DNA of 64,000 bases, from positions 682,001 to 746,000 of the forward strand of contig JANJGN010000140.1 in the NCBI GenBank assembly GCA_026770705.1, in the 5' to 3' direction. The notes under the pieces were generated by a model. That model did no database searches. It was not told the origin of the DNA and saw only the letters and a program-made list of their open reading frames with translations. Shown piece after piece: positions 1 through 64,000 of the stretch. How positions within the stretch are numbered: the first letter of the stretch is position 1; each line of letters begins with the position of its first letter. Origin of the DNA: Isurus oxyrinchus (taxonomy: Eukaryota). Made by a program: the position numbers and the translations under genes.

Positions 1-450
1 TTGGTGTAGTGCCGGGTCACCGTTCAGCCCCTCGAACTCATTGGCTTTACTGGTCAGGCTGAGGGACTGACGGGAAGCGCCATCTCTCAAACACCACCCG
101 ATACAAACACACGCATCGACCTCCCAGTTCATTATTGCGGGGATTTGAAGGCGGCAGCGTAACTGGCAGAAAGAAAAGCTCCCCTCCCCCACCTCTGTAC
201 CCCAGAGTATTGCAGGAGGACCTTTCACATCCGGATCACAATCCAAATGAAGAGTCAAAAAATTGCAGTCTCCTTTTATAAACCTGTCTCTTAGTCACAG
301 ACTTAGCCAGCGACCCGGGAACCGTGCGGCCCATCAATGATCAGAGCGGAACTGTCCTGTGCAAATCAACTCAGCACCCACCTAAATATTTAGGTCCAGC
401 TCTGAGGTCCGGTCTCCCAGTGCAGTCCGGGTCTACAGTCTCCAGCGCCC

Positions 451-461
451 CGTCATATAAA
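451..461 (+). promoter_or_regulatory. CRE half-site plus TATA box of NAR-TCR V promoter
   Basis: CGTCATATAAA about 25 nt upstream of the leader; conserved in the inverted paralog at ~18268-18278. Confidence 0.55.
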
Positions 462-482
462 CCCTCAGCTCCAGGCAGCAGA

Positions 483-965
483 ACGATTGGAATTCTCTTT
501 CTTTTCACCCTGTGTGTCCGCTTACCCCGTGAGTACCGATCAAACAAACCGACACTGTGTTTGTTTAATATAAAGCTGCCCGAGTCCATCCCAACTCCAG
601 ACAATGTCCGGGGTTTTGACCCCGCTCTGTGGTTCGGCTCTGATGGTCCATTAAACTCTCTCTGTTTAATTTCCAGGCTCTTTCAGTCAGTCAGTGGTAC
701 AGACCCCGGCAGCGGTGACCAGGAAGGAGTGTCAGTCCCTCACCATCACCTGCGTTTTCTATGGTGGCTTTTTCTCTCGTCCTTTGACGGGCGGGGATTT
801 CTTCAGACAAACCCAGACCGGGAGCGGATCTCCAGTGAGGGGAGATTTGTTGTGTCGGTGAATAAAGCAGAAAATGCATTTTCGCTGGAAATTAGGGATC
901 TGAGAGTTGGAAACACCACCACCTATTACTGTAAAGCTCTGTATATGTACAGCATGCGGTACAGT
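483..965 (+). pseudogene. NAR-TCR (IgNAR-like) V segment, pseudogene, apparently germline-joined to D
   Basis: Leader 483-528 (start mutated to ACG; GTGAGT donor). V exon from 677 reads SFSQSVVQTPAAVTRKECQSLTITCVFYGGF...FFRQTQTG. A 10-nt deletion relative to the paralog shifts the frame to RERISSEGRFVVSVNKAENAFSLEIRDLRVGNTTTYYCKA, an IgNAR-like FR3 with no CDR2. Extra FR1 Cys. No 23-RSS after V; it runs into a D-like tract. Confidence 0.9.
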
Positions 966-993
966 CAGAGTGGGGCAGACCGGAGCAAATATC
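966..993 (+). promoter_or_regulatory. 12-RSS (3' D-type), heptamer mutated
   Basis: CAGAGTG-12nt-GCAAATATC; paralogous to the D 3' RSS at 17325-17352 (CACAGTG-12-GCAAATATC). Confidence 0.85.
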
Positions 994-1306
994 TCTGTAC
1001 GATCACTGTTTAAATTCTCTGGGCCCGGATAGGAAATTGTTGGGTTGATGTTATTATCACTGTAATCTGGTTATATTTCTTGTAATTTCCACCATTCAGT
1101 TATCTTTCTTTGATAATTTTTCGGTTTATATGAAGCAAACATCTCCTTCCCGGGGCCATTTACTCAGAGCTCAGGGCCTCACAAAGAACAGTTTGAACCG
1201 ACAGAAGCTTTGAAACATTGAATATTTTACACTTATTTTAATCCGCTCAATAACTGGGCAGTTTCTACTGTCTGATGATGATTTCCCTGCAGTTTGAGGT
1301 GTCAAT

Positions 1307-1398
1307 GATTGTTGTACCGGAGAGACTGAGAGCGGGATCACTGTGCTGAAAATAAGATTATGTGGATGGATCCGGGACGGTGGTGACTGTCACAGCCG
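1307..1398 (+). other. NAR-TCR J segment (1346-1398) with 23-RSS (1307-1345)
   Basis: GATTGTTGT-23-CACTGTG, then ..DYVDGSGTVVTVTA and a GTAAGT donor. IgNAR-type DGxGT motif. Two in-frame stops at the trimmable 5' end. Confidence 0.9.
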
Positions 1399-2254
1399 GT
1401 AAGTGACTCCAAACCCCGCCGGGTTACAGCCTGTCTCGGGTAATGTTCACCGTCAGTTTATTATTGATATCAGTGGAGTTTGGGTGAGATGTGGGAGTTG
1501 ACAGAATCTGGACCATTATTGGTTTAATGGGCACATCGGGGACAACATCAACATCATGGACTCTCACGCTCTGAATCGTTTTTAATGAGCGCAGATTGTC
1601 GACAATCCGGACTCCACTCCTGGTGTGAACTGTGACCGAGGGCTCTCTGTCTGTCCCTTAGAGCCCGGGAGCGAGGTCACAGATCTCTCTACTGGGCAGC
1701 AGATTGCAGTCCGACCTGAGCAATGTGAATGAGGTACCGAGTGAATAAACTCAACACAACTATGGCCAGTTCAGATACCTGCAGCGGCTCGTTCAATACC
1801 TGACCCGGGAGAGAAATGGGAGAGTGACACAAGGGACTTCAGATATAAGACCCTGATGTGGGTCCAGATGGAATTTTATGATTGGGCAACCAGTGACTAA
1901 AATTAGTGACATTGACCCCGCCACTTCTCTCAATTGCCATCATATAACCAATCACTTTCCTCCTTTTCCGCTGTCAGATGTGCAGGTTTGGAATTGCAGA
2001 CATTTCTCTATATTGAATGTAAATGTTTGAGAAATGGGATTGCTGTAGTTTATCTGTGTCCCTGATTACTGTTAATTAAAACAGCACAGCGCACTGAGAG
2101 ACTGAGTATTGTGTATTAATCTTATAAAGGAGAACAGGTACCTTAGGAAACATTTACAATCTGGGGGAATGTTCATTTCGAAGCAGCAAGAAATAATTAA
2201 TCGAAAGGGAGAGAAGGATTGGAGAATCTCTGGCCCATTCAAATTACAATCCGA

Positions 2255-3325
2255 GCCCATGTTAGTTGATGAGGTGCATGGAGGAATGACTGAAATGGAC
2301 TCCAGTTTAGAATGTTGTGTAAAGTTATGATCTCTTTACTTAAGGAAGGACCTCCTTGTCTTGGAGCTAGTGCAACAAAGGTTCATCAGCCTGATTCGTG
2401 AGATAAAGGGATTGTCTTGTAAGAGGAGGTTGAGTAGCCTGGGCCTATGTTCCCAAGAGTTTAGAGGAATGACATGTAATTTCATTGGAACATTTAACTT
2501 CCAGGACAGTATAGATTCTCGGTGGGTGTTTCCCCAGGGTGTTAAGTCCATAACTACGGGTTACAGTTTCAGAGTAAGGATTCGGCCATGAGAAATGAGA
2601 AGAGAAATTTATTCAGTGAAATCATTGTTGTGAATCTGTGACGTTCTCTACCTCAGAGACCTGTAGTTGAGTGTATTAAAGGAAGTGTTCAATGAATTTT
2701 GGGATGCTAAAAGAATCAATGGATATGGGGACATTGCGCCAAAGCGATGTTGAAATCGAGAATGAGTCAGGCTATTACTGAATGGCGGAAAAGTTTTGAA
2801 AGGTAACATGGTCGCTCGTGCTTCTGTTTGTTATATTAACTGCTTTGATCTGTTACACCTCTGAGAAAAGAAATGAGGAACAATCCACCTCTTTGTGCAG
2901 AGGTTGAACAGGCCGGGTCTCTTGTATCTGGAGAACAGAGAAATAGGAGGAGAATTCATAGAAATCGTTTAAGCAATGGACGGGTTCATTGGAGTATTTG
3001 TGGAATAGCCGTTTATTTGTGGGTGAAGCTAGTGCCATTAACATAAGATAGTCAAAAACAGAACAAATAAAGACACGATGAAGAAGATGTGTAAAAACAG
3101 GCAGGTCAAAATGTGGAACTTGCTGCCCAGGGAGTGGTTGGAGCAAATAGTATTGATACAATTATGGGAATACTTGAAAATACAGAAGGGAGAACGGAAC
3201 AGACTGGCACAGGGAGCTGACTAGAAATTGACAATTAAATTTCAGGCAGATTGGGGCTGGTCTGCAGTAAATACACAGGGATGAATCATTTGAGCCGAAT
3301 GGATTATTCCTCTTCAGGCAGATTC
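2255..3325 (+). mobile_element. Degenerate CR1-type LINE 3' fragments (two)
   Basis: Remnant LELVQQRF...L..LGL.S...RG ORF2 C-terminus and a typical 3' UTR; boundaries approximate. Confidence 0.7.
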
Positions 3326-3329
3326 TGTG

Positions 3330-4885
3330 TAAAGTAAAACTTAGGGAAAACGCCAATCAGACCCGTCAATCAGTCAATGGGCGGAAGAAATTTGCAATTG
3401 TCCGAAGGGCGGACGAGGCAGTTCCCAGTAAGTAACTGTAAAACCACTGCAGAAACTGAACAGACTGAATCCAACCGACAACTGAAAGAATTTGGGACAA
3501 GTTCCCACGATTGCTACCTTCCCATGCAAGATGTGCAAACAGTACAAAGGAAATGGAAAAATAAAATGAAACTAAATGTAAATATATAAAAATACATGTA
3601 AAGGAGAAAAATGAAACCTATTGATAGAAGAAATTATGTTCTTTTTTTGCAAACAAATACTGATTGAAAAACATTCAATTAATCCTTCACCGTACGATTA
3701 CTTTTACAGAACCTTGGTCTCCTAAATTTAAGCTACCACAATCTGAGTATTAGTAATAATGATAGCAATATGTATCAGTGTTCCCACATTGCAGACGATG
3801 ACTCGTGTGATCGGCCACATCGGCCTCTCAGAATTCATGTTGCATGCAGATCACTGCCACTACCTGCTGAAGGGACATCTCATTAGGTTAAATGTGTTTT
3901 AAAATACAAATTGTATTTGTGGTAGCTCTGAGGCAAAACATGTTTATGTCATGCGCTGTTCTGCGCTGTTTCAGGGCAGTAGTATTCAAAATCGGAAAGA
4001 ATTTGGACAATATTTAACGTGCAAAACTTGTGTATGAAGCAGAAAGGTCTTTGTAGATCTTTCTTTTCTTTTCCGATGAATCAGATGAGGTTTATGTCTC
4101 CGATTGCACATCGGGGATCAGCGGCAGCTCATCGGGATCTACTCAAAGGTCAATTCAACAATCGACCACATTTGAGTGATGTATGTTCGGCCGAAAACGT
4201 GTGAGGCCTGTGCTCCTGAAGTCGTTCCTTGGCCATTTTCTGCCCTTTGGTTAGCTGCCTGGATTATTCAGCAGCCACATGTCCTTCTCCCCTTCAGTTT
4301 CCAGGAGCAAGGCTTATTTCAACAGAACGTGTTGTTTGATCCAGGGCAGTTTATACACAATGACAAGATTTCACCAAGGCAGTGAGTGTGAGCTTTAAAC
4401 CATGTCCCAAACACAGTTTCCACACCCATTTCATTGTCCCTCTGAGTGTGGCTTCATTTTTTATCACTGGAACTGGAAACTCTGAATTATCCAGACCTGG
4501 AAATCAAACGTTGCTTGCTGCAATCATCATTTCACCATTACTCAGTTGGACCGAATAGCGTTTTCATCTTCTGCAGATCCTGTACAATGTAAAACCTAGT
4601 GAAATCTCCACCCAGAGCACCCGGGACAGAATCAGTCAATGGGCGGAAAGAACCGAAATTGTCAGAGAGCCGGAAGAAGCAGTTCCCAGTAAGTAACAGT
4701 AAAACCACTGTGGAAACTGAACAGACTGAAACAAACCGACAACTGAGAGACTTTGGGACAAGTTCCCACGATTGTAAAAAGCACGAACAGCACAAAGGAA
4801 ATGTAAAAATGAAGGGGAACTGAATGTAAAGATTTCAAGTTTAATGGAAATGGAATAAATTAGACCCTGTTGATGGATGAAAATA
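3330..4885 (+). repeat. Direct duplication of a ~300-bp intronic element (3330-3640 and 4580-4885); third copy inverted at ~14740-15050
   Basis: Shared core GCAGTTCCCAGTAAGTAAC.GTAAAACCACTG..GAAACTGAACAGACTGAA..CAACCGACAACTGA.AGA.TTTGGGACAAGTTCCCACGATTG. Confidence 0.85.
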
Positions 4886-5546
4886 GGGAAATGGAAGGAA
4901 CGGCAGATTGGAACTCCAGAGCAGTGTTAAACTGCAGTAAATAATTGACCTTTGACCATTGATGTTCACTATCAGTTTGGCCCAATCGGATCATTAAGCT
5001 CATCGCTTTTTGTTGGATCTTGCTGTGTTCAGTGATGCAATGCAGCTGTGTCGCTACCGATTAATTATTTTTGGTAATTGATTACGTCACTGATAATAAG
5101 ACATTCCTTCCGGTTTGTCTCTCACCAAAGAAAATACAAACAGAAATTTAATATACATCACAGAAACATCCAACACGGAAGGATGACATTCAGGCACTTG
5201 TGCATTGGCTGCCCCTTTAAAAGTGCAATCCAATTGTCCCCGTTAACCAGACATTTTCCCGTAGACATGCATTTATCCCTGTTCCAGCACAGATCCATCA
5301 TCCTTTTGAAAGTTACTGTTGAATCTGCTCCTATCACCCATTTTCACCGTGCATTCCAGATGTGAATAACTTGCTCTGCAAAATAAATTATCATCCTCAT
5401 GTATCATCTTGACCACATTTAATAACCGTGAATACAGTTCGAACAGGCACCAAGTGAAGGAAACCGCAAAATCAAGAGCTATTAACAAATTCCCCCGGGA
5501 AAACAGTGGTTACGCCGAGAAATAATGTTTATTTTTGACCCTACAG

Positions 5547-5885
5547 ATTCCAGTTCTCTGGTATCCCAGAGTCCGCATTTCCAAGCCTCTGCTGCCGGTG
5601 ACCCCGTTACTTTAAACTGTGAATACTCAGGGTTCTGTCAGTACACAGTACACTGGTACTGTCAATCTCCAGGACAGGAATACCTGCTTGAGCGACACAC
5701 TTCAGGAGAGGAGAAGAAAGAAAACGCTGCCAGGGGGAGAATTTCTGCTTCTATCAATTCGGCCGAGAAAAGTAGCCAGTTAATGATCTCCAAACCACAA
5801 CTGAGTGACTCCGCTGTGTATTACTGTGCACTGAGTCGACGCATAGCGCGGTGATACAGAGCATGGAGACATCTGTACAAATACA
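5547..5885 (+). CDS. Leaderless NAR-TCR-supporting TCRdelta V (exon 5547-5846); ORF intact, 23-RSS heptamer defective
   Basis: Acceptor CTACAG|, then DSSSLVSQ...VTLNCEYSGFCQYTVHWYCQ...LSDSAVYYCALSRRI. CDR1 Cys is typical of supporting V. RSS CGCGGTG-23-ACAAATACA (5847-5885). No leader exon upstream. Confidence 0.88.
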
Positions 5886-6289
5886 TGAACATGGTGGAGA
5901 TTGCACTGCCTCCATAACTCACCATGATGCCCGGTGGATCCTGAAACAAGGGCCCCATTTCCTCAGTGGGTTGAATGGTCATAAATATCGGTGTCAAACA
6001 GGTAAGGCAACATGTTATCAAAATAAGAAACACAGTAACAACAGAGTCTCAGGCCCACAACAGTAACTTCATAAATCCTGGACCACATGGTATGGGACAC
6101 AACACACCCTCCACGTGAACAGTCGAGTTACATGAGGGAACCATCTGAAGCATGCGTAGGAATTTACATCTCTGCGAGGCATGAGTGGAAATGGTAGCTT
6201 CGATGACTGACTGACAGGTTGTATATCAATTTTCATCCCCCCCCTCCTACCCAACCAACACCACCCCCGCCCCCAAATCAACATCACAG

Positions 6290-6460
6290 AAGTAGATCAC
6301 CAGGTCATTCTCACCTTGTTGTTTATGGAAGCTTTCCGTGTGTAAATTGCCTGTCATGTTTCCCACATAAAGACACTCTAGAGCCTTTTTTGACTGTTAA
6401 GTGTTTTGTAAACTTCTGATGTCATGAAAGGCGCTTTATAAATGCATGCTTTTTTTCTTT
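6290..6460 (+). mobile_element. Deu-domain SINE (SacSINE1/AmnSINE-like) 3' fragment
   Basis: GGTCATT.TCAC.TTG.TGTTT.TGG.AGCTT...GTG.G.AAATTG and tail GAAAGGCGCT.TATAAATGCA. Confidence 0.6.
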
Positions 6461-8360
6461 CTCTATTGCAAATCAGAGCCGGAAGATGGGACTGAATTCG
6501 CAACCTGAGCGCAGTGTTAACTGTTATATTAAAACTCAGTATTTGGACCTTCTGTCTCTCGGTGTCTCTCTCTCTCTCTCCTTTTCCATTTTTCTTGCTC
6601 TCTTTGAGTGTCTTTGTGTCACTCTGTAGCTCTTTATTTCCATATCTCTATCTCTGAATTGATTTGCGTCTTGAAGGGAGTTGAAGAAAGAAATATGCAG
6701 ACAAATTAAGGAATGTAGTTAACAGAATATTAATAATAGTGCGTGCACTACCTAGTATTACTTCACCAGAAGTATGTAAAGGGGCTAAGGGAATGGAGTT
6801 CCCACAGTGTGCACTGTTGTCTTTATAAAGCAAAATGCAAAAAACGAAGAACAGCAAGGTAACGGGGAGTGAAACAAATTAGGGTGAGAAGTAAAGCCAG
6901 AAGAACATCTGGGCATTGCTGACCATAACGTTGTAATGCTTTGAGATGGGGTTAGGGGTAGAATAAGTTTTGACACCAACTAATCATCTAGTTGATTGAA
7001 CGCTGGGCAGGTAATTCCAGTGAAGCAGGATGGTCCAGTGATTGAGAAAATTAACATAAAATTGATACATGAATGCTCATGTGCGTTTGAACTCCATTTC
7101 TGCGAGTTTCTTTACCAGTGCTGCTCCCACTTTTGCTGATTAAGGAAAATGGAGGTAAGGTACTGAAGTTCTTGGGCAGATCAAAGATTCTCTTAGTAAA
7201 TGTCGAGCAGACTCGAGGGGCTGAATGGCCTCCTCCTGTTCCTATACCGGAATATTATGTCTTCAGATGCAGAGATAGGTTTTTCCGATGGAGAGAGATG
7301 CAGAGACGGGGAGATTCAGATACACAGAAAGAGAGAATGTTGGACTGACAGGGAAATAACGAGCAATTTATGTAAACAAAGACATTTTGGCAGAGTGTGT
7401 GACAATGAGGGATGCGTTGAGGGGTTTAAAAGGCAATCTTGGAAAATTGGTGCTTGAAGACAAATGAGATTTAATTGAAGGCAATTGATTAAAAACATTA
7501 AATACAGTAGTGTTTAACAAAGCAATGACATAAAATGGGCGGATGTATGAACCCCTTCTATTTCTGTGCTACATCTCCCCATTTTCTCATAGTTCAATAA
7601 GAACAACTAATAAATAAAAGGAGGTGAGGGGGAATGCTAGAGACTGCCGCTCTCAATAACCACAGTTTTCTAACCTTCTAACCCCAGTGCCTGAGAAACG
7701 TGCAGCTTTTAACCGTTTTCACTGTTCAGTTTCCTTATTTCAAACATCAAAGTAAAACGAGCGGTTCCTGCAGTGCGGTTGCCGACAGCTCGATGTCCGT
7801 TGATCAGTAGAACCGGATTTAGTCACATTGAAATCACACAATGGGACAAAATTAAAGCACAATTAGCTGGAAATCAATAACTGAAGCTGAGGGTTTTATA
7901 GAATAAGCTGCGGACTCTCTCTCTCTTTGTCTGTCTGTTTCTTTCTGCTTCTATATCTTTCTATATCTGTCCCTTTCTCTGTCTGCCCCTCTCACGCTTT
8001 GTCAATCGCTTTCTCCTTCTCCATTTAAATGTCTGGTTTTGCCTGTGCCTCCCTCCGTTGTCTCTCGCAGTCTCACCCTCCCTCTCTCTTTCTCTCTCTC
8101 ACGCACACACTTTCTGCTCTCTGCGTCAATCTTTGTCTCCATCCTCTGTATCTTTCAGTGTCTCGGCATATTTTCCTCTCTTTCTCTCCCTCTGTCTCTC
8201 ACTTTTCCTCTTTCTTTCTACTTTCCTTGGCTTTCGCTTTCCCTATAACAGGCTCTACTTTCACTGTTTCCAATCGGAAGTTACTGGTTCTTTCAGAGGC
8301 GAAGATTCAGAGTTCACACACTGAACTCCCATCATTGAGGTTATATGGCAACCCACCGAT

Positions 8361-8704
8361 AGTTTCCGTACAGGGCCTGTATTAGTTTGTATCACTGCGA
8401 ATATTCAGCACACAATAGTAAATCCCACTGGCACTCAGCTCAACATCTGTCAGGGGTAAGCTGAAAAAACGGTCAGATACTGGGGGTATTGAAAAGACTC
8501 GGCCTCCAACACGCCCTGCTTCCTGCCCTCCCTCAGAATTCATTTTGATTAAAAGCACCGGCGCCTCCCCCGTTCTTTGTCTGTACTAGAACAGATCATA
8601 TCGGCGGCTGTCCGTGGAGTATGAACAGGACAACACCATATGTCCTTCCACTATACATAATACTGATGATGCAGGTTGCTTAATTATATTTGAGCATCAC
8701 AGAC
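8361..8704 (-). pseudogene. TCRalpha/delta V pseudogene (exon 8400-8704) with 23-RSS; no leader found
   Basis: L*CSNIIKQPASS...VLSCSYSTDSRRYDLF*YRQRTGEAPVLLI...DVELSASGIYYCVLNI (two stops). RSS CGCAGTG-23-ACGGAAACT. Confidence 0.88.
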
Positions 8705-8759
8705 CTTCGAATATTCAATGAACAGAATACAAATGGATGTTTAGGTCCTAGAGACATCA

Positions 8760-9800
8760 ATGAATGCTTGTTCCTTTCCTTCATCGGACCATCATCGAAT
8801 GAGGCCATACAGCACATCATGTCTATGTAGCCTCTTTGGTAGGGGCACCAAATTGTTCCCACTCCACTGTTTGCTCCCCTTTGCCTTGCAAATTTTCTCA
8901 TTTCAAGCAGTTACCCAATTATGTTTTTGACATTTGATATTGAAGCTGCTTCCACCAACATATCCAGCAGCTTATTCCGCAGCACAACAACTCAGAGTGA
9001 AAATAAATGGCTGCTCGGATTCCCTCTGATTCTTTTGTAAATGAATTTAAATCCAAGTCCTCTGATTATGGAGCTTTCCACCACTAGATGCAACTTCCCT
9101 CATTTATTCAACTAAAACAGTTAATAATTGTCAATATCGCAAACAAATCTCCTCCCAATCTTTTATGTTGTACAGAGAACAGCCACAGATTCTCCAGTCT
9201 CACCACAAAGCTAAAGCCCCTCATCAGTTGTGCCTTCCAAGTAAATCTCTCCCGCACCTTCTCCAAGACCCTCAAATCATTTATCGTGTGTGGTTCAGAT
9301 ATTCATAGATAACAGTCCAACTGAGACCTTACCAGCTTTGTAGAAATGTTTAGCATAGCATCTTTTTCCTCTTGATAAAAGCAAGAACTTAAAATGTTCT
9401 TTACAGGATTCTCAGCCATCACTGCCAACTTCAAAGTTTTGAGCACATTGCACCGTAACCATCTCTCTGTTCCTACAGCGCTGATCAAATTGCATCATTT
9501 AGTTTATATCGGATATCCTCATTATTCCCACCAAAATGCATCATTTCACAAATACCATCTGATACAGTCCAGGCAAATTGAAATGTCCATGTCCTCCTGA
9601 AGTTTGTTACATTTGCCCCATTGTTTATTACAAAGTGAGATCCCCGTCATCTGCAAAGCCTGAACCAACTATACCAGGGATAAGTTATTACATTAATATG
9701 CTTATTGGATTACGGTTTACAAATAATTATTATGCATACATCACTGGCCCAAGTACCGAAGTTTAAGGAAAGCAGTTGTAAGCTTCATCTAAATTAAAAT
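8760..9800 (-). mobile_element. Old CR1-type LINE fragment
   Basis: Reverse-oriented degenerate CR1 3' end and RT remnants; boundaries approximate. Confidence 0.55.
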
Positions 9801-9814
9801 GAACAATTGATTAG

Positions 9815-10560
9815 GTCCATCCATCTATCCAGCCGTCATTCACTTTCACCCCTTTGCATCCGCCCGCACATCCAGCCATCCATTAATGCATCAGGCATTA
9901 TCTATCCATCTATCCTTCTATCCATCTCCCCTTTCATTCATCCATCCATCCATCTATCCTCCTCTCCGTCCTTCCATCCATCCGCCCATCCACCTGTCCC
10001 TCCTTCCTTCAGTCCATCTGTCCACCCGCCCACCCATCCATAAGTCCATCCGCCCATATGTCCATCTGTGCATGCATCCATNNNNNNNNNNNNNNNNNNN
10101 NNNNNNNNNNNNNNNNNNNNNNNNNNNNNNNNNNNNNNNNNNNNNNNNNNNNNNNNNNNNNNNNNNNNNNNNNNNNNNNNNNNNNNNNNNNNNNNNNNNN
10201 NNNNNNNNNNNNNNNNNNNNNTGTTCATCCAACAACCTATCCATCCGACAACCCACCTAATTTATTATTCCGTTTGTCACACCCTAACCCTCTTGCTGGT
10301 CACACCACAAGCCCTCATTCGTCAGATGCACGTCTATTTCAGGAAATGTCTATAGTTTTCTCCGCCTTTCTGCTTCTTTCTCTCTCTTTTAATTGAGCAT
10401 CTTCTCTCTCTGTCTCTTTTCCTCTGTCTCTCTCTTTCTTTCTCTCTGTCTCTCTCTCCCTTTCTCTCTGTCTCTCTCATTCTGTTTCTTCTTTCTCTGT
10501 CCCTCCTTTTATGTCTCTTTTTCTCTTTCTTCTATCTCTATTTTTTCTTTCTCTCCCACA
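9815..10560. repeat. (ATCC)n microsatellite containing an assembly gap, then a (TC)n tract
   Basis: Directly visible. Confidence 0.9.
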
Positions 10561-11410
10561 GATTTACGCCCCTGCAAATTCTCGCCCTTGCAAAGTCCCC
10601 CTCCCCGCAGTTTTCCACCAGTGAAAAATCCCCCTTGCAGGTTCTTTCCACCCCACAAATCCACCCTCCCCCCCGGCAAAATCTTCCATGTGCAAATTTC
10701 CCCCACCTGCAACTTCCACCCTGTGCAAATTCCCTCATGTGCAAATACCACATCCACAATTTCGACCTCCCCCCGCACATTCCGCTCTGTGCAAATTACA
10801 AACTGTGCAAACTTACTTCCCCACAAATTCCCCTCCGCAAATTCAGCCTCTGTATGTTCTATTCTCCTTTACAGCCCCACAGTTTCCCCCCATGCAAAAT
10901 TTTCTCCCTGCAAATTGGCCCTGTGCAAATTTCTACCTCCCGCAAATTTCTCCCCCATGCAAATTTACTCCCCCTGAAAAATTTCCCCCTGCAAATTTCC
11001 CAACTTGCAAGTTTGCCCCTGCAAATTTACCCCTCCAGATTATCTCCCCACTGCAAATTCCCTCGTGCGATTTTCTCTCTGTGCAAACTCCCGCCTCACA
11101 AATGTTCTGCTGTGAAAATTTCTCCCACCTTAAATTTCTCCTTGTACAAATGTCTTCCCGCCCGGCAAATTCCCTCCTGCACAAATTCCACCCCCACAAA
11201 TTCAACCCATGCAAATTTCCCCCATGTGCAAGTTTCCCCCCGTGCAAATTCTCTCTCCCCGCAATTTTCCACCTGTGTAAATTCCCCCTGCAGATTCTGT
11301 CACCCCGCAAATTCCACACCGTGCAAATTTACCCCCGCAAATTTACCCCCCAGGCCCAAATTCTCCCCTCCACAAATTACCACACCACCCCCCCCACCCC
11401 GCAAATAAAT
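10561..11410. repeat. Degenerate ~15-17-bp minisatellite, unit ~TGCAAATTYCCCCC
   Basis: About 18 exact TGCAAA cores plus many variants. Exact ATGCAAAT at 10957-10964 and 11209-11216. G-rich on the minus strand. Confidence 0.9.
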
Positions 11411-11542
11411 TCCCTAGGTTCATCATTCTGGACGGCAGTTTGAAATTCACTGGCCCCCGCGCCCCCCCCCCCCCACCTTTTTGCAATAATTTCTGTTTGC
11501 CGAATGAGTCTTCTCAAATAGATACCAACAGGTTATACTCAC

Positions 11543-11631
11543 TCAGTTCCTCGGTCAGTTTGGTTCCTGTTCCGAATATTAATGGTCTAAAAACATTCGA
11601 ATACACAATGACAAAACTCCATCTGAAAACT
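11543..11631 (-). other. TCRdelta-type J segment (11543-11603) with 12-RSS (11604-11631)
   Basis: YSNVFRPLIFGTGTKLTEEL with FGxG motif and phase-1 GTGAGT donor. RSS AGTTTTCAG-12-CATTGTG. Confidence 0.88.
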
Positions 11632-12659
11632 CAATGACACGCCAATAAACTTCAAATGGCATTCGGCACTCTTCTGGCCAGTTCACCAAGTCCCACCACA
11701 TAATGCTATTTTCTGCAGTTTGCTTGGGTTAAAAAGTTAATCCTCAAACCCTGCAATCTTGGAGATGATTCGCAGCTCTCCTTCAATTTCGCACCATAAG
11801 AAATCATGGCCGCGATATCCCAATTGACAAATCCAAGCGAGGCAGAGGGTGGGGAGAATCCTCTTTTTTACTTTCAAACGAAATTCTCAACGCATTACAA
11901 ATATGCTGCAAGTGGGGTTTCAGTAGAATTGGAAGCAAAGACAATGTACATCCCCCACCCCACCAACTGTTCCTCGACACTGCGATATTTGATGCAATTT
12001 ATGGCTGCCTGGGTTAATGGAGCATAGGGTTTTGGGCCACATTACACAATGCAACATAAACATGACTTCTAATTTCACGGAGTCTCCTTAACATTAGAAT
12101 TCAGACACAGGCACATGCATACACACACAAAACAACTAACACCTTCAAATGGCATACACACGCATACACACACAAAACGACTAACACCTTAAATACTCTG
12201 GTCTTCGTCTCAGCGTAATAAGTCAGCCATTTTGGCTTAAGTTGAGGAGATATCCCTTCACTCAGAAGGCTGCGGGCCTTTGCAATTCTCCAGCCCAGAG
12301 GGTTCAGGATGTTCAGCAGATGCCCATATTCAAAATGGTGATTGATGGATTTTCATTTGGTGATGGATAGATTTCTTGGGAGGTGGCGCTAAAGGGATCA
12401 ATGATATTGGGACAGGCCAAGAGGACATTGAGGTCGAATCTCAGTCATGATCTTATTGAACTGCTCAATGCTGCTCCTATTTATTATATCCTTAATGGTT
12501 CCCACCGTCCAGGCTGTACTATCCCACGACCCCCACACCGAACCCTGACTGACCCTGTACTTTGGGGACATTGAAGCTTCGAATATTTCGAGACTGGAGC
12601 CCTTAACCAGTGCAGTGCACAACCCCCCAGCGCAAGTGAAACTTCCCCCGCCAGTGCAT

Positions 12660-12688
12660 ACACACACTGACAGACAGACAGACAGACA

Positions 12689-12725
<37 letters not shown>

Positions 12726-12752
12726 ACACACACACGCATACACAGACACTCA
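12660..12752. repeat. (CA)n/(GACA)n microsatellite
   Basis: Directly visible. Confidence 0.9.
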
Positions 12753-13090
12753 TTCAATAATGCCTGCCTTGGTGATTAAATGCCTGTTAAAGCCTTGGGG
12801 GAGTGGTGGAGGGGGACCATTGGAATCGCGATGCACAAGGGTTGGCATCTACTTTCTGGGATGGATCCAGTCAATCGGCACCCCCTCCCTCGCACCCATC
12901 CCCATCCGCACCCAACGACAGCTCCTCACCCCAAATCCCGTTTACATCACTGACACATGAAATAACGCCGTGGCTTAACATCTAAGTCAGTTCAGTTCAG
13001 AGGAGGGAAAGAGAATGAAAATTAAATAAATAAAAGATGTGGAGTGATCCACAATGACCGAATTACTGGTTTCCACAATCAACCTGGTCC

Positions 13091-13135
13091 CGTTGTTCCG
13101 TATGTTGCACGCGGTTAAACCCGATCACAAGATCC
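13091..13135 (-). other. Candidate degenerate TCRdelta D segment
   Basis: Plus strand reads CACGCGG-12-ACAAGATCC (13108-13135), a 5' 12-RSS for a minus-strand D. The 3' RSS is weak. Position between supporting V and J fits. Confidence 0.3.
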
Positions 13136-13474
13136 ATGTTACCCACCCCCTCCACATCTCTGGGCAAAGCTGCTCCCTTGTCTGGGAGATGGATCAGGCC
13201 GGTGAATACACGGGACGTGACTTTATTATGCGGTCCTGGGTGCATTGGGGAAGGTACAAATCCCTGAATATCCAGGAGGAGAAAACAGCGCGATACTGAC
13301 AGAATGGGAAAGGGGGTAAGGGTCCTGGGCCGGGAGGCTGTGGGGGTGGTGCTGTCGGGTGGACCCAGGTTAACATCACGGGGTGGGGAGGAGGGAGAGA
13401 GGCTGTGTGTTGAGAGCAGTTGGTACCATCCCGTAGGCTATAGCACGAGCGTTGAAGGAGATTCAGCTACTGTT

Positions 13475-13693
13475 ATAAAAACAAAGAAAACTGCGGATGC
13501 TGGAAATCCAAAACAAAAACAGAATTACCTGGAAAAACTCAGCAGGTCTGGCAGCATCGGCGGAGAAGAAAAGAGTTGACGTTTCGAGTCCTCATGACCC
13601 TTCAAGGGTCATGAGGACTCGAAACGTCAACTCTTTTCTTCTCCGCCGATGCTGCCAGACCTGCTGAGTTTTTCCAGGTAATTCTGGTTTTTT
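13475..13693. mobile_element. Hairpin (MITE-like) insertion with 13-bp TSD
   Basis: Perfect 83-bp inverted arms 13520-13602 and 13604-13686. TSD TTCAGCTACTGTT at 13462-13474 and 13694-13706. Confidence 0.9.
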
Positions 13694-13733
13694 TTCAGCT
13701 ACTGTTGGTCCTTCTGTAATCCCACCATGTTCA

Positions 13734-14078
13734 GGCTTTTCTACAGCTCTCTCCATGCTCTGTATCACTGTGCTGCACGCCGACTCTGTGCACAGTAAGA
13801 CAAAGCGGAGTTGCTCCATTGTAGTTTGGAGATCTTTAACCGGCTGATTTTCTCGACGGATTCGATAGAAGCAGAAATTCTCCCCTCGACGGCGTTTTCT
13901 TTATTCTCCTCTCCTGAAGTGTGTCTCTGAAGCACATATTCCGGAGCCTGTCCGGGCGACAGACGATACCAGTGTACTGTGTACGGACAGAACCCTGAAT
14001 ATTCACAGTTTAAAGTAATGGTGTCACAGGCAGCAGAGGTTTGTACTGGCGGATCCCGGGAAATCATGGAACTGGAAT
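13734..14078 (-). CDS. Leaderless NAR-TCR-supporting TCRdelta V (exon 13773-14078) with 23-RSS
   Basis: DSSSMISRD...ITLNCEYSGFCPYTVHWYRL...LQWSNSALSYCAQSRRAA with CDR1 Cys. RSS CACAGTG-23-AGAAAAGCC. The DxAxYYC motif is eroded. Confidence 0.88.
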
Positions 14079-15479
14079 CTGGAGAATCAAAAAAAATGAA
14101 CATTATCTTTTTGTTTATCCACTGTTTGTCCAGGAGAAATTGTCGATCCCTTGAATAGCTCTGCTTTTTGTGTTAATTTTATTCGTTTGAAGCCTGTTTG
14201 AACCGTATTCACTGTTATTAAAATATGATAAAGTAGGGAATGAAGTGATTTTTTTTTCCATAGCGAATTCTCCTCATGAAGAATGCACCGTTTGAATTGG
14301 TGGTGGGAACAGATTCCATTGTAACTTTGAAGCAGGTAATGGATCTGTACTGGAAATGTAAATAAAAATATAGAGCGATGGAGAAAGTTAATGGGCCGTA
14401 GGAACAATTGGTTTGCACTTCTAAAGCGTCGGCGCCTACATGATGGGCCACATAATTCTATGAATAAAATTACATCCCTGTGTGTATTATCCCTAGTGAG
14501 AGACAAACCCGAGGGAATATTTTATGATCAATGAGGCAACCGATTTCCAAAAAAAAAAATGTTTGTTGGAGAGAAATACAGCTGTGTGACATCACAACAA
14601 GACCCAACACAAACTGATGGGAATCATCAGCACCAATTGGGCCAAAGCCAAACATCAGTGGCCAAAGGTCAATCATTTCCTGCGGCTTATAAGTGCTCAG
14701 GAATTTCTCTCGGCCTGGTGCTCTATTTCTCTAAGTTTTATCAATAGGGTCCAATCTTCTGCAGTTCAGTTCATTTGAAATATTTACAATTAATTTAATT
14801 TTATTTACTTTATTTCACATTTCCTTTTTTCACATTTACGTTGTGCTGTTTGCGCTTTTTGCAATCGTGGGAACTTCTCCCAAACTCTCTCAGTTGTCTG
14901 TTGGGTTCAGTCTGTTCAGTTTCCGCAGTGGTTTTACTGTTACTCACTGGGAACTGCCTCTTCCGGCTCTCTAACAATTTCAATTCTTTCCGTATGTTAA
15001 CTGATTCTTTCCCGGGTTCACTGGGCGGAGTTTTCCCTCAATTTTAACATTATGGAGGAAAAAGAACGCAAAAGAGGAATGGGCCATTCAACCTGTGCAT
15101 AGACTCAATTCCAACCTAATCCCCACCGAAACTTAACTGACCATTTCCATCCAGCTCCCTGGGTCGGTCTGTTCCGTAAATATATCAGTAATATCTGCAA
15201 GCACTCCCTGGGACAGCAAGTTCCATACTCTGACTTGTCTTTGTTAAAATTTATTTGTCTTAATATTCTTCTTTGTCCTGTTAATATTTTGATGGTCCAT
15301 TGCTTTGGCCTCAGCCACAAATAAACAATTTCACCAGACTAAAACCGCTCATTGTTTGAAAGGTTTCTATTAATTTTCCCAGTGTTTCCCTTTTGTCCAG
15401 AAAAAAGAGGCCCTGCCGGCTTCAACTTCCCAGAGAGATGTGGAATGCTGCTGATTTCTTTTCTCAGGCCTATAGGAAA

Positions 15480-16030
15480 TCAAAGTAGAGAATCGAATAG
15501 AAGCAGGAGGCGCCTGATCACCTTTCAAACCTGCTCAGCCATTCAGTAATATGGTTGCTGATTTTCCACCTCAACATCACATTCCCGCATTCTCCCAATA
15601 TCCCCTGATTCTGTTAGTATCCAAAAATCTGTCGAATATTGCCTTGCATACACGGTGATACTGAACACCCATCGCTCTCTGAGTTACAGAATGCCACAGG
15701 TTCGCAACAATAGTTCTTCTCAAGATTATTTTCCGTTTCTCAGTTCTAATGGATGACCCTTTCTTCTGAAGCTGTGACCCTGAGTTCTATACTCCTCAGC
15801 CTGGAGAAACTGCGACCCAGTATCTGCCCAGTCAAGTTCCCTGAAGAATATTATATGTTTTCATTAGATCACCTCTCATTCTCCTAAACTCTAGGGAATA
15901 CAGGCCCAGACTACTAAATCATTTCACAATGGATAACCTCTTCATCTTAGGAATCAGTCTGGTGAGCCTTTGTTGCACTCCTTCCAAAGCAGATGGTTCT
16001 CTCTTCAGTAATGAGACCAAAACTTTACAC
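15480..16030 (-). mobile_element. CR1-type LINE 3' fragment
   Basis: Reverse complement of the same 3' end seen at 2255-2830. Confidence 0.65.
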
Positions 16031-16925
16031 AGCATTTCAGTCTATTTCAGTCCTTCCCTCCATAAAGCTCACCCACCACGTGGTCGGATTGTACTTTGGA
16101 AGGCGCCCAGAGGTCATACAATCCTTCTCCCCCTTTCGCTGAGCTATTTCTTGCTGGTTCTAAATGAACATGGCCCCAGTTTATAATTGTTCCCTATGTT
16201 CTTGCTCTCCTTTATAAGATTAATGCATTATCCTCACTATCTCACTGCATTTTGTTGTTTCCATTAACAGTAATCAGGGATACAGAAAAATTACAGCAAT
16301 CCCATCTCTCAAACATCTACATTCAAGATAATAAAGTGTCTGCAGTTCCAAACTTTCACATTTCGGTCTGAGGTCAGAAAGGCAGGAAAGTAATTGGTTT
16401 TCTGAAGACAATTGAAACAAATGGCGGGGGCATTGTCACTAATTTCAGTCACTGATTATCCAATAATAAAATTCCATGTAGACCCACATCAGCACCTCTT
16501 ATATCTGAAGTCCATTGTGTCACTTGCTTGTTTTACTCCCGAGTCAGGTATCCGAATTGGCCGCAGTTATGTTGAGTTTATTCACCTGGTTCCTCATTCA
16601 CATTGCGCAGCTCGGACTGCAAACTGCTGCCCAGGAGAGAGATCTGTCACCCCGCTCCCCAGCTCTAAGGGACAGGCAGAGCTCCCTCGGTCACAATTAA
16701 CACCGGGAGTGGAGTCCAGATTGCTGACAATCTGCTCTCGTTAAAAGCGATTCAAAGTGTGAGAGTCCGAGATGTTGATGTTGTCCCCAATGTGCCCGTT
16801 AAACCAATAATGGTCCAGATTCCGTCAACTCCCACATCCCCCCAAACCCAACCGATATCAAAAATAAACTGACGGTGAACATTACAAGGGACAGTCGGTA
16901 ACCCGGCGAGGTTTGGAGTTATTAC

Positions 16926-17008
16926 CAGCTTTCCTGGGTCCATCCACAGAATAATATTTAGTAACCCACCACAGTGACACCACTCTCAGTTTCCCCGGTA
17001 CAACAACC
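16926..17008 (-). pseudogene. NAR-TCR J pseudosegment (16926-16969) with 23-RSS
   Basis: GGTTGTTGT-23-CACTGTG, then ..VDGPRKA| GTAAT. An internal deletion removes the TVVTV strand present in the paralog at 1346. Confidence 0.85.
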
Positions 17009-17324
17009 ACCGACAACTCAAACTACTGGGGAATCATCATCAGACAGTAGAAACTGCCCAATTATTCAGCGGATATAAATAAATAAACAATATTCAATAT
17101 TTTAAAGTCTCTGTCTGTTCAAACTGTTCTTTGTGAGGCCCTGAGCTCTGAGTAAATGGTCCCGGGAACGAAATGTTCTCTTCATATAAACCGAGAAAAA
17201 TGATTAAAGAAAGATAACTGAATGGTGGAAATTACAATGAAATGTAACCAGATTATAGCAACAATAACATCAACCCGACAATTCACTGTCCGGGACTGGA
17301 GAATTTATACTGTGATTGTGGAGA

Positions 17325-17397
17325 GATATTTGCTCAAGTCTCTTCCACTGTGACTTCCCCATCCAAACACACAGTGTTACAAGTCAGCATGAAATCC
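17325..17397 (-). other. NAR-TCR D segment (17353-17369, TGTTTGGATGGGGAAGT) flanked by 12/12 RSS
   Basis: GGATTTCAT-12-CACTGTG, D, CACAGTG-12-GCAAATATC. Confidence 0.88.
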
Positions 17398-17724
17398 CCT
17401 GGGTACTTGGTGCGCTGTGGGGATACTAGGTAAACAGCTGGGACTGCGGTTCCCGGTTCCAGCTGTTAGACCAGGATCACATCTGGTGTTAGAGGTTTGT
17501 AACTGGGATTAGTCATTCCCAATCCCCATTCACTGACACCAATCCCGGGAAAGACATCGCCATCCGCACACACTCGACATTTATAAAACTCAAGATGTTA
17601 ACGGCAATAATCCAATCTTATTATACACTAGACTGTGGGGCAGGCGGTGTGAGGCGGAACCGTGGGGGGTTTCACTGCAGATTAACTCCGTTTTTTTATT
17701 TGATTCTGTAATAATCTGCAGTGA

Positions 17725-18246
17725 GAGTTTTTATATCGCGGGAAACCGAGACCCGTCGCCATGTTCTTCGTACTCGTACTGAGCTTTACAGAAATAGGTG
17801 GCGGTGTCTTCAACTCTCACATCCCGAATTTCCAGCGAAAATGTATTTTGTGCTTTATTCAACGACTCAACAAATCTTCCTCCGCTGGAGATCCGCTCCC
17901 GCTCTGTCCCGGTCTGGGTTTTTCTGAAGAAATCCCCGCCCGTCAAATGTCGAGCGTAAAAACCACCATAGAAAACATAGGTAATGGTGAGAGACTGACA
18001 CTCCTTCCTGGTCACCGCTGCCGGGGTCTGTGTCAATGACTGACTGAAATAGCCTGGAAATTAAACAGAGAGAGTTTAATGGAGCATCACAGCAGATTCA
18101 CAGAACGGGGTTAAACCCCAGACATTGTCTGTAATTGGGATGGGCTCGGGCAGCTTACTATTAAATCCACACAATGTCGGTTTGTTTGATTGGTACTCAC
18201 TGGGTAAACATACACACAGGGTGAAAACAAGAAAGATTCCCATCAT
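17725..18246 (-). pseudogene. NAR-TCR V segment, unrearranged (leader 18201-18246, V 17764-18053); probably non-functional
   Basis: Leader MMGIFLVFTLCVCLP. V reads QTPAAVTRKECQSLTITYVF...RERISSGGRFVESLNKAQNTFSLEIRDVRVEDTATYFCKAQYEYEE. Canonical first Cys replaced by Tyr. RSS CATGGCG-23-TAAAAACTC has a defective heptamer. Confidence 0.9.
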
Positions 18247-18656
18247 TCTGCTGCCTGGAACTGAGGGTTTATATGACGGGGAGCTGGAGACTGCAGCCCT
18301 GGATGCACTGGGAAACCGGACCTCAGAGCTGGACTGAAATATTTTAGGGGGATCGAGTTTATTTGCACAGGGCAGTTTCGCTGAGATCATTGATGGGCCG
18401 CATGGTTCCCCGATAGGTGGCTAAGTGCTGTGTGAATAAGAGACAGGTTTATAAAAGGAGGCTGCAATTTTCTGACTCTACATTTGGATTGTGATCAGGA
18501 TGTGAAAGCCCCTCCCACAATACTCTGGGGTACAGGGGTGGGGGAAGGGAGCTTTTCTTTCTGCCAGTTGTGCTGTTGCATTCCTTTCCCCACAGTGATA
18601 AACTGGGAGGTCGGTGCATGTGTTTGCATTGGGTGGTGTTTGTTAAAGGTGGAATG

Positions 18657-18875
18657 TGGTCCCAGGACACCGAGAGAATCCTCCTGTCCCGCTCTTACCC
18701 CAGTATTCCAGAGAATGTTACCTGGTTCTTGTGACCCCAGACAAGGTATCTGATGTTTTGCAAAACGAAATCACAAGGTTTGCTTTAATTATCCATGGGA
18801 ACTATCGTCCGCCAACACCTTACGCCATGGACCCCACACTGGCTGCAAAAGTTAACCAGGTCCCATACAATGAAA
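18657..18875 (+). pseudogene. 3' fragment of a TCR V with RSS
   Basis: Degenerate ..ENPP..KVS..ITRFALII..AMDP, then CACACTG-25-ACAATGAAA. Paralog of 37575-37760. Confidence 0.6.
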
Positions 18876-18989
18876 CACACTATATCCCACCAAATCATTG
18901 AAGAAGACTTACGTCACTTCCAGCATTTCCAGTTGGGATAAAATTTCATCAATCTGAAACGTTAGCTCTCCACTGAAAGGCATCCTAAC

Positions 18990-20250
18990 CAGCTATCCTT
19001 TACTTTTCCAGAATGTTCTGTTCTTTTATTTCAGATTTGCAGCATTTATGGTTCTCGGCATTCGATTATTCCATCATGTGGGATTGGAATTGAACCCTTG
19101 CTATGTTTAACCTGGCTCTGAGCTGTGCTGATTAGCTTTTATCAATTCCATTGCCTCGTGTTCGTTGGCCACTGCACGGGCGGAAACTCTTCGCACCAAG
19201 AGACTGGGGAAAAATTGATGTTTTTAACATTTGTTTTATTCCTTAGTTTGACGTTGGCCAGCATTTATTGTCCTGCTCTAATTGCCCTTGTTCAAGGGCA
19301 TTTAAGAGCCAACCACATAAATGTCGGCCTGGAGTCAGATGTAGGCCAGACCAGGTAAAGACGCCAGATTTCCCTCCCTAAAGCACATTAGTGAAACATA
19401 TGGGTTTGTTCACTGCAACTGGCAATGATTCCGTGGTCATCATCAGACTTGCAAATCCAGATTATTAGGAGAATAGATATTGCACAGTGAATCCAGGTTT
19501 GGTGAGTCAGCGTGTTTTCCAGGGTTACTTCCTTTCTTTCGAAATATTCTACCTATGTCATTCAGGAAGAAATGGCGAAGATTCAGGTTCTGAACATCTT
19601 TCAGAATGAAGGGGTTGTGAATTTTCCTGGATATCTCTGAACTGTGGTTACTCGCCAACTCCGTCAATTCTGTTTTACCACCTCCAAAATCGCTTGGAAG
19701 CTCTGAGATGTTCACTGAGTATTGGAGCTCGGTGACAGGGCCTATGTTTTCACATGTCCCAGTCATGGCATCTGCTGTTTGACACAAAGATAATGAAACC
19801 GTTCCCTTAGTATTGATGTGGCCCTTCAATTCGTCTTTGCCGTTTNNNNNNNNNNNNNNNNNNNNNNNNNNNNNNNNNNNNNNNNNNNNNNNNNNNNNNN
19901 NNNNNNNNNNNNNNNNNNNNNNNNNNNNNNNNNNNNNNNNNNNNNNNNNNNNNNNNNNNNNNNNNNNNNNNNNNNNNNNNNNNNNNNNNNNNNNNNNNNC
20001 CTCTGATGGACACTGCCTGAATCACACACACGCACACACAACATTAGAAATCTACCCTCTGCTGGACACTGTCATTACCACATCCACACACAGACAGCCC
20101 TTGAGCAATCTACCCTCTGCTGGGAACTGTGATCATGACAAACACGCACACCCACCCACACATCTTAAGCAATCTACCCTTTGCTGCGCAGTGTCATAAT
20201 CACACACAGACAACTTTAGCAATCTACCCTCTGCTGAACACTGGCGGAAT
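18990..20250 (+). repeat. Segmental duplication with ~37880-39200 (includes an HE1-like SINE and the CA/AATCTACCCTCTGCTGGACAC minisatellite)
   Basis: Colinear similarity, e.g. TTCGCACC.AGAGACTGG, GGGTTACT, GGAGCTCGGTGAC, GTTCCCTTA.TATTGATG.GGCCCTTCAATTCG. Confidence 0.85.
19230..19445 (-). mobile_element. HE1-like SINE
   Basis: GCCAGCATTTATTG..AATTGCCCTTG..TTAAGAG.CAACCAC..GGAGTCA.ATGTAGGCCAGAC, sharing its 3' tail with the HER1-like LINE. Other copies at ~20280-20480, 38110-38325, 60520-60730. Confidence 0.65.
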
Positions 20251-21269
20251 CATACTCCTTAACCTTTCTGCTTTTGCGTTAAGGCAGTGTGCTACAGTGG
20301 TGTCGGGGAATTATCGATGAGCTAGTAATCCAACACCATTGTACAATGTCCAGTGTTCGAATCCCACCACGACAAATGGTAAAACTTGAGTTTCATAACT
20401 TTGTCTAATTATCTGCAGGAAAAAACAATTGTCACGAAAACCCATCTGGCTTACAAATGTCTTGCCGTGCGTGGGACTCTGACCCACAGCTAGTTACGAC
20501 TAATGATGGCTGCTGCCTCTCACTTGGTTGGGCTCCGTCATCAGCAGCTTTATGCTCCCATTCAAATACATTTGGGGGCAAAAACAGATAATTCTTGCCA
20601 TACTCAGCAAGTCGGAAAACATTGCTGCAGGGAGAATCAGATATAAGGTTTCACGTCCGCGACATTCCACCTGAACTCAGTTTGAGGAGTTGCTGATTTC
20701 TGGTGAAAGGTCACAGACTGGAGCCTTCATACTGTTTCTGGTTGTGTTTGCAGCATTTTCTGTTTTTGTTTCGAATTTGGTTAACATTTTCCTGCGAGAT
20801 AGAAGAGGGGGGTGGGGGTCGGTAAAATATCATCCGCAGGACAATCGCAAGCACATTCTTTCAAATAACTGTTTGCTCATAATTTGGGGCAAATTTAAGC
20901 ACGGATTTTACTGTATGATTATCTTAATGTTCTTTAAGAATCATCACACAACGGCATAAATTAAACACTCAGGATCCCTCTCGGTTCCCTGGGACACAAT
21001 CAGACAATGGAGCTCCCCACGTCGGAAAGACCGCACTGACTAACTGCATCCACAGTCCGACACTCTCTGCTGTGACCATCGGTATCTCTGATGAAAGATC
21101 CTCTCCAGTAGGATTTAGTAGACAATCCGCGGCAGCCCTGGATTTACTAGGCAACCAGTGGCACTCCTGCCCGTCTCTGTCGTTAGCCGCTCATGCTCTG
21201 AGCCGCCTGGCCCGCCTTGTTTTATCAAAGAGATTGCTGCCTCTCTTCCGGAACTGTCACCAGGAGCGA

Positions 21270-21745
21270 GGTTTTTGGACAGTGACTGCCCGGTTTTGTC
21301 TCAGTGTGGGGCTCAGCCGCACATTAATAAACCGTGACATTGGCGTCGTCAGTGCCTTCAATGAGCGGTTTGCCGCGTTTCTCCGACTCGGAAAGTTTCA
21401 GTTCATATCGCCCGCGTGTCTATTTGCCAATCTATGCTCGCCTTATAATCCACTGCAGTCCCTGGCCGTATTGCTGTCTATACCAACGCATCGCCTAAAA
21501 GTCGGACACCTCGTAGCTGCAGTCCATCTGCAGCGAATCCCCGCTCTGGACTGTGTTCGAAGCGGGAGATTGAAGGACACGGTTCGAGAGACATCGACCT
21601 GCAGAAGTATTCAGGGTATGAAAAACTGGAAAAACGAGATGAATAATGAAAAACTCACTCTGGGTTATTGGGTACCTGTCCTGTACCTCCCTGTTCGCAT
21701 CACCAGGATGACGGATAATAGCTTTAACGGGGCGACACAACACAT
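21270..21745 (-). pseudogene. TCRAD V pseudogene of the GLxWI family (exon 21309-21598)
   Basis: RCLSNRVLQSPASNTVQSGDSLQMDCSYEVSDF*AMRWYRQQYGQGLQWII.. with several stops. RSS CACACTG-23-CCAAAAACC. Confidence 0.88.
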
Positions 21746-21824
21746 GGTGGCTATGAGAATGTCAATACAATAATAGGAGGCAGCTCATAACAGAAGAAAG
21801 TGAATCGGGTGAAGAGATTAAAAT

Positions 21825-21925
21825 AAAAACAGAATTACCTGGAAAAACTCAGCAGATCTGGCAGCATCGGCGGAGAAGAAAAGAGTTGACGTTTCGAGTC
21901 CTCATGACCCTTCGACAGAACTTCA
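21825..21925 (+). mobile_element. Single-arm copy of the 13.5-kb hairpin element with 13-bp TSD
   Basis: Near-identical to 13516-13603. TSD AAGAGATTAAAAT at 21812-21824 and 21926-21938. Confidence 0.88.
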
Positions 21926-22587
21926 AAGAGATTAAAATGTTGGCTGTTTAAAGTCAATGATGGATATTCAATGTCTCGGTCACGTGCTTATTTTTCCCGC
22001 TCCTCATTGGCTTGAAATTGATATTGTTCACCGGATATAAGGAGGTGGTTTGTTAGCCCGCTGCTCATTTCCCCCGCGGTTCAGCTCTGAACCTATCAGT
22101 TGTCTGAAGACCAGCAGCTTCTTCTGCTCCGCGAGGAGGGAAGTGAGGGGAAGCACATCTCTTTATGAGAATCATTCTCACAAGCGACCAGCCTGACACT
22201 GGATGTGCAAATCCAGTGGAAACCATCCCTTACAAAATGAGTGAGCTCCCGAGGCGCTGTAACTCAGTAAACATTTAACGCCATCAGGACAGCCCAAGGA
22301 GCCATGTCCTTACAGAATGTGTGGAGCCTGTGGACTTGTGTGTAACAAAACAAGTAAAAAACTCACCATGATTTCTAAAACCCTTTCCCGGGGGAATGGA
22401 CGGGGTCGATGATACTCTACCTACCAAGGGAGTCAGCACATTTAGGATAATCTAGTTATCCTTTCCTTATAGGATGGGTGAAGCCTGTGGAAAGTAGGCC
22501 ACATAATAGTACCTGTGTAGGGGCTGGCTGATGGGAACCCGCAGCGGGTATTGTATGGGCCCACTTGGTCTCGGCCCCACCATGTCT

Positions 22588-25160
22588 CACTGTACACCCA
22601 ACACTCCAACGTCTGATGCCGTGATGCCCTCAATACTGAGAATGTCATAACTTCTAGTTATGTCAGTACATAACATTAGAGGAGCATTTCGGGAAAGCTG
22701 ACCATAATTCAATAGGTTTCAAGGTACTAGTGGATAAGGATAACAGGAGTCCTCGGGTTAAGGTGCTTAATTGGGGGAAGGTTAATTAGAGCAATATTAG
22801 GCAGGAGCTGAGGAATCTAGACTGCAGGCGGATGTTTGAGGGCAAATCAACAACGGACATGTCGGGGGCTTTCAAACGTCAGTTGATAAGAGTTCAGGAC
22901 CGGCAAGTTCCTGATAGGATGAAGGATAAGCATGGCAAGTTTCAGGAACCGTGGATAACGATGGATATTGTGAAATTAGTCAAAAAGAAAAGGGAAGCAT
23001 TCGTAAGGGCTAAAAGGCTGGGAACAGATGAAGACCCTGGAGAATATAAAGAAAGTACTAAGAAACTTAAGCAAGGAGTCAGGAGGGCTAAAAGGGGTCA
23101 TGAAAAGTCACTGGCAACTAGGATTAAGGAAAATCTCCAAGGCCTTTAAAACATATATAAAAAGCAAGAAGGTAGCCAGGGAAAGGGTTGGCCCACACAG
23201 GGACAGAGGTGGGAATCTGTGTGTGGAGCCAGAAGAAATGGGAGAGATACTAAATGAATACATCTCATCAGTATTCACCAAAGAGAAGGACTTAGCCGTC
23301 GATTTGCCTCGGGAAGAGTGTGTAGATAGCCTGGATCATGTGGAGAGCAAAAAAGAGGAGGTGTTAGGCGTCTTGAAGAATATTAAGGTGGATAAGTCCC
23401 CAGGACCAGATGGGATCTACCCCAGAGTACTGAGGGAGGCAAGGGAGGAGATTTCTGGGGCCTTGACAGAAATCTTTGTATCCTCACTGGCTACGGAAGA
23501 GGTCCTAGAGGACTGCAGAATGGCCAATGTTGTTCCATTGTTTAAGAAGGGTAGCAGGGATAATCCAGGAAATTACAGGCTGGTGAGCCTTTCATCAGTG
23601 GTAGGAAAATTATTGGAGAAGATTCTTTGTGACGGGATTTACTACCATTTGGAAGCAAATGGGCGTATTAGTGAGAGGCAGCATGGTTTTGTGAAAGGGA
23701 GGTCGGGTCTCACTAACTTGATCGAGTTTTTCGAGAAAGTGACAAAGATGGTCGATGATGGAAGGGCAGTGGATGTTATCTACATGGATTTCAGCAAGGC
23801 CTTTGACAAGGTCCCTCATGGCAGACGTATACAGAAGGTAAAGTTGCACGGGATCAAAGGTAAGCTGGCAAGGTGGATACAGAATTGGCTTGGTCATAGA
23901 AGCCAGAGGGTAGCATTGGCAGGATGCTTTTCAGAATGGAGAGCTGCGACTAATGGAGTTCCGCAGGGATCAGTGCTGGGACCTTTGCTGTTTGCTGCAT
24001 ACATAACTGATTTGGAGGAATATGTAACTGGTCTAATTAGTAAATTTACAGAAGACACTAAGGTTGGAGAGTTGCAGATAGTAAAGAAGGATTGTCAAAT
24101 GATACAACGGCATATAAATCAGTTGCAGACTTGGGCGAAGAAATGGCAGATGGAGTTTACTCCGGACAAATGTGAGGTAATGCATTTTGGAAGGTCTAAT
24201 ACAGGCAGGAATTATACAGCAAATGGCAGAACTCTTAAGTGCATCGACGGGCAGACGGATCTGGGTCTAAAGGTCAACGGATCACTGAAAGTGTCAACGC
24301 AGGTGGATAAGGTAGTCAGGAAGGCATACGGCATGTTTCCCTTCATTGGCAGGAGTATTGAGTATAAAAACTGAGAAGTCATGCTGCAGCTGTATTGAAA
24401 CTTGATTAGGCCACACTTGGAATATTGCGTGTAATTCTGGTCGCCACATTAACAAAGGATATAGAGGCGTTGGAGAGGGTACAGAGGAGGTTTAGCAGGA
24501 TGCTGCCTGCTCTGGAGGTTATTAGCTATGAGGAGAGTTTGGAGAAACTCGGATTGTTCTCACTAGAGCAACGGAGATTGAGGGGCGACTTGATAGAAGT
24601 TTACAAAATTATGAGTGGCATGGGCAGAGTAGATAGTCAGAAGCTTTTTCCCAGGGTGGAAGATTCAATTAATAGGGGACATAGATTTAAGGTGAGAGGA
24701 GAAAACTATAGAGGATATGTGCGGGGCAAGTTTTTTTAAGCAGAGGGTAGTGAGTGTCTGGAATTCGCTGCCAGAGGAGGCGGTGGAAGCATGTACAATA
24801 GTGGTGTTTAAGAGGCAGCTTGACAAATACATGAATAGGATGGGAATAGAAAGATACGGACCCGGGAAGTGCAAAATGTTTTAGTTACGAGCTCTATGAT
24901 CGGCGCAGGCTTGGAAGGCCGAAGGGCCTGTTTCTGTGCTGTACTTTTCTTTGTTGTTTGTTCTTTGTTCTCCTACGGTGCAAATAAAGCCTGTACGGCC
25001 CTGTCAGTATTGCGGTCACTAATGTTATGAATTCTGGGCCGCGATTTTGTACTTGTCTGCACCAGTGGTAGCCCCCGTACCGATGGTGTTTGCACTGCAC
25101 TGAGTTTCAATCAGTTGGGATAATTCCGATTGCAATCGCTGATGCCATTTTCTGCCGGGT
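22588..25160 (-). pseudogene. TCRAD V pseudogene split by a CR1 insertion (3' part 22595-22655, 5' part ~24970-25160)
   Basis: 5' part ..IETQC..YHWCRQVQNRGPEFI..YRLYL; 3' part RSYDILSIEGITASDVGV plus TACAGTG. Homologous to the V at 62400. Confidence 0.8.
22656..24970 (+). mobile_element. 5'-truncated CR1 LINE, ORF2 reverse transcriptase (ORF 23028-24374), inactive
   Basis: Motifs KSPGPDGIYPRVL, QHGFVKGRS, YMDFSKAFDKVPH, GVPQGSVLGPLLF. Catalytic FADD reads FTED. Frameshifts and stops; T-rich simple-repeat tail. Confidence 0.95.
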
Positions 25161-27139
25161 CTGAATGCAAGTCTCTCTTTTTCTTATCCGAATATTCAGG
25201 TCACACTGCCATGTTGAAGCCCAATTGAAGCAGACACGCACTCTGGTGGCATTTCATCGCATTTCAGGACCCAATGCTCTCATGCTTTCTGCTGCTTTGC
25301 ACATAGCTGTGATTTGGGTGAGTCAGATCTTTGTTCCAGGATCTTCACGAAGCCGGAGTCCGCTCGGCCTCAGCCGAGTTCGCAGAGGGCCTCTTGTCTA
25401 TGACAAGCCATTAAGTTGGCCAATGGGGCACAGGCTGACCTTTCACCCTGTGACGTTTGGCTTGAGACCCAGAAGTTTAAAGAAGTGAGGTCCATCTTCT
25501 GAGATGGAGCAGGAACACATCAGATGCTTTCCGGCTGCCATTCGTCTCCATTCAAATAGAACCACAAAATGAGAAAGAGCCACATTTGCTTCAGAAGGGA
25601 AGGTGGGAGCGGAGGGGGTTTGAGGGTTGTTGTTGTATCAGATGTGTGGTGGTGATTGCGCGGACTCAGCAGCATTAATCACTCTGCCATTGACCTCCCT
25701 TAGAATTGACTGAGGAAGCATTGACAGAATGGATGCGAAGTCAGTAAAAGTAACTGAACTCTCCACTGCTTTTCCCGTGGACCAGCGAGTGGGACAGCGA
25801 CTCCCGTTACCCAGCAGACGGGTGAATGCCATGCGTTCAGTTGGAGTGGATTCCAGGAGCGAAATGAGATTTATTAGCACAGATTGATTGATAGACAATT
25901 CCAAGGCTGGTCGGCGGCTGAGGGCTGCTCCAGGCAGAGAGCTGGGCGATATCTAGGCTTCGTCTGCCACCTGGTGGAGGAAATCAAACTTTCACCCGGG
26001 CAATTTCTCCTTCCATTCAGCGGGCCATTCTTCAAAGCCTCTCAGATGGGCACTGACCCGAAACGGCTGTGGTCGCATGTAGCACAAGACAAAGTGCAGT
26101 GAACAGGTCAGATCTAGAGGAGACCTCCCAGCTAAAAGAATAGATACATTATCAGTGACAGTACTCGCCCCCAGTGGGAGTTGCGTTTAATTCTTGTCCC
26201 TGCACATTCCAGATAGTATTTTCCACCATTTCTAACTTTTACCTATGGTATCACTTATTGTCTTCCACGCATCTTGCTAAGATGATAGTAATAAATGAAC
26301 CAAGTCACTAAATCAATCAGTAATTATACCATTCCCATCAGTGAGTCTGCCTCCTGTGATCCAGTTTATTTTAGGTAAAATATACTTTATTCATAAAATA
26401 TCTGAAAGAACAGTTCAAAGCGTTTCAAAGTGGTCATCACAAAAAATGAAATCATATTACAGTTTTCCAAATAGATCATGAAGTGCTTCAATGCAGTCAA
26501 TGAATATTATAAACATGTCAACGTGGCCTTTACAGACAGTGAGCCAGCGCAACTGTACTTAAACTATCTACACAACGGTTGCAATCTGAGATGCTCCAAT
26601 GCAATTGTGACACATGTATTATTCACTGCATGAAATTCCTTCCCTGTCGCTGGGTTAAAATCTTGGAACTCCCTCCCGAACAGCACTGTGGCTGAACCTG
26701 CACCACATGAACTTCAGCGGTTCAAGAAGATAGCTTACCACCAACTTCTAATGCAATTACACATAGGTCATAAATGCTGGCCCAGCCAGCGAAGCCCATA
26801 TCCCATGAATGAATAACAATTGAACATGTCTTCCAGGAGCCCGTAGAAAGCCTCACACTGAGAATTCCAGTCAGTGCGCATAAGAGGGCTCCTTCACACC
26901 AATGAGGAGGAGGAAGAATTCAGGCTCCACGATGAATTTCAGGGATGCCTTCCCTTGAAACCAGTCTCTACTCCTTTATCTATATTTTTCCCTTTCAATA
27001 CAGGTGACAATCAGTACCGGATTTAGAGTAGTTTATTTCAACTCACAATATAAACCAAAGTTGAATTTCAGAAATGCATCTATATCTTTTTTTTACCTTT
27101 TGCTGTCCTACTTTTGCTGGTATTCCCATCCATCTGTTA

Positions 27140-27480
27140 TCGGAAGGTGCTGTCGAATGAGCCTCGGTGAATTCCTGCCGTGCATCTTGTATATGGTACA
27201 CATTACTGTGACGGTGCTTTGGTGGTGGAGGGAGTGAATGTTTGTGAATGTGGTGCCAATTAAACGGACTGCTTTGTCCTGAGCGGTGTCCAGCTTCTGG
27301 AGTGTTTTGGGAGCTGCACTGATCCAGGCGAGTGAGGAGTATTCCATCACACTCCTGATTTTTACCTTGCAGAAGGTAGATAGACTTTAGTGAATAGGGG
27401 AGTGAATTACTCGTCGCAGGATTCCTAGCCACTGACCAGCTCTTGTAGCCACAGTATTTATATGGCTAGTGCAGTCCAGC
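27140..27480 (-). mobile_element. HER1-like LINE fragment
   Basis: MEYSSLAWISAAPKTLQKLDTAQDKAVRLIG motif. Other fragments at ~26630-26815, 34990-35490, 39200-39410, 39660-39900, 50040-50670. Confidence 0.75.
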
Positions 27481-27831
27481 CCTGTGATTACTGAACCAAG
27501 CATAGATCGCCCTCGGTTTGCATTCTGTTTGCAAATGTCTCCCTCATCCTCCATTAACCTTGATTTACTGGTGATAATGAACAACGAATGAGGATCGGAC
27601 GTCAGGTCAAATTCCCTTCCATGTCTGTCTGCCGGATCGGATTCTGCAGTTTGTTTGATTTTCTGGGCCGCTCCTGGGAACAGTTGGGCGGCAGTTTGAT
27701 CCGAGGTTAATGTGGTTTCGCGTCGCTATGTGTCTGAGCGGCTGGCAGCGCCGCTGAGCATTGTCACTTCATCTACCCGAGATTCGACACAGACCCCAAC
27801 AGACTGGAGTTCCCACTAACAGTGCATAGGC

Positions 27832-28338
27832 AGTTTTTGTACAGGGGTGAGACTGATTTTCATCACTGTGAGTCCCAGAAAGCGCAGTAATAGACGGCGG
27901 CGTCAGTCAGCTGCAGACCCGAGATGGTTAAACTGGTGAATTTAGTGGAGATCTGGAGCTTTACAGAGAAACGACTTTTCGCAAATTCTGCTTTATTCTC
28001 ATTGCCATAATTATCCTTGTACAGTACAAACTGGGGCTGTGTGTCTGGGTGTTGCCGGTACCAGTATAACGTATAGCTGTCACTTGTAGTATCATAGTTA
28101 CATTTCAAAGTCACCTCTTGGCCTTCGGTCTTAACATCTGATGAGAGTGGCTGAGTGACAGAATCTCCATGAGTCCCGCCTGGAAAAGATGTATTAAAAC
28201 AGTAAAGTTAAGACCGATAGCTTATTGAAATCTGATTGAAAACATGCCTGAGAAAAGAGAGAAAAGATGAAGTGTATTCCCTTCACGTTTACCTGTCAGA
28301 ATCGCTGTCCACACAGCCCAGATGCTGAGTAGCCGCAT
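27832..28338 (-). CDS. Apparently functional TCRalpha/delta V (leader 28293-28338, V exon 27871-28179, 23-RSS 27832-27870)
   Basis: MRLLSIWAVWTAILT|GGTHGDSVTQ..VTLKCNYDTTSDSYTLYWYRQHP..LTISGLQLTDAAVYYCAFWDS. GT/AG intact. RSS CACAGTG-23-ACAAAAACT. Confidence 0.95.
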
Positions 28339-30849
28339 TATCGCTGTCCGCCCTGCCAAACGGCTGCTCGATATTTGAAGACACCCTTTCTAATCCCCGC
28401 CCTCAATAATCTGTTGCTCTGTCTCAGGATGTTTACACCTCACTTCCTGTGTCCCCTGTGGTGAGCCGAGAACGCCAGGTTTTGAGAGAGCAGAGAGTAA
28501 CTCGAAGCGCCTTGACCTGGATTACACTCACTATCCTTACAGAGGGAATCGATTCGGATTTACAGTGCAGGATTGGGGAAGAAATCCTTCCTGATCCGAT
28601 GGAGTCCAACTGGACGTTATCAAGATGGAGAAGGAACAGATATAATGTTTCCAGGCTTTCCGATTATGCAGAGCTATGGTGGAAATTAAGCTATCGAGAG
28701 GCTGCAAAGGGGCGGTTGTTTGTCAATGCACGAAAATGGTAAACTTGAACACATTTCGAAGAAAAAGGTTATTCTCCTTGACAACAAGAATGTAGTAAAT
28801 GAAGCACTGCTTCTCGTTTTGAAATGGTGAAATCTATTTCATGTCGGTTTTTCACGTTTTAACTCAATTCTCCGGGGCTCCCTCTCTCTCTTCTTCCCCA
28901 AGAGTTCCCTTAAACTTGTCCAGGTGATACTCCTCCCTAACTCTCACTGAACGTAATTAGAACATATTCGTTATTCCCTGTGTGTACGAAAGATATCTCG
29001 ATATTGCATTTTGAGCTCTTATATGTTTTATCAATGTTCTCCAGTTTTATTTCAACACTTCCATTGAGGATATTGCTGTAGGGTACGTTTCCACACAGCC
29101 ACTGCCTGATACGGCTACATTGGGGCACTCGGATGGGGTGGTGATTGAAATAATTTTTAATTCGTTCTTTAGAATTGAACACAGCCGGCATGGGCAAAAT
29201 TAAGCGCACATTGCGACATGTCATCGCGAAGGTGATGGTGAGCCGTCTTGTCTGTGATGTAGATGCACACACAGTCCTATTCTTCTGTGGTGGCTTGATT
29301 CAAATGAGTGGCCTGCGAGGAAATTTCCGGGCGCAGTAATGAAGCAAGCTCATTGCTGTGAATTTGCCGTCACATGGGCAAAAGTGACGGATTTCCTTAT
29401 CCGAGGCAGGTTAGTGAACCAGGTGCGGTTTTATAACCATGTGACACTTCCATGATCTTTGTTTCGCTTTGAACTCATATCTCCAGAGTATTAATGCTCT
29501 GTATTACTCTCATCAGCAGCATTACCACTATTCTATCGCCTGGTCTTTTGTTCAGCCGACTGTTACATGACACAAGTACTGTAGTCTGTCTCCTGGGACT
29601 GGATTCTTTCAATTGAATTAGCATCCAAACGCTTTGATATAAGCCAAGGATGACGCGAGAAATCCTTTCAGATTGTATATGTATTACATCTGTCTTGCCT
29701 CGGCCCAGCAACAGCTTCCGTTGTTTGCTCTCTCTGCCTGTCCCGCCTTGCCCGCTCTGATATCAGGAATATTTCTGTCGGCGTTCCCTGTTTGTCATGA
29801 ATGAGAAATCCAGTGGGACGGGTAATTACATCACTTCTCCGACCGCGGGCATCCCGGAGAGTTACAGAGTCAGGAATCAATCTGTGGAACTCTCTAGCGC
29901 CGGTCTTCATTATTATTTCACTTCTCGCTATCTTTTGCTGCCAAATAGAATTCTATTCTCCCACTGTCTGAACTACTGTGGATATTACAGTTTGCAATCG
30001 GGTGCTGATGTTGGTGGGTCTAACTCATTGTCTATTCACCCTCCTTCCCAACGTCTTTTGAATCTATTTGTTTTAACGTGTGTGCATCTAATCTGCTCGT
30101 TCTCAGCCTGATTTCGGGATCCGGGTCATGGAGATTCGCTCACATAGTCGCTGCCTTCAGAAATTAAGATGGAAGGAGCGGGAGTGGCTTTAGCTTGCGC
30201 TCATAGTAATGCTCACGTCAGCAGGTATTGTTTCCCTTGGTATCGGCCACAACTCATCCCAATTTTACCCTGCTAGAATTACCTGCGGTTATGAAGGCAA
30301 ACAGATTTTGAGAGAAGATAGTTTGTTTTTCTGCAGAGTTCCACAGCTTGCAGAAATTGTTCACTTCGCCCATCCCGAGTGTGCAGCTGACCGAAAGTGC
30401 TGATCGAAAGTACTCATTGAGAGTCTTAGCAACATCCCTGACATGAAACTGCACCTGTCTTGTAGACCAGAAGCTCTGTCAGTTCACGTCAATTACAAGT
30501 GTTGAGGTGTGAAAACCATGGCAACAGGCGTCATGCTCCAGGGTAACCTAAGTAGGACAATTGGACAGGGTCTAATCTATTATCAATGGAGACATGGTCT
30601 CCAATGGAAATAAAATGCAGGGCTATGTTGAAGCAGCAGTGAGGGTGGGAGGGGAGGTTTTGAAGAATGGATAGTTCTTTTATTCCAGGGTGCTGAGCGG
30701 CTTCACCCACTGCTTGGATTTAGGGTCAGTCTGGAAAGCTATGGCTCATTGGCTCAATCTGACACTTTTTATTTTGCGCCTATAATTCATAACAAAAATA
30801 TAAGCACGAATATAGTGCCTTTCATGATCGCTGGACGCCACCTAATGGT

Positions 30850-32285
30850 GGCACACCAGCTGCACATTGACCAAGTGTAAATCTTTCCTGTTTATAAAGG
30901 TGCATGGCTGTCCATGTAATTTCCAGCCCTTCAGAACATTACATCTGTGAACGCCTTGATGCAATGGTATGGAGCAGGCGACATTATCCCTCTGAGGTCT
31001 CCACAGGCTGCCTGGAATAAGCCTGTTGCAAGGAGTTAAAGTACCATGATCACCGTCAATGCAAAAGGCACTGCTGGCTCCCAGGGCAGCTGGATTGGAT
31101 CTCCCCTGAGAGTTTCTCACATCGTGATGCCATTTGTGGTCCAGACCTAGCTGCGCCCCTAGCCAAGCTGTTCCAGTACAGCCACAAAACTGGCACCTAC
31201 CCGGGAATATGGAAAAGTGCCCAGGCATGTCCTGTACACGAAAAGCAAGACAAGTTGACTCCGGTCAAGTACCGCCTCATCAGCCTACTCTCCATCATCA
31301 GTAAAGTAATAAAAGAGGTTACCAACATTGCTATCATGTGACACTTGCTTATCAATAACCTGTTTCATCAATGACCCCCCTTCTACCGTAAAGCCAGAAG
31401 TAGGGATGTTCGTTGATGATTGCACAAAGTTCTGAACCATTTGTGACTGTGCAGATACTGAGGCAGCCCATGTACAAATGCAGCAAGACCTGGGCAATAC
31501 TTAAGATTGGACTGACAAATAGCAATTACCATTCATGGCCAACAAATGCCAGGCAATGACCATGTCCAACAAGAGAGAATCGAAGCATCAACCCTTGATG
31601 TTCAATTGCGTTACCATCACTGAATCTCCCACTATCAACATCCTGGGTGTCACCATTGACTAGAAACTGAACTGGACTAGCCATATAAATACCATAGCTA
31701 CGAAAGCAGGTCAAAGGATAGGAATCCTGTGACGATTGGCTCACCTCTTAACTCCGCAAAGCCTGTGCACCATGTACAAGGCACAAGTCAAGAGTGTGAT
31801 GGAATACTTTCCACTGGCCTGGATATGTACAGCTCCAACAAGGCTCAAAATGCTTAAAACCGCCCAGGACAAAGCAGTCCGCTTGATTGGCAACCTATCC
31901 AAAAACATTCACTCCCTCCACCACCGATGCACAGTAGCAGCAAAATTCACTGTAGGGATTCACAAAGGCCCTTATTGACAATACTTTCCAAACCTACGAC
32001 CCGTACCATCTAGAAGTGAAAGGGCAGCAGATAGATGGGAACACCAACGGCTGGAAGTATCCTCCAAACCACACACCATCCTGACTTGGAAATATATCGT
32101 CGTTCCTTCACTGTCGCTGCGTCAGAATCCTGGATCTCCCTTCCTAACAGCATTGTGGGTGTACCTACACGACATGAACTGCAGCGGTTCAGGAAGGCAG
32201 CTCACCACCATCTTCTCAAGGGAAATTAGGGATGCGCAATAAATGCTGGCCCAGCCAGCGACGCCCACATCCCGTACATGTATCG
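30850..32285 (+). mobile_element. HER1-like (CR1/L2-clade) LINE, truncated and internally deleted
   Basis: RT remnants and C-terminal QSLCTMYKAQVKSVMEYFPLAW. 3' tail ..AATAAATGCTGGCCCAGCCAGCGACGCCCACATCCC. Confidence 0.8.
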
Positions 32286-33164
32286 AAAAAGAATACAATC
32301 ATTGAATGATGTCAAACGTCTTTAACATCGCGGAATATTTAATCAGGCTCATAATTATTACGATCGTTTCCAGCTAGCGGACTCCTGCTTCCCCTGCAGG
32401 CTGGTATATAAAACCAATTATTACAGCTTTGTCTGAAGGAGCCGGAAACCGACAGAACTCGTTCCAGTAAAGCGGGTGGGAGTTTGTTTTTTTAACGGTA
32501 ATGACGAGCCGCCAATTCTGCCGTCATTGCCTTAATGCAATCATTAGAGAGAGAGACAGCCAGTGCTCAACGTGAACGTAATTGGATGGTGGTTATGTTT
32601 ATCGCCCCCGGCGCCTGTGTGGTCTTTCGATTGTCTTCGGCGCATAATTCCGAAACACCGGCCCTCTGAACTGAAGGAAACAATGACAGGAACAATTCTG
32701 ATTTCTCCCGCCAGATGGCAGCAAACCCACAGGGGCGGCTTATACTGTACATGATTTGTATTAATATGTTCAAATGTCTTTAACATTTCGGAACATTTAA
32801 TGAGGTTCATATAATTATCATGCCCTTCTCCCCTTGGCATACTTCTGTTTACGCTGCAGACTAATCTTTTAGCACAATGATTCCTTGTCCCCTTGCCACG
32901 AGCTGTCCCTGAAGCAGCGGTAAACTGGTAGAACTGGTTTCAGGAAAGGCGTTGGAGATTGTTCTGGCAAATGGGAACTGGCGAGCAGCCAATTCAGCCT
33001 CCACAACAATCAACAGGAAGAGGATCAGCATTCAAACGGAAAGATTGCAGCTGCTGTATATGTGGATTGTGCTTGTTCTTTTTGCCCACAGGATTGCTTT
33101 CACGTGTCATGTCTGTGAAAAACAACACTCAGCAGACAGCAGCTTTGACCCAGAAAGCTGCAGC

Positions 33165-33499
33165 ACTTATTGTACGAGGTTTGCACTCGTTCCCTTCACT
33201 GTGAGACTCTGTGCACAGTAATAGACCGCGGTGTCAGACAGCCACAGCTCCGGGATGGTGAATCGGTACAACTTGTCTGACTGCTGGGTTGTATCAGAAA
33301 ACCGGCTCTGAGCGAAATTCACCTTATATTCTGTACTTCCGTGTATATCTGGACTCCAATCTCGGGCTGTTTTCCGGGGTACTGACGGTATCAGAATAAG
33401 TAATATCCAGTGCCAGTATAGGTGCAGGTTAAAGTGACACCTTCTCCCTCTGTGTGAGTGAGGATTCCCGCTGAGTAACAGAATCCCAATTGCTCGGAT
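33165..33499 (-). pseudogene. TCRalpha/delta V pseudogene (exon 33204-33499)
   Basis: DSVTQRESS.. frameshifted; ends ..FAQSRFS..LWLSDTAVYYCAQS. RSS CACAGTG-23-ACAATAAGT. Confidence 0.88.
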
Positions 33500-36400
33500 C
33501 TGGAACACACGGTTAAAGAAAGCGGAAATCAGCGATTAAAACTTCAACTGAACTGACGGCAATAATTCACAGAGAGTTTTACTTAGACGGAGATATCATT
33601 GGGGCGATAGAAAAGGTTATTGGGCGCAAGTAGTGCCTGCGGGTGTTTACAATCGCCAGCATCACCTTCCATCACTCCTCATTAACTCTACTATCATATC
33701 CTCCTCTTCATTCTCCCATCACCTGTCCAATTATATCAGGGACACTGTTCACCCGAAATCCTCTTTGTGAAGGTGAAGTGAACATTCTAACCATTCCGTG
33801 GGTGCAAACCCTCTCCTGAAAACTCCATTGGATATTTTTTCGCACTCTTGTGTTTGTGCCCCGTAGCTCTATAATCCGTGACATGTGGAAAGTTTTCCAT
33901 TTCAACCCTATCAACCTCTTTCATCTATTTACGGATCTCTGTCAGCTAGTCCCTCAGTCCTGACTTAACTGTGGAGAAGAACCCTACCATCTCCAATTAT
34001 TCCTCATCGATGTTGTCTCTCAATTCTGTTCTCGTCTTGGTAAATATTTTTCCCCTAAATTTCTCCTGATCTTCTATTTGCTTTTGGTGAAACTGCAAAT
34101 GTGGTCGAACAGCGTGCTGTTGAAAGGATAACACCAACTCTCTGCTTTTCACGTTGATTCATCCTGAAATTAATGTTACTTTCTAAAAATGTTTCATCCT
34201 CTTACCGCCAATGAATGGCCCCCAGATCACAGCGTTAAGAGAGAGCCACATTGCTGCTGCTTCAGAATCCCAGGGTCTTTTCTGTGTCTCAGGGAGCTGC
34301 ACAATATCCAATCAAAAAGCACTAATGTCACCTTCCTATGGGTCCGATGTCACTTCCTGCGGAACATCAAATATAAAGAGCCGAGAGGGACTCCGCACAT
34401 GGCCTCTCCGTTTGTGACAATATCAGAGCATCAGGTAAAAGGAGGGATTGCTCCAATTCCTGTCTGTGTAGCAACATCTGAAATGGTTTAATGAAGGTTC
34501 TTCAGGTCATTAATTCCTGGAAAAATATAAGATCCTTACTTTCTTGGAACATTTTATCACAAAGAACACATTAATGTCAGCTTAGTGGGGGCGAGAGGAA
34601 ATCTTACTGGAGGATTCATTGTAACCAGTGAACGATGCAGTTATCCATCTCTCTTAGTTCTATAGTTAACTGCACATAGCAGCGCATTTATCATAGACCG
34701 TTCTGATCTAGCTTGAACGTACCACACTACGAAGAAATAATCTTTCTCATCGCCAATAAGGGGGGAAATTGAGCAGAGAGTGAATAATGTCCGCTCTTCA
34801 GAGTAAGTGTGGCCCGTGGTTTCTTTTAACGTTCCTTCTGCGCTTATGTCAAATACTCCTGCTACAATGGAAGATATTATGATAATTCAAACACACAGTT
34901 TGTCTGTTTGTGGTACCCAGGTGCCAATTCTTTGACAATGTTGGTAACATCCCGATTGGGAATATGGGCCCGTTCTTCAAATATTCGCTTGATTGTGACG
35001 GAACATTCTCCATTTGCCTGGATGATTACAGCTCCCACAGCTCCCACAACACTCAAGAAGCTCAACACCATCAAGGACAAAGCAGCTCACTTAATGGCAC
35101 CACACCACAAACATTCATTACCTCCACCACCGACGCACAGCAATAGCAGGAAGTACCATCTATAAGATGCACTGCAGGAATTCGCAAGGCTACTTCGACA
35201 GGGCCATCCAAAACCTCGACCACTACCATCTAGAAGGACAAGGGCAGCAGATAGATGCGAACACCACCACCTAGATGTTCCCCTCCAAATACCTCACAAT
35301 CCTGATTTGGAAATATATAATCATTGCATTACTGTCACTGGGTCAAAATCCTGGAACTCCCTCGCTAACAGCATTGTGGATGCACTTACACCGCATGGGC
35401 TGCAGCGTTTAAGAAGGCAGCTCACCAGCATCTCCTCAAGGGCAACTAGGGATGGGCAATAAATGTTGGCCCAGTCAGTGCAGCCCGCAGCTGGCAGATC
35501 AATGAGAAAAACTCTTTCTGCTGTTGAGCAAAAATATCCCTGTCAAGTGATCAGCGAGCGCCCTCCACTGGATAGCATCGGAACACACAATGGCACACAT
35601 GCATATATATTCAAATAGCCACGCTAGGTGGCCAGAAATAGATGTTGCTAATTTTTTTCTTTGTTTGCAAAAGCTGCGAGAGCGCAATTTACCTCAATCG
35701 CCACCAGAGACTCATTCATGAGTTTGTTGTTTTTATTGCAGCGGTGTACACCCACCGCGCTGTTAGGGAGAAAGATCCAGTATTCTGAGACAGCGGCAAA
35801 GAAGGAACGGGGCAGTGAAGGAAGAGCGCCCCTAATGTGTATTCTGTTTGAGGATGTGTCCCTCACTCTAGGATGTCTCCCTCCCCCATTAACCCTGATT
35901 TACAGGTGAACAACCAATGTGGATTGGACAGGATTTCTTCAGGTATGATTCACTTCCATGTCAATCTGTCCAATCGGATTCTGCAGTCTGTTTGATATTC
36001 TCGGCCGCTGCGAGAAACAGTTGGCTGACAGTTTGATCCGAGGTTAATTTGATTTCCTATCACTTTGTGTGTCTCAGCGGCCGACAGCGCGCGTGCACAA
36101 ACACACACACACCTTTAGAAATCTACCCTCTGCTGGACACTGCCGGAATCACACGCACACTCGCAAACACAGATAGACGCACACAGATACATACACACAG
36201 CTCCCGCACACCGCACACACAAACGCACACATTCGAAAACACCCACTGAAACGTTCACTTTTCAAATCGAGCTTATCTTCCAATACATCAAAGTCTTCAG
36301 ACCATCTGCCTTTAATTGAATTAATTCACGCACAGACCCCAGACCCCACTGTTACTCCACTTGACAATAATTTCTAATAACATTACGAAAATTATTTTAT

Positions 36401-36921
36401 ATTCCTGACACTGGATCAGAGTACTTTTTACACAGGCAGAAGATATTGCAAGTTAGTGACTATGGTCGTTAAAACAAACCCAAGCAAGTCTTCATAACGT
36501 TGGAACAGTTTTCTTCTCCATTAAACTTGCTTTCCTGTTGATCAGCACTGGGCCTGGCGTTCCCACTTCCACCAGGATCTCGAACAGCAAAGCCATTACT
36601 CCGCTCAGGGCATTGAGAGTAGCCGAGCTTGGGGTGTTTCCGTTCACTGACATGCAGATCAGCATCGACAGTTCTCACACGGCAGCAGGTCAGTGAGGGA
36701 AGGGATCTGAACGGCTCCCTTCCAATAGGATTCTCTTCTGTGTCTCTCTGCCCGATGAGAAGCTGAAGGTTTATTTTCTCAGCCTCTCTTAGAAAACTGT
36801 TGGGTGACAGTTTGTTCCGAGGTTCATTTGGTTTCCTTCCAGTGTGTTTTGAGAGGCTAAATGTGCCTGAGATTCACCACAATGCTCAACAGTCAGTGAA
36901 TCCCACTCCGCAGTTCAGTCG

Positions 36922-37427
36922 CAATTTTGTACAGGAGTGAGACTGCATTCCGTCACTGTGAGTCCGTGAAAGCGCAGTATTACACGGCAGCGTTAGTCCG
37001 CTGCAAACCCGAGATGGATAAACAGATGACTTTCTTGAAGGTCTGGAGACCCGAAGACAAGCGAGTTTAGCAAAATCTGCTTTAAATTCATCACCGTCAC
37101 TATCCTTCCTGACCATATACTCGGGCTGTGTGTTGCGTGTTGTCGGTACCAGAATAAGACTAAAGCTGCTCGCTGTAGAATCGTACCTACAGCTCCGTGT
37201 CACTCCTTCTCCCTCTGCCTTAACACGTGTGGACAGCGGCTGAGTCACTGAATCACCATCACTTATATCTGGAAACAAAATAAGAGTGGGCAAGATATGA
37301 ACGGTGGCTGATTAAACATGACCCTGAACCTTGGCTAGGAAACGGGAGAAAAGATGACTTGATGTTCAGTTTACAATTACCTGTGATAAATACTCCCCCG
37401 CACAACCAAGGTGCCGAGCAGCTGCAT
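36922..37427 (-). pseudogene. TCRalpha/delta V pseudogene (exon 36961-37268)
   Basis: GDSVTQPLSTRVKAEGEGVTRSCRYD.. with frameshifts; frameshifted leader. RSS CACAGTG-23-ACAAAATTG. Same family as 27871. Confidence 0.88.
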
Positions 37428-37574
37428 TGTCGCTGCCTGCTCACTCAAAGGGCACTCGCATATTTGAAGGCACCTATTCTAAACCCCGCCCTCAACAATT
37501 TGATGACGTGACTCAAGTGAAGGCACCCATTCCAAAGCTCGCATTTGAACTGTCTGCTCTGTAAAAGGACAGTC

Positions 37575-37760
37575 ATATATTTGAGGGCACCCGTTCTATT
37601 GCCTGGTCCCTGTGACTCCGGAAAGGTATCTGTTGCTTTGCTAAAGGAAATCACAAGGATTGTTTTAAATATCGCTGGGAACTTCCCTCTGCCACTGGTG
37701 TGCCTTTGCACCATGAACCCTACACTGCTACAGAGATTAACCGGATCCCGTACAATGAAA
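37575..37760 (+). pseudogene. 3' V fragment with 24-spacer RSS
   Basis: ..ITRIVLNIAG..CLCTMNP, then TACACTG-24-ACAATGAAA. Confidence 0.6.
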
Positions 37761-38724
37761 CCTTGTCCTGCCAAACGATTGAACAGAACTTATTTCACTT
37801 CCAGATTTTTCAGTTCGGATAAAAAGTTACCCGATCAGAAAATTTAGTTCAGATTTTCTCTCCACTGAGAGGCATCTTTTCCGGCTAAACTTTATTTTTT
37901 CCAGAATGTTCTGTTCTTTTATTTCTAAGCATTTGTGATTCTCAGCGTTTCATGAGCGATTTGAACTGCTATGTTTAACCTGTCTCTGAGCTGTGGTGAT
38001 TACCTTTTATCAATTTGAACGCCTACTGTTTATTGGGCACTGCACGTAGAAAATCTTCGCACCGAGAGACTGGAAGAAAATGGATCTTCTAAACATTTGC
38101 TTTGATTCATTCATGGGATATGGGTGTCGCTTTTAGGCCAGCATTTATTGCCCTGCTCCAATTGCCCTTGCTAAAGGGCGTTTAAGAGTCAATCACATTC
38201 ATGTGGGCCTGGAGTCACATGTAGGCCAGAACGGGTAAGGACGGCAGATTTACGCCCCCAAAGGACATTAGTGAATGAGATGTGTTTATTACCGACAATC
38301 GGCAATGGTTCCGTAGGCATCATTAGACTTTTATTTCCAAATTATTTAGAGAACTCAAATTGCACAGTGAAACGAGGTTTGAAGAGTCAGCCTGTTTTCC
38401 AGGGTTACTCCCTTACGTTTGAAATATTCTGCCTTTGCCTTTCAGGAAGAAATGGTGAAGATTCAGGTTCGGAACCTCTTTCAGAATGAAGAGGTTGTAT
38501 GTTGCCCTGGATATCACTGCACTGCAATTACTTGGCAACCTCCGCCAATTCTGTTTTGCCACTTCCAATATCGGTGGAAGCTCTGAGGTGTTCACTGGGT
38601 CATGGAGCTCGGTGACGGAGTAAATGTTCGCTAAGTCCCAGTTATAGCATCTGCTGTTTTACACAAAGAAAACGAAACGGTTCCCTTAATATTGATGCGG
38701 CCCTTCAATTCGACATCGCCGTTT

Positions 38725-38876
38725 GCTGCTCTGCTGGACACTTTCGGTATCACACGCACACACGCACACACAACACACACGCACACACACAGACACATCC
38801 ACACTCACATACACATTCACATACAGACACCCCTTTAGCAACCTACACTCTGCTGGACACTGCCATAATCACACAT

Positions 38877-38922
<46 letters not shown>

Positions 38923-39047
38923 TTGGCACCTTACTCTCTGCTGGACACCGTCATAACCTCACACACACAGACACAAACACACACCTCTGCAGCAATCTAC
39001 CATCTGCTGAACACTGCTATAATCACGCACATACACATATACAGAAA

Positions 39048-39125
<78 letters not shown>

Positions 39126-39200
39126 ACCACACAAGCAGACCTTTAGCAAGCTACCCTCTGCTGGATACTGTCATAATCACACAAACACACAACACCTTCT
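38725..39200. repeat. Compound minisatellite: (CA)n alternating with CTTTAGCAATCTACCCTCTGCTGGACACTG.CATAAT
   Basis: Directly visible; also at 20000-20250 and 36090-36240. Confidence 0.9.
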
Positions 39201-41714
39201 AGAAGTTACCCTCCAAGCATCACACCATCCTGACCTGGAAATATATCGCCGTTCCATCACTGTCACTGGGTCAAAATCCTGGAACCACCTCCCTACTAGT
39301 ACTGTCGGCAGTTGTTTAAGAAGGCAGCTCACCACCACCTTCTCAAGGGCAATAAAAGATGGGCAAGAAATGCTGGCCCAGCCAGCGTCGCCCACATCCC
39401 ATGAATAAATAAAAAAACCCTTCCAGTAGCTGAGAAACATGATCGCTATTGAGTAATCCGCTGGAGAACATCGGAGCACTGCACGTATACATACAGATAA
39501 ACACACAAGCGCAAACACACATATGCTTTCAAATAGCCACAATAGGTGGTCACAGAAGATGTTGCTGATATTTTTTGGTTAAATTTCAGAAATTTTGAGA
39601 GCGCAATTTCCCTCATATTGCTGCTAGAGACTCATTCCAAAAATTGAAATTTTCATTGCAGCAGTGTACACCCACAGGGCTGTTAGGGAGGGAGATCCAA
39701 GATTTTGACCCAGCGAAAGTGAAGGAACGGCGGTATATTTCCAAGTCAGGATAGTGAGTGACTTGGAGGGGAACGTCCAGCTGGTGGTGTTCCCATCCAT
39801 CTACTGCCCTTGTCCTTCTAGATGCTAGTGGCCGGGGGTTTGGAAGGTGCTGTCAAAGGAGACTTGGTGAGTTCCTGCAGTGCATCTTGCAGATACCATT
39901 CTGCAACCATTCAGTGTATTGATAGAGGAGATCGATGGAGTGAAAGGCAAACAGAAACCGCTAACTTTCCCCTGCAGATATCAACTTGTGTTTCATTCTT
40001 GATTTGAAATGTTGTATCTGGTGATTTCACACAAAACATAAACAAGTGCACAGCAATGGATTGTTTTTAACTAACTTCATTCACTGCAATAATACAAACT
40101 TACCCGTTTGTCAATAGAGATTAAATTCCTCACATACACTTCTGATCTTTAAACTTAACGTTGGAGATAACTGGTGACTTGTTCAGTAGGAGCAGCTGGT
40201 TCCAGAGGTATTGGTTAACACGTTATTTTCAACAGTCATCAGGTTCACCAGCCATTGTGTAACAAGGGAGCTAAATCCCAGAGGTATACAGCTAAACAGC
40301 AAAAATATATCAATCCACAATGCATCCCTGGTTTTCCCACACACCTTCATTAATTTACCTTCTGCTGAACACTGTNNNNNNNNNNNNNNNNNNNNNNNNN
40401 NNNNNNNNNNNNNNNNNNNNNNNNNNNNNNNNNNNNNNNNNNNNNNNNNNNNNNNNNNNNNNNNNNNNNNNNNNNNNNNNNNNNNNNNNNNNNNNNNNNN
40501 NNNNNNNNNNNNNNNNNNNNNNNNNNNNNNNNNNNNNGTTGACCCATTGTATTTGATGTATCTGGGTGAAATCACAATTGCTGGGTAATCCCAGATCCTT
40601 TCGCGCTCCTACAAATGTGTCTACCCACAGCATCGGAACCATTAACGTTTCAGATCTTTGGCAGATACACTATAAGACAATACGACAATTCTCATTTGTT
40701 GTACTGCCAAAATGATAATCGAGATGGTGAGGATGAAAGTAATTAACTCGACGATTGAGAAGAATGAGAGTTGTTGTACAGGATCGGTAACCGTTTCCTA
40801 CAATGTGTATCCTCCCGCAGCCATACACCCTTGTGTGTGAAGCCACAACTTCCTTCCCACAAACAGTGTTATAACCTTTTTCCTGTCAAGACACTTGCCA
40901 AACCGTCCGCTCTCCTTGGTTGCTCTGCCCTGATAGAGGGAGATTATAAATTCTGCTGTCGAGAGTGATAATTTCCAGTACCACTGAATCCAATCATTGT
41001 GCCTGGTAGCCGGATTTGAATCTCTGGCTCCACCAGCTCTTGCTCCCCTGCTCGCTTAGGGATATCCAATCCTACCACAGGGCCCAGTGAATGCAAGCTA
41101 AACATGCAAAACAAGCGTTATTATCCAACCGAGTTTCCTTAAGTCAGAACAGCCCTGTGGAAAGAAAACGGTAAATATCCCAATTGGATGCATCATATTT
41201 CAGAATATTGGTTCTGAAATTCCAGCTGGTTCGTTTGTCTGGAAAACCATCTGGATCAGTGATTGGTTCACATTTCTATGTTTTAAATTGCCAGCGGCTG
41301 GCAAACGCGGAGCCTCTTATGACATTTTGTCGCCTGTGCCGTTATCAGAGAGCTGGGTTTTCATTAACATTCCCCCACGGCATCTCAATAAGTGACTCCT
41401 GCCCCGATCCGTGATTACTCTTTAATATCAGAGCAAGAATATCAACTAACTTTCTAAGTTTAGTTATTTTCTGTCGAAATCGAAATCAGATACTTTCCAT
41501 GTTCCTTTCTGGTAGCAATGGTCTTGTTATACGGTGAGTCTATGTTTAAGTAGTTGTAAACTTCAAATGTTACATCCAGTCCCAGATTTGACAAATTCTG
41601 CATTTTGTTACAGGAGTGACAAAGTTAGTTCTCCGTTGTGTCTGAGTTAACAGTCTGGAAGAACAGTCCATCATATTAAGCTTTAGTTACCGTTCATCCG
41701 AGAGATTTCTCTAC

Positions 41715-42170
41715 CTCTGTTCACAAATCATCCGGACTTAGAGATTTGTCCCCTTTTAAGCCCGCCAACACCTCCAATACCTTGTCACTCCCTATATCAA
41801 TTTGCTTAAGAACCTCACAGTCTCTCTCCCTGAGTTCCATACCTTCATCCTCATTCTCTTGGGTGAAGACAGATGTGAAGTGTTCATTCAACACTCTAGC
41901 GATGTCCTCTGGCTCCACCCATAGATTGCCACCTCCGTCCCTTATGGGCCCTACTCTATCCCTGGTTATCCTCTTCCCATTGATACACTTGCAGAATATC
42001 TTGGGATTTTCCCTACTTTTACCAGCCAGTGCTTTCTCATATCCCCTCTTTGCTCTCCTAGTTACTTTCTTAAGCTCCACCCTGCACTGTCTGTCCTCCA
42101 GTAATGCCTCTGCTGATTTGCTTCCCTACTAAAAGCCTCTTTTCCTTCTCGTCATAACCTCAGACACTTG
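41715..42170 (-). mobile_element. CR1 LINE ORF2 fragment
   Basis: RRAKRGYEKALAGKSRENPKIF..RVGPIRD.GGNL.VEPE, homologous to 23080-23420. Confidence 0.85.
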
Positions 42171-42472
42171 GACCGTGAGCAGGCGGAGGGTAGTCAGAGA
42201 CTTCTGAAGATCCAACCGTCGCTATTTCCGCTCCACCAGTTCCAGGTGCAGCTGAGAGTCACCGCACATTTCCCTCAAAATTGAGTCTGCTTCTCCCTGC
42301 CCACAGCTTCCGTTTGCTGCTGCCGCACTGACCTGATTGTGTTATTGGAGGGATTGCTGCCGCTGGTCCATTCCTCTCATTGATTGGATCAGCAATGCAG
42401 TGGGACGGGGTCTGTATTTCTGCACCAACAGAAGATTTCTTGCCCTGCAGAGTTACAGACTCAGGAAGTATT

Positions 42473-43156
42473 GTGGGGAAGCATCTCGCTCCTCTCCTCA
42501 TCTTTATATCTCTTCTCAGTAAGTATTCCTTTCCCAGTAAAACTCCATTCTCCTCCTGTCTGCTGTAACCCAGATGTTATTGTTGTTAAAATAATAGTGA
42601 TGGCGGTGTTGGTGATTATGTTGATCAATAGGAGGCTGGCGCTGATTGTCTGTTACTATTATTTCTGTTTGAATGGAGCTATCAACACACAGTGGAACAA
42701 CGGATTCCTAAAATAACGTCAAAAGCAGAAAGTAATGTCACAGTGACCTGCACCTAGAAAACAAGTGATTCAAGTCCAAATGTGTACTGGTACCGTCAGC
42801 GCCCCGGGAATCCTCCAATGTACATGTTTCGTCTTATTAGCCGGAATGTGCAAACGAACACCGACCTCAATGATTGGTTTCCTTCCACGTTTGATAAAAA
42901 TAACAAGATTACCGAGCTAACAATCAATGGATCGTTAGCTCGGTAAACTTGTTATTTTTATCAAACGTGGAAGGAAACCAATCATTGGGGTCGGTGTTCG
43001 TTTGCACATTCCGGCTAATAAGATGAAGATCCGTTGATCGTTAGCACAGTCATCTTGTTATTTTTATCAAACGTACTGATCCCCGATACCTCCGTGCACT
43101 TCTGTACCATGGACCCCACACTGCTGCAGTGATATAGCGGGTTCTGTACAAAAACC
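42473..43156 (+). pseudogene. TCRAD V pseudogene with internal fold-back inverted duplications; RSS spacer 24
   Basis: Leader remnant 42473-42518. V reads VEQRIPKIT..VTVTCT*KTS..VYWYRQRPGNPP..TELTING[inversions]LIPDTSVHFCTMDP. RSS CACACTG-24-ACAAAAACC. Confidence 0.85.
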
Positions 43157-43961
43157 CTCACTGGCAGTTCCAGCCAGTGCTCACCAGAGGGCGCGCACAC
43201 ACCGGTAATTCAGTTTCCACTGTGAGAGTGACAGAAAGATTCTGAAAATTGCAACAAAACACACTTGATAACAGCAACTGTTGAGGTCCACTTGTACTGT
43301 CTCATTAGATTGTGATTGCAATTTGTATTTCTAATAGATATGAGACTGACAAATCGGCCTGCCATGCCTAATTTCTCCTTTTTGGTTTTCGACACCTTTC
43401 CCTTCCTGAGTTTTCCTGACCACTCGTCTTCAGACTTTTCTGAAAATTGCGCACATTTCCTTTTCCCGTGTTTAATATAAACGTTTAAGGTTTATCGACT
43501 TCCTTTTACATTCATTCAGGACCACTCCAATCCAGTTGCTCATGTATTCGGTCCTGATTTCAATCCGCAGCGCTGAAGAAGATTTCGCTTACTACTGAAT
43601 GATATACTTACTCTGACACTTCTGTTGCTATCTATGTGGCTCGGAATATGGAATGAAGTATAAACTGAGTTGTGAGAGAGAAGCAAAGTTGTATAATTTT
43701 CGAAGGTGTGATTATTATTCAGTTCAGTTCCTTGTAGATAAATCCTACGTGTGTTAACACTGCCTGAGGTAGCCACGCTCACAGCTTCCATTTGCTGTTG
43801 TCGCTCTGACCTGCCTTGTCTGTCCTGTTTTATTATTGGAGAGATTGTCGCCACTTTGCCTTTTTTGACATTGGTTGGATCAGCAGCGCAGTGGGGAGGC
43901 AATCTCTGTTTCTAAGCTGACAGAGGATTCCAGGACAACAGAATAACAGACTCGGGGGACA

Positions 43962-44432
43962 ACGTGGAAATATGTCAGGCCATTCATTATTATATCGCAT
44001 CTCAGTAAGTATATGTAAAAAAAAAACGTTCTCCCCCCTGGCTACTGTATTCCAAATATTATTTATAGCAAATTGCAAGTAATGATGAAGTAACGATAAA
44101 TATTGTCATTATTTGTGTCGGAACAGAGCAATCAGGATTTAGTGGAGCAGTATGTAACTGAAATGACTGTCAAAGAGGAAGGGAATGTCACCATACCATG
44201 CACTTTGAAAACAAGCCACCCCAGCCCGGGCAGACTCCACAGTTTGTGTTTTATCTCTGCAGAGGGATAATAAAGCGGAACCCAGACTTTACAGAACAAT
44301 TCTTTTGACGCTTTAGCAAGACTATCTGAACTGCTGAGGTAATGATTAGCAAAACCCTGCTCTCTGCCGTGTATTTCTGTGCCTTGGAGCCCCACAATGC
44401 TGCAGAGATATGGAGGATCACGGACAAAAACC
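43962..44432 (+). pseudogene. TCRAD V pseudogene; RSS spacer 24
   Basis: QDLVEQYVTEMTVKEEGNVTIPCTLKTS.. with WYRQ deleted and stops; ends ..AVYFCALEP. RSS CACAATG-24-ACAAAAACC (44393-44432). Confidence 0.85.
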
Positions 44433-45874
44433 CACGCTGGCTCCAACTTGCGTCCCTAGAGGGCACTGAGGCAACAATAAAACGGAAAGAAATAATTCAA
44501 TAAATTTAATAAAAACAGAAGCAATAATTCAGCCACCACAATGAGATTTACATAGGCGTTTAAAATTGCAATGAAACACAACATTCAATAAGAACAGGGG
44601 AGCTCCATTTATAAAATCATACCAACAACTCACATTTATATAAAAATTAAATTTACAGATACACCTGTGGAATCTTAACTGACCTGCCTTTCCCTATATT
44701 TTCGCAGTCTGTTTCCTCTCATCGCCTGTCTTTATTATTTAATCATCGCCCTTTTTATTTCTTCTTACAGTCTTTAGTTCAGAAATATAAAACGTTTGTT
44801 TTTTTGCTCAGAATATTAAGTCAGGACCGCTGAAACTGAACATCCTACAAATATGAACTGTCACATCAAATCAGTGATTAAATAAAGAATCTCTCACAAT
44901 CTGACCAGCGGCGACTGAACATTTCTCAGAATACTCACTAGAGGGCGTGAGGTCGCAGTAATTCTAAATGCATCGGTGGTGAAAATGGATATCAAAGGAG
45001 CGAAAGACAAACTAAAAATGTCTCTGGTTTACTTCTTTTTCTGCTCCATAGCCATTTTCTAACCCCAGCTAAGGTTATTAAAACAGTCTGCTGGTACTCA
45101 ATTCTTGTTAATAAAAACCCGCTCTGCAGCTCATCCTGGAAGCTTTGAACCCGCTCAGGCTCTCTGTTCCCGCCCACTTTAAAGCGATAGGAGACAAGTT
45201 GCTTAAAAAGCGCCGCAACCCAAATTCTCTCTCATCACAAATTCCAAACCTGTATATGATGGATGGTTAGATTAATCATCACAAACACGAAGAATGTCAG
45301 AATTCACAGAGCAAATTGAAACAGAAATTTAAATACAAATCACAGAAAAGGTCAACGCTGATTCAATTACACGCGAGTTTATTATTAATTTTTACTCAGT
45401 GTATGTTCAGTTTCAGCAAATATCATCCTTTCAATATGACGGATCCTAAAAACACTCTGGCAAAATGGCGAAATTATTGTTAGTTCACTACTTCACTGAT
45501 TGAGGAGGGAAATCTCACTGGAGTCACGGTTACCTGTATCCTGTTGTTAAGGCTACTGGAACTTCAGCTGAAGAATTGACGCCAGAATAAACAAACTAAA
45601 TCAGCAAACCCATGCTTCCGGTTACAACAACTAAATAAGGGTTTTAGTCTAACTGTGAAACCATTTCACCTATAAGAACACTGACTGTACCCCAGCTCGG
45701 GATTTTTCAACTCATTGGGAGCCAGTTCACAGCTGACGTCCTCACATCACCACTGGGGACAGAAGAGAGTGAGGTGAGAACATCATGAGACACGACAGCA
45801 GATTGTTCAGGGTGGGGTTTAGAACGGGTATCTTCAAATATCCAACTCCCCTTTTTACAGAGCGAACAGCGACA

Positions 45875-46377
45875 ATGCGGCTACTCAGCATCTGGGTTGT
45901 GTGGGAAGCATTTCTGACAGGTAAATATGAGCCAGACATATTTACTATTTTCCCCTATTTGTCAAAAAATGCCGTAAACGTGAATTTTAAACAGTTCTCG
46001 GTCCGACCATTTTCTGTTTGAACATGTTGTACAGATCTGAGTCGTGGAGATTATGTCATTCAGCCGCTGTCCTCAGAGGGAAAGGCAGAAGGAGAAGCGG
46101 TGACTTTAAACTGTACCTATGAGACAATGAGCAACTATTATTTTTTCTGGTGCCGGCACCATCCAAACTCACAGCCTGAGTTTATATTGTGAAAACACTC
46201 GAGCGGTGGTGAAGATAAAGCAGATTTTTCTAAGACCCGTTTCTCTGCAGAGCTCCAGACCTCGAATAACTTCACCAGTTTAACCATCTCTGGTCTGTAG
46301 CTGACTGACGCTGCCGTGTATTACTGCGCTCTCAGACTCACAGTGATGGAAAGCAGTGTCACCCCTGTGCAAAAACT
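45875..46377 (+). pseudogene. TCRalpha/delta V pseudogene (leader 45875-45920, exon 46035-46338)
   Basis: MRLLSIWVVWEAFLT|..VTLNCTYET..FWCRHHP..FIL*K..SGL*LTDAAVYYCALR (two stops). RSS CACAGTG-23-GCAAAAACT. Confidence 0.92.
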
Positions 46378-47304
46378 GCCTTGGCACTGTGAATAAGGGC
46401 TCCTGTCTGTTGGGGTTTGTAGAGAATCTCGGGCAGATGCAGTGTCAGCTTGTCGGCCTCTCAAACACAAACCGAGAGGAAACTACATTAACCTCGGATC
46501 AAACTGTTACTAACCGTTTCCAGGAGCGACCGACAGGATAAACTGCAGAACTCTATCCGACCGAGAGAGCCATCACAGAATCTGATTTGAAGACATCCAT
46601 TCTAAACCCCACCCTCAATAATTTGCTGTCGTGTCTCAAGATGCTCTCACTTCACTTCCTTGTGTCTCCGTTGGCCTGCGAGATCCGTCGGTGGTGAGCT
46701 GTCTGGCATTGAAGGGAAATATCCCGAGCTGGACTGCAGTCAGTTCCCTGATAGGGGAATGGCTGCACTTGTAGAGACGGAGGTTGGGGGAATGAAATCC
46801 CGGTCTGTTCATTGTCACAAGCAAACTCGGGATTGTTAATGGTGACAGAAAACATTCCAGCATTAAGGAAACATTCTGAAGCTCAATCTGTACTTGGGGT
46901 TTGTTTTAAAGAACGCACCCTTGTGAAATCTGTTCATTGTGCATAAACATTTTCTGACCCAGCAACACACTCTGATCAAATAAACCCTGTGAACAGCTCT
47001 AGCTATAAGGCTCCAGGAAACTGAAAAGGGAGATTAAAAAATGGTTGTTCAATATTACAGACAGGCACTGAAACTGCAGTAAAATACATTGTGTAAATTA
47101 AAGTAAATAAACATATGAAGGTCGGTTATAATACAAATGCGAATTTAAATAATCTAATATAATTCTGCAAGTGTTCCTGACCTCTTCTTGTTGAGTGTTG
47201 TGTTTTGTTATGATCTTTCAGGAATGTCCCTTTGACTCTCTTTGCGGTGATTGAATTATTGTTTCTCTTTATCGATGCGAGATCACAGTTGAACTCCCAG
47301 TGAG

Positions 47305-47764
47305 GGTTTCAGCATGGGATCCGCTATATCTCTGCAACAATGTCGGTTCATAGCATAGAAATACACCACGCTCTTGGCGAGAATCACCCTTGCGATAGTT
47401 AGAGGAAACGTTTTGTTTCCATTGTGAAAATCAGCAAATAACCTGTTTGGTAAGTTTGGAGACCTCGCTTCATTCCCCAAGTTATATATCTTCAGTAATA
47501 TCTTAGAACTTCCCCGGGACACTGAATATACTGGAACAGAGTGGGAGCAAGTTAGTTTGTCGAGTACCGAAAGTCTGCCTTTCCCGAAGCATTAACTCAG
47601 AAGGATCCTGGAACACTGGATCATCGCTAATTGTTGCTGTAGCACAAATCCAGAATGCTTCAAACTCAGAGGGTCAATACAACGCCTGGATAACACACTA
47701 ATTAAACATAGATTCACCAGGCAGTAAGGCCAGTTTCATCAGGAAGGAACATGGGGGAATTCAT
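47305..47764 (-). pseudogene. TCRAD V pseudogene; RSS spacer 24
   Basis: ..KILLKIYNLGNEARSPNLPNRLFA..TFPLTIARVILAKSVVYFYAMN. RSS GACATTG-24-GCTGAAACC. Confidence 0.75.
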
Positions 47765-50627
47765 AGTGTCTGGGTTAGAATTCGACAGGAAATAACAGAT
47801 TATTCTAAATATTTTCATCCTTCTAGTCGTATATTAAACCCAGATCCGAAACTGGCAGCACCCATCTCGGAGCGCATCTTTCCTCCACAGTTTTGTATCT
47901 ATTTCACAATCTCCCAAACCTTTCACTCACGCGCCTTGCCAGTGATTAGTATCAGAATTCAATATTTCAGTGTGACTTAGAGGATCATTCAGGAAGAGCA
48001 GCAGTGGAGATAGAAACAGAGAAATTGTTCAGAGTGATTAACATACTACAAGAAGCACATTGAAAAGTAAAGTAGAGAAGAAACATGTACCTTCAGGAGG
48101 CGAAAAGAGAATCTACACTAATATTGTGCCCGGGTTATTAACCCATCTGATTAGCTTTTCTCCTCTACACTCTCGTAGATTTCTCAGACTACATTTGGAT
48201 TGAAGACAACGAAGAAGAGAGCAACAACACCTGAATAACGGCTTCTAAATTTATCATCCCGTTCCTCTTCACTATTTTCCACAGCGCTGCCGTCACTCTG
48301 GTGAAAGTGAGAAGATTCAATCCATTCACATTTAAATCTGGCTGAAGCGGTTGGAAAAATCTACAAACGTCTCGTGGACAGTAAGGCCTAGATAAATTCC
48401 TCACGTCATAAAACTTTGGTTCAGCCCTTTATCATATGACCTGTTGAATGGCCAACGCCGTGGATTTTCCACACCCGTTTACTAAGATCACTATGGTATG
48501 AATATAAAATATGTCCTCTTGACAATTCTCAAAGTAAAATGTCTTCAGTTAACAGAGGAAACAGATAAATGCGATTTGAAGTGTGTGAGGTGATTCTGGC
48601 TGTAATATAAATATATCTTAGATTTTCACAGTTGTTTGAATATTCCAGATGTCTAGCATTAAAGTGTTCCTTGTTTTGCACTCAATTGTTCTCTTCTCTC
48701 TACACTAAACCCCACTTTTCTCTGTTCCCATGTATTTTTTTTCTCAAGGTGATGTCCAGTTGTTATAAACACTTTCTGTCAATTATTAGAAAAATACTCT
48801 AAAATATTCTTTGTGAAATTGCGAACAAATGTTGAATGACGATGAATTAATTTGGACTTTGATGAATGATTTTCTCCAAGGCTCCTCCACACCGCTGCAT
48901 TTTCCCAATAACATGTTTTTTCCCCTTTCCCTGACAGGGTTTCTTCGGCAGTCCTGGGTTTGAACTCAAGGCCCCTCAGTGAAGGAGCCATTGCGTCATC
49001 CATTGTCGCATCAGAATAAAGAGCCCTTTACCTTTGTCCTTTTCTGCCAAACCTCAGAGGCAGAATGAGCACACAGCGGACAGGAAACCCTGGCTAGTCT
49101 CTCTCATGCTATGGGCTGTTACACTCACAAGTCAGGTTCTATTAAAGAGGTAAGCTCTGCTCTGCCACGCCCTGAAACAGTATAATATATGGAATAATAA
49201 ACCTCCATCTACATTGCTGTTTGTTATTTTTTGCCTTTGTTTCCCATTGTTTCCTCCAGCGTCATTCCTATTTTCCTTATTAAAACCAGCAGGTTTCATG
49301 AATTCCCATGTTTCCTGGTGTCACTACAGATTGTGCGCGTGCCCCAGATCTTCAGTCAGTGTTTGTCTCTTTCATCTATTATTATTACACAGAGCTGTGA
49401 TGATCGCTTTACCGCAGTTCACGGCACCAAGGGTCATGTGGGAGAACAGTAATTATCAACCAATTACTTTCTGTGCATTTATATTTATCAACACATATCC
49501 ACATCGATATTATTCTGCTGTTCGCTCTTTATATCACTAACTGTCCTCACCTCAGCATTTTGCATCTCTCTCTGTTGATGTGTCTCTTTACCACTCAATG
49601 TGTTCAATCTCACCTTCACCTATGTCCCTCTGTTGCTGTTTCTCTGCACATGCACCGTACTGGGTCTCATTTTATTCAAACTCACTCTGCATCACCCATC
49701 GTTCCTAGTCTCAGTTTCATGTTCCACATTCTGTACGTGTCTCAAAGCTGCAGACAGACACAGAGCTACTCCATAGACCAGGTGCTATTCGCCTGTCACA
49801 GCTCAATGATTGAAATCTTTAACTAGTGAGAGAAGACGGCATGGGGGCCTCATTCGTTGATCTTCACAGGGAAATATCTCAGGTTTTTAACCATTGAGGC
49901 CAAACAGGTACTGAGCCGATGTACAATGGTGATGGTGGAGGCGGCGCTGGAAGGAGGGAATTTCTTGCATTCTCACTGGAATATTGTTCATGTTTTCAAC
50001 ATTCAGGATAAAGTGTGGGGCTGACCCACTTTGGTGCAGGCGAGGTGTGGGGGCGGTCTCATGGACGTCGGTGTGTGTCAAGCTTCTTGAGTGCCGTGAG
50101 AACTGCACTCATCCGGGAAAGTGGAGAATATTCCATCAAACCCCTGACTTGTGCCTTGTAGACGGTGGACAGGCTTTGGGTAGTGAGGAGGTGAGTTGCT
50201 CGCCACAGGATTCCTAACCTCCAAACTGGTCTTGTAGCCACAGTATTTATATGCCTAGGCCAGTTCAGTTTCTTGTCAATGATAACCCCCAGTGTGGTGA
50301 CAGTTTGGGATTCAGTGATGGTAATGCCATTGAATGTCAAGGGACGATGGTTAGATTCTGTTTTGTTGGAGATGTTCATTGCCTGGCACTTGTGCGGCTT
50401 GAATGCTATCTGCCCCTTGTCAGCTCAAGCCTGATGTTGTCCAGATCTTGCTGCACATGGGCATGAACTGCTTTAGTATCTGAGGAGTCGCGAAATGTGT
50501 TGAACATTGTGCAATTATCCACAAAATATCCCCACTTCTGACCTTATGATGGAAGGAAGGTCATTCATGAAGCAGCTGAAGGTGGTTGGGCCGAGGACAT
50601 TATTCTGAGGAACTCCTGCAGTGATAT

Positions 50628-53600
50628 CCTGGAGCTGAGGTGATTGACCTTCAACAACCACAATAGATCCAGTGACGATCATTGGTGGAGAAATATTGTT
50701 CAGGACAATTCCCATTCTCTTCTTCAAAATAATGCTCATGTGATCTATCATGTCCACCTGGGAGGTTAGGCGGTGCCCTCGATTTAACATCTCATCTGAA
50801 AGCCAGTCTCTCTGGCGATGCATATTTCCCCGAGGACTGAAATATCGGCATAGATCCTGAGGGTCAAGTTTCCGGAGAGGGACAGGATCCTAAAACGCCT
50901 TGTTTCGAGGCGATAGGGTGAATAACTGAGCCCCGGCTGACATTAGTGTTTGCAGAATGGCCTTTGTAAAGTTATGCAATTGCACCTTCCTGCAAATGAA
51001 TATATAGTTTATATATACACGGTCAGGTAAATGAGTACAAATCATCTATACGGGGTGCAGTCGTCTCTCGGTGCCTCGATCACTGGCCTTCCTAGAACAG
51101 GAAGCCAGTTTCCGTCAGGGGTTCCTCAGTAAATTGCCAGACTGTTGCTTCCGACAGAGTAGGATGTCCCGTTGAGCGGAGAGTCTGTGAACAGAAAGGA
51201 AACAGTATCCTGGTAATCCCATGACGTGGTGATCCCTCAATAACACAAGTTAGGAAAAACGATTGAAATAAAGAGAAGGAAATGTAAATAAATAAACTTT
51301 ACTGGTCCCCCTGTTAGCAGGTGGCCATTAAATTTTACCCCTGGAATCAAAGATCACTCAGAAAGAGAAATCGCCTTTCATGGACTCATGGTGTCGGTAA
51401 GCACTTTCCAACCCAATGAGGTACCTTTTCAGTGTAGTCGCTGCTGTGATGTGAGAAATTTTGTTCACACAGACGGCAGTGGGAATGTTTAATTCTCTGC
51501 CAGAAAAGGTTGTCACTCTGGCCCTTGTTGTGGTGTGAAGGGATTTGAGTGTCCAGGTATTTTCCGGATACTTTGAAGCTGTGGCCAATAGTAACCAAAA
51601 TATTCGGTCAGNNNNNNNNNNNNNNNNNNNNNNNNNNNNNNNNNNNNNNNNNNNNNNNNNNNNNNNNNNNNNNNNNNNNNNNNNNNNNNNNNNNNNNNNN
51701 NNNNNNNNNNNNNNNNNNNNNNNNNNNNNNNNNNNNNNNNNNNNNNNCTTCGGACTACGCAGTGAATTTGGACCATGAAATACAATGATTTATAGGGCTC
51801 CATCTCTCAGTATCTTGTGTAACTAATTTATTGATTCTTGCCCTATTTACACTATTGTTTACAGTAACGTGTCACGACGCCAAAACGTTTCCTATAATCC
51901 CCAGCTGTCACCTGTCAGAGCGGTGAAATGAGCGCTTGGTAAGTTTTCTCCGAAGATAAGGTTACGGAGCGCCATCTAGTGGAAATCTGTCTGTAAAAGA
52001 ACGGCTCTTAATTTATTCTCGAAAATTGCTGCATGATTATTCTGACACATTATTTTTTTATGGCTTTAGTTGTATTATCACTGTAGCTTCTGCCTTTCCA
52101 TTCTTTTGCTTCTGCTACTTTTACTATTTAATTTTCAGTCCTCGATTAATTACCTCAATTTTCCGACGTGCCTACGTCATTAAGACAGTCCGTGTTCACT
52201 TGAATAGATGAATTTCTTGTTCATGAATTCTTAAATCCGCAACTGATGAGGTTATGATTGTTCAGTTCGGAAGAAAGTAAGGCTTGCGAGTACCCGTATC
52301 ATCCAAAATTCAGGATGCCAAATATATACGAACATGGGAAATAGGAGAAGGAGTAGGCCTGTTGGCCCTTCAGGCCTGCTCCGCCATTCAATAAGTTCAT
52401 GGCTGATCTGACTGTAACGTCCCAGCTATCCCCTGTTACCTTCCACTCTCTTGCTTATCAAAAATCGATCTACCACTGCTTGTCCTGGAGCTGAGATGGC
52501 TGACATTCAACAACTACAACCATTTCGGTTACGGTGATTGTTGGAGAAATATTGTCCGGGCCAATAGCCAATTTCTTCCTCCAAAATAGCGCTCATGTGA
52601 TCAATTATGTCCACCTGAAAGGATAGACGGTGTCCTCGATTTAACATTTCATCCGAAAGCCGGCCCCTCTAACGGTGTACCATTCCCTGAGGACTGAACT
52701 GAAGTATCAGTATAGACTCTGCCTCGAGAAATGGACCTGAAACGTCTTGTTCAGAGGCGATAGGGCGAATATCTGAATCTGCGGCTGAGATGTAGTGTTT
52801 GCAGAATGGCCTTTGTGTTGTTATGCATGTGCAGCTTCCTGAAAGTGAATGCATAATTTATATATACACGATCAGGTACATGAGTATAAGACTTTCATAG
52901 CGGTGATCAGGTTGTTGATTGACATACGGGTCGCAGTGGCCTATCGGCGCCTCGATCACTGGGGCTCTCTGAACAGGAAGCCAGTTTCCGTCAGGGGCTC
53001 CTTAGTAAATTCCCGGATTGTCGTTTCCGACACATTAACAGTGTCCCGTCGAGTGGACAGAATCTGTGAAAATACCGGAGACAGAATCCTGATAATCCCA
53101 GGACGTCTTGACCCTTCATCAACACAATCCAGGGAAAAGGATTGAATTAAAGAGAAGGGTATTCGGAAAATTAAACTTTACTGGACATCATGGAAACATT
53201 GGGGGCATTAAATTTTTACACCTGGAATCAAACATCACTCGAAAAGAGAAATCGCCTTTCACAGACTCAGGGTGTCAGTAACCACTTTCCAACCTAAGGA
53301 AGTACCTTTCCAGTCTAGTCGCTGTTGTGATGTTAGTAATATTGTTTACACAGAGGGCAGTGGGAATGTTTAACTCTCTGACCTTTGTAGTGGACTGAAG
53401 GGATTTGAGTGTCCAAGTATTTTCCAGATACTTTGAAGCTATGGCCAATAGTGACCAAAATATTCGGTCACGGAAAAATGGACTGATCTCTCTCTCTCTC
53501 GGTCTATCTCTTTCTCTCTCTCTCTCTGTCTGTCTCTCTCTGCCTGCCTCTCTCTCTGTCTCTCATTTTGGTAACATTTTATTTCGGACTGTGCAGTGAA

Positions 53601-54322
53601 ATTGGACCATGAAATATAATGATTTATACGGCTCCAACTCTAAGTCGGGACTTAATCTATTGATTCTTGCCCTATATGCACTATTGTTTACAGTAACGTG
53701 TCACGGCACCTAAATATTTCCTGTAATCCCCAGCTGTCACCTGTCAGAGTAGTGAACTGACGGCTTGCTAAGTTTTCTCCAAAGATAAGATCTTGGAGTG
53801 CCAACTCGTGGAATCTTGCCTGTAAAACAACGACTCTCAAATTATTCTCGAATATTGCTGCATGATTATTCTGCCACGTTATTATGGTTTTTATGGCTCT
53901 GATTTTATTATTACTTCTCTATTTCCATTCTTTTGCTTCTGCTACTTTTACTATTTAATATTCAGCCCGAGATTATTTACCTCCGTTTTCTGACTTGCCT
54001 ACGTCATTAAGAAAGTACGTGTTCATTTGCATAAGTAGATGAAATTCTCGTTCATGAATTCTTAAATCCGCAACTGATGAGGTTGTGATTGTTCATTGTG
54101 GAAGAATATAAGTCTTGCGAGCACCTTAATCATCAAAGTAGAAAATCAATCAAATTTCAGGATGGCAAGCATCTGCAAACATAGGAAATAGGAGCAGGAG
54201 TAATTTGCCCTTAGAGCCTACTCCGCTATTAAATAAGGTGAAGGCTGATCTGACTGTAACCTCCCACCTAACCCCGGTTACCTTCCACTCCCTTGTTTAT
54301 CAAAAACTGATCTACCTCTGCC
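50628..54322 (+). repeat. ~1.85-kb tandem duplication (50628-52480 and 52483-54322)
   Basis: Colinear throughout, from CCTGGAGCTGAG.. to ..GATCTACC. Includes Deu-SINE fragments. The gap in copy 1 aligns with (TC)n in copy 2. Confidence 0.9.
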
Positions 54323-54670
54323 TTGAAAGCAATCAAAGCCACTGCTACCCCTGCCCTTTGAGGAAGGGAGTTCCAAAGACTCACTACTTTTTTGACAGAT
54401 AAAAATCTTCTCATCTCTGTCTTAAATGGGCGACCCATTATTTTAAGTGACCCCAAGTTCTAGATTCGCCTACAAGAGGAAAGATCCTTTCCAAGTGAGA
54501 TTTATTTTGTACAAAGAGATAATCTGTATGTTATGTTATTACAAATAAAAATATTTTCATTCCATTAAATCACTCGGATGATGAGCTGCTTTTTCTTTGC
54601 AGAATTGAATTGTATCGATCTCGTTTTTAAAGCCCATGTCCTGACTGTGTCCCCAGTCCCCATGTCGAGT

Positions 54671-54990
54671 AGTTCTGGTACAGTTTCCTCAACTCTTTGC
54701 CTCCCCCTGCTTCACCGAACTGTACTAAACGGCACCATCGGAGAACTGAACTGAGTGAACAGTGAGAGTAGTAGAGCCTTTCCCACGGTCCGCAGATACT
54801 TCAAATCTTCCGTCAACTCTTTCATCAGTGAATACGAGGAAGGAATACTCGGGAGCTCTACTGGAGAGTTGCCGGTTCAAGAATATAAGTTCATGTGCAG
54901 AGAAAGTAGAGTTATGTTGACGCAAAATCGTTGTTCTTGCGTTCTCGAGAAACCAATTTCTGAATTTTTTCCCAGCGAAAAGGAACAGCT
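54671..54990 (-). pseudogene. Degenerate TCR V
   Basis: NRQLSSRAPEY..VDGRFEVSADRGKGSTTLTVHSVQFSDGAV*Y. RSS CAGGGGG-23-ACCAGAACT. Confidence 0.75.
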
Positions 54991-55285
54991 TCCAAAGCAA
55001 GAATAAAGTTAACATAATGATATATACAATGTAAATTAAATAAAGTGCTTGTCTAAATAAGTAGAATAAGATGATCAATCCACCCATCATTACCTCTGTT
55101 GGAAAACCCACATTCAGGATAAGTTCGGAACTATTTCCACTATAAATGGTGGCATGGAGATAAGTTTACATATTTCCCAAAACTGCTTCTCTGTGGATTT
55201 GGACAAGGACAAACAGGGCAATAAACCTGCGGTAAAGAGACCTGTCTGTTTCCCTTCTCTGGAACCCGGGAGCAATAACCGCTGA

Positions 55286-55852
55286 GGTTTTTGTACGGGC
55301 TTCTAGCTGCGATCAAACGCTGTGCCTCATTGCACAGTAATACACTGCCCCGTCCTCCACACTCAATTCGCTTATATTGAGGTAACCGTTCTTTTGAGAC
55401 TTGTCAGCAGCCGCCAGATATCGTCCTGAAATTTCAATTTTCTTCTGTGCTAAGGCATTGGTAATAATCCAACTTGGTGGCCGTGCCGTCTGCTGCCGAT
55501 ACCATTGCATGTTGTACATATTCCGATCTGTAAATTCACAGTCTAATTGCACCGAAACCCCTTCTGACACCGTTATTGCGCCTGGGGACTGAGTTACTGG
55601 ATCAGCGCAGAATCCGTCTGTGAGGCAGAGGAATGAAATATCAAGCGGTAAAACAGTGTTGATCTAAAGTGTTTGTGGCTCCGTGACTTTGTGGAACTTA
55701 CTATCTACCCAGCTGTCTATCATGTGGATATTTCTAATCGTTAATTGTTTTAAATACTACCGCAATCGCTGTACATTAATCTACTAATCTGCCTTGATTA
55801 ACTTAATCCAGTACTTACTGTCCAACAGTGCCGCCAGTATTATCAGAAACAT
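55286..55852 (-). CDS. Apparently functional TCRalpha/delta V (leader 55819-55852, exon 55325-55617)
   Basis: MFLIILAALLD|NGFCADPVTQSPG..VQLDCEF..MQWYRQQ..LNISELSVEDGAVYYCAMR. RSS CACAGCG-23-ACAAAAACC. Confidence 0.93.
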
Positions 55853-57049
55853 GTCCGAATGAATCCCTCCCGATGAATGTGAATGGAATGAGCCAGAGAT
55901 TGAGAAGGAGGGACGGAACCCGGAGTCTGTTCAGCTCATTGTTCCACCCACACACTGCAGGTGGCCAGGCTCATTGTGACATCACTCAGGAAATCATCCC
56001 TATTGGCTTTTTTGTTTCTACCACGTGGCTTGGTGACGCCCATGCTTGAATTTGGCGCCGTCCACTGGTGAATTCGGCTCAATCCGTGTTCGGGTGCGGC
56101 CGTTGATTGGACCCAAGGTTTATTGAAATGCACATCAAGGCACGAATGATCCCAAAACTCTAAATTGGAGCTGTAAATTGGAGCTGTTCAGACAAAGTCT
56201 TTTTTGCTGCTGATGTTTATGTGGGAACGTGATGTTAAATCTGGAGAAATCGTTGCTGGAGTTCTCTGCCCAAATCATGGGTGTGACTAAGTAGAAGGAA
56301 TGTCTAGATTTTGGAGCAAGTGCGGACGCTGCACATCAGAATGGTACCAGAGACGAAGAAAGTTTATGCGAACAGGATACGGAAATTTGGTTTCTTGTCC
56401 TCGTAGCAAAGAAGGTAGAAGAGAGACTCAATTGATGTGCTAAAAATTATGCCCTTTTGACATATTAGATCGCAATTGTTCCCATTATCAGAAGATTGAA
56501 TAACCAAATCATTTCGATTTCATGAAAAAACTGAGGGAAAGATCTGTTTTATTTATTACATTGTGCGTTTTACCGTCTGGAATACGGTGCCTGAAATGAT
56601 GCGGGAAGAGGATCCAAATGTAAATTTCAATATGGAGTTGTTTATTAGTAGAAAAAGGAAACGAACGTAGAAAATGTGGCTTGCGAAAGACGATTGGTAT
56701 GGCTCTTTCGAATAGACGCAGATACGATAAGCGGAGTCTTTATTCTGCCCTGTATCTTCGTCTGATTCTGGCCCCCACCTGTCCCTCCCGCATTATTTGT
56801 TCTCAGTCACCTGATGTGTGAACAGGTGCAGGATGCTCACAGTCTCCTGGAAATTCAACCGTCGCTATTTCCGCTCCATCAGTTCCGGCTGCAGCTGATC
56901 ACCGTGGCGCACTTTTTTCAGTTTTCAATCTGCGGCATCCCCGGCCACAGCTTCCGTTTTTACCTGTCCTCTGACCCGATTTTGCTGTTGGGGTATTGCT
57001 TCCGTTGGTCTGTTCTTGCCATTGGATAGATCAGCAGTACAGTGAACCA

Positions 57050-57330
57050 GGGACCTGATCTGGAACAGAGATGAGGGGGATTTTTTTTTCACTCAGAGGA
57101 TCGTGAGTCTTTGGAACTCTCTTCCGGAAAAGGCGGTGGAGGCAGAGACCTTGAATATGTTCAGACAGATATGGATATATTCTTCGTAAGGGAGGGGGTG
57201 ATAGTTTATCAGGGTAGATGGGGTGCAGATTTCAGGTTAAAATCAGATCATCCATGATCTTATTAAATGGCGGAGCAGGCTTGAGGGGCTGAATGGCCTA
57301 CTCCTCCTATTTGTTCTTATGTTTGTATGA
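57050..57330 (+). mobile_element. CR1 3' UTR fragment
   Basis: TTTTTCACTCAGAGG..GGAACTCTCTTCC..AATGGCGGAGCAGGCTTGAGGGGCTGAATGGCCTACTCC. Confidence 0.7.
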
Positions 57331-57715
57331 CCTGACAGATAATTTCCCAAACTGAAGAGCGACAGAGTCAAAAATTATCACTGTTAAAATTTCGGATCAG
57401 CCGTCACACAGCAGAATCACATGCACACATATTCAGTAAAATGTCCGAATCGACTCAACTGATTATAATCCTACAATTAAGCAATGCTGAAGATTTTCTC
57501 ACAACGAAGACCGCGTACAGTGAGTGACTGTTTCTGCTATCGGATCCTTTATGCTGTGACTGTCACAATCTCTCATCAAAGCCGCTATCTGAAGGATATT
57601 ATGAAGCCCACCGCAGCCCTGCTCAAAGCCTCCCTTTTGCTTCTCTCGTTCCGACCCGCCTTGCCTGTGATTGGAGAGATCGCTGCAGCTGTTCCGGGGC
57701 TGTAAACAGGAGGGA

Positions 57716-58189
57716 GGTTTTTGTTCAGTAACAGCCGCCTCTCCTCTCGGTGTGGGGCTCTATGGCACAGTAATACACAGCAGTATCCGCGCTCTCCGTC
57801 TTCTCAATAACCAACTGGCCCCGTTTGTCTGCAGTGGAAAGTTCCAAATCGAATCGGTCTTTTCTCTCTTTGCCATCCGATATTCGCTTCATTATCCACT
57901 CCAGTCCCTGACCGGGTTTCTGTTTGTACCAGTGCATTCCGTAAGTGCTGGACATGTCATAGCTGCAGTTTATTTGCACCGAATCCCCGCTCTGGACTGT
58001 TCTCGCAGTGGGAAACTGGGAAATTTGTTCCGACCGACATCGACCTGTAAAAACATTCAGACAATGAGACATTAGAGCAACGTGAGTATAAACAGACACT
58101 CTCTACAGGTTACAGACATATCCCCTATACTTACAAGTTAGCAGCAATAAAATGACAGGGAGTAGATTCATTTGTACCGGGTAATGCAT
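57716..58189 (-). CDS. Apparently functional TCRAD V with IgH-like FR2 (leader 58135-58189, exon 57755-58044)
   Basis: MHYPVQMNLLPVILLLLT|CRCRSEQISQ..VQINCSYDMSSTYGMHWYKQKPGQGLEWIM..ESADTAVYYCAIEP. RSS CACACCG-23-ACAAAAACC. Confidence 0.92.
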
Positions 58190-59299
58190 CCTTGCAATTC
58201 AAGTATCAGTAAGAAAAGGAAGCAGAGCTCACATCAGCAGAGAACAGAGCGCCTGAACGGGGTCAACAGCCGGTTAATGTAACAGCCAGAGATAATGTTC
58301 CAGTCACGTGGTTTTGCTGCTCTTGGGTAGGTGGGAAATAGACTTTGTTATCGTGACGTAAGGATGTTGTTTTTGATCCCCTGCTCCTTTCGCCATCGGT
58401 GCCCATCGCATCATGTCAATTGTCGAAACGCCAGGAATATCCTTTACTCCTTGTGGCCGGAAGTGAGCGGAACACAATAACTCTGCGGCACTGATTCTCC
58501 AAAGGGACAAACGTGGCTCCCGGACTTTTGCAAACATTTGAAACTCTGGACAAAGATTGTCTTAAGGAATGAAATCCTATCATATCAGTTCTCGTGCTGG
58601 AATTGTATATTCAAATTACCATAACTGTAAGATTTTTGAATTTGTGTCGGGACAGAATTGAAGGAGAAACGCATTGGCGCTTTTCGGTAATTCATCATAC
58701 AGCTGTGCACAGTTCCTGGGAGCTTTGACCGTGGAGCTGGTTCAAACCCCCCTAGGGCGAGGGATAGGGTGGGCTATAGATAACAGGGAGTGAACGAAAG
58801 CTGGGCATGAAAGTCTGCCCTCTCAGCTTTAACACAAATGAGCAAAGGATGTGATGCGGGAAAAGAAACCAAATTCAGGATAGTGTCAGTTTATCATTTT
58901 CCATTTCTGCTCACTTTCCCATGGAATATTTCTCATAATTTATGATAACGATTTTGGTCCGTCTGCATATAATTCCTCTTGATCTCTTGCCCCTCGTGAT
59001 TTGCTCTAAGAAACTCCTGTGCATGAACTTCAATCAATAAGAGGACGTGGTTGCGGAAAGAATTCTGAACCATCTCCGATAAACTCCGGAGCCTATAGAA
59101 GAAGCTGTTCGTCAGCAGGTGGCGACAGTGATCTACTGACACCAGAATGATAGAGAAACCAATTTTGTTGAGCACTTTGGAGAAAGCAACATCACATTGT
59201 TACCAATATTGGTATTACATAGATTACTGCTCAGCTTAATTCTAAGAGAACATTTATCATTCGAAATTATCTGAAGGAGAAGAATGATTGAGTTTATTT

Positions 59300-59760
59300 G
59301 AATCCACACTTTCAGAAGCATATCCTAGCCTTGGAGTGGGTCGAGAATAGGTTTACGAGAATTATACCATGGATGAGGGGCCTCGGTTATGTTAAGAGAT
59401 TAGAGAAACTGCGACTGGTTTGCCTAGAGTAGAGAATGGGAAAGAATGATGTAATGGACGTGTTTAAATTTATGAAGGCTTTTAACAGAGTTGTTAGTGA
59501 GATATTGATTTTTCTGGCAGAAGGAATAATAGGTAGAGCACTCGGAGTTCAGACAATTCGTAAATACTAAAGAGGTAAATTAGATTTTTTTATGCAGCGA
59601 GTTGTAATGAGCTGAAGTACCTTTCCCGGTATGGAGAAGGAAGCATAATCAGCTTCACTTTCAAAAGGAAATTGTACTTATACATGAAAGTGAAAGATGT
59701 GTGGGCCTTTGGAGAAAGTGGAGAGGGGAGCTAATTGGATAGTTTTATTCAGAGTGAGGA
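59300..59760 (+). mobile_element. Degenerate CR1 3' fragment
   Basis: ALEWVENRFTR..L.Y..RLEKL.L remnant. Confidence 0.6.
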
Positions 59761-61325
59761 CATGGTTCTGGTGAGAAGAATATATTTCATAATTATTTGA
59801 ACTGATTTTTTATTAATCAAACGTTCTATAATTATGCTCTTGACGTTTTTATTCGTGAAATTAGCAAAGGAAAGCTTAACAGCAACTGCGTTAACGAATG
59901 CTATGGCACATTTGTAGTCATAATGGACTATCTTAAACCTTTCAGCAGTTTAGTAGCTGAAGCAACTTGCCTCTGATTTCAGAATCAGTAGATTGTGGAT
60001 TCCACCTCAAATTCAGGACCTGAACATAATTACCAGTATTTCAATCTGGGCACTAAAAAGGCATTATCTTTTTCCGGGATGTCATGAACCTTGGCTGTTG
60101 GGGTGGGAATTCTAAGATATCTGTACACTTTTGACAATGAATATATAGTGTGTAGGTCAGTGAAAATCTTTTGTAGAGGTGATCAAGCTGATGAGTGTCA
60201 GGCAGGGGGGCAGCGGCCTCTCGGAGCCTCGGTCATTGCTCCCTCTGAAAGAAGGAGTTCCGTCACCCGGGATTAATTTTCACTGAGGCTGAGAAAGGAA
60301 TCACTTGAAACAGGGCAATATGAGAGGAAAACACAATGACAGACTGGAGCCCTGTACAAACAATGAACATGGGCATCCGGCTCTAATTTCACAGATATTT
60401 GGAGAAGGGGCTGTAATCCCCCTCCGAGGAATTACCTACCCATTTGAATGTTACTGGTAAGAGATGATATCAAAGCTGACAAAATGTTGCATTGAATGTA
60501 GGTCACCCATGTTCGGGAGACATGGTCGCAAATTGGTATCACTGGACTGGAAATCCAGGGGCCCAGGGAAATGCTCTGGGGACACGCGTTCAAAGAGCAA
60601 CTCTGGGTTATAAATCAGTAATGCTGACCACGACCACTATCACCGATTGTTGTAAAAACCTACCTGTTTCATTAAAGCCCCTGAGGAAAGGAAATATGGC
60701 GTCCTTATCTGGTCTGGCTTACATGTGTCTCTAGAAACGTTTCAATTACTATAACTCAACAGACTGAGATGATTAACACAGAGTGGAGTTTCATTAACCA
60801 TACGCTGCGATAAACAAGGGGAATGTTCCCTTTCGCCTCTCTGGGCAAAACTCAAAAGTTGTTCTAGCGTTATCACAATGTCATTCTTTCAGACAGTTTT
60901 TTTTTCTTTGTTTAAGGTGCAGAGGGTAACTGTAGCGCAGTGTGAATACTTTCGTGTAAATGCAAATATTCCAATAGGATTATGTTGACGCTTTCAATGA
61001 GCTTCCAAACATCGCCTTGAAATAGACCAACACTCATTAAAGTCACCGTTCAATATAACCCCACATTAATGTAATGGGAAAGCTTTCCTCACTCTAAAGA
61101 CTGCACTCACTGAGTGACTGCCTTCTCAGTCCGATACTTTATGATGTGACCAAGATTCTTGATCAAAACAGTACTCAACTGGGAGTTAGATACACACTTT
61201 GAGCTATCATTACCCATGGCAGGCCCCCTCACTGCCTCTCTTTGTTGCTCCCGTTCTGTACCATCTTGCCTGCCCTATGCTATTGGAGACATTGCTGCAG
61301 CTGTTCCGTAACTGCAAACAGGAGC

Positions 61326-61644
61326 AGTTTTTTATGAGTGACTGCCGCCTTTCCTCTCAGTGTGGGGATCTAACGCACAGTAATACAGAGAGGTATCCGC
61401 GCTCTCCATGCTCTCAATCACCCTGTTTCTCCACAGTGGAAAGGCCCAATTCACATCGCCGCTTTTCTCCCTGCCAGCGAATGCTTGCTTTATTACCAGT
61501 CCAGTCTGAGGCCGGATTTCCGCTTGTACCAATGCAGGAGCGCAAATATTGGACACATCATAGTTGCAGTTTATCTGCACCGAATCCCCCCTGAGGACTA
61601 TTCTCGAAGCAGGAGACTGCAGCACTCGGTCGAGAGACATCGAC
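61326..61644 (-). pseudogene. TCRAD V pseudogene of the GLxW family (exon 61365-61644)
   Basis: Frameshifted paralog of 57755; ends ..ESADTSLYYCALDP. RSS CACACTG-23-TAAAAAACT. Confidence 0.88.
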
Positions 61645-62360
61645 CTGTACAAACATCCAAACAATGAGACACGGGAGCAAGGTGATTGCAGAAAATAAAC
61701 ACTGCGAGTTATTGAGTACAGATCTCGTATCTACAAGTTAGCAGCACCAGAATGACGAGTGGTACAGTCACTGCATCCCTGCAGTTCAGATAGCAATAGG
61801 AAAACGACACACAACTCACATCAGGAGAACAAGAACTGAGGGAAACACATTGAATAGTCTAATTAATATCAGAGCCACCCTGTTAAATTTTCAGTCAGGT
61901 GGGCTTTCTGCTTTTGGATTGGTTGGAAATGGGCATTCTTCACTCACGACGTAATATTGTTGATTGTCTGCTTCCTTCACCCGCGGTTAGTTGTCTAAAG
62001 ATCAGCACGTGCCTCTTATACTTGTGGAGGGTAGTGAGGGGAACAGAATCTCTTTGGGATGGTGACCATTGAAAGGGATTTTTATGGCGCCGTAAGTTTG
62101 AATACAGTAAAAATTATTTCCGACAGAATAGGTGGAGCATGTTTAACTCTACCGCGCAGAGCAGTAAAAATACTCAGCTCAGCCTGAATAACTGCTTTGT
62201 TCTAGGATGAATTGAGATGTACAACCACATGCCATAAAAGAGTATGTATATTCAGGACAGTCTGAACAACCTGTTGAGCATAGATGTGCAACAATATGTG
62301 AGTCAAAACATTTCGGAGAGCAGGTAGATGCGTTGAGATTGTCTGATAGGAGCCTGCAGT

Positions 62361-62803
62361 AGATATTGTATTGAAGCACTCAGGCTTTGTCTCACAGTGC
62401 TTCGTTGCACAGTGATACACTCCAGCGTCTGACACCACGGTTCTGCCAATACTGAGAATGTTATAACTTCTTGTTGGGTCAATAAAGAGAGTGAACCGCC
62501 CGTCACTGGAGTTTCTGCTGATAGCAGATAGTATAAATTTCGGGCCACGGCCTTCTAGTTGTCTGTACCAGTGGGTGGTCTGCGTACCTCTTGTCGTTGC
62601 GTTGCACCAAATTTCAATCGATTGTCCCACTTGTGCAAACATCTGCTGTGGTTGGTGAATCGCAGCCTCTCTGCCGATCACAGTTGAGAATGAAGGACAG
62701 GGAAAAGAGAAACAAAGAAATAGCAAAAAAAAGTTGTAACACCGATTTTCAGCACAAAACACTCACCTAAAATCAATAAATTGAAAGTCACTATTTCACT
62801 CAT
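62361..62803 (-). CDS. TCRAD V, open frame but acceptor mutated (leader 62767-62803, exon 62400-62683)
   Basis: MSEIVTFNLLIL|AVIGREAAIHQPQ..IEIWCNAT..HWYRQLEGRGPKFIL..VVSDAGVYHCATK. Acceptor is CAA, not CAG. RSS CACTGTG-23-ACAATATCT. Confidence 0.8.
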
Positions 62804-63499
62804 TGTGTTTTCCTGGATTTTGGGCGGTGGAATTGGAATATTACAGGAAAATCGATTTAGTTTGGAATGATTCTGATATGCAATCGATTATGTTATTTCC
62901 TGCTTGGTATGAAGGCAAGTGCCTCTTATCTACTCACCGAGGGAAGGGGAACCATCCAACGATGCGATTTTCCCTGACACGCCCTCTGGGGGCCTTGTTT
63001 CTCATTACTTGACACCAAACAACGGTGCCCTCTGAGAACAAGCAGAACATTTTGACATGGTAAGTCAGAAGCTTGTCCTTTGACAATATTGGGCCTGGAG
63101 TGAAATTCACCCTAGACTGAGTGCAATAGTGACCTTTGATGGGAACCGATTAGGTCAACGGCACAGACAATGGCCTTTCACCAGCACCGATTTGGTTCGA
63201 AACCCAATGGAGACACAAATTAGGGGCATATATTTTCTGACGGGGAATGGGCTCATCAGTTCTGCGAACTGGTATGTTCCTGCATTCAAATCGAAGCAAT
63301 GAATCGAGTAAAGCAGCATATGGCCTTGGGTGCAGACTGTTTTAACTTTTACACTGTGGTTTTGGGGCTTGTTGTTGTAGTAGAGCCCTGCACCCATGTG
63401 GCACAGATTGCAGTGGCTACAAAGGCACAGGATGAACGGTCACCCAATCCAGTTTAATCTCCCGGCAATGATATGCAATGGAAATATTTTCAACGCAAC

Positions 63500-63905
63500 A
63501 CAAGCCACCGACGCACCAAACGGGTTAATACTTGTTTTTAAACGAAGCCATGGTCACTGCAGGACTTGAATACAAAGTCAAGGCTGCAAATCCTGTATAT
63601 TACTGAGAGATTCGTTCACTATCTGAGATGCCATCTTTCGGGCAAAGCTTCAAATAGAGGTCCCAGCTGTCATTTCTGGTGGATATAATTGAACTCCTGG
63701 CAGCATTCTGAAGAAGGGAAATTATCCCCAATGTCCTGGACAATGTTTATTCCTCACTCAACACCATAATTAGAAATTAGCTGGTCATTATCACATTACT
63801 GCTGGTGGAATCTTGCTGTGCACATTCTGGCTACAAAGTTTCTTATACGGCAACAGCAGCTACAGTTCAAAACTGCTTCAGTGGCTGTAAAGCACTTTGA
63901 GAGAT
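63500..63905 (+). mobile_element. Deu-domain SINE (SacSINE1-like)
   Basis: CTGGTCATTATCACATT.CTG.TGGTGGAATCTTGCTGTGCAC..GGCTGTAAAGCACTTTG. Confidence 0.7.
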
Positions 63906-64000
63906 CCATTGCTCACGAAACAAGGAATGACATAGGGGAAATGACTGATGGAGGGATGGAGACAGCAACACAGAAAGAGATACTGGGAGAAAGACCGAGG

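Follow-up and report, generated by a model that had tools for sequence, protein, structure and literature searches.

Do two NAR-TCR cassettes that face each other across one J segment form a receptor locus of their own? We addressed this question in Isurus oxyrinchus, in a 64,000-nt stretch of contig JANJGN010000140.1 (C140; positions 682,001-746,000, forward strand), here called the window. NAR-TCR is reportedly, after Criscitiello in 2006, a doubly rearranging TCRdelta of cartilaginous fish. A preliminary description had proposed that an 18.6-kb unit in the window is a self-contained, now decayed mini-locus with its own (D)J. Our analysis shows instead that the unit is almost certainly a dead duplicate, a broken relic of the TCRdelta region that exists in eight copies. 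It probably consists of two unrelated NAR-TCR cassettes on either side of a stray D-J1-J2 head, without a C exon, and has two inherited joins that germ-cell RAG likely made.

Two convergent cassettes and their copies

Self-comparison of the window gave three segments of inverted homology between the left and right arms: 88-943 versus 18642-17777 (85.6%), 963-3629 versus 17355-14736 (73.5%), and 4578-5905 versus 15059-13715 (72.0%). Together with the placement of the J, these bear out the convergent arrangement. Excerpts of PMC1845163 describe a NAR-TCR as a NAR V with a leader, a cysteine in the a-b loop, no WYR tryptophan, and its own D and J, with a leaderless supporting Vdelta downstream that has a CDR1 cysteine and a 23-RSS. 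Both arms share these features (the left leader has lost its start by mutation, and the tryptophan missing is the canonical one), so their identification as NAR-TCR cassettes holds. The features of the two arms and of the DNA between them, the J region excepted, are as follows.

486..528, plus strand: left NAR-TCR leader exon, start codon lost (ATT) in 8/8 copies
677..965, plus strand: left NAR V exon, 10-nt frameshift deletion near 818, germline-joined to D (paralog comparison)
966..993, plus strand: D 3' 12-RSS, heptamer mutated (CAG for CAC; sequence)
1307..1398, plus strand: left NAR J, coding 1346-1398, 23-RSS 1307-1345, splice donor (sequence and copies)
5547..5885, plus strand: left leaderless supporting Vdelta, CDR1 Cys, broken 23-RSS 5847-5885 (sequence and copies)
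8361..8700 (5' end approximate), minus strand: decayed conventional TCR V remnant with degenerate 23-RSS (sequence comparison)
10082..10221, no strand: N stretch inside a simple repeat
13734..14078, minus strand: right leaderless supporting Vdelta, open frame, CDR1 Cys, 23-RSS 13734-13772 (sequence and copies)
16926..17008, minus strand: right NAR J, 15-nt deletion removing the last beta-strand in 8/8 copies, 23-RSS 16970-17008 (copies)
17325..17397, minus strand: right NAR D (17353-17369), 12-RSS on both sides (sequence and copies)
17726..18053, minus strand: right NAR V exon lacking its first canonical Cys in the window copy, degenerate RSS with 22-bp spacer (sequence and copies)
18201..18246, minus strand: right NAR leader exon, intact (leader scan)

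No leader-like exon was found within 600 nt upstream of either supporting V, in agreement with their description as leaderless. The same scan gave leaders for the right NAR V and for two of three conventional Vs. In the right arm, as in 33 unjoined paralogs, the RSS order V(22/23)-12D12-23J provides a D and a J of its own that are 12/23 compatible. The 12/23 pairing proposed for both supporting Vs with the J is as described, but the left supporting-V heptamer lacks CAC in 7/8 copies. On the right, the two heptamers are 2169 nt apart, which fits the ~2.1-kb deletion that had been envisaged. A mis-join at the N stretch was ruled out because all seven other copies cross it collinearly, with the same flanks spaced ~90-140 nt apart. 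The orientation across the gap was therefore confirmed.

The arms had been read as a mirror duplication, and this did not survive comparison with other paralogs, many of which are closer to each arm than the opposite arm is. Among non-copy paralogs, the cross-arm match ranked 22/63 and 43/62 for the NAR V and 14/20 and 16/20 for the supporting V. These low ranks rule out inverted self-duplication of one cassette. By sequence, the two arms are distant paralogs, and both are broken in all eight copies. Decay of the unit was evident, with lesions shared by 8/8 copies whose arms are 97.3-99.3% identical. The left frameshift and lost ATG and the right J deletion, each common to all copies, would prevent functional double rearrangement.

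Three copies are on C26, two on C140, and two on C210, and pairs differ by ~1-3%. Haplotype duplicates are unlikely to be the source of most copies, because several share one contig and because pairs differ to this extent; some unplaced contigs may be alternates. The duplication is recent and covers at least 41 kb; on C210 the block extends over 84 kb or more and includes a tandem unit of ~41 kb. The convergent arms are unrelated cassettes that were placed next to each other, likely by a germline join, and later copied passively.

Inherited joins

The left arm had been described as V-D-J in germline order. However, its V is already joined to D. The V-RSS, a ~400-nt spacer, and the D 5' RSS are all absent from the junction zone (~941-965), and the joined V tail plus D is 27 nt long, compared with ~30-40 nt when unjoined. 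Loss of both RSS and the spacer with slight end trimming is what a RAG coding joint leaves. The leader intron is retained, and retrotransposition was therefore rejected as the source. The same join, in frame, is in an 86%-identical paralog at C26:29.84 Mb. Its presence in eight copies and in this paralog indicates that it is inherited rather than somatic, and there is little doubt that RAG would have made it in germ cells.

Joined ends are common elsewhere. We classified 73 NAR V ends in 0.96 Mb of DNA, a set enriched for joined forms by the pattern searches through which the DNA was chosen: 33 were unjoined, 24 were V-D joined, 12 were VDJ joined, and 4 were other. The 24 V-D joined ends have six junction lengths (22-37 nt), and all have lost both V-D spacer ends and kept the D 3' RSS. 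A pattern search for VDJ exons with a longer CDR3 returned 0 matches. However, two such exons were seen by alignment, and the pattern counts of joined exons are therefore lower bounds. In two places, a NAR D 5' 12-RSS and a supporting-V 23-RSS are also joined exactly head to head as signal joints (0 control matches). Therefore, these two RSS types react in the germline.

The second join is in the J region. A TCRdelta-type J with a 12-RSS is present on the minus strand, as described. It is not a single shared J, since a J1 remnant and a Ddelta remnant with a 23-RSS adjoin it.

11408..13473, minus strand: stray copy of a TCRdelta D-J array head (D 3' RSS, J1, J2), 71-81% to C26:29.927-29.929 Mb and C242:590-592 kb
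11543..11631, minus strand: Jdelta2 paralog, coding 11543-11603, 12-RSS 11604-11631, FGxG and donor intact, last strand mutated (copies and J comparison)
13067..13135, minus strand: Jdelta1 remnant, central ~24 nt deleted (J comparison)
13436..13707, minus strand: degenerate Ddelta 3' 23-RSS interrupted by a palindromic high-copy insertion of 232 bp (13-bp target duplication; 2/8 copies)
13708..13723, minus strand: point where the supporting-V spare-RSS array meets the Ddelta remnant (next array heptamer and D 5' 12-RSS missing)

The best match of the J is J2 of a real array (score 61, next 27, among 103 J-like segments on C242), and in two real D-J-C arrays the J and its flank align with J2. 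In the alpha/delta locus this match is placed after D and before the first C, with C labels taken from locus order, which supports Jdelta orthology.

Tandem spare 23-RSS repeats with a ~62-bp period accompany 22/22 other supporting Vs compared; the supporting V at C26:29959887, without spare RSS, is an exception. In the window, homology to these arrays ends 2 nt before the next heptamer and passes into the 12-16-nt D of a ~12-kb duplicated head. The pair removed is a 12/23 pair, as in a RAG coding joint, and 8-10 nt of microhomology blur the breakpoint. Contigs from organism A (X1) and organism B (X9 and X20; two samples, two studies; 24 differences in 282 nt) bridge the junction. Therefore, the junction is inherited. 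These contigs, with the paralog that shares the left V-D join, rule out a somatic rearrangement caught in the assembly.

We consider RAG the probable agent of this join. The same dead duplicate could also have formed if the supporting V was fused to D by ordinary microhomology-mediated deletion, which we regard as unlikely. The array flank shares 8-10 nt with the real D, and the 16 nt in the window, the real D's length, match the C242 D at 13/16, which equals the ~81% local divergence. Microhomology fusion of an intact D therefore fits nearly as well, and about one base separates the two readings. It also counts against RAG here that spare-RSS arrays end near heptamers at other junctions, for example in the left arm. 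However, such a deletion would have had to break inside a 12-16-nt D and remove exactly a 12/23 pair, and the same RSS types formed exact signal joints twice. Furthermore, excerpts of PMC2193156 describe trimming and little N addition in shark Ig germline joins, and homology at the joint would therefore not exclude RAG. A pattern search allowing one mismatch found no reciprocal Ddelta signal joint, which is expected because a deletional join would lose it.

A RAG origin was also considered for the left supporting-V flank junction near 5905 and was dropped. The spare-RSS array there stops 4 nt before a heptamer and has no real RSS partner; it adjoins a V-array repeat that has a heptamer-like 7-mer but no nonamer.

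With RAG as the agent, the unit could have arisen in four steps. The head of a TCRdelta locus would first have been duplicated beside a NAR-TCR cassette in the opposite orientation, in which V and D were already joined. At C26:29.84-29.87 Mb there is a sister of this state that retains an intact D 5' 12-RSS. The second cassette was then likely brought in by a 12/23 deletional join of a spare 23-RSS to the D 5' 12-RSS, which would have produced the convergent look. Both cassettes would have decayed, and the block would have been copied at least eight times.

The missing C exon

An autonomous TCRdelta locus needs an intact D and J and a downstream C exon. The D in the unit has no 5' RSS, J1 has a deletion, and J2 is nearly intact. 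No C exon was found in C140:662-746 kb (C140 is a 1.3-Mb contig) or in any of 11 units examined. Across the genome, searches gave two exons of Cdelta type and one of Calpha type, all on other contigs or at least 1.36 Mb away; these labels depend on locus order and on a 69% match to a basking-shark model. The Pfam C1-set score was 20 bits (cut-off 21), and a PDB search gave generic Ig C matches only. Joining of a supporting V to the J would thus yield no receptor, because the product could not be spliced to a C exon and would have no functional NAR V upstream.

Might the right supporting V and the J2 paralog still rearrange somatically, as a nonproductive RAG sink in thymocytes? Most copies do have usable 23- and 12-RSS 2.17 kb apart. 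However, there is no sign of selection (dN/dS of the right NAR V is 0.76, on few changes), and a repeat is inserted between the segments in 2/8 copies, which makes this very improbable. Less credible still is a once functional mini-locus in which both supporting Vs used a private J. In its favor, the convergent geometry and 12/23 pairing are real, the J retains FGxG, a donor, and a near-native RSS, and the right supporting V has an open frame, both canonical Cys, and a good heptamer in 4/8 copies. Against it, a C exon is missing from the vicinity, the J duplicates J2 of a real array and has D and J1 remnants beside it, the arms are distant paralogs, and the NAR V and J lesions are common to all copies.

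A predicted three-V chain and germ-cell RAG

Three cassettes are fully intact (C140:190-200.6 kb, C26:35.936-35.946 Mb, and C26:31.165-31.154 Mb). Each has a leader, a rearranging NAR V-D-J, a fixed joined NAR VDJ, and a rearranging supporting V, in that order. All their splice sites are phase 1, and the middle joined exon is leader-dead. They predict a TCRdelta chain with three stacked V domains, in which the fixed CDR3 Cys would bond the a-b loop Cys of the V above. At C26:38.75-38.77 Mb, three joined exons are in series. Tentatively, germ-cell RAG may have rebuilt the NAR-TCR locus repeatedly, with selection keeping leaderless joined NAR VDJ exons as an internal domain and the window unit a dead by-product. 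We found no report of a TCR chain containing at least three V domains in the literature searched, which excluded the four main shark TCRdelta papers. PMC12227049 has locus coordinates in table S1 that could bear on novelty.

Comparisons with known systems draw on excerpts of the papers cited. The window cassettes depart from NAR-TCR as described there in that both are pseudogenes, V and D of the left one are joined in the germline, the right one has its supporting V fused to a stray Ddelta-J head, and tandem spare RSS arrays accompany the supporting Vs. In sharks and skates, germline-joined Ig genes show coding-type joins with RSS loss, trimming, little N addition, and repeated origin (PMC2193156, PMC2193153). 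The joins here are likewise inherited, coding type with RSS loss, trimming, and little N addition, and made more than once, but they are in the TCRalpha/delta region, include chromosomal signal joints, and probably include a join through a noncoding spare RSS that restructured the locus. Pre-assembled V exons in TCR loci also occur in the newt (TRD V-J; PMC12698447) and in marsupial TCR-mu, where the joined V is the inner domain of two and is attributed to recombination and retrotransposition (PMC3457774). In contrast to TCR-mu, the shark joined exons keep the leader intron, are of NAR type, and have a rearranging NAR V on one side and a rearranging supporting V on the other. Birds have duplicated or translocated TCRdelta D-J-C clusters (PMC3457774). 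The shark genome similarly has a second D-J-Cdelta cluster at C26:29.90-29.93 Mb, with a C exon of 92% identity and no Jalpha array visible over the following 130 kb, whereas the window copy is a D-J1-J2 head only, with no C.

In shark Ig clusters, RAG activity in the germline is established, and its reshaping of TCR loci has been proposed (PMC2193153). The window unit itself is a pseudogene. The TCR locus studied here contains coding joints and exact chromosomal signal joints as well as a join that probably restructured the locus, and one join is common to two organisms. The timing and frequency of germ-cell RAG activity can therefore be tested through comparisons among shark genomes. Should the leader-dead joined exons be retained by splicing, sharks would have a TCR chain with at least three V domains.

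Copies of the window unit and the source of its J

The window (682001-746000 of contig C140) comes from a 4.98-Gb genome. It is surrounded by a very large TCR V array, and its nearest named proteins are gene models from white shark and basking shark. A preliminary description saw in its ~18.6-kb unit two inverted NAR-TCR cassettes converging on a J. Comparing the window with itself upheld the inverted arms (72-86% identity), and both have the anatomy that PMC1845163 gives for NAR-TCR: a NAR V that has the a-b loop Cys but no WYR Trp, followed by a supporting V lacking a leader and bearing a CDR1 Cys. The J at 11543-11631 is a real J. The arms are not sister copies of each other. All seven other genomic copies of the unit are collinear through the N stretch between the arms, so the arm orientation stands, and a mis-join there, which would have refuted the inverted arrangement, is rejected.

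First-look genome searches yielded 168 NAR V candidates and 125-129 supporting-V candidates, of which 40 were scored per search. All 10 candidate matches to the J region were covered, eight at 97-100% identity and two at 80-82%. The eight are copies of the whole unit, their arms diverging by 0.7-2.7%. On C210, another contig of this assembly like C26 and C242, the duplicated block takes in all 84 kb comparable there, with a ~41-kb tandem unit. The left arm has lost its ATG and carries a 10-nt frameshift in 8/8 copies, and the right arm has a 15-nt J deletion in 8/8. Seven of the eight have a broken heptamer at the left supporting V.

The two weaker hits each correspond to J2 in a real D-J array. 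On C242, a D (590.2 kb) is followed by 11 J-like segments (a count from one pattern) and a C exon (617 kb), and then by 92 further J-like segments and another C (749.6 kb). Segment order and a 69% match to a basking-shark model suggest TCRdelta followed by TCRalpha. A second D-J-Cdelta cluster lies at C26:29.90-29.93 Mb (29899000-29934000); it has three C exons, the first open and 92% identical to that of C242, and no Jalpha array was seen downstream. Among the 103 C242 J-like segments, the window J best matches J2 (score 61 versus 27), and window 11408-13473 is a copy of the array head, containing J2, a J1 that has lost ~24 nt, and the 3' 23-RSS of the D. Neither C140:662-746 kb nor any of the 11 units examined contained a C exon, and both Cdelta-type candidates and the single Calpha-type candidate from genome searches lie outside them. 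J and C segments were searched with general motifs, and RSSs were judged by the consensus in PMC2193153.

The unit had been thought a self-contained mini-locus with its own (D)J, now largely decayed. However, its J was copied from a D-J array and is not private, there is no nearby C exon, and all eight copies share lesions. Therefore, it is a pseudogene rather than a mini-locus, a dead duplicate carrying germline recombination scars; the preliminary description holds in part.

Conventional TCR V segments that carry 23-RSS occur elsewhere in the window (20000-64000); most are on the minus strand, and the plus strand has three (43117, 44393, and 46339). A 200-bp palindrome (42828-43027) sits within one such exon, whose RSS spacer is 24 bp (43117).

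Inherited V-D joins and signal joints

An unjoined cassette reads V, 22/23-RSS, ~400 nt, 12-D-12, ~320 nt, 23-J. The left-arm V instead leads into the 3' end of the D, with 27 nt from the last framework codon to the D 3' heptamer; it retains its leader intron and has lost both inner RSSs and the spacer. A paralog at C26:29.84 Mb (86% identical) carries the same join, in frame. We classified 73 NAR V ends from 0.96 Mb of DNA as unjoined (33), V-D joined (24, with six junction lengths), VDJ joined (12), or other (4), a set enriched for joined forms because many were chosen by pattern, so no genome-wide frequency follows. At C26:29986953 and C26:30013390, the NAR V lacks the V-D spacer and the D 3' RSS is degenerate; a CDR3 start similar to basking shark model P0001 suggests an old V-D join.

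Two of the four other ends are signal joints in which a NAR D 5' 12-RSS meets a supporting-V 23-RSS exactly, heptamer to heptamer; these may be products of one event.

Signal joints (no control hits)
C26:29964819, D-J-supporting V excised
C242:380224, D-J-supporting V excised

The joint types match V(D)J recombination products as defined in PMC2193153, from which we infer that RAG in germ cells made the V-D joins and signal joints. A loose end in organism B, one of two organisms (A and B) whose contigs were compared with the unit, hints at the same signal-joint form. At C26:29872897-29872902, a supporting-V-type 23-RSS lies head-to-head against CAC in a repeat homologous to window 7212-7876, a possible cryptic-RSS signal joint.

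The join of a spare-RSS array to Ddelta

Extra 23-RSS repeats follow all 22 other supporting Vs examined, as tandem arrays of 2-7 with a ~62-bp period; one further supporting V elsewhere had no spare 23-RSS. These arrays might serve as decoys or substrates for RAG. In the right arm, homology to them stops at 13713, 2 nt short of the next heptamer; the sequence then passes into a Ddelta remnant that lacks its 5' 12-RSS; the sister paralog at C26:29.857 Mb retains this RSS and the upstream region. Contigs were aligned on a unit copy without the inserted repeat. In organism A (X1) they bridge the junction over 128 nt with 0 differences, and in organism B (X9 and X20) over 282 nt with 24 differences and no gaps. 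Therefore, the join is inherited and older than the split of A and B. Other contigs diverge exactly at the junction point, into a heptamer. We propose that this join explains the convergence of the arms.

RAG probably made it, because the break sits in D, the 12/23 pairing matches, and signal joints are nearby. An almost equally good fit is microhomology repair of an intact D: the array flank and D have 8-10 nt in common, and 16 nt of the window match the C242 D at 13/16 positions and the C26 D at 10/16. The three features favoring RAG weigh against this repair.

The left supporting-V array (window 5886-5910) stops 4 nt short of a heptamer, at a junction with a V-array repeat; C242:166.7 kb has a similar one.

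Joined NAR VDJ exons and a predicted three-V chain

Earlier work documents germline joining in shark Ig (PMC2193156), marsupial TCR-mu (PMC3457774), and newt TRD V-J (PMC12698447), and NAR-TCR as a two-V chain (PMC12227049, PMC5931798, and PMC6795676). In the literature searched, with Criscitiello 2006 and 2010, Deiss 2019, Ott 2021, and supplements outside the search, we found no report of NAR-TCR with germline joins, of spare RSS arrays, or of three-V chains.

The genome yielded 12 joined NAR VDJ exons belonging to one family. Ten are still open and flanked by acceptor and donor sites, and two lack most of the V; in all 12, the leader contains a stop and its donor is altered. Mean pairwise dN/dS was 0.40 (nine distinct sequences; pairs not independent), versus 0.76, from few changes, for the dead right-arm NAR V. 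Three joined exon pairs had 0 indels in the exon versus 2-6 in the flanks. C26:38.76 Mb has two more open joined exons, one of which lacks an ATG. C26:38750000-38769000 has three joined exons in series before one supporting V, all with a CDR3 Cys, and two match the join in white and basking shark models. CDR3s matching joined exons occur in models P0002-P0005 from these sharks (models, not transcripts).

Many NAR-TCR cassettes at C242:488000-549000 and C26:29949000-29965000 point the opposite way to the nearest D-J-C, and rearranging them would require inversion.

Upstream of the joined exon lies a NAR D-J or V-D-J, with no intervening supporting V, in 6/6 cassettes mapped. Three were checked in full, and all leaders, frames, splice sites, and RSSs are intact, with one V heptamer weaker.

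Intact cassettes (leader-dead joined NAR VDJ between a rearranging NAR V-D-J and a supporting V)
C140:190000-200600
C26:35935900-35946450
C26:31154500-31165100

P0003-P0005 are modeled with a leader, and therefore the joined exon might also be used as an outer domain. Alternatively, it might be skipped. Our prediction from these cassettes is that splicing of the joined exon would yield a TCRdelta chain with three V domains.
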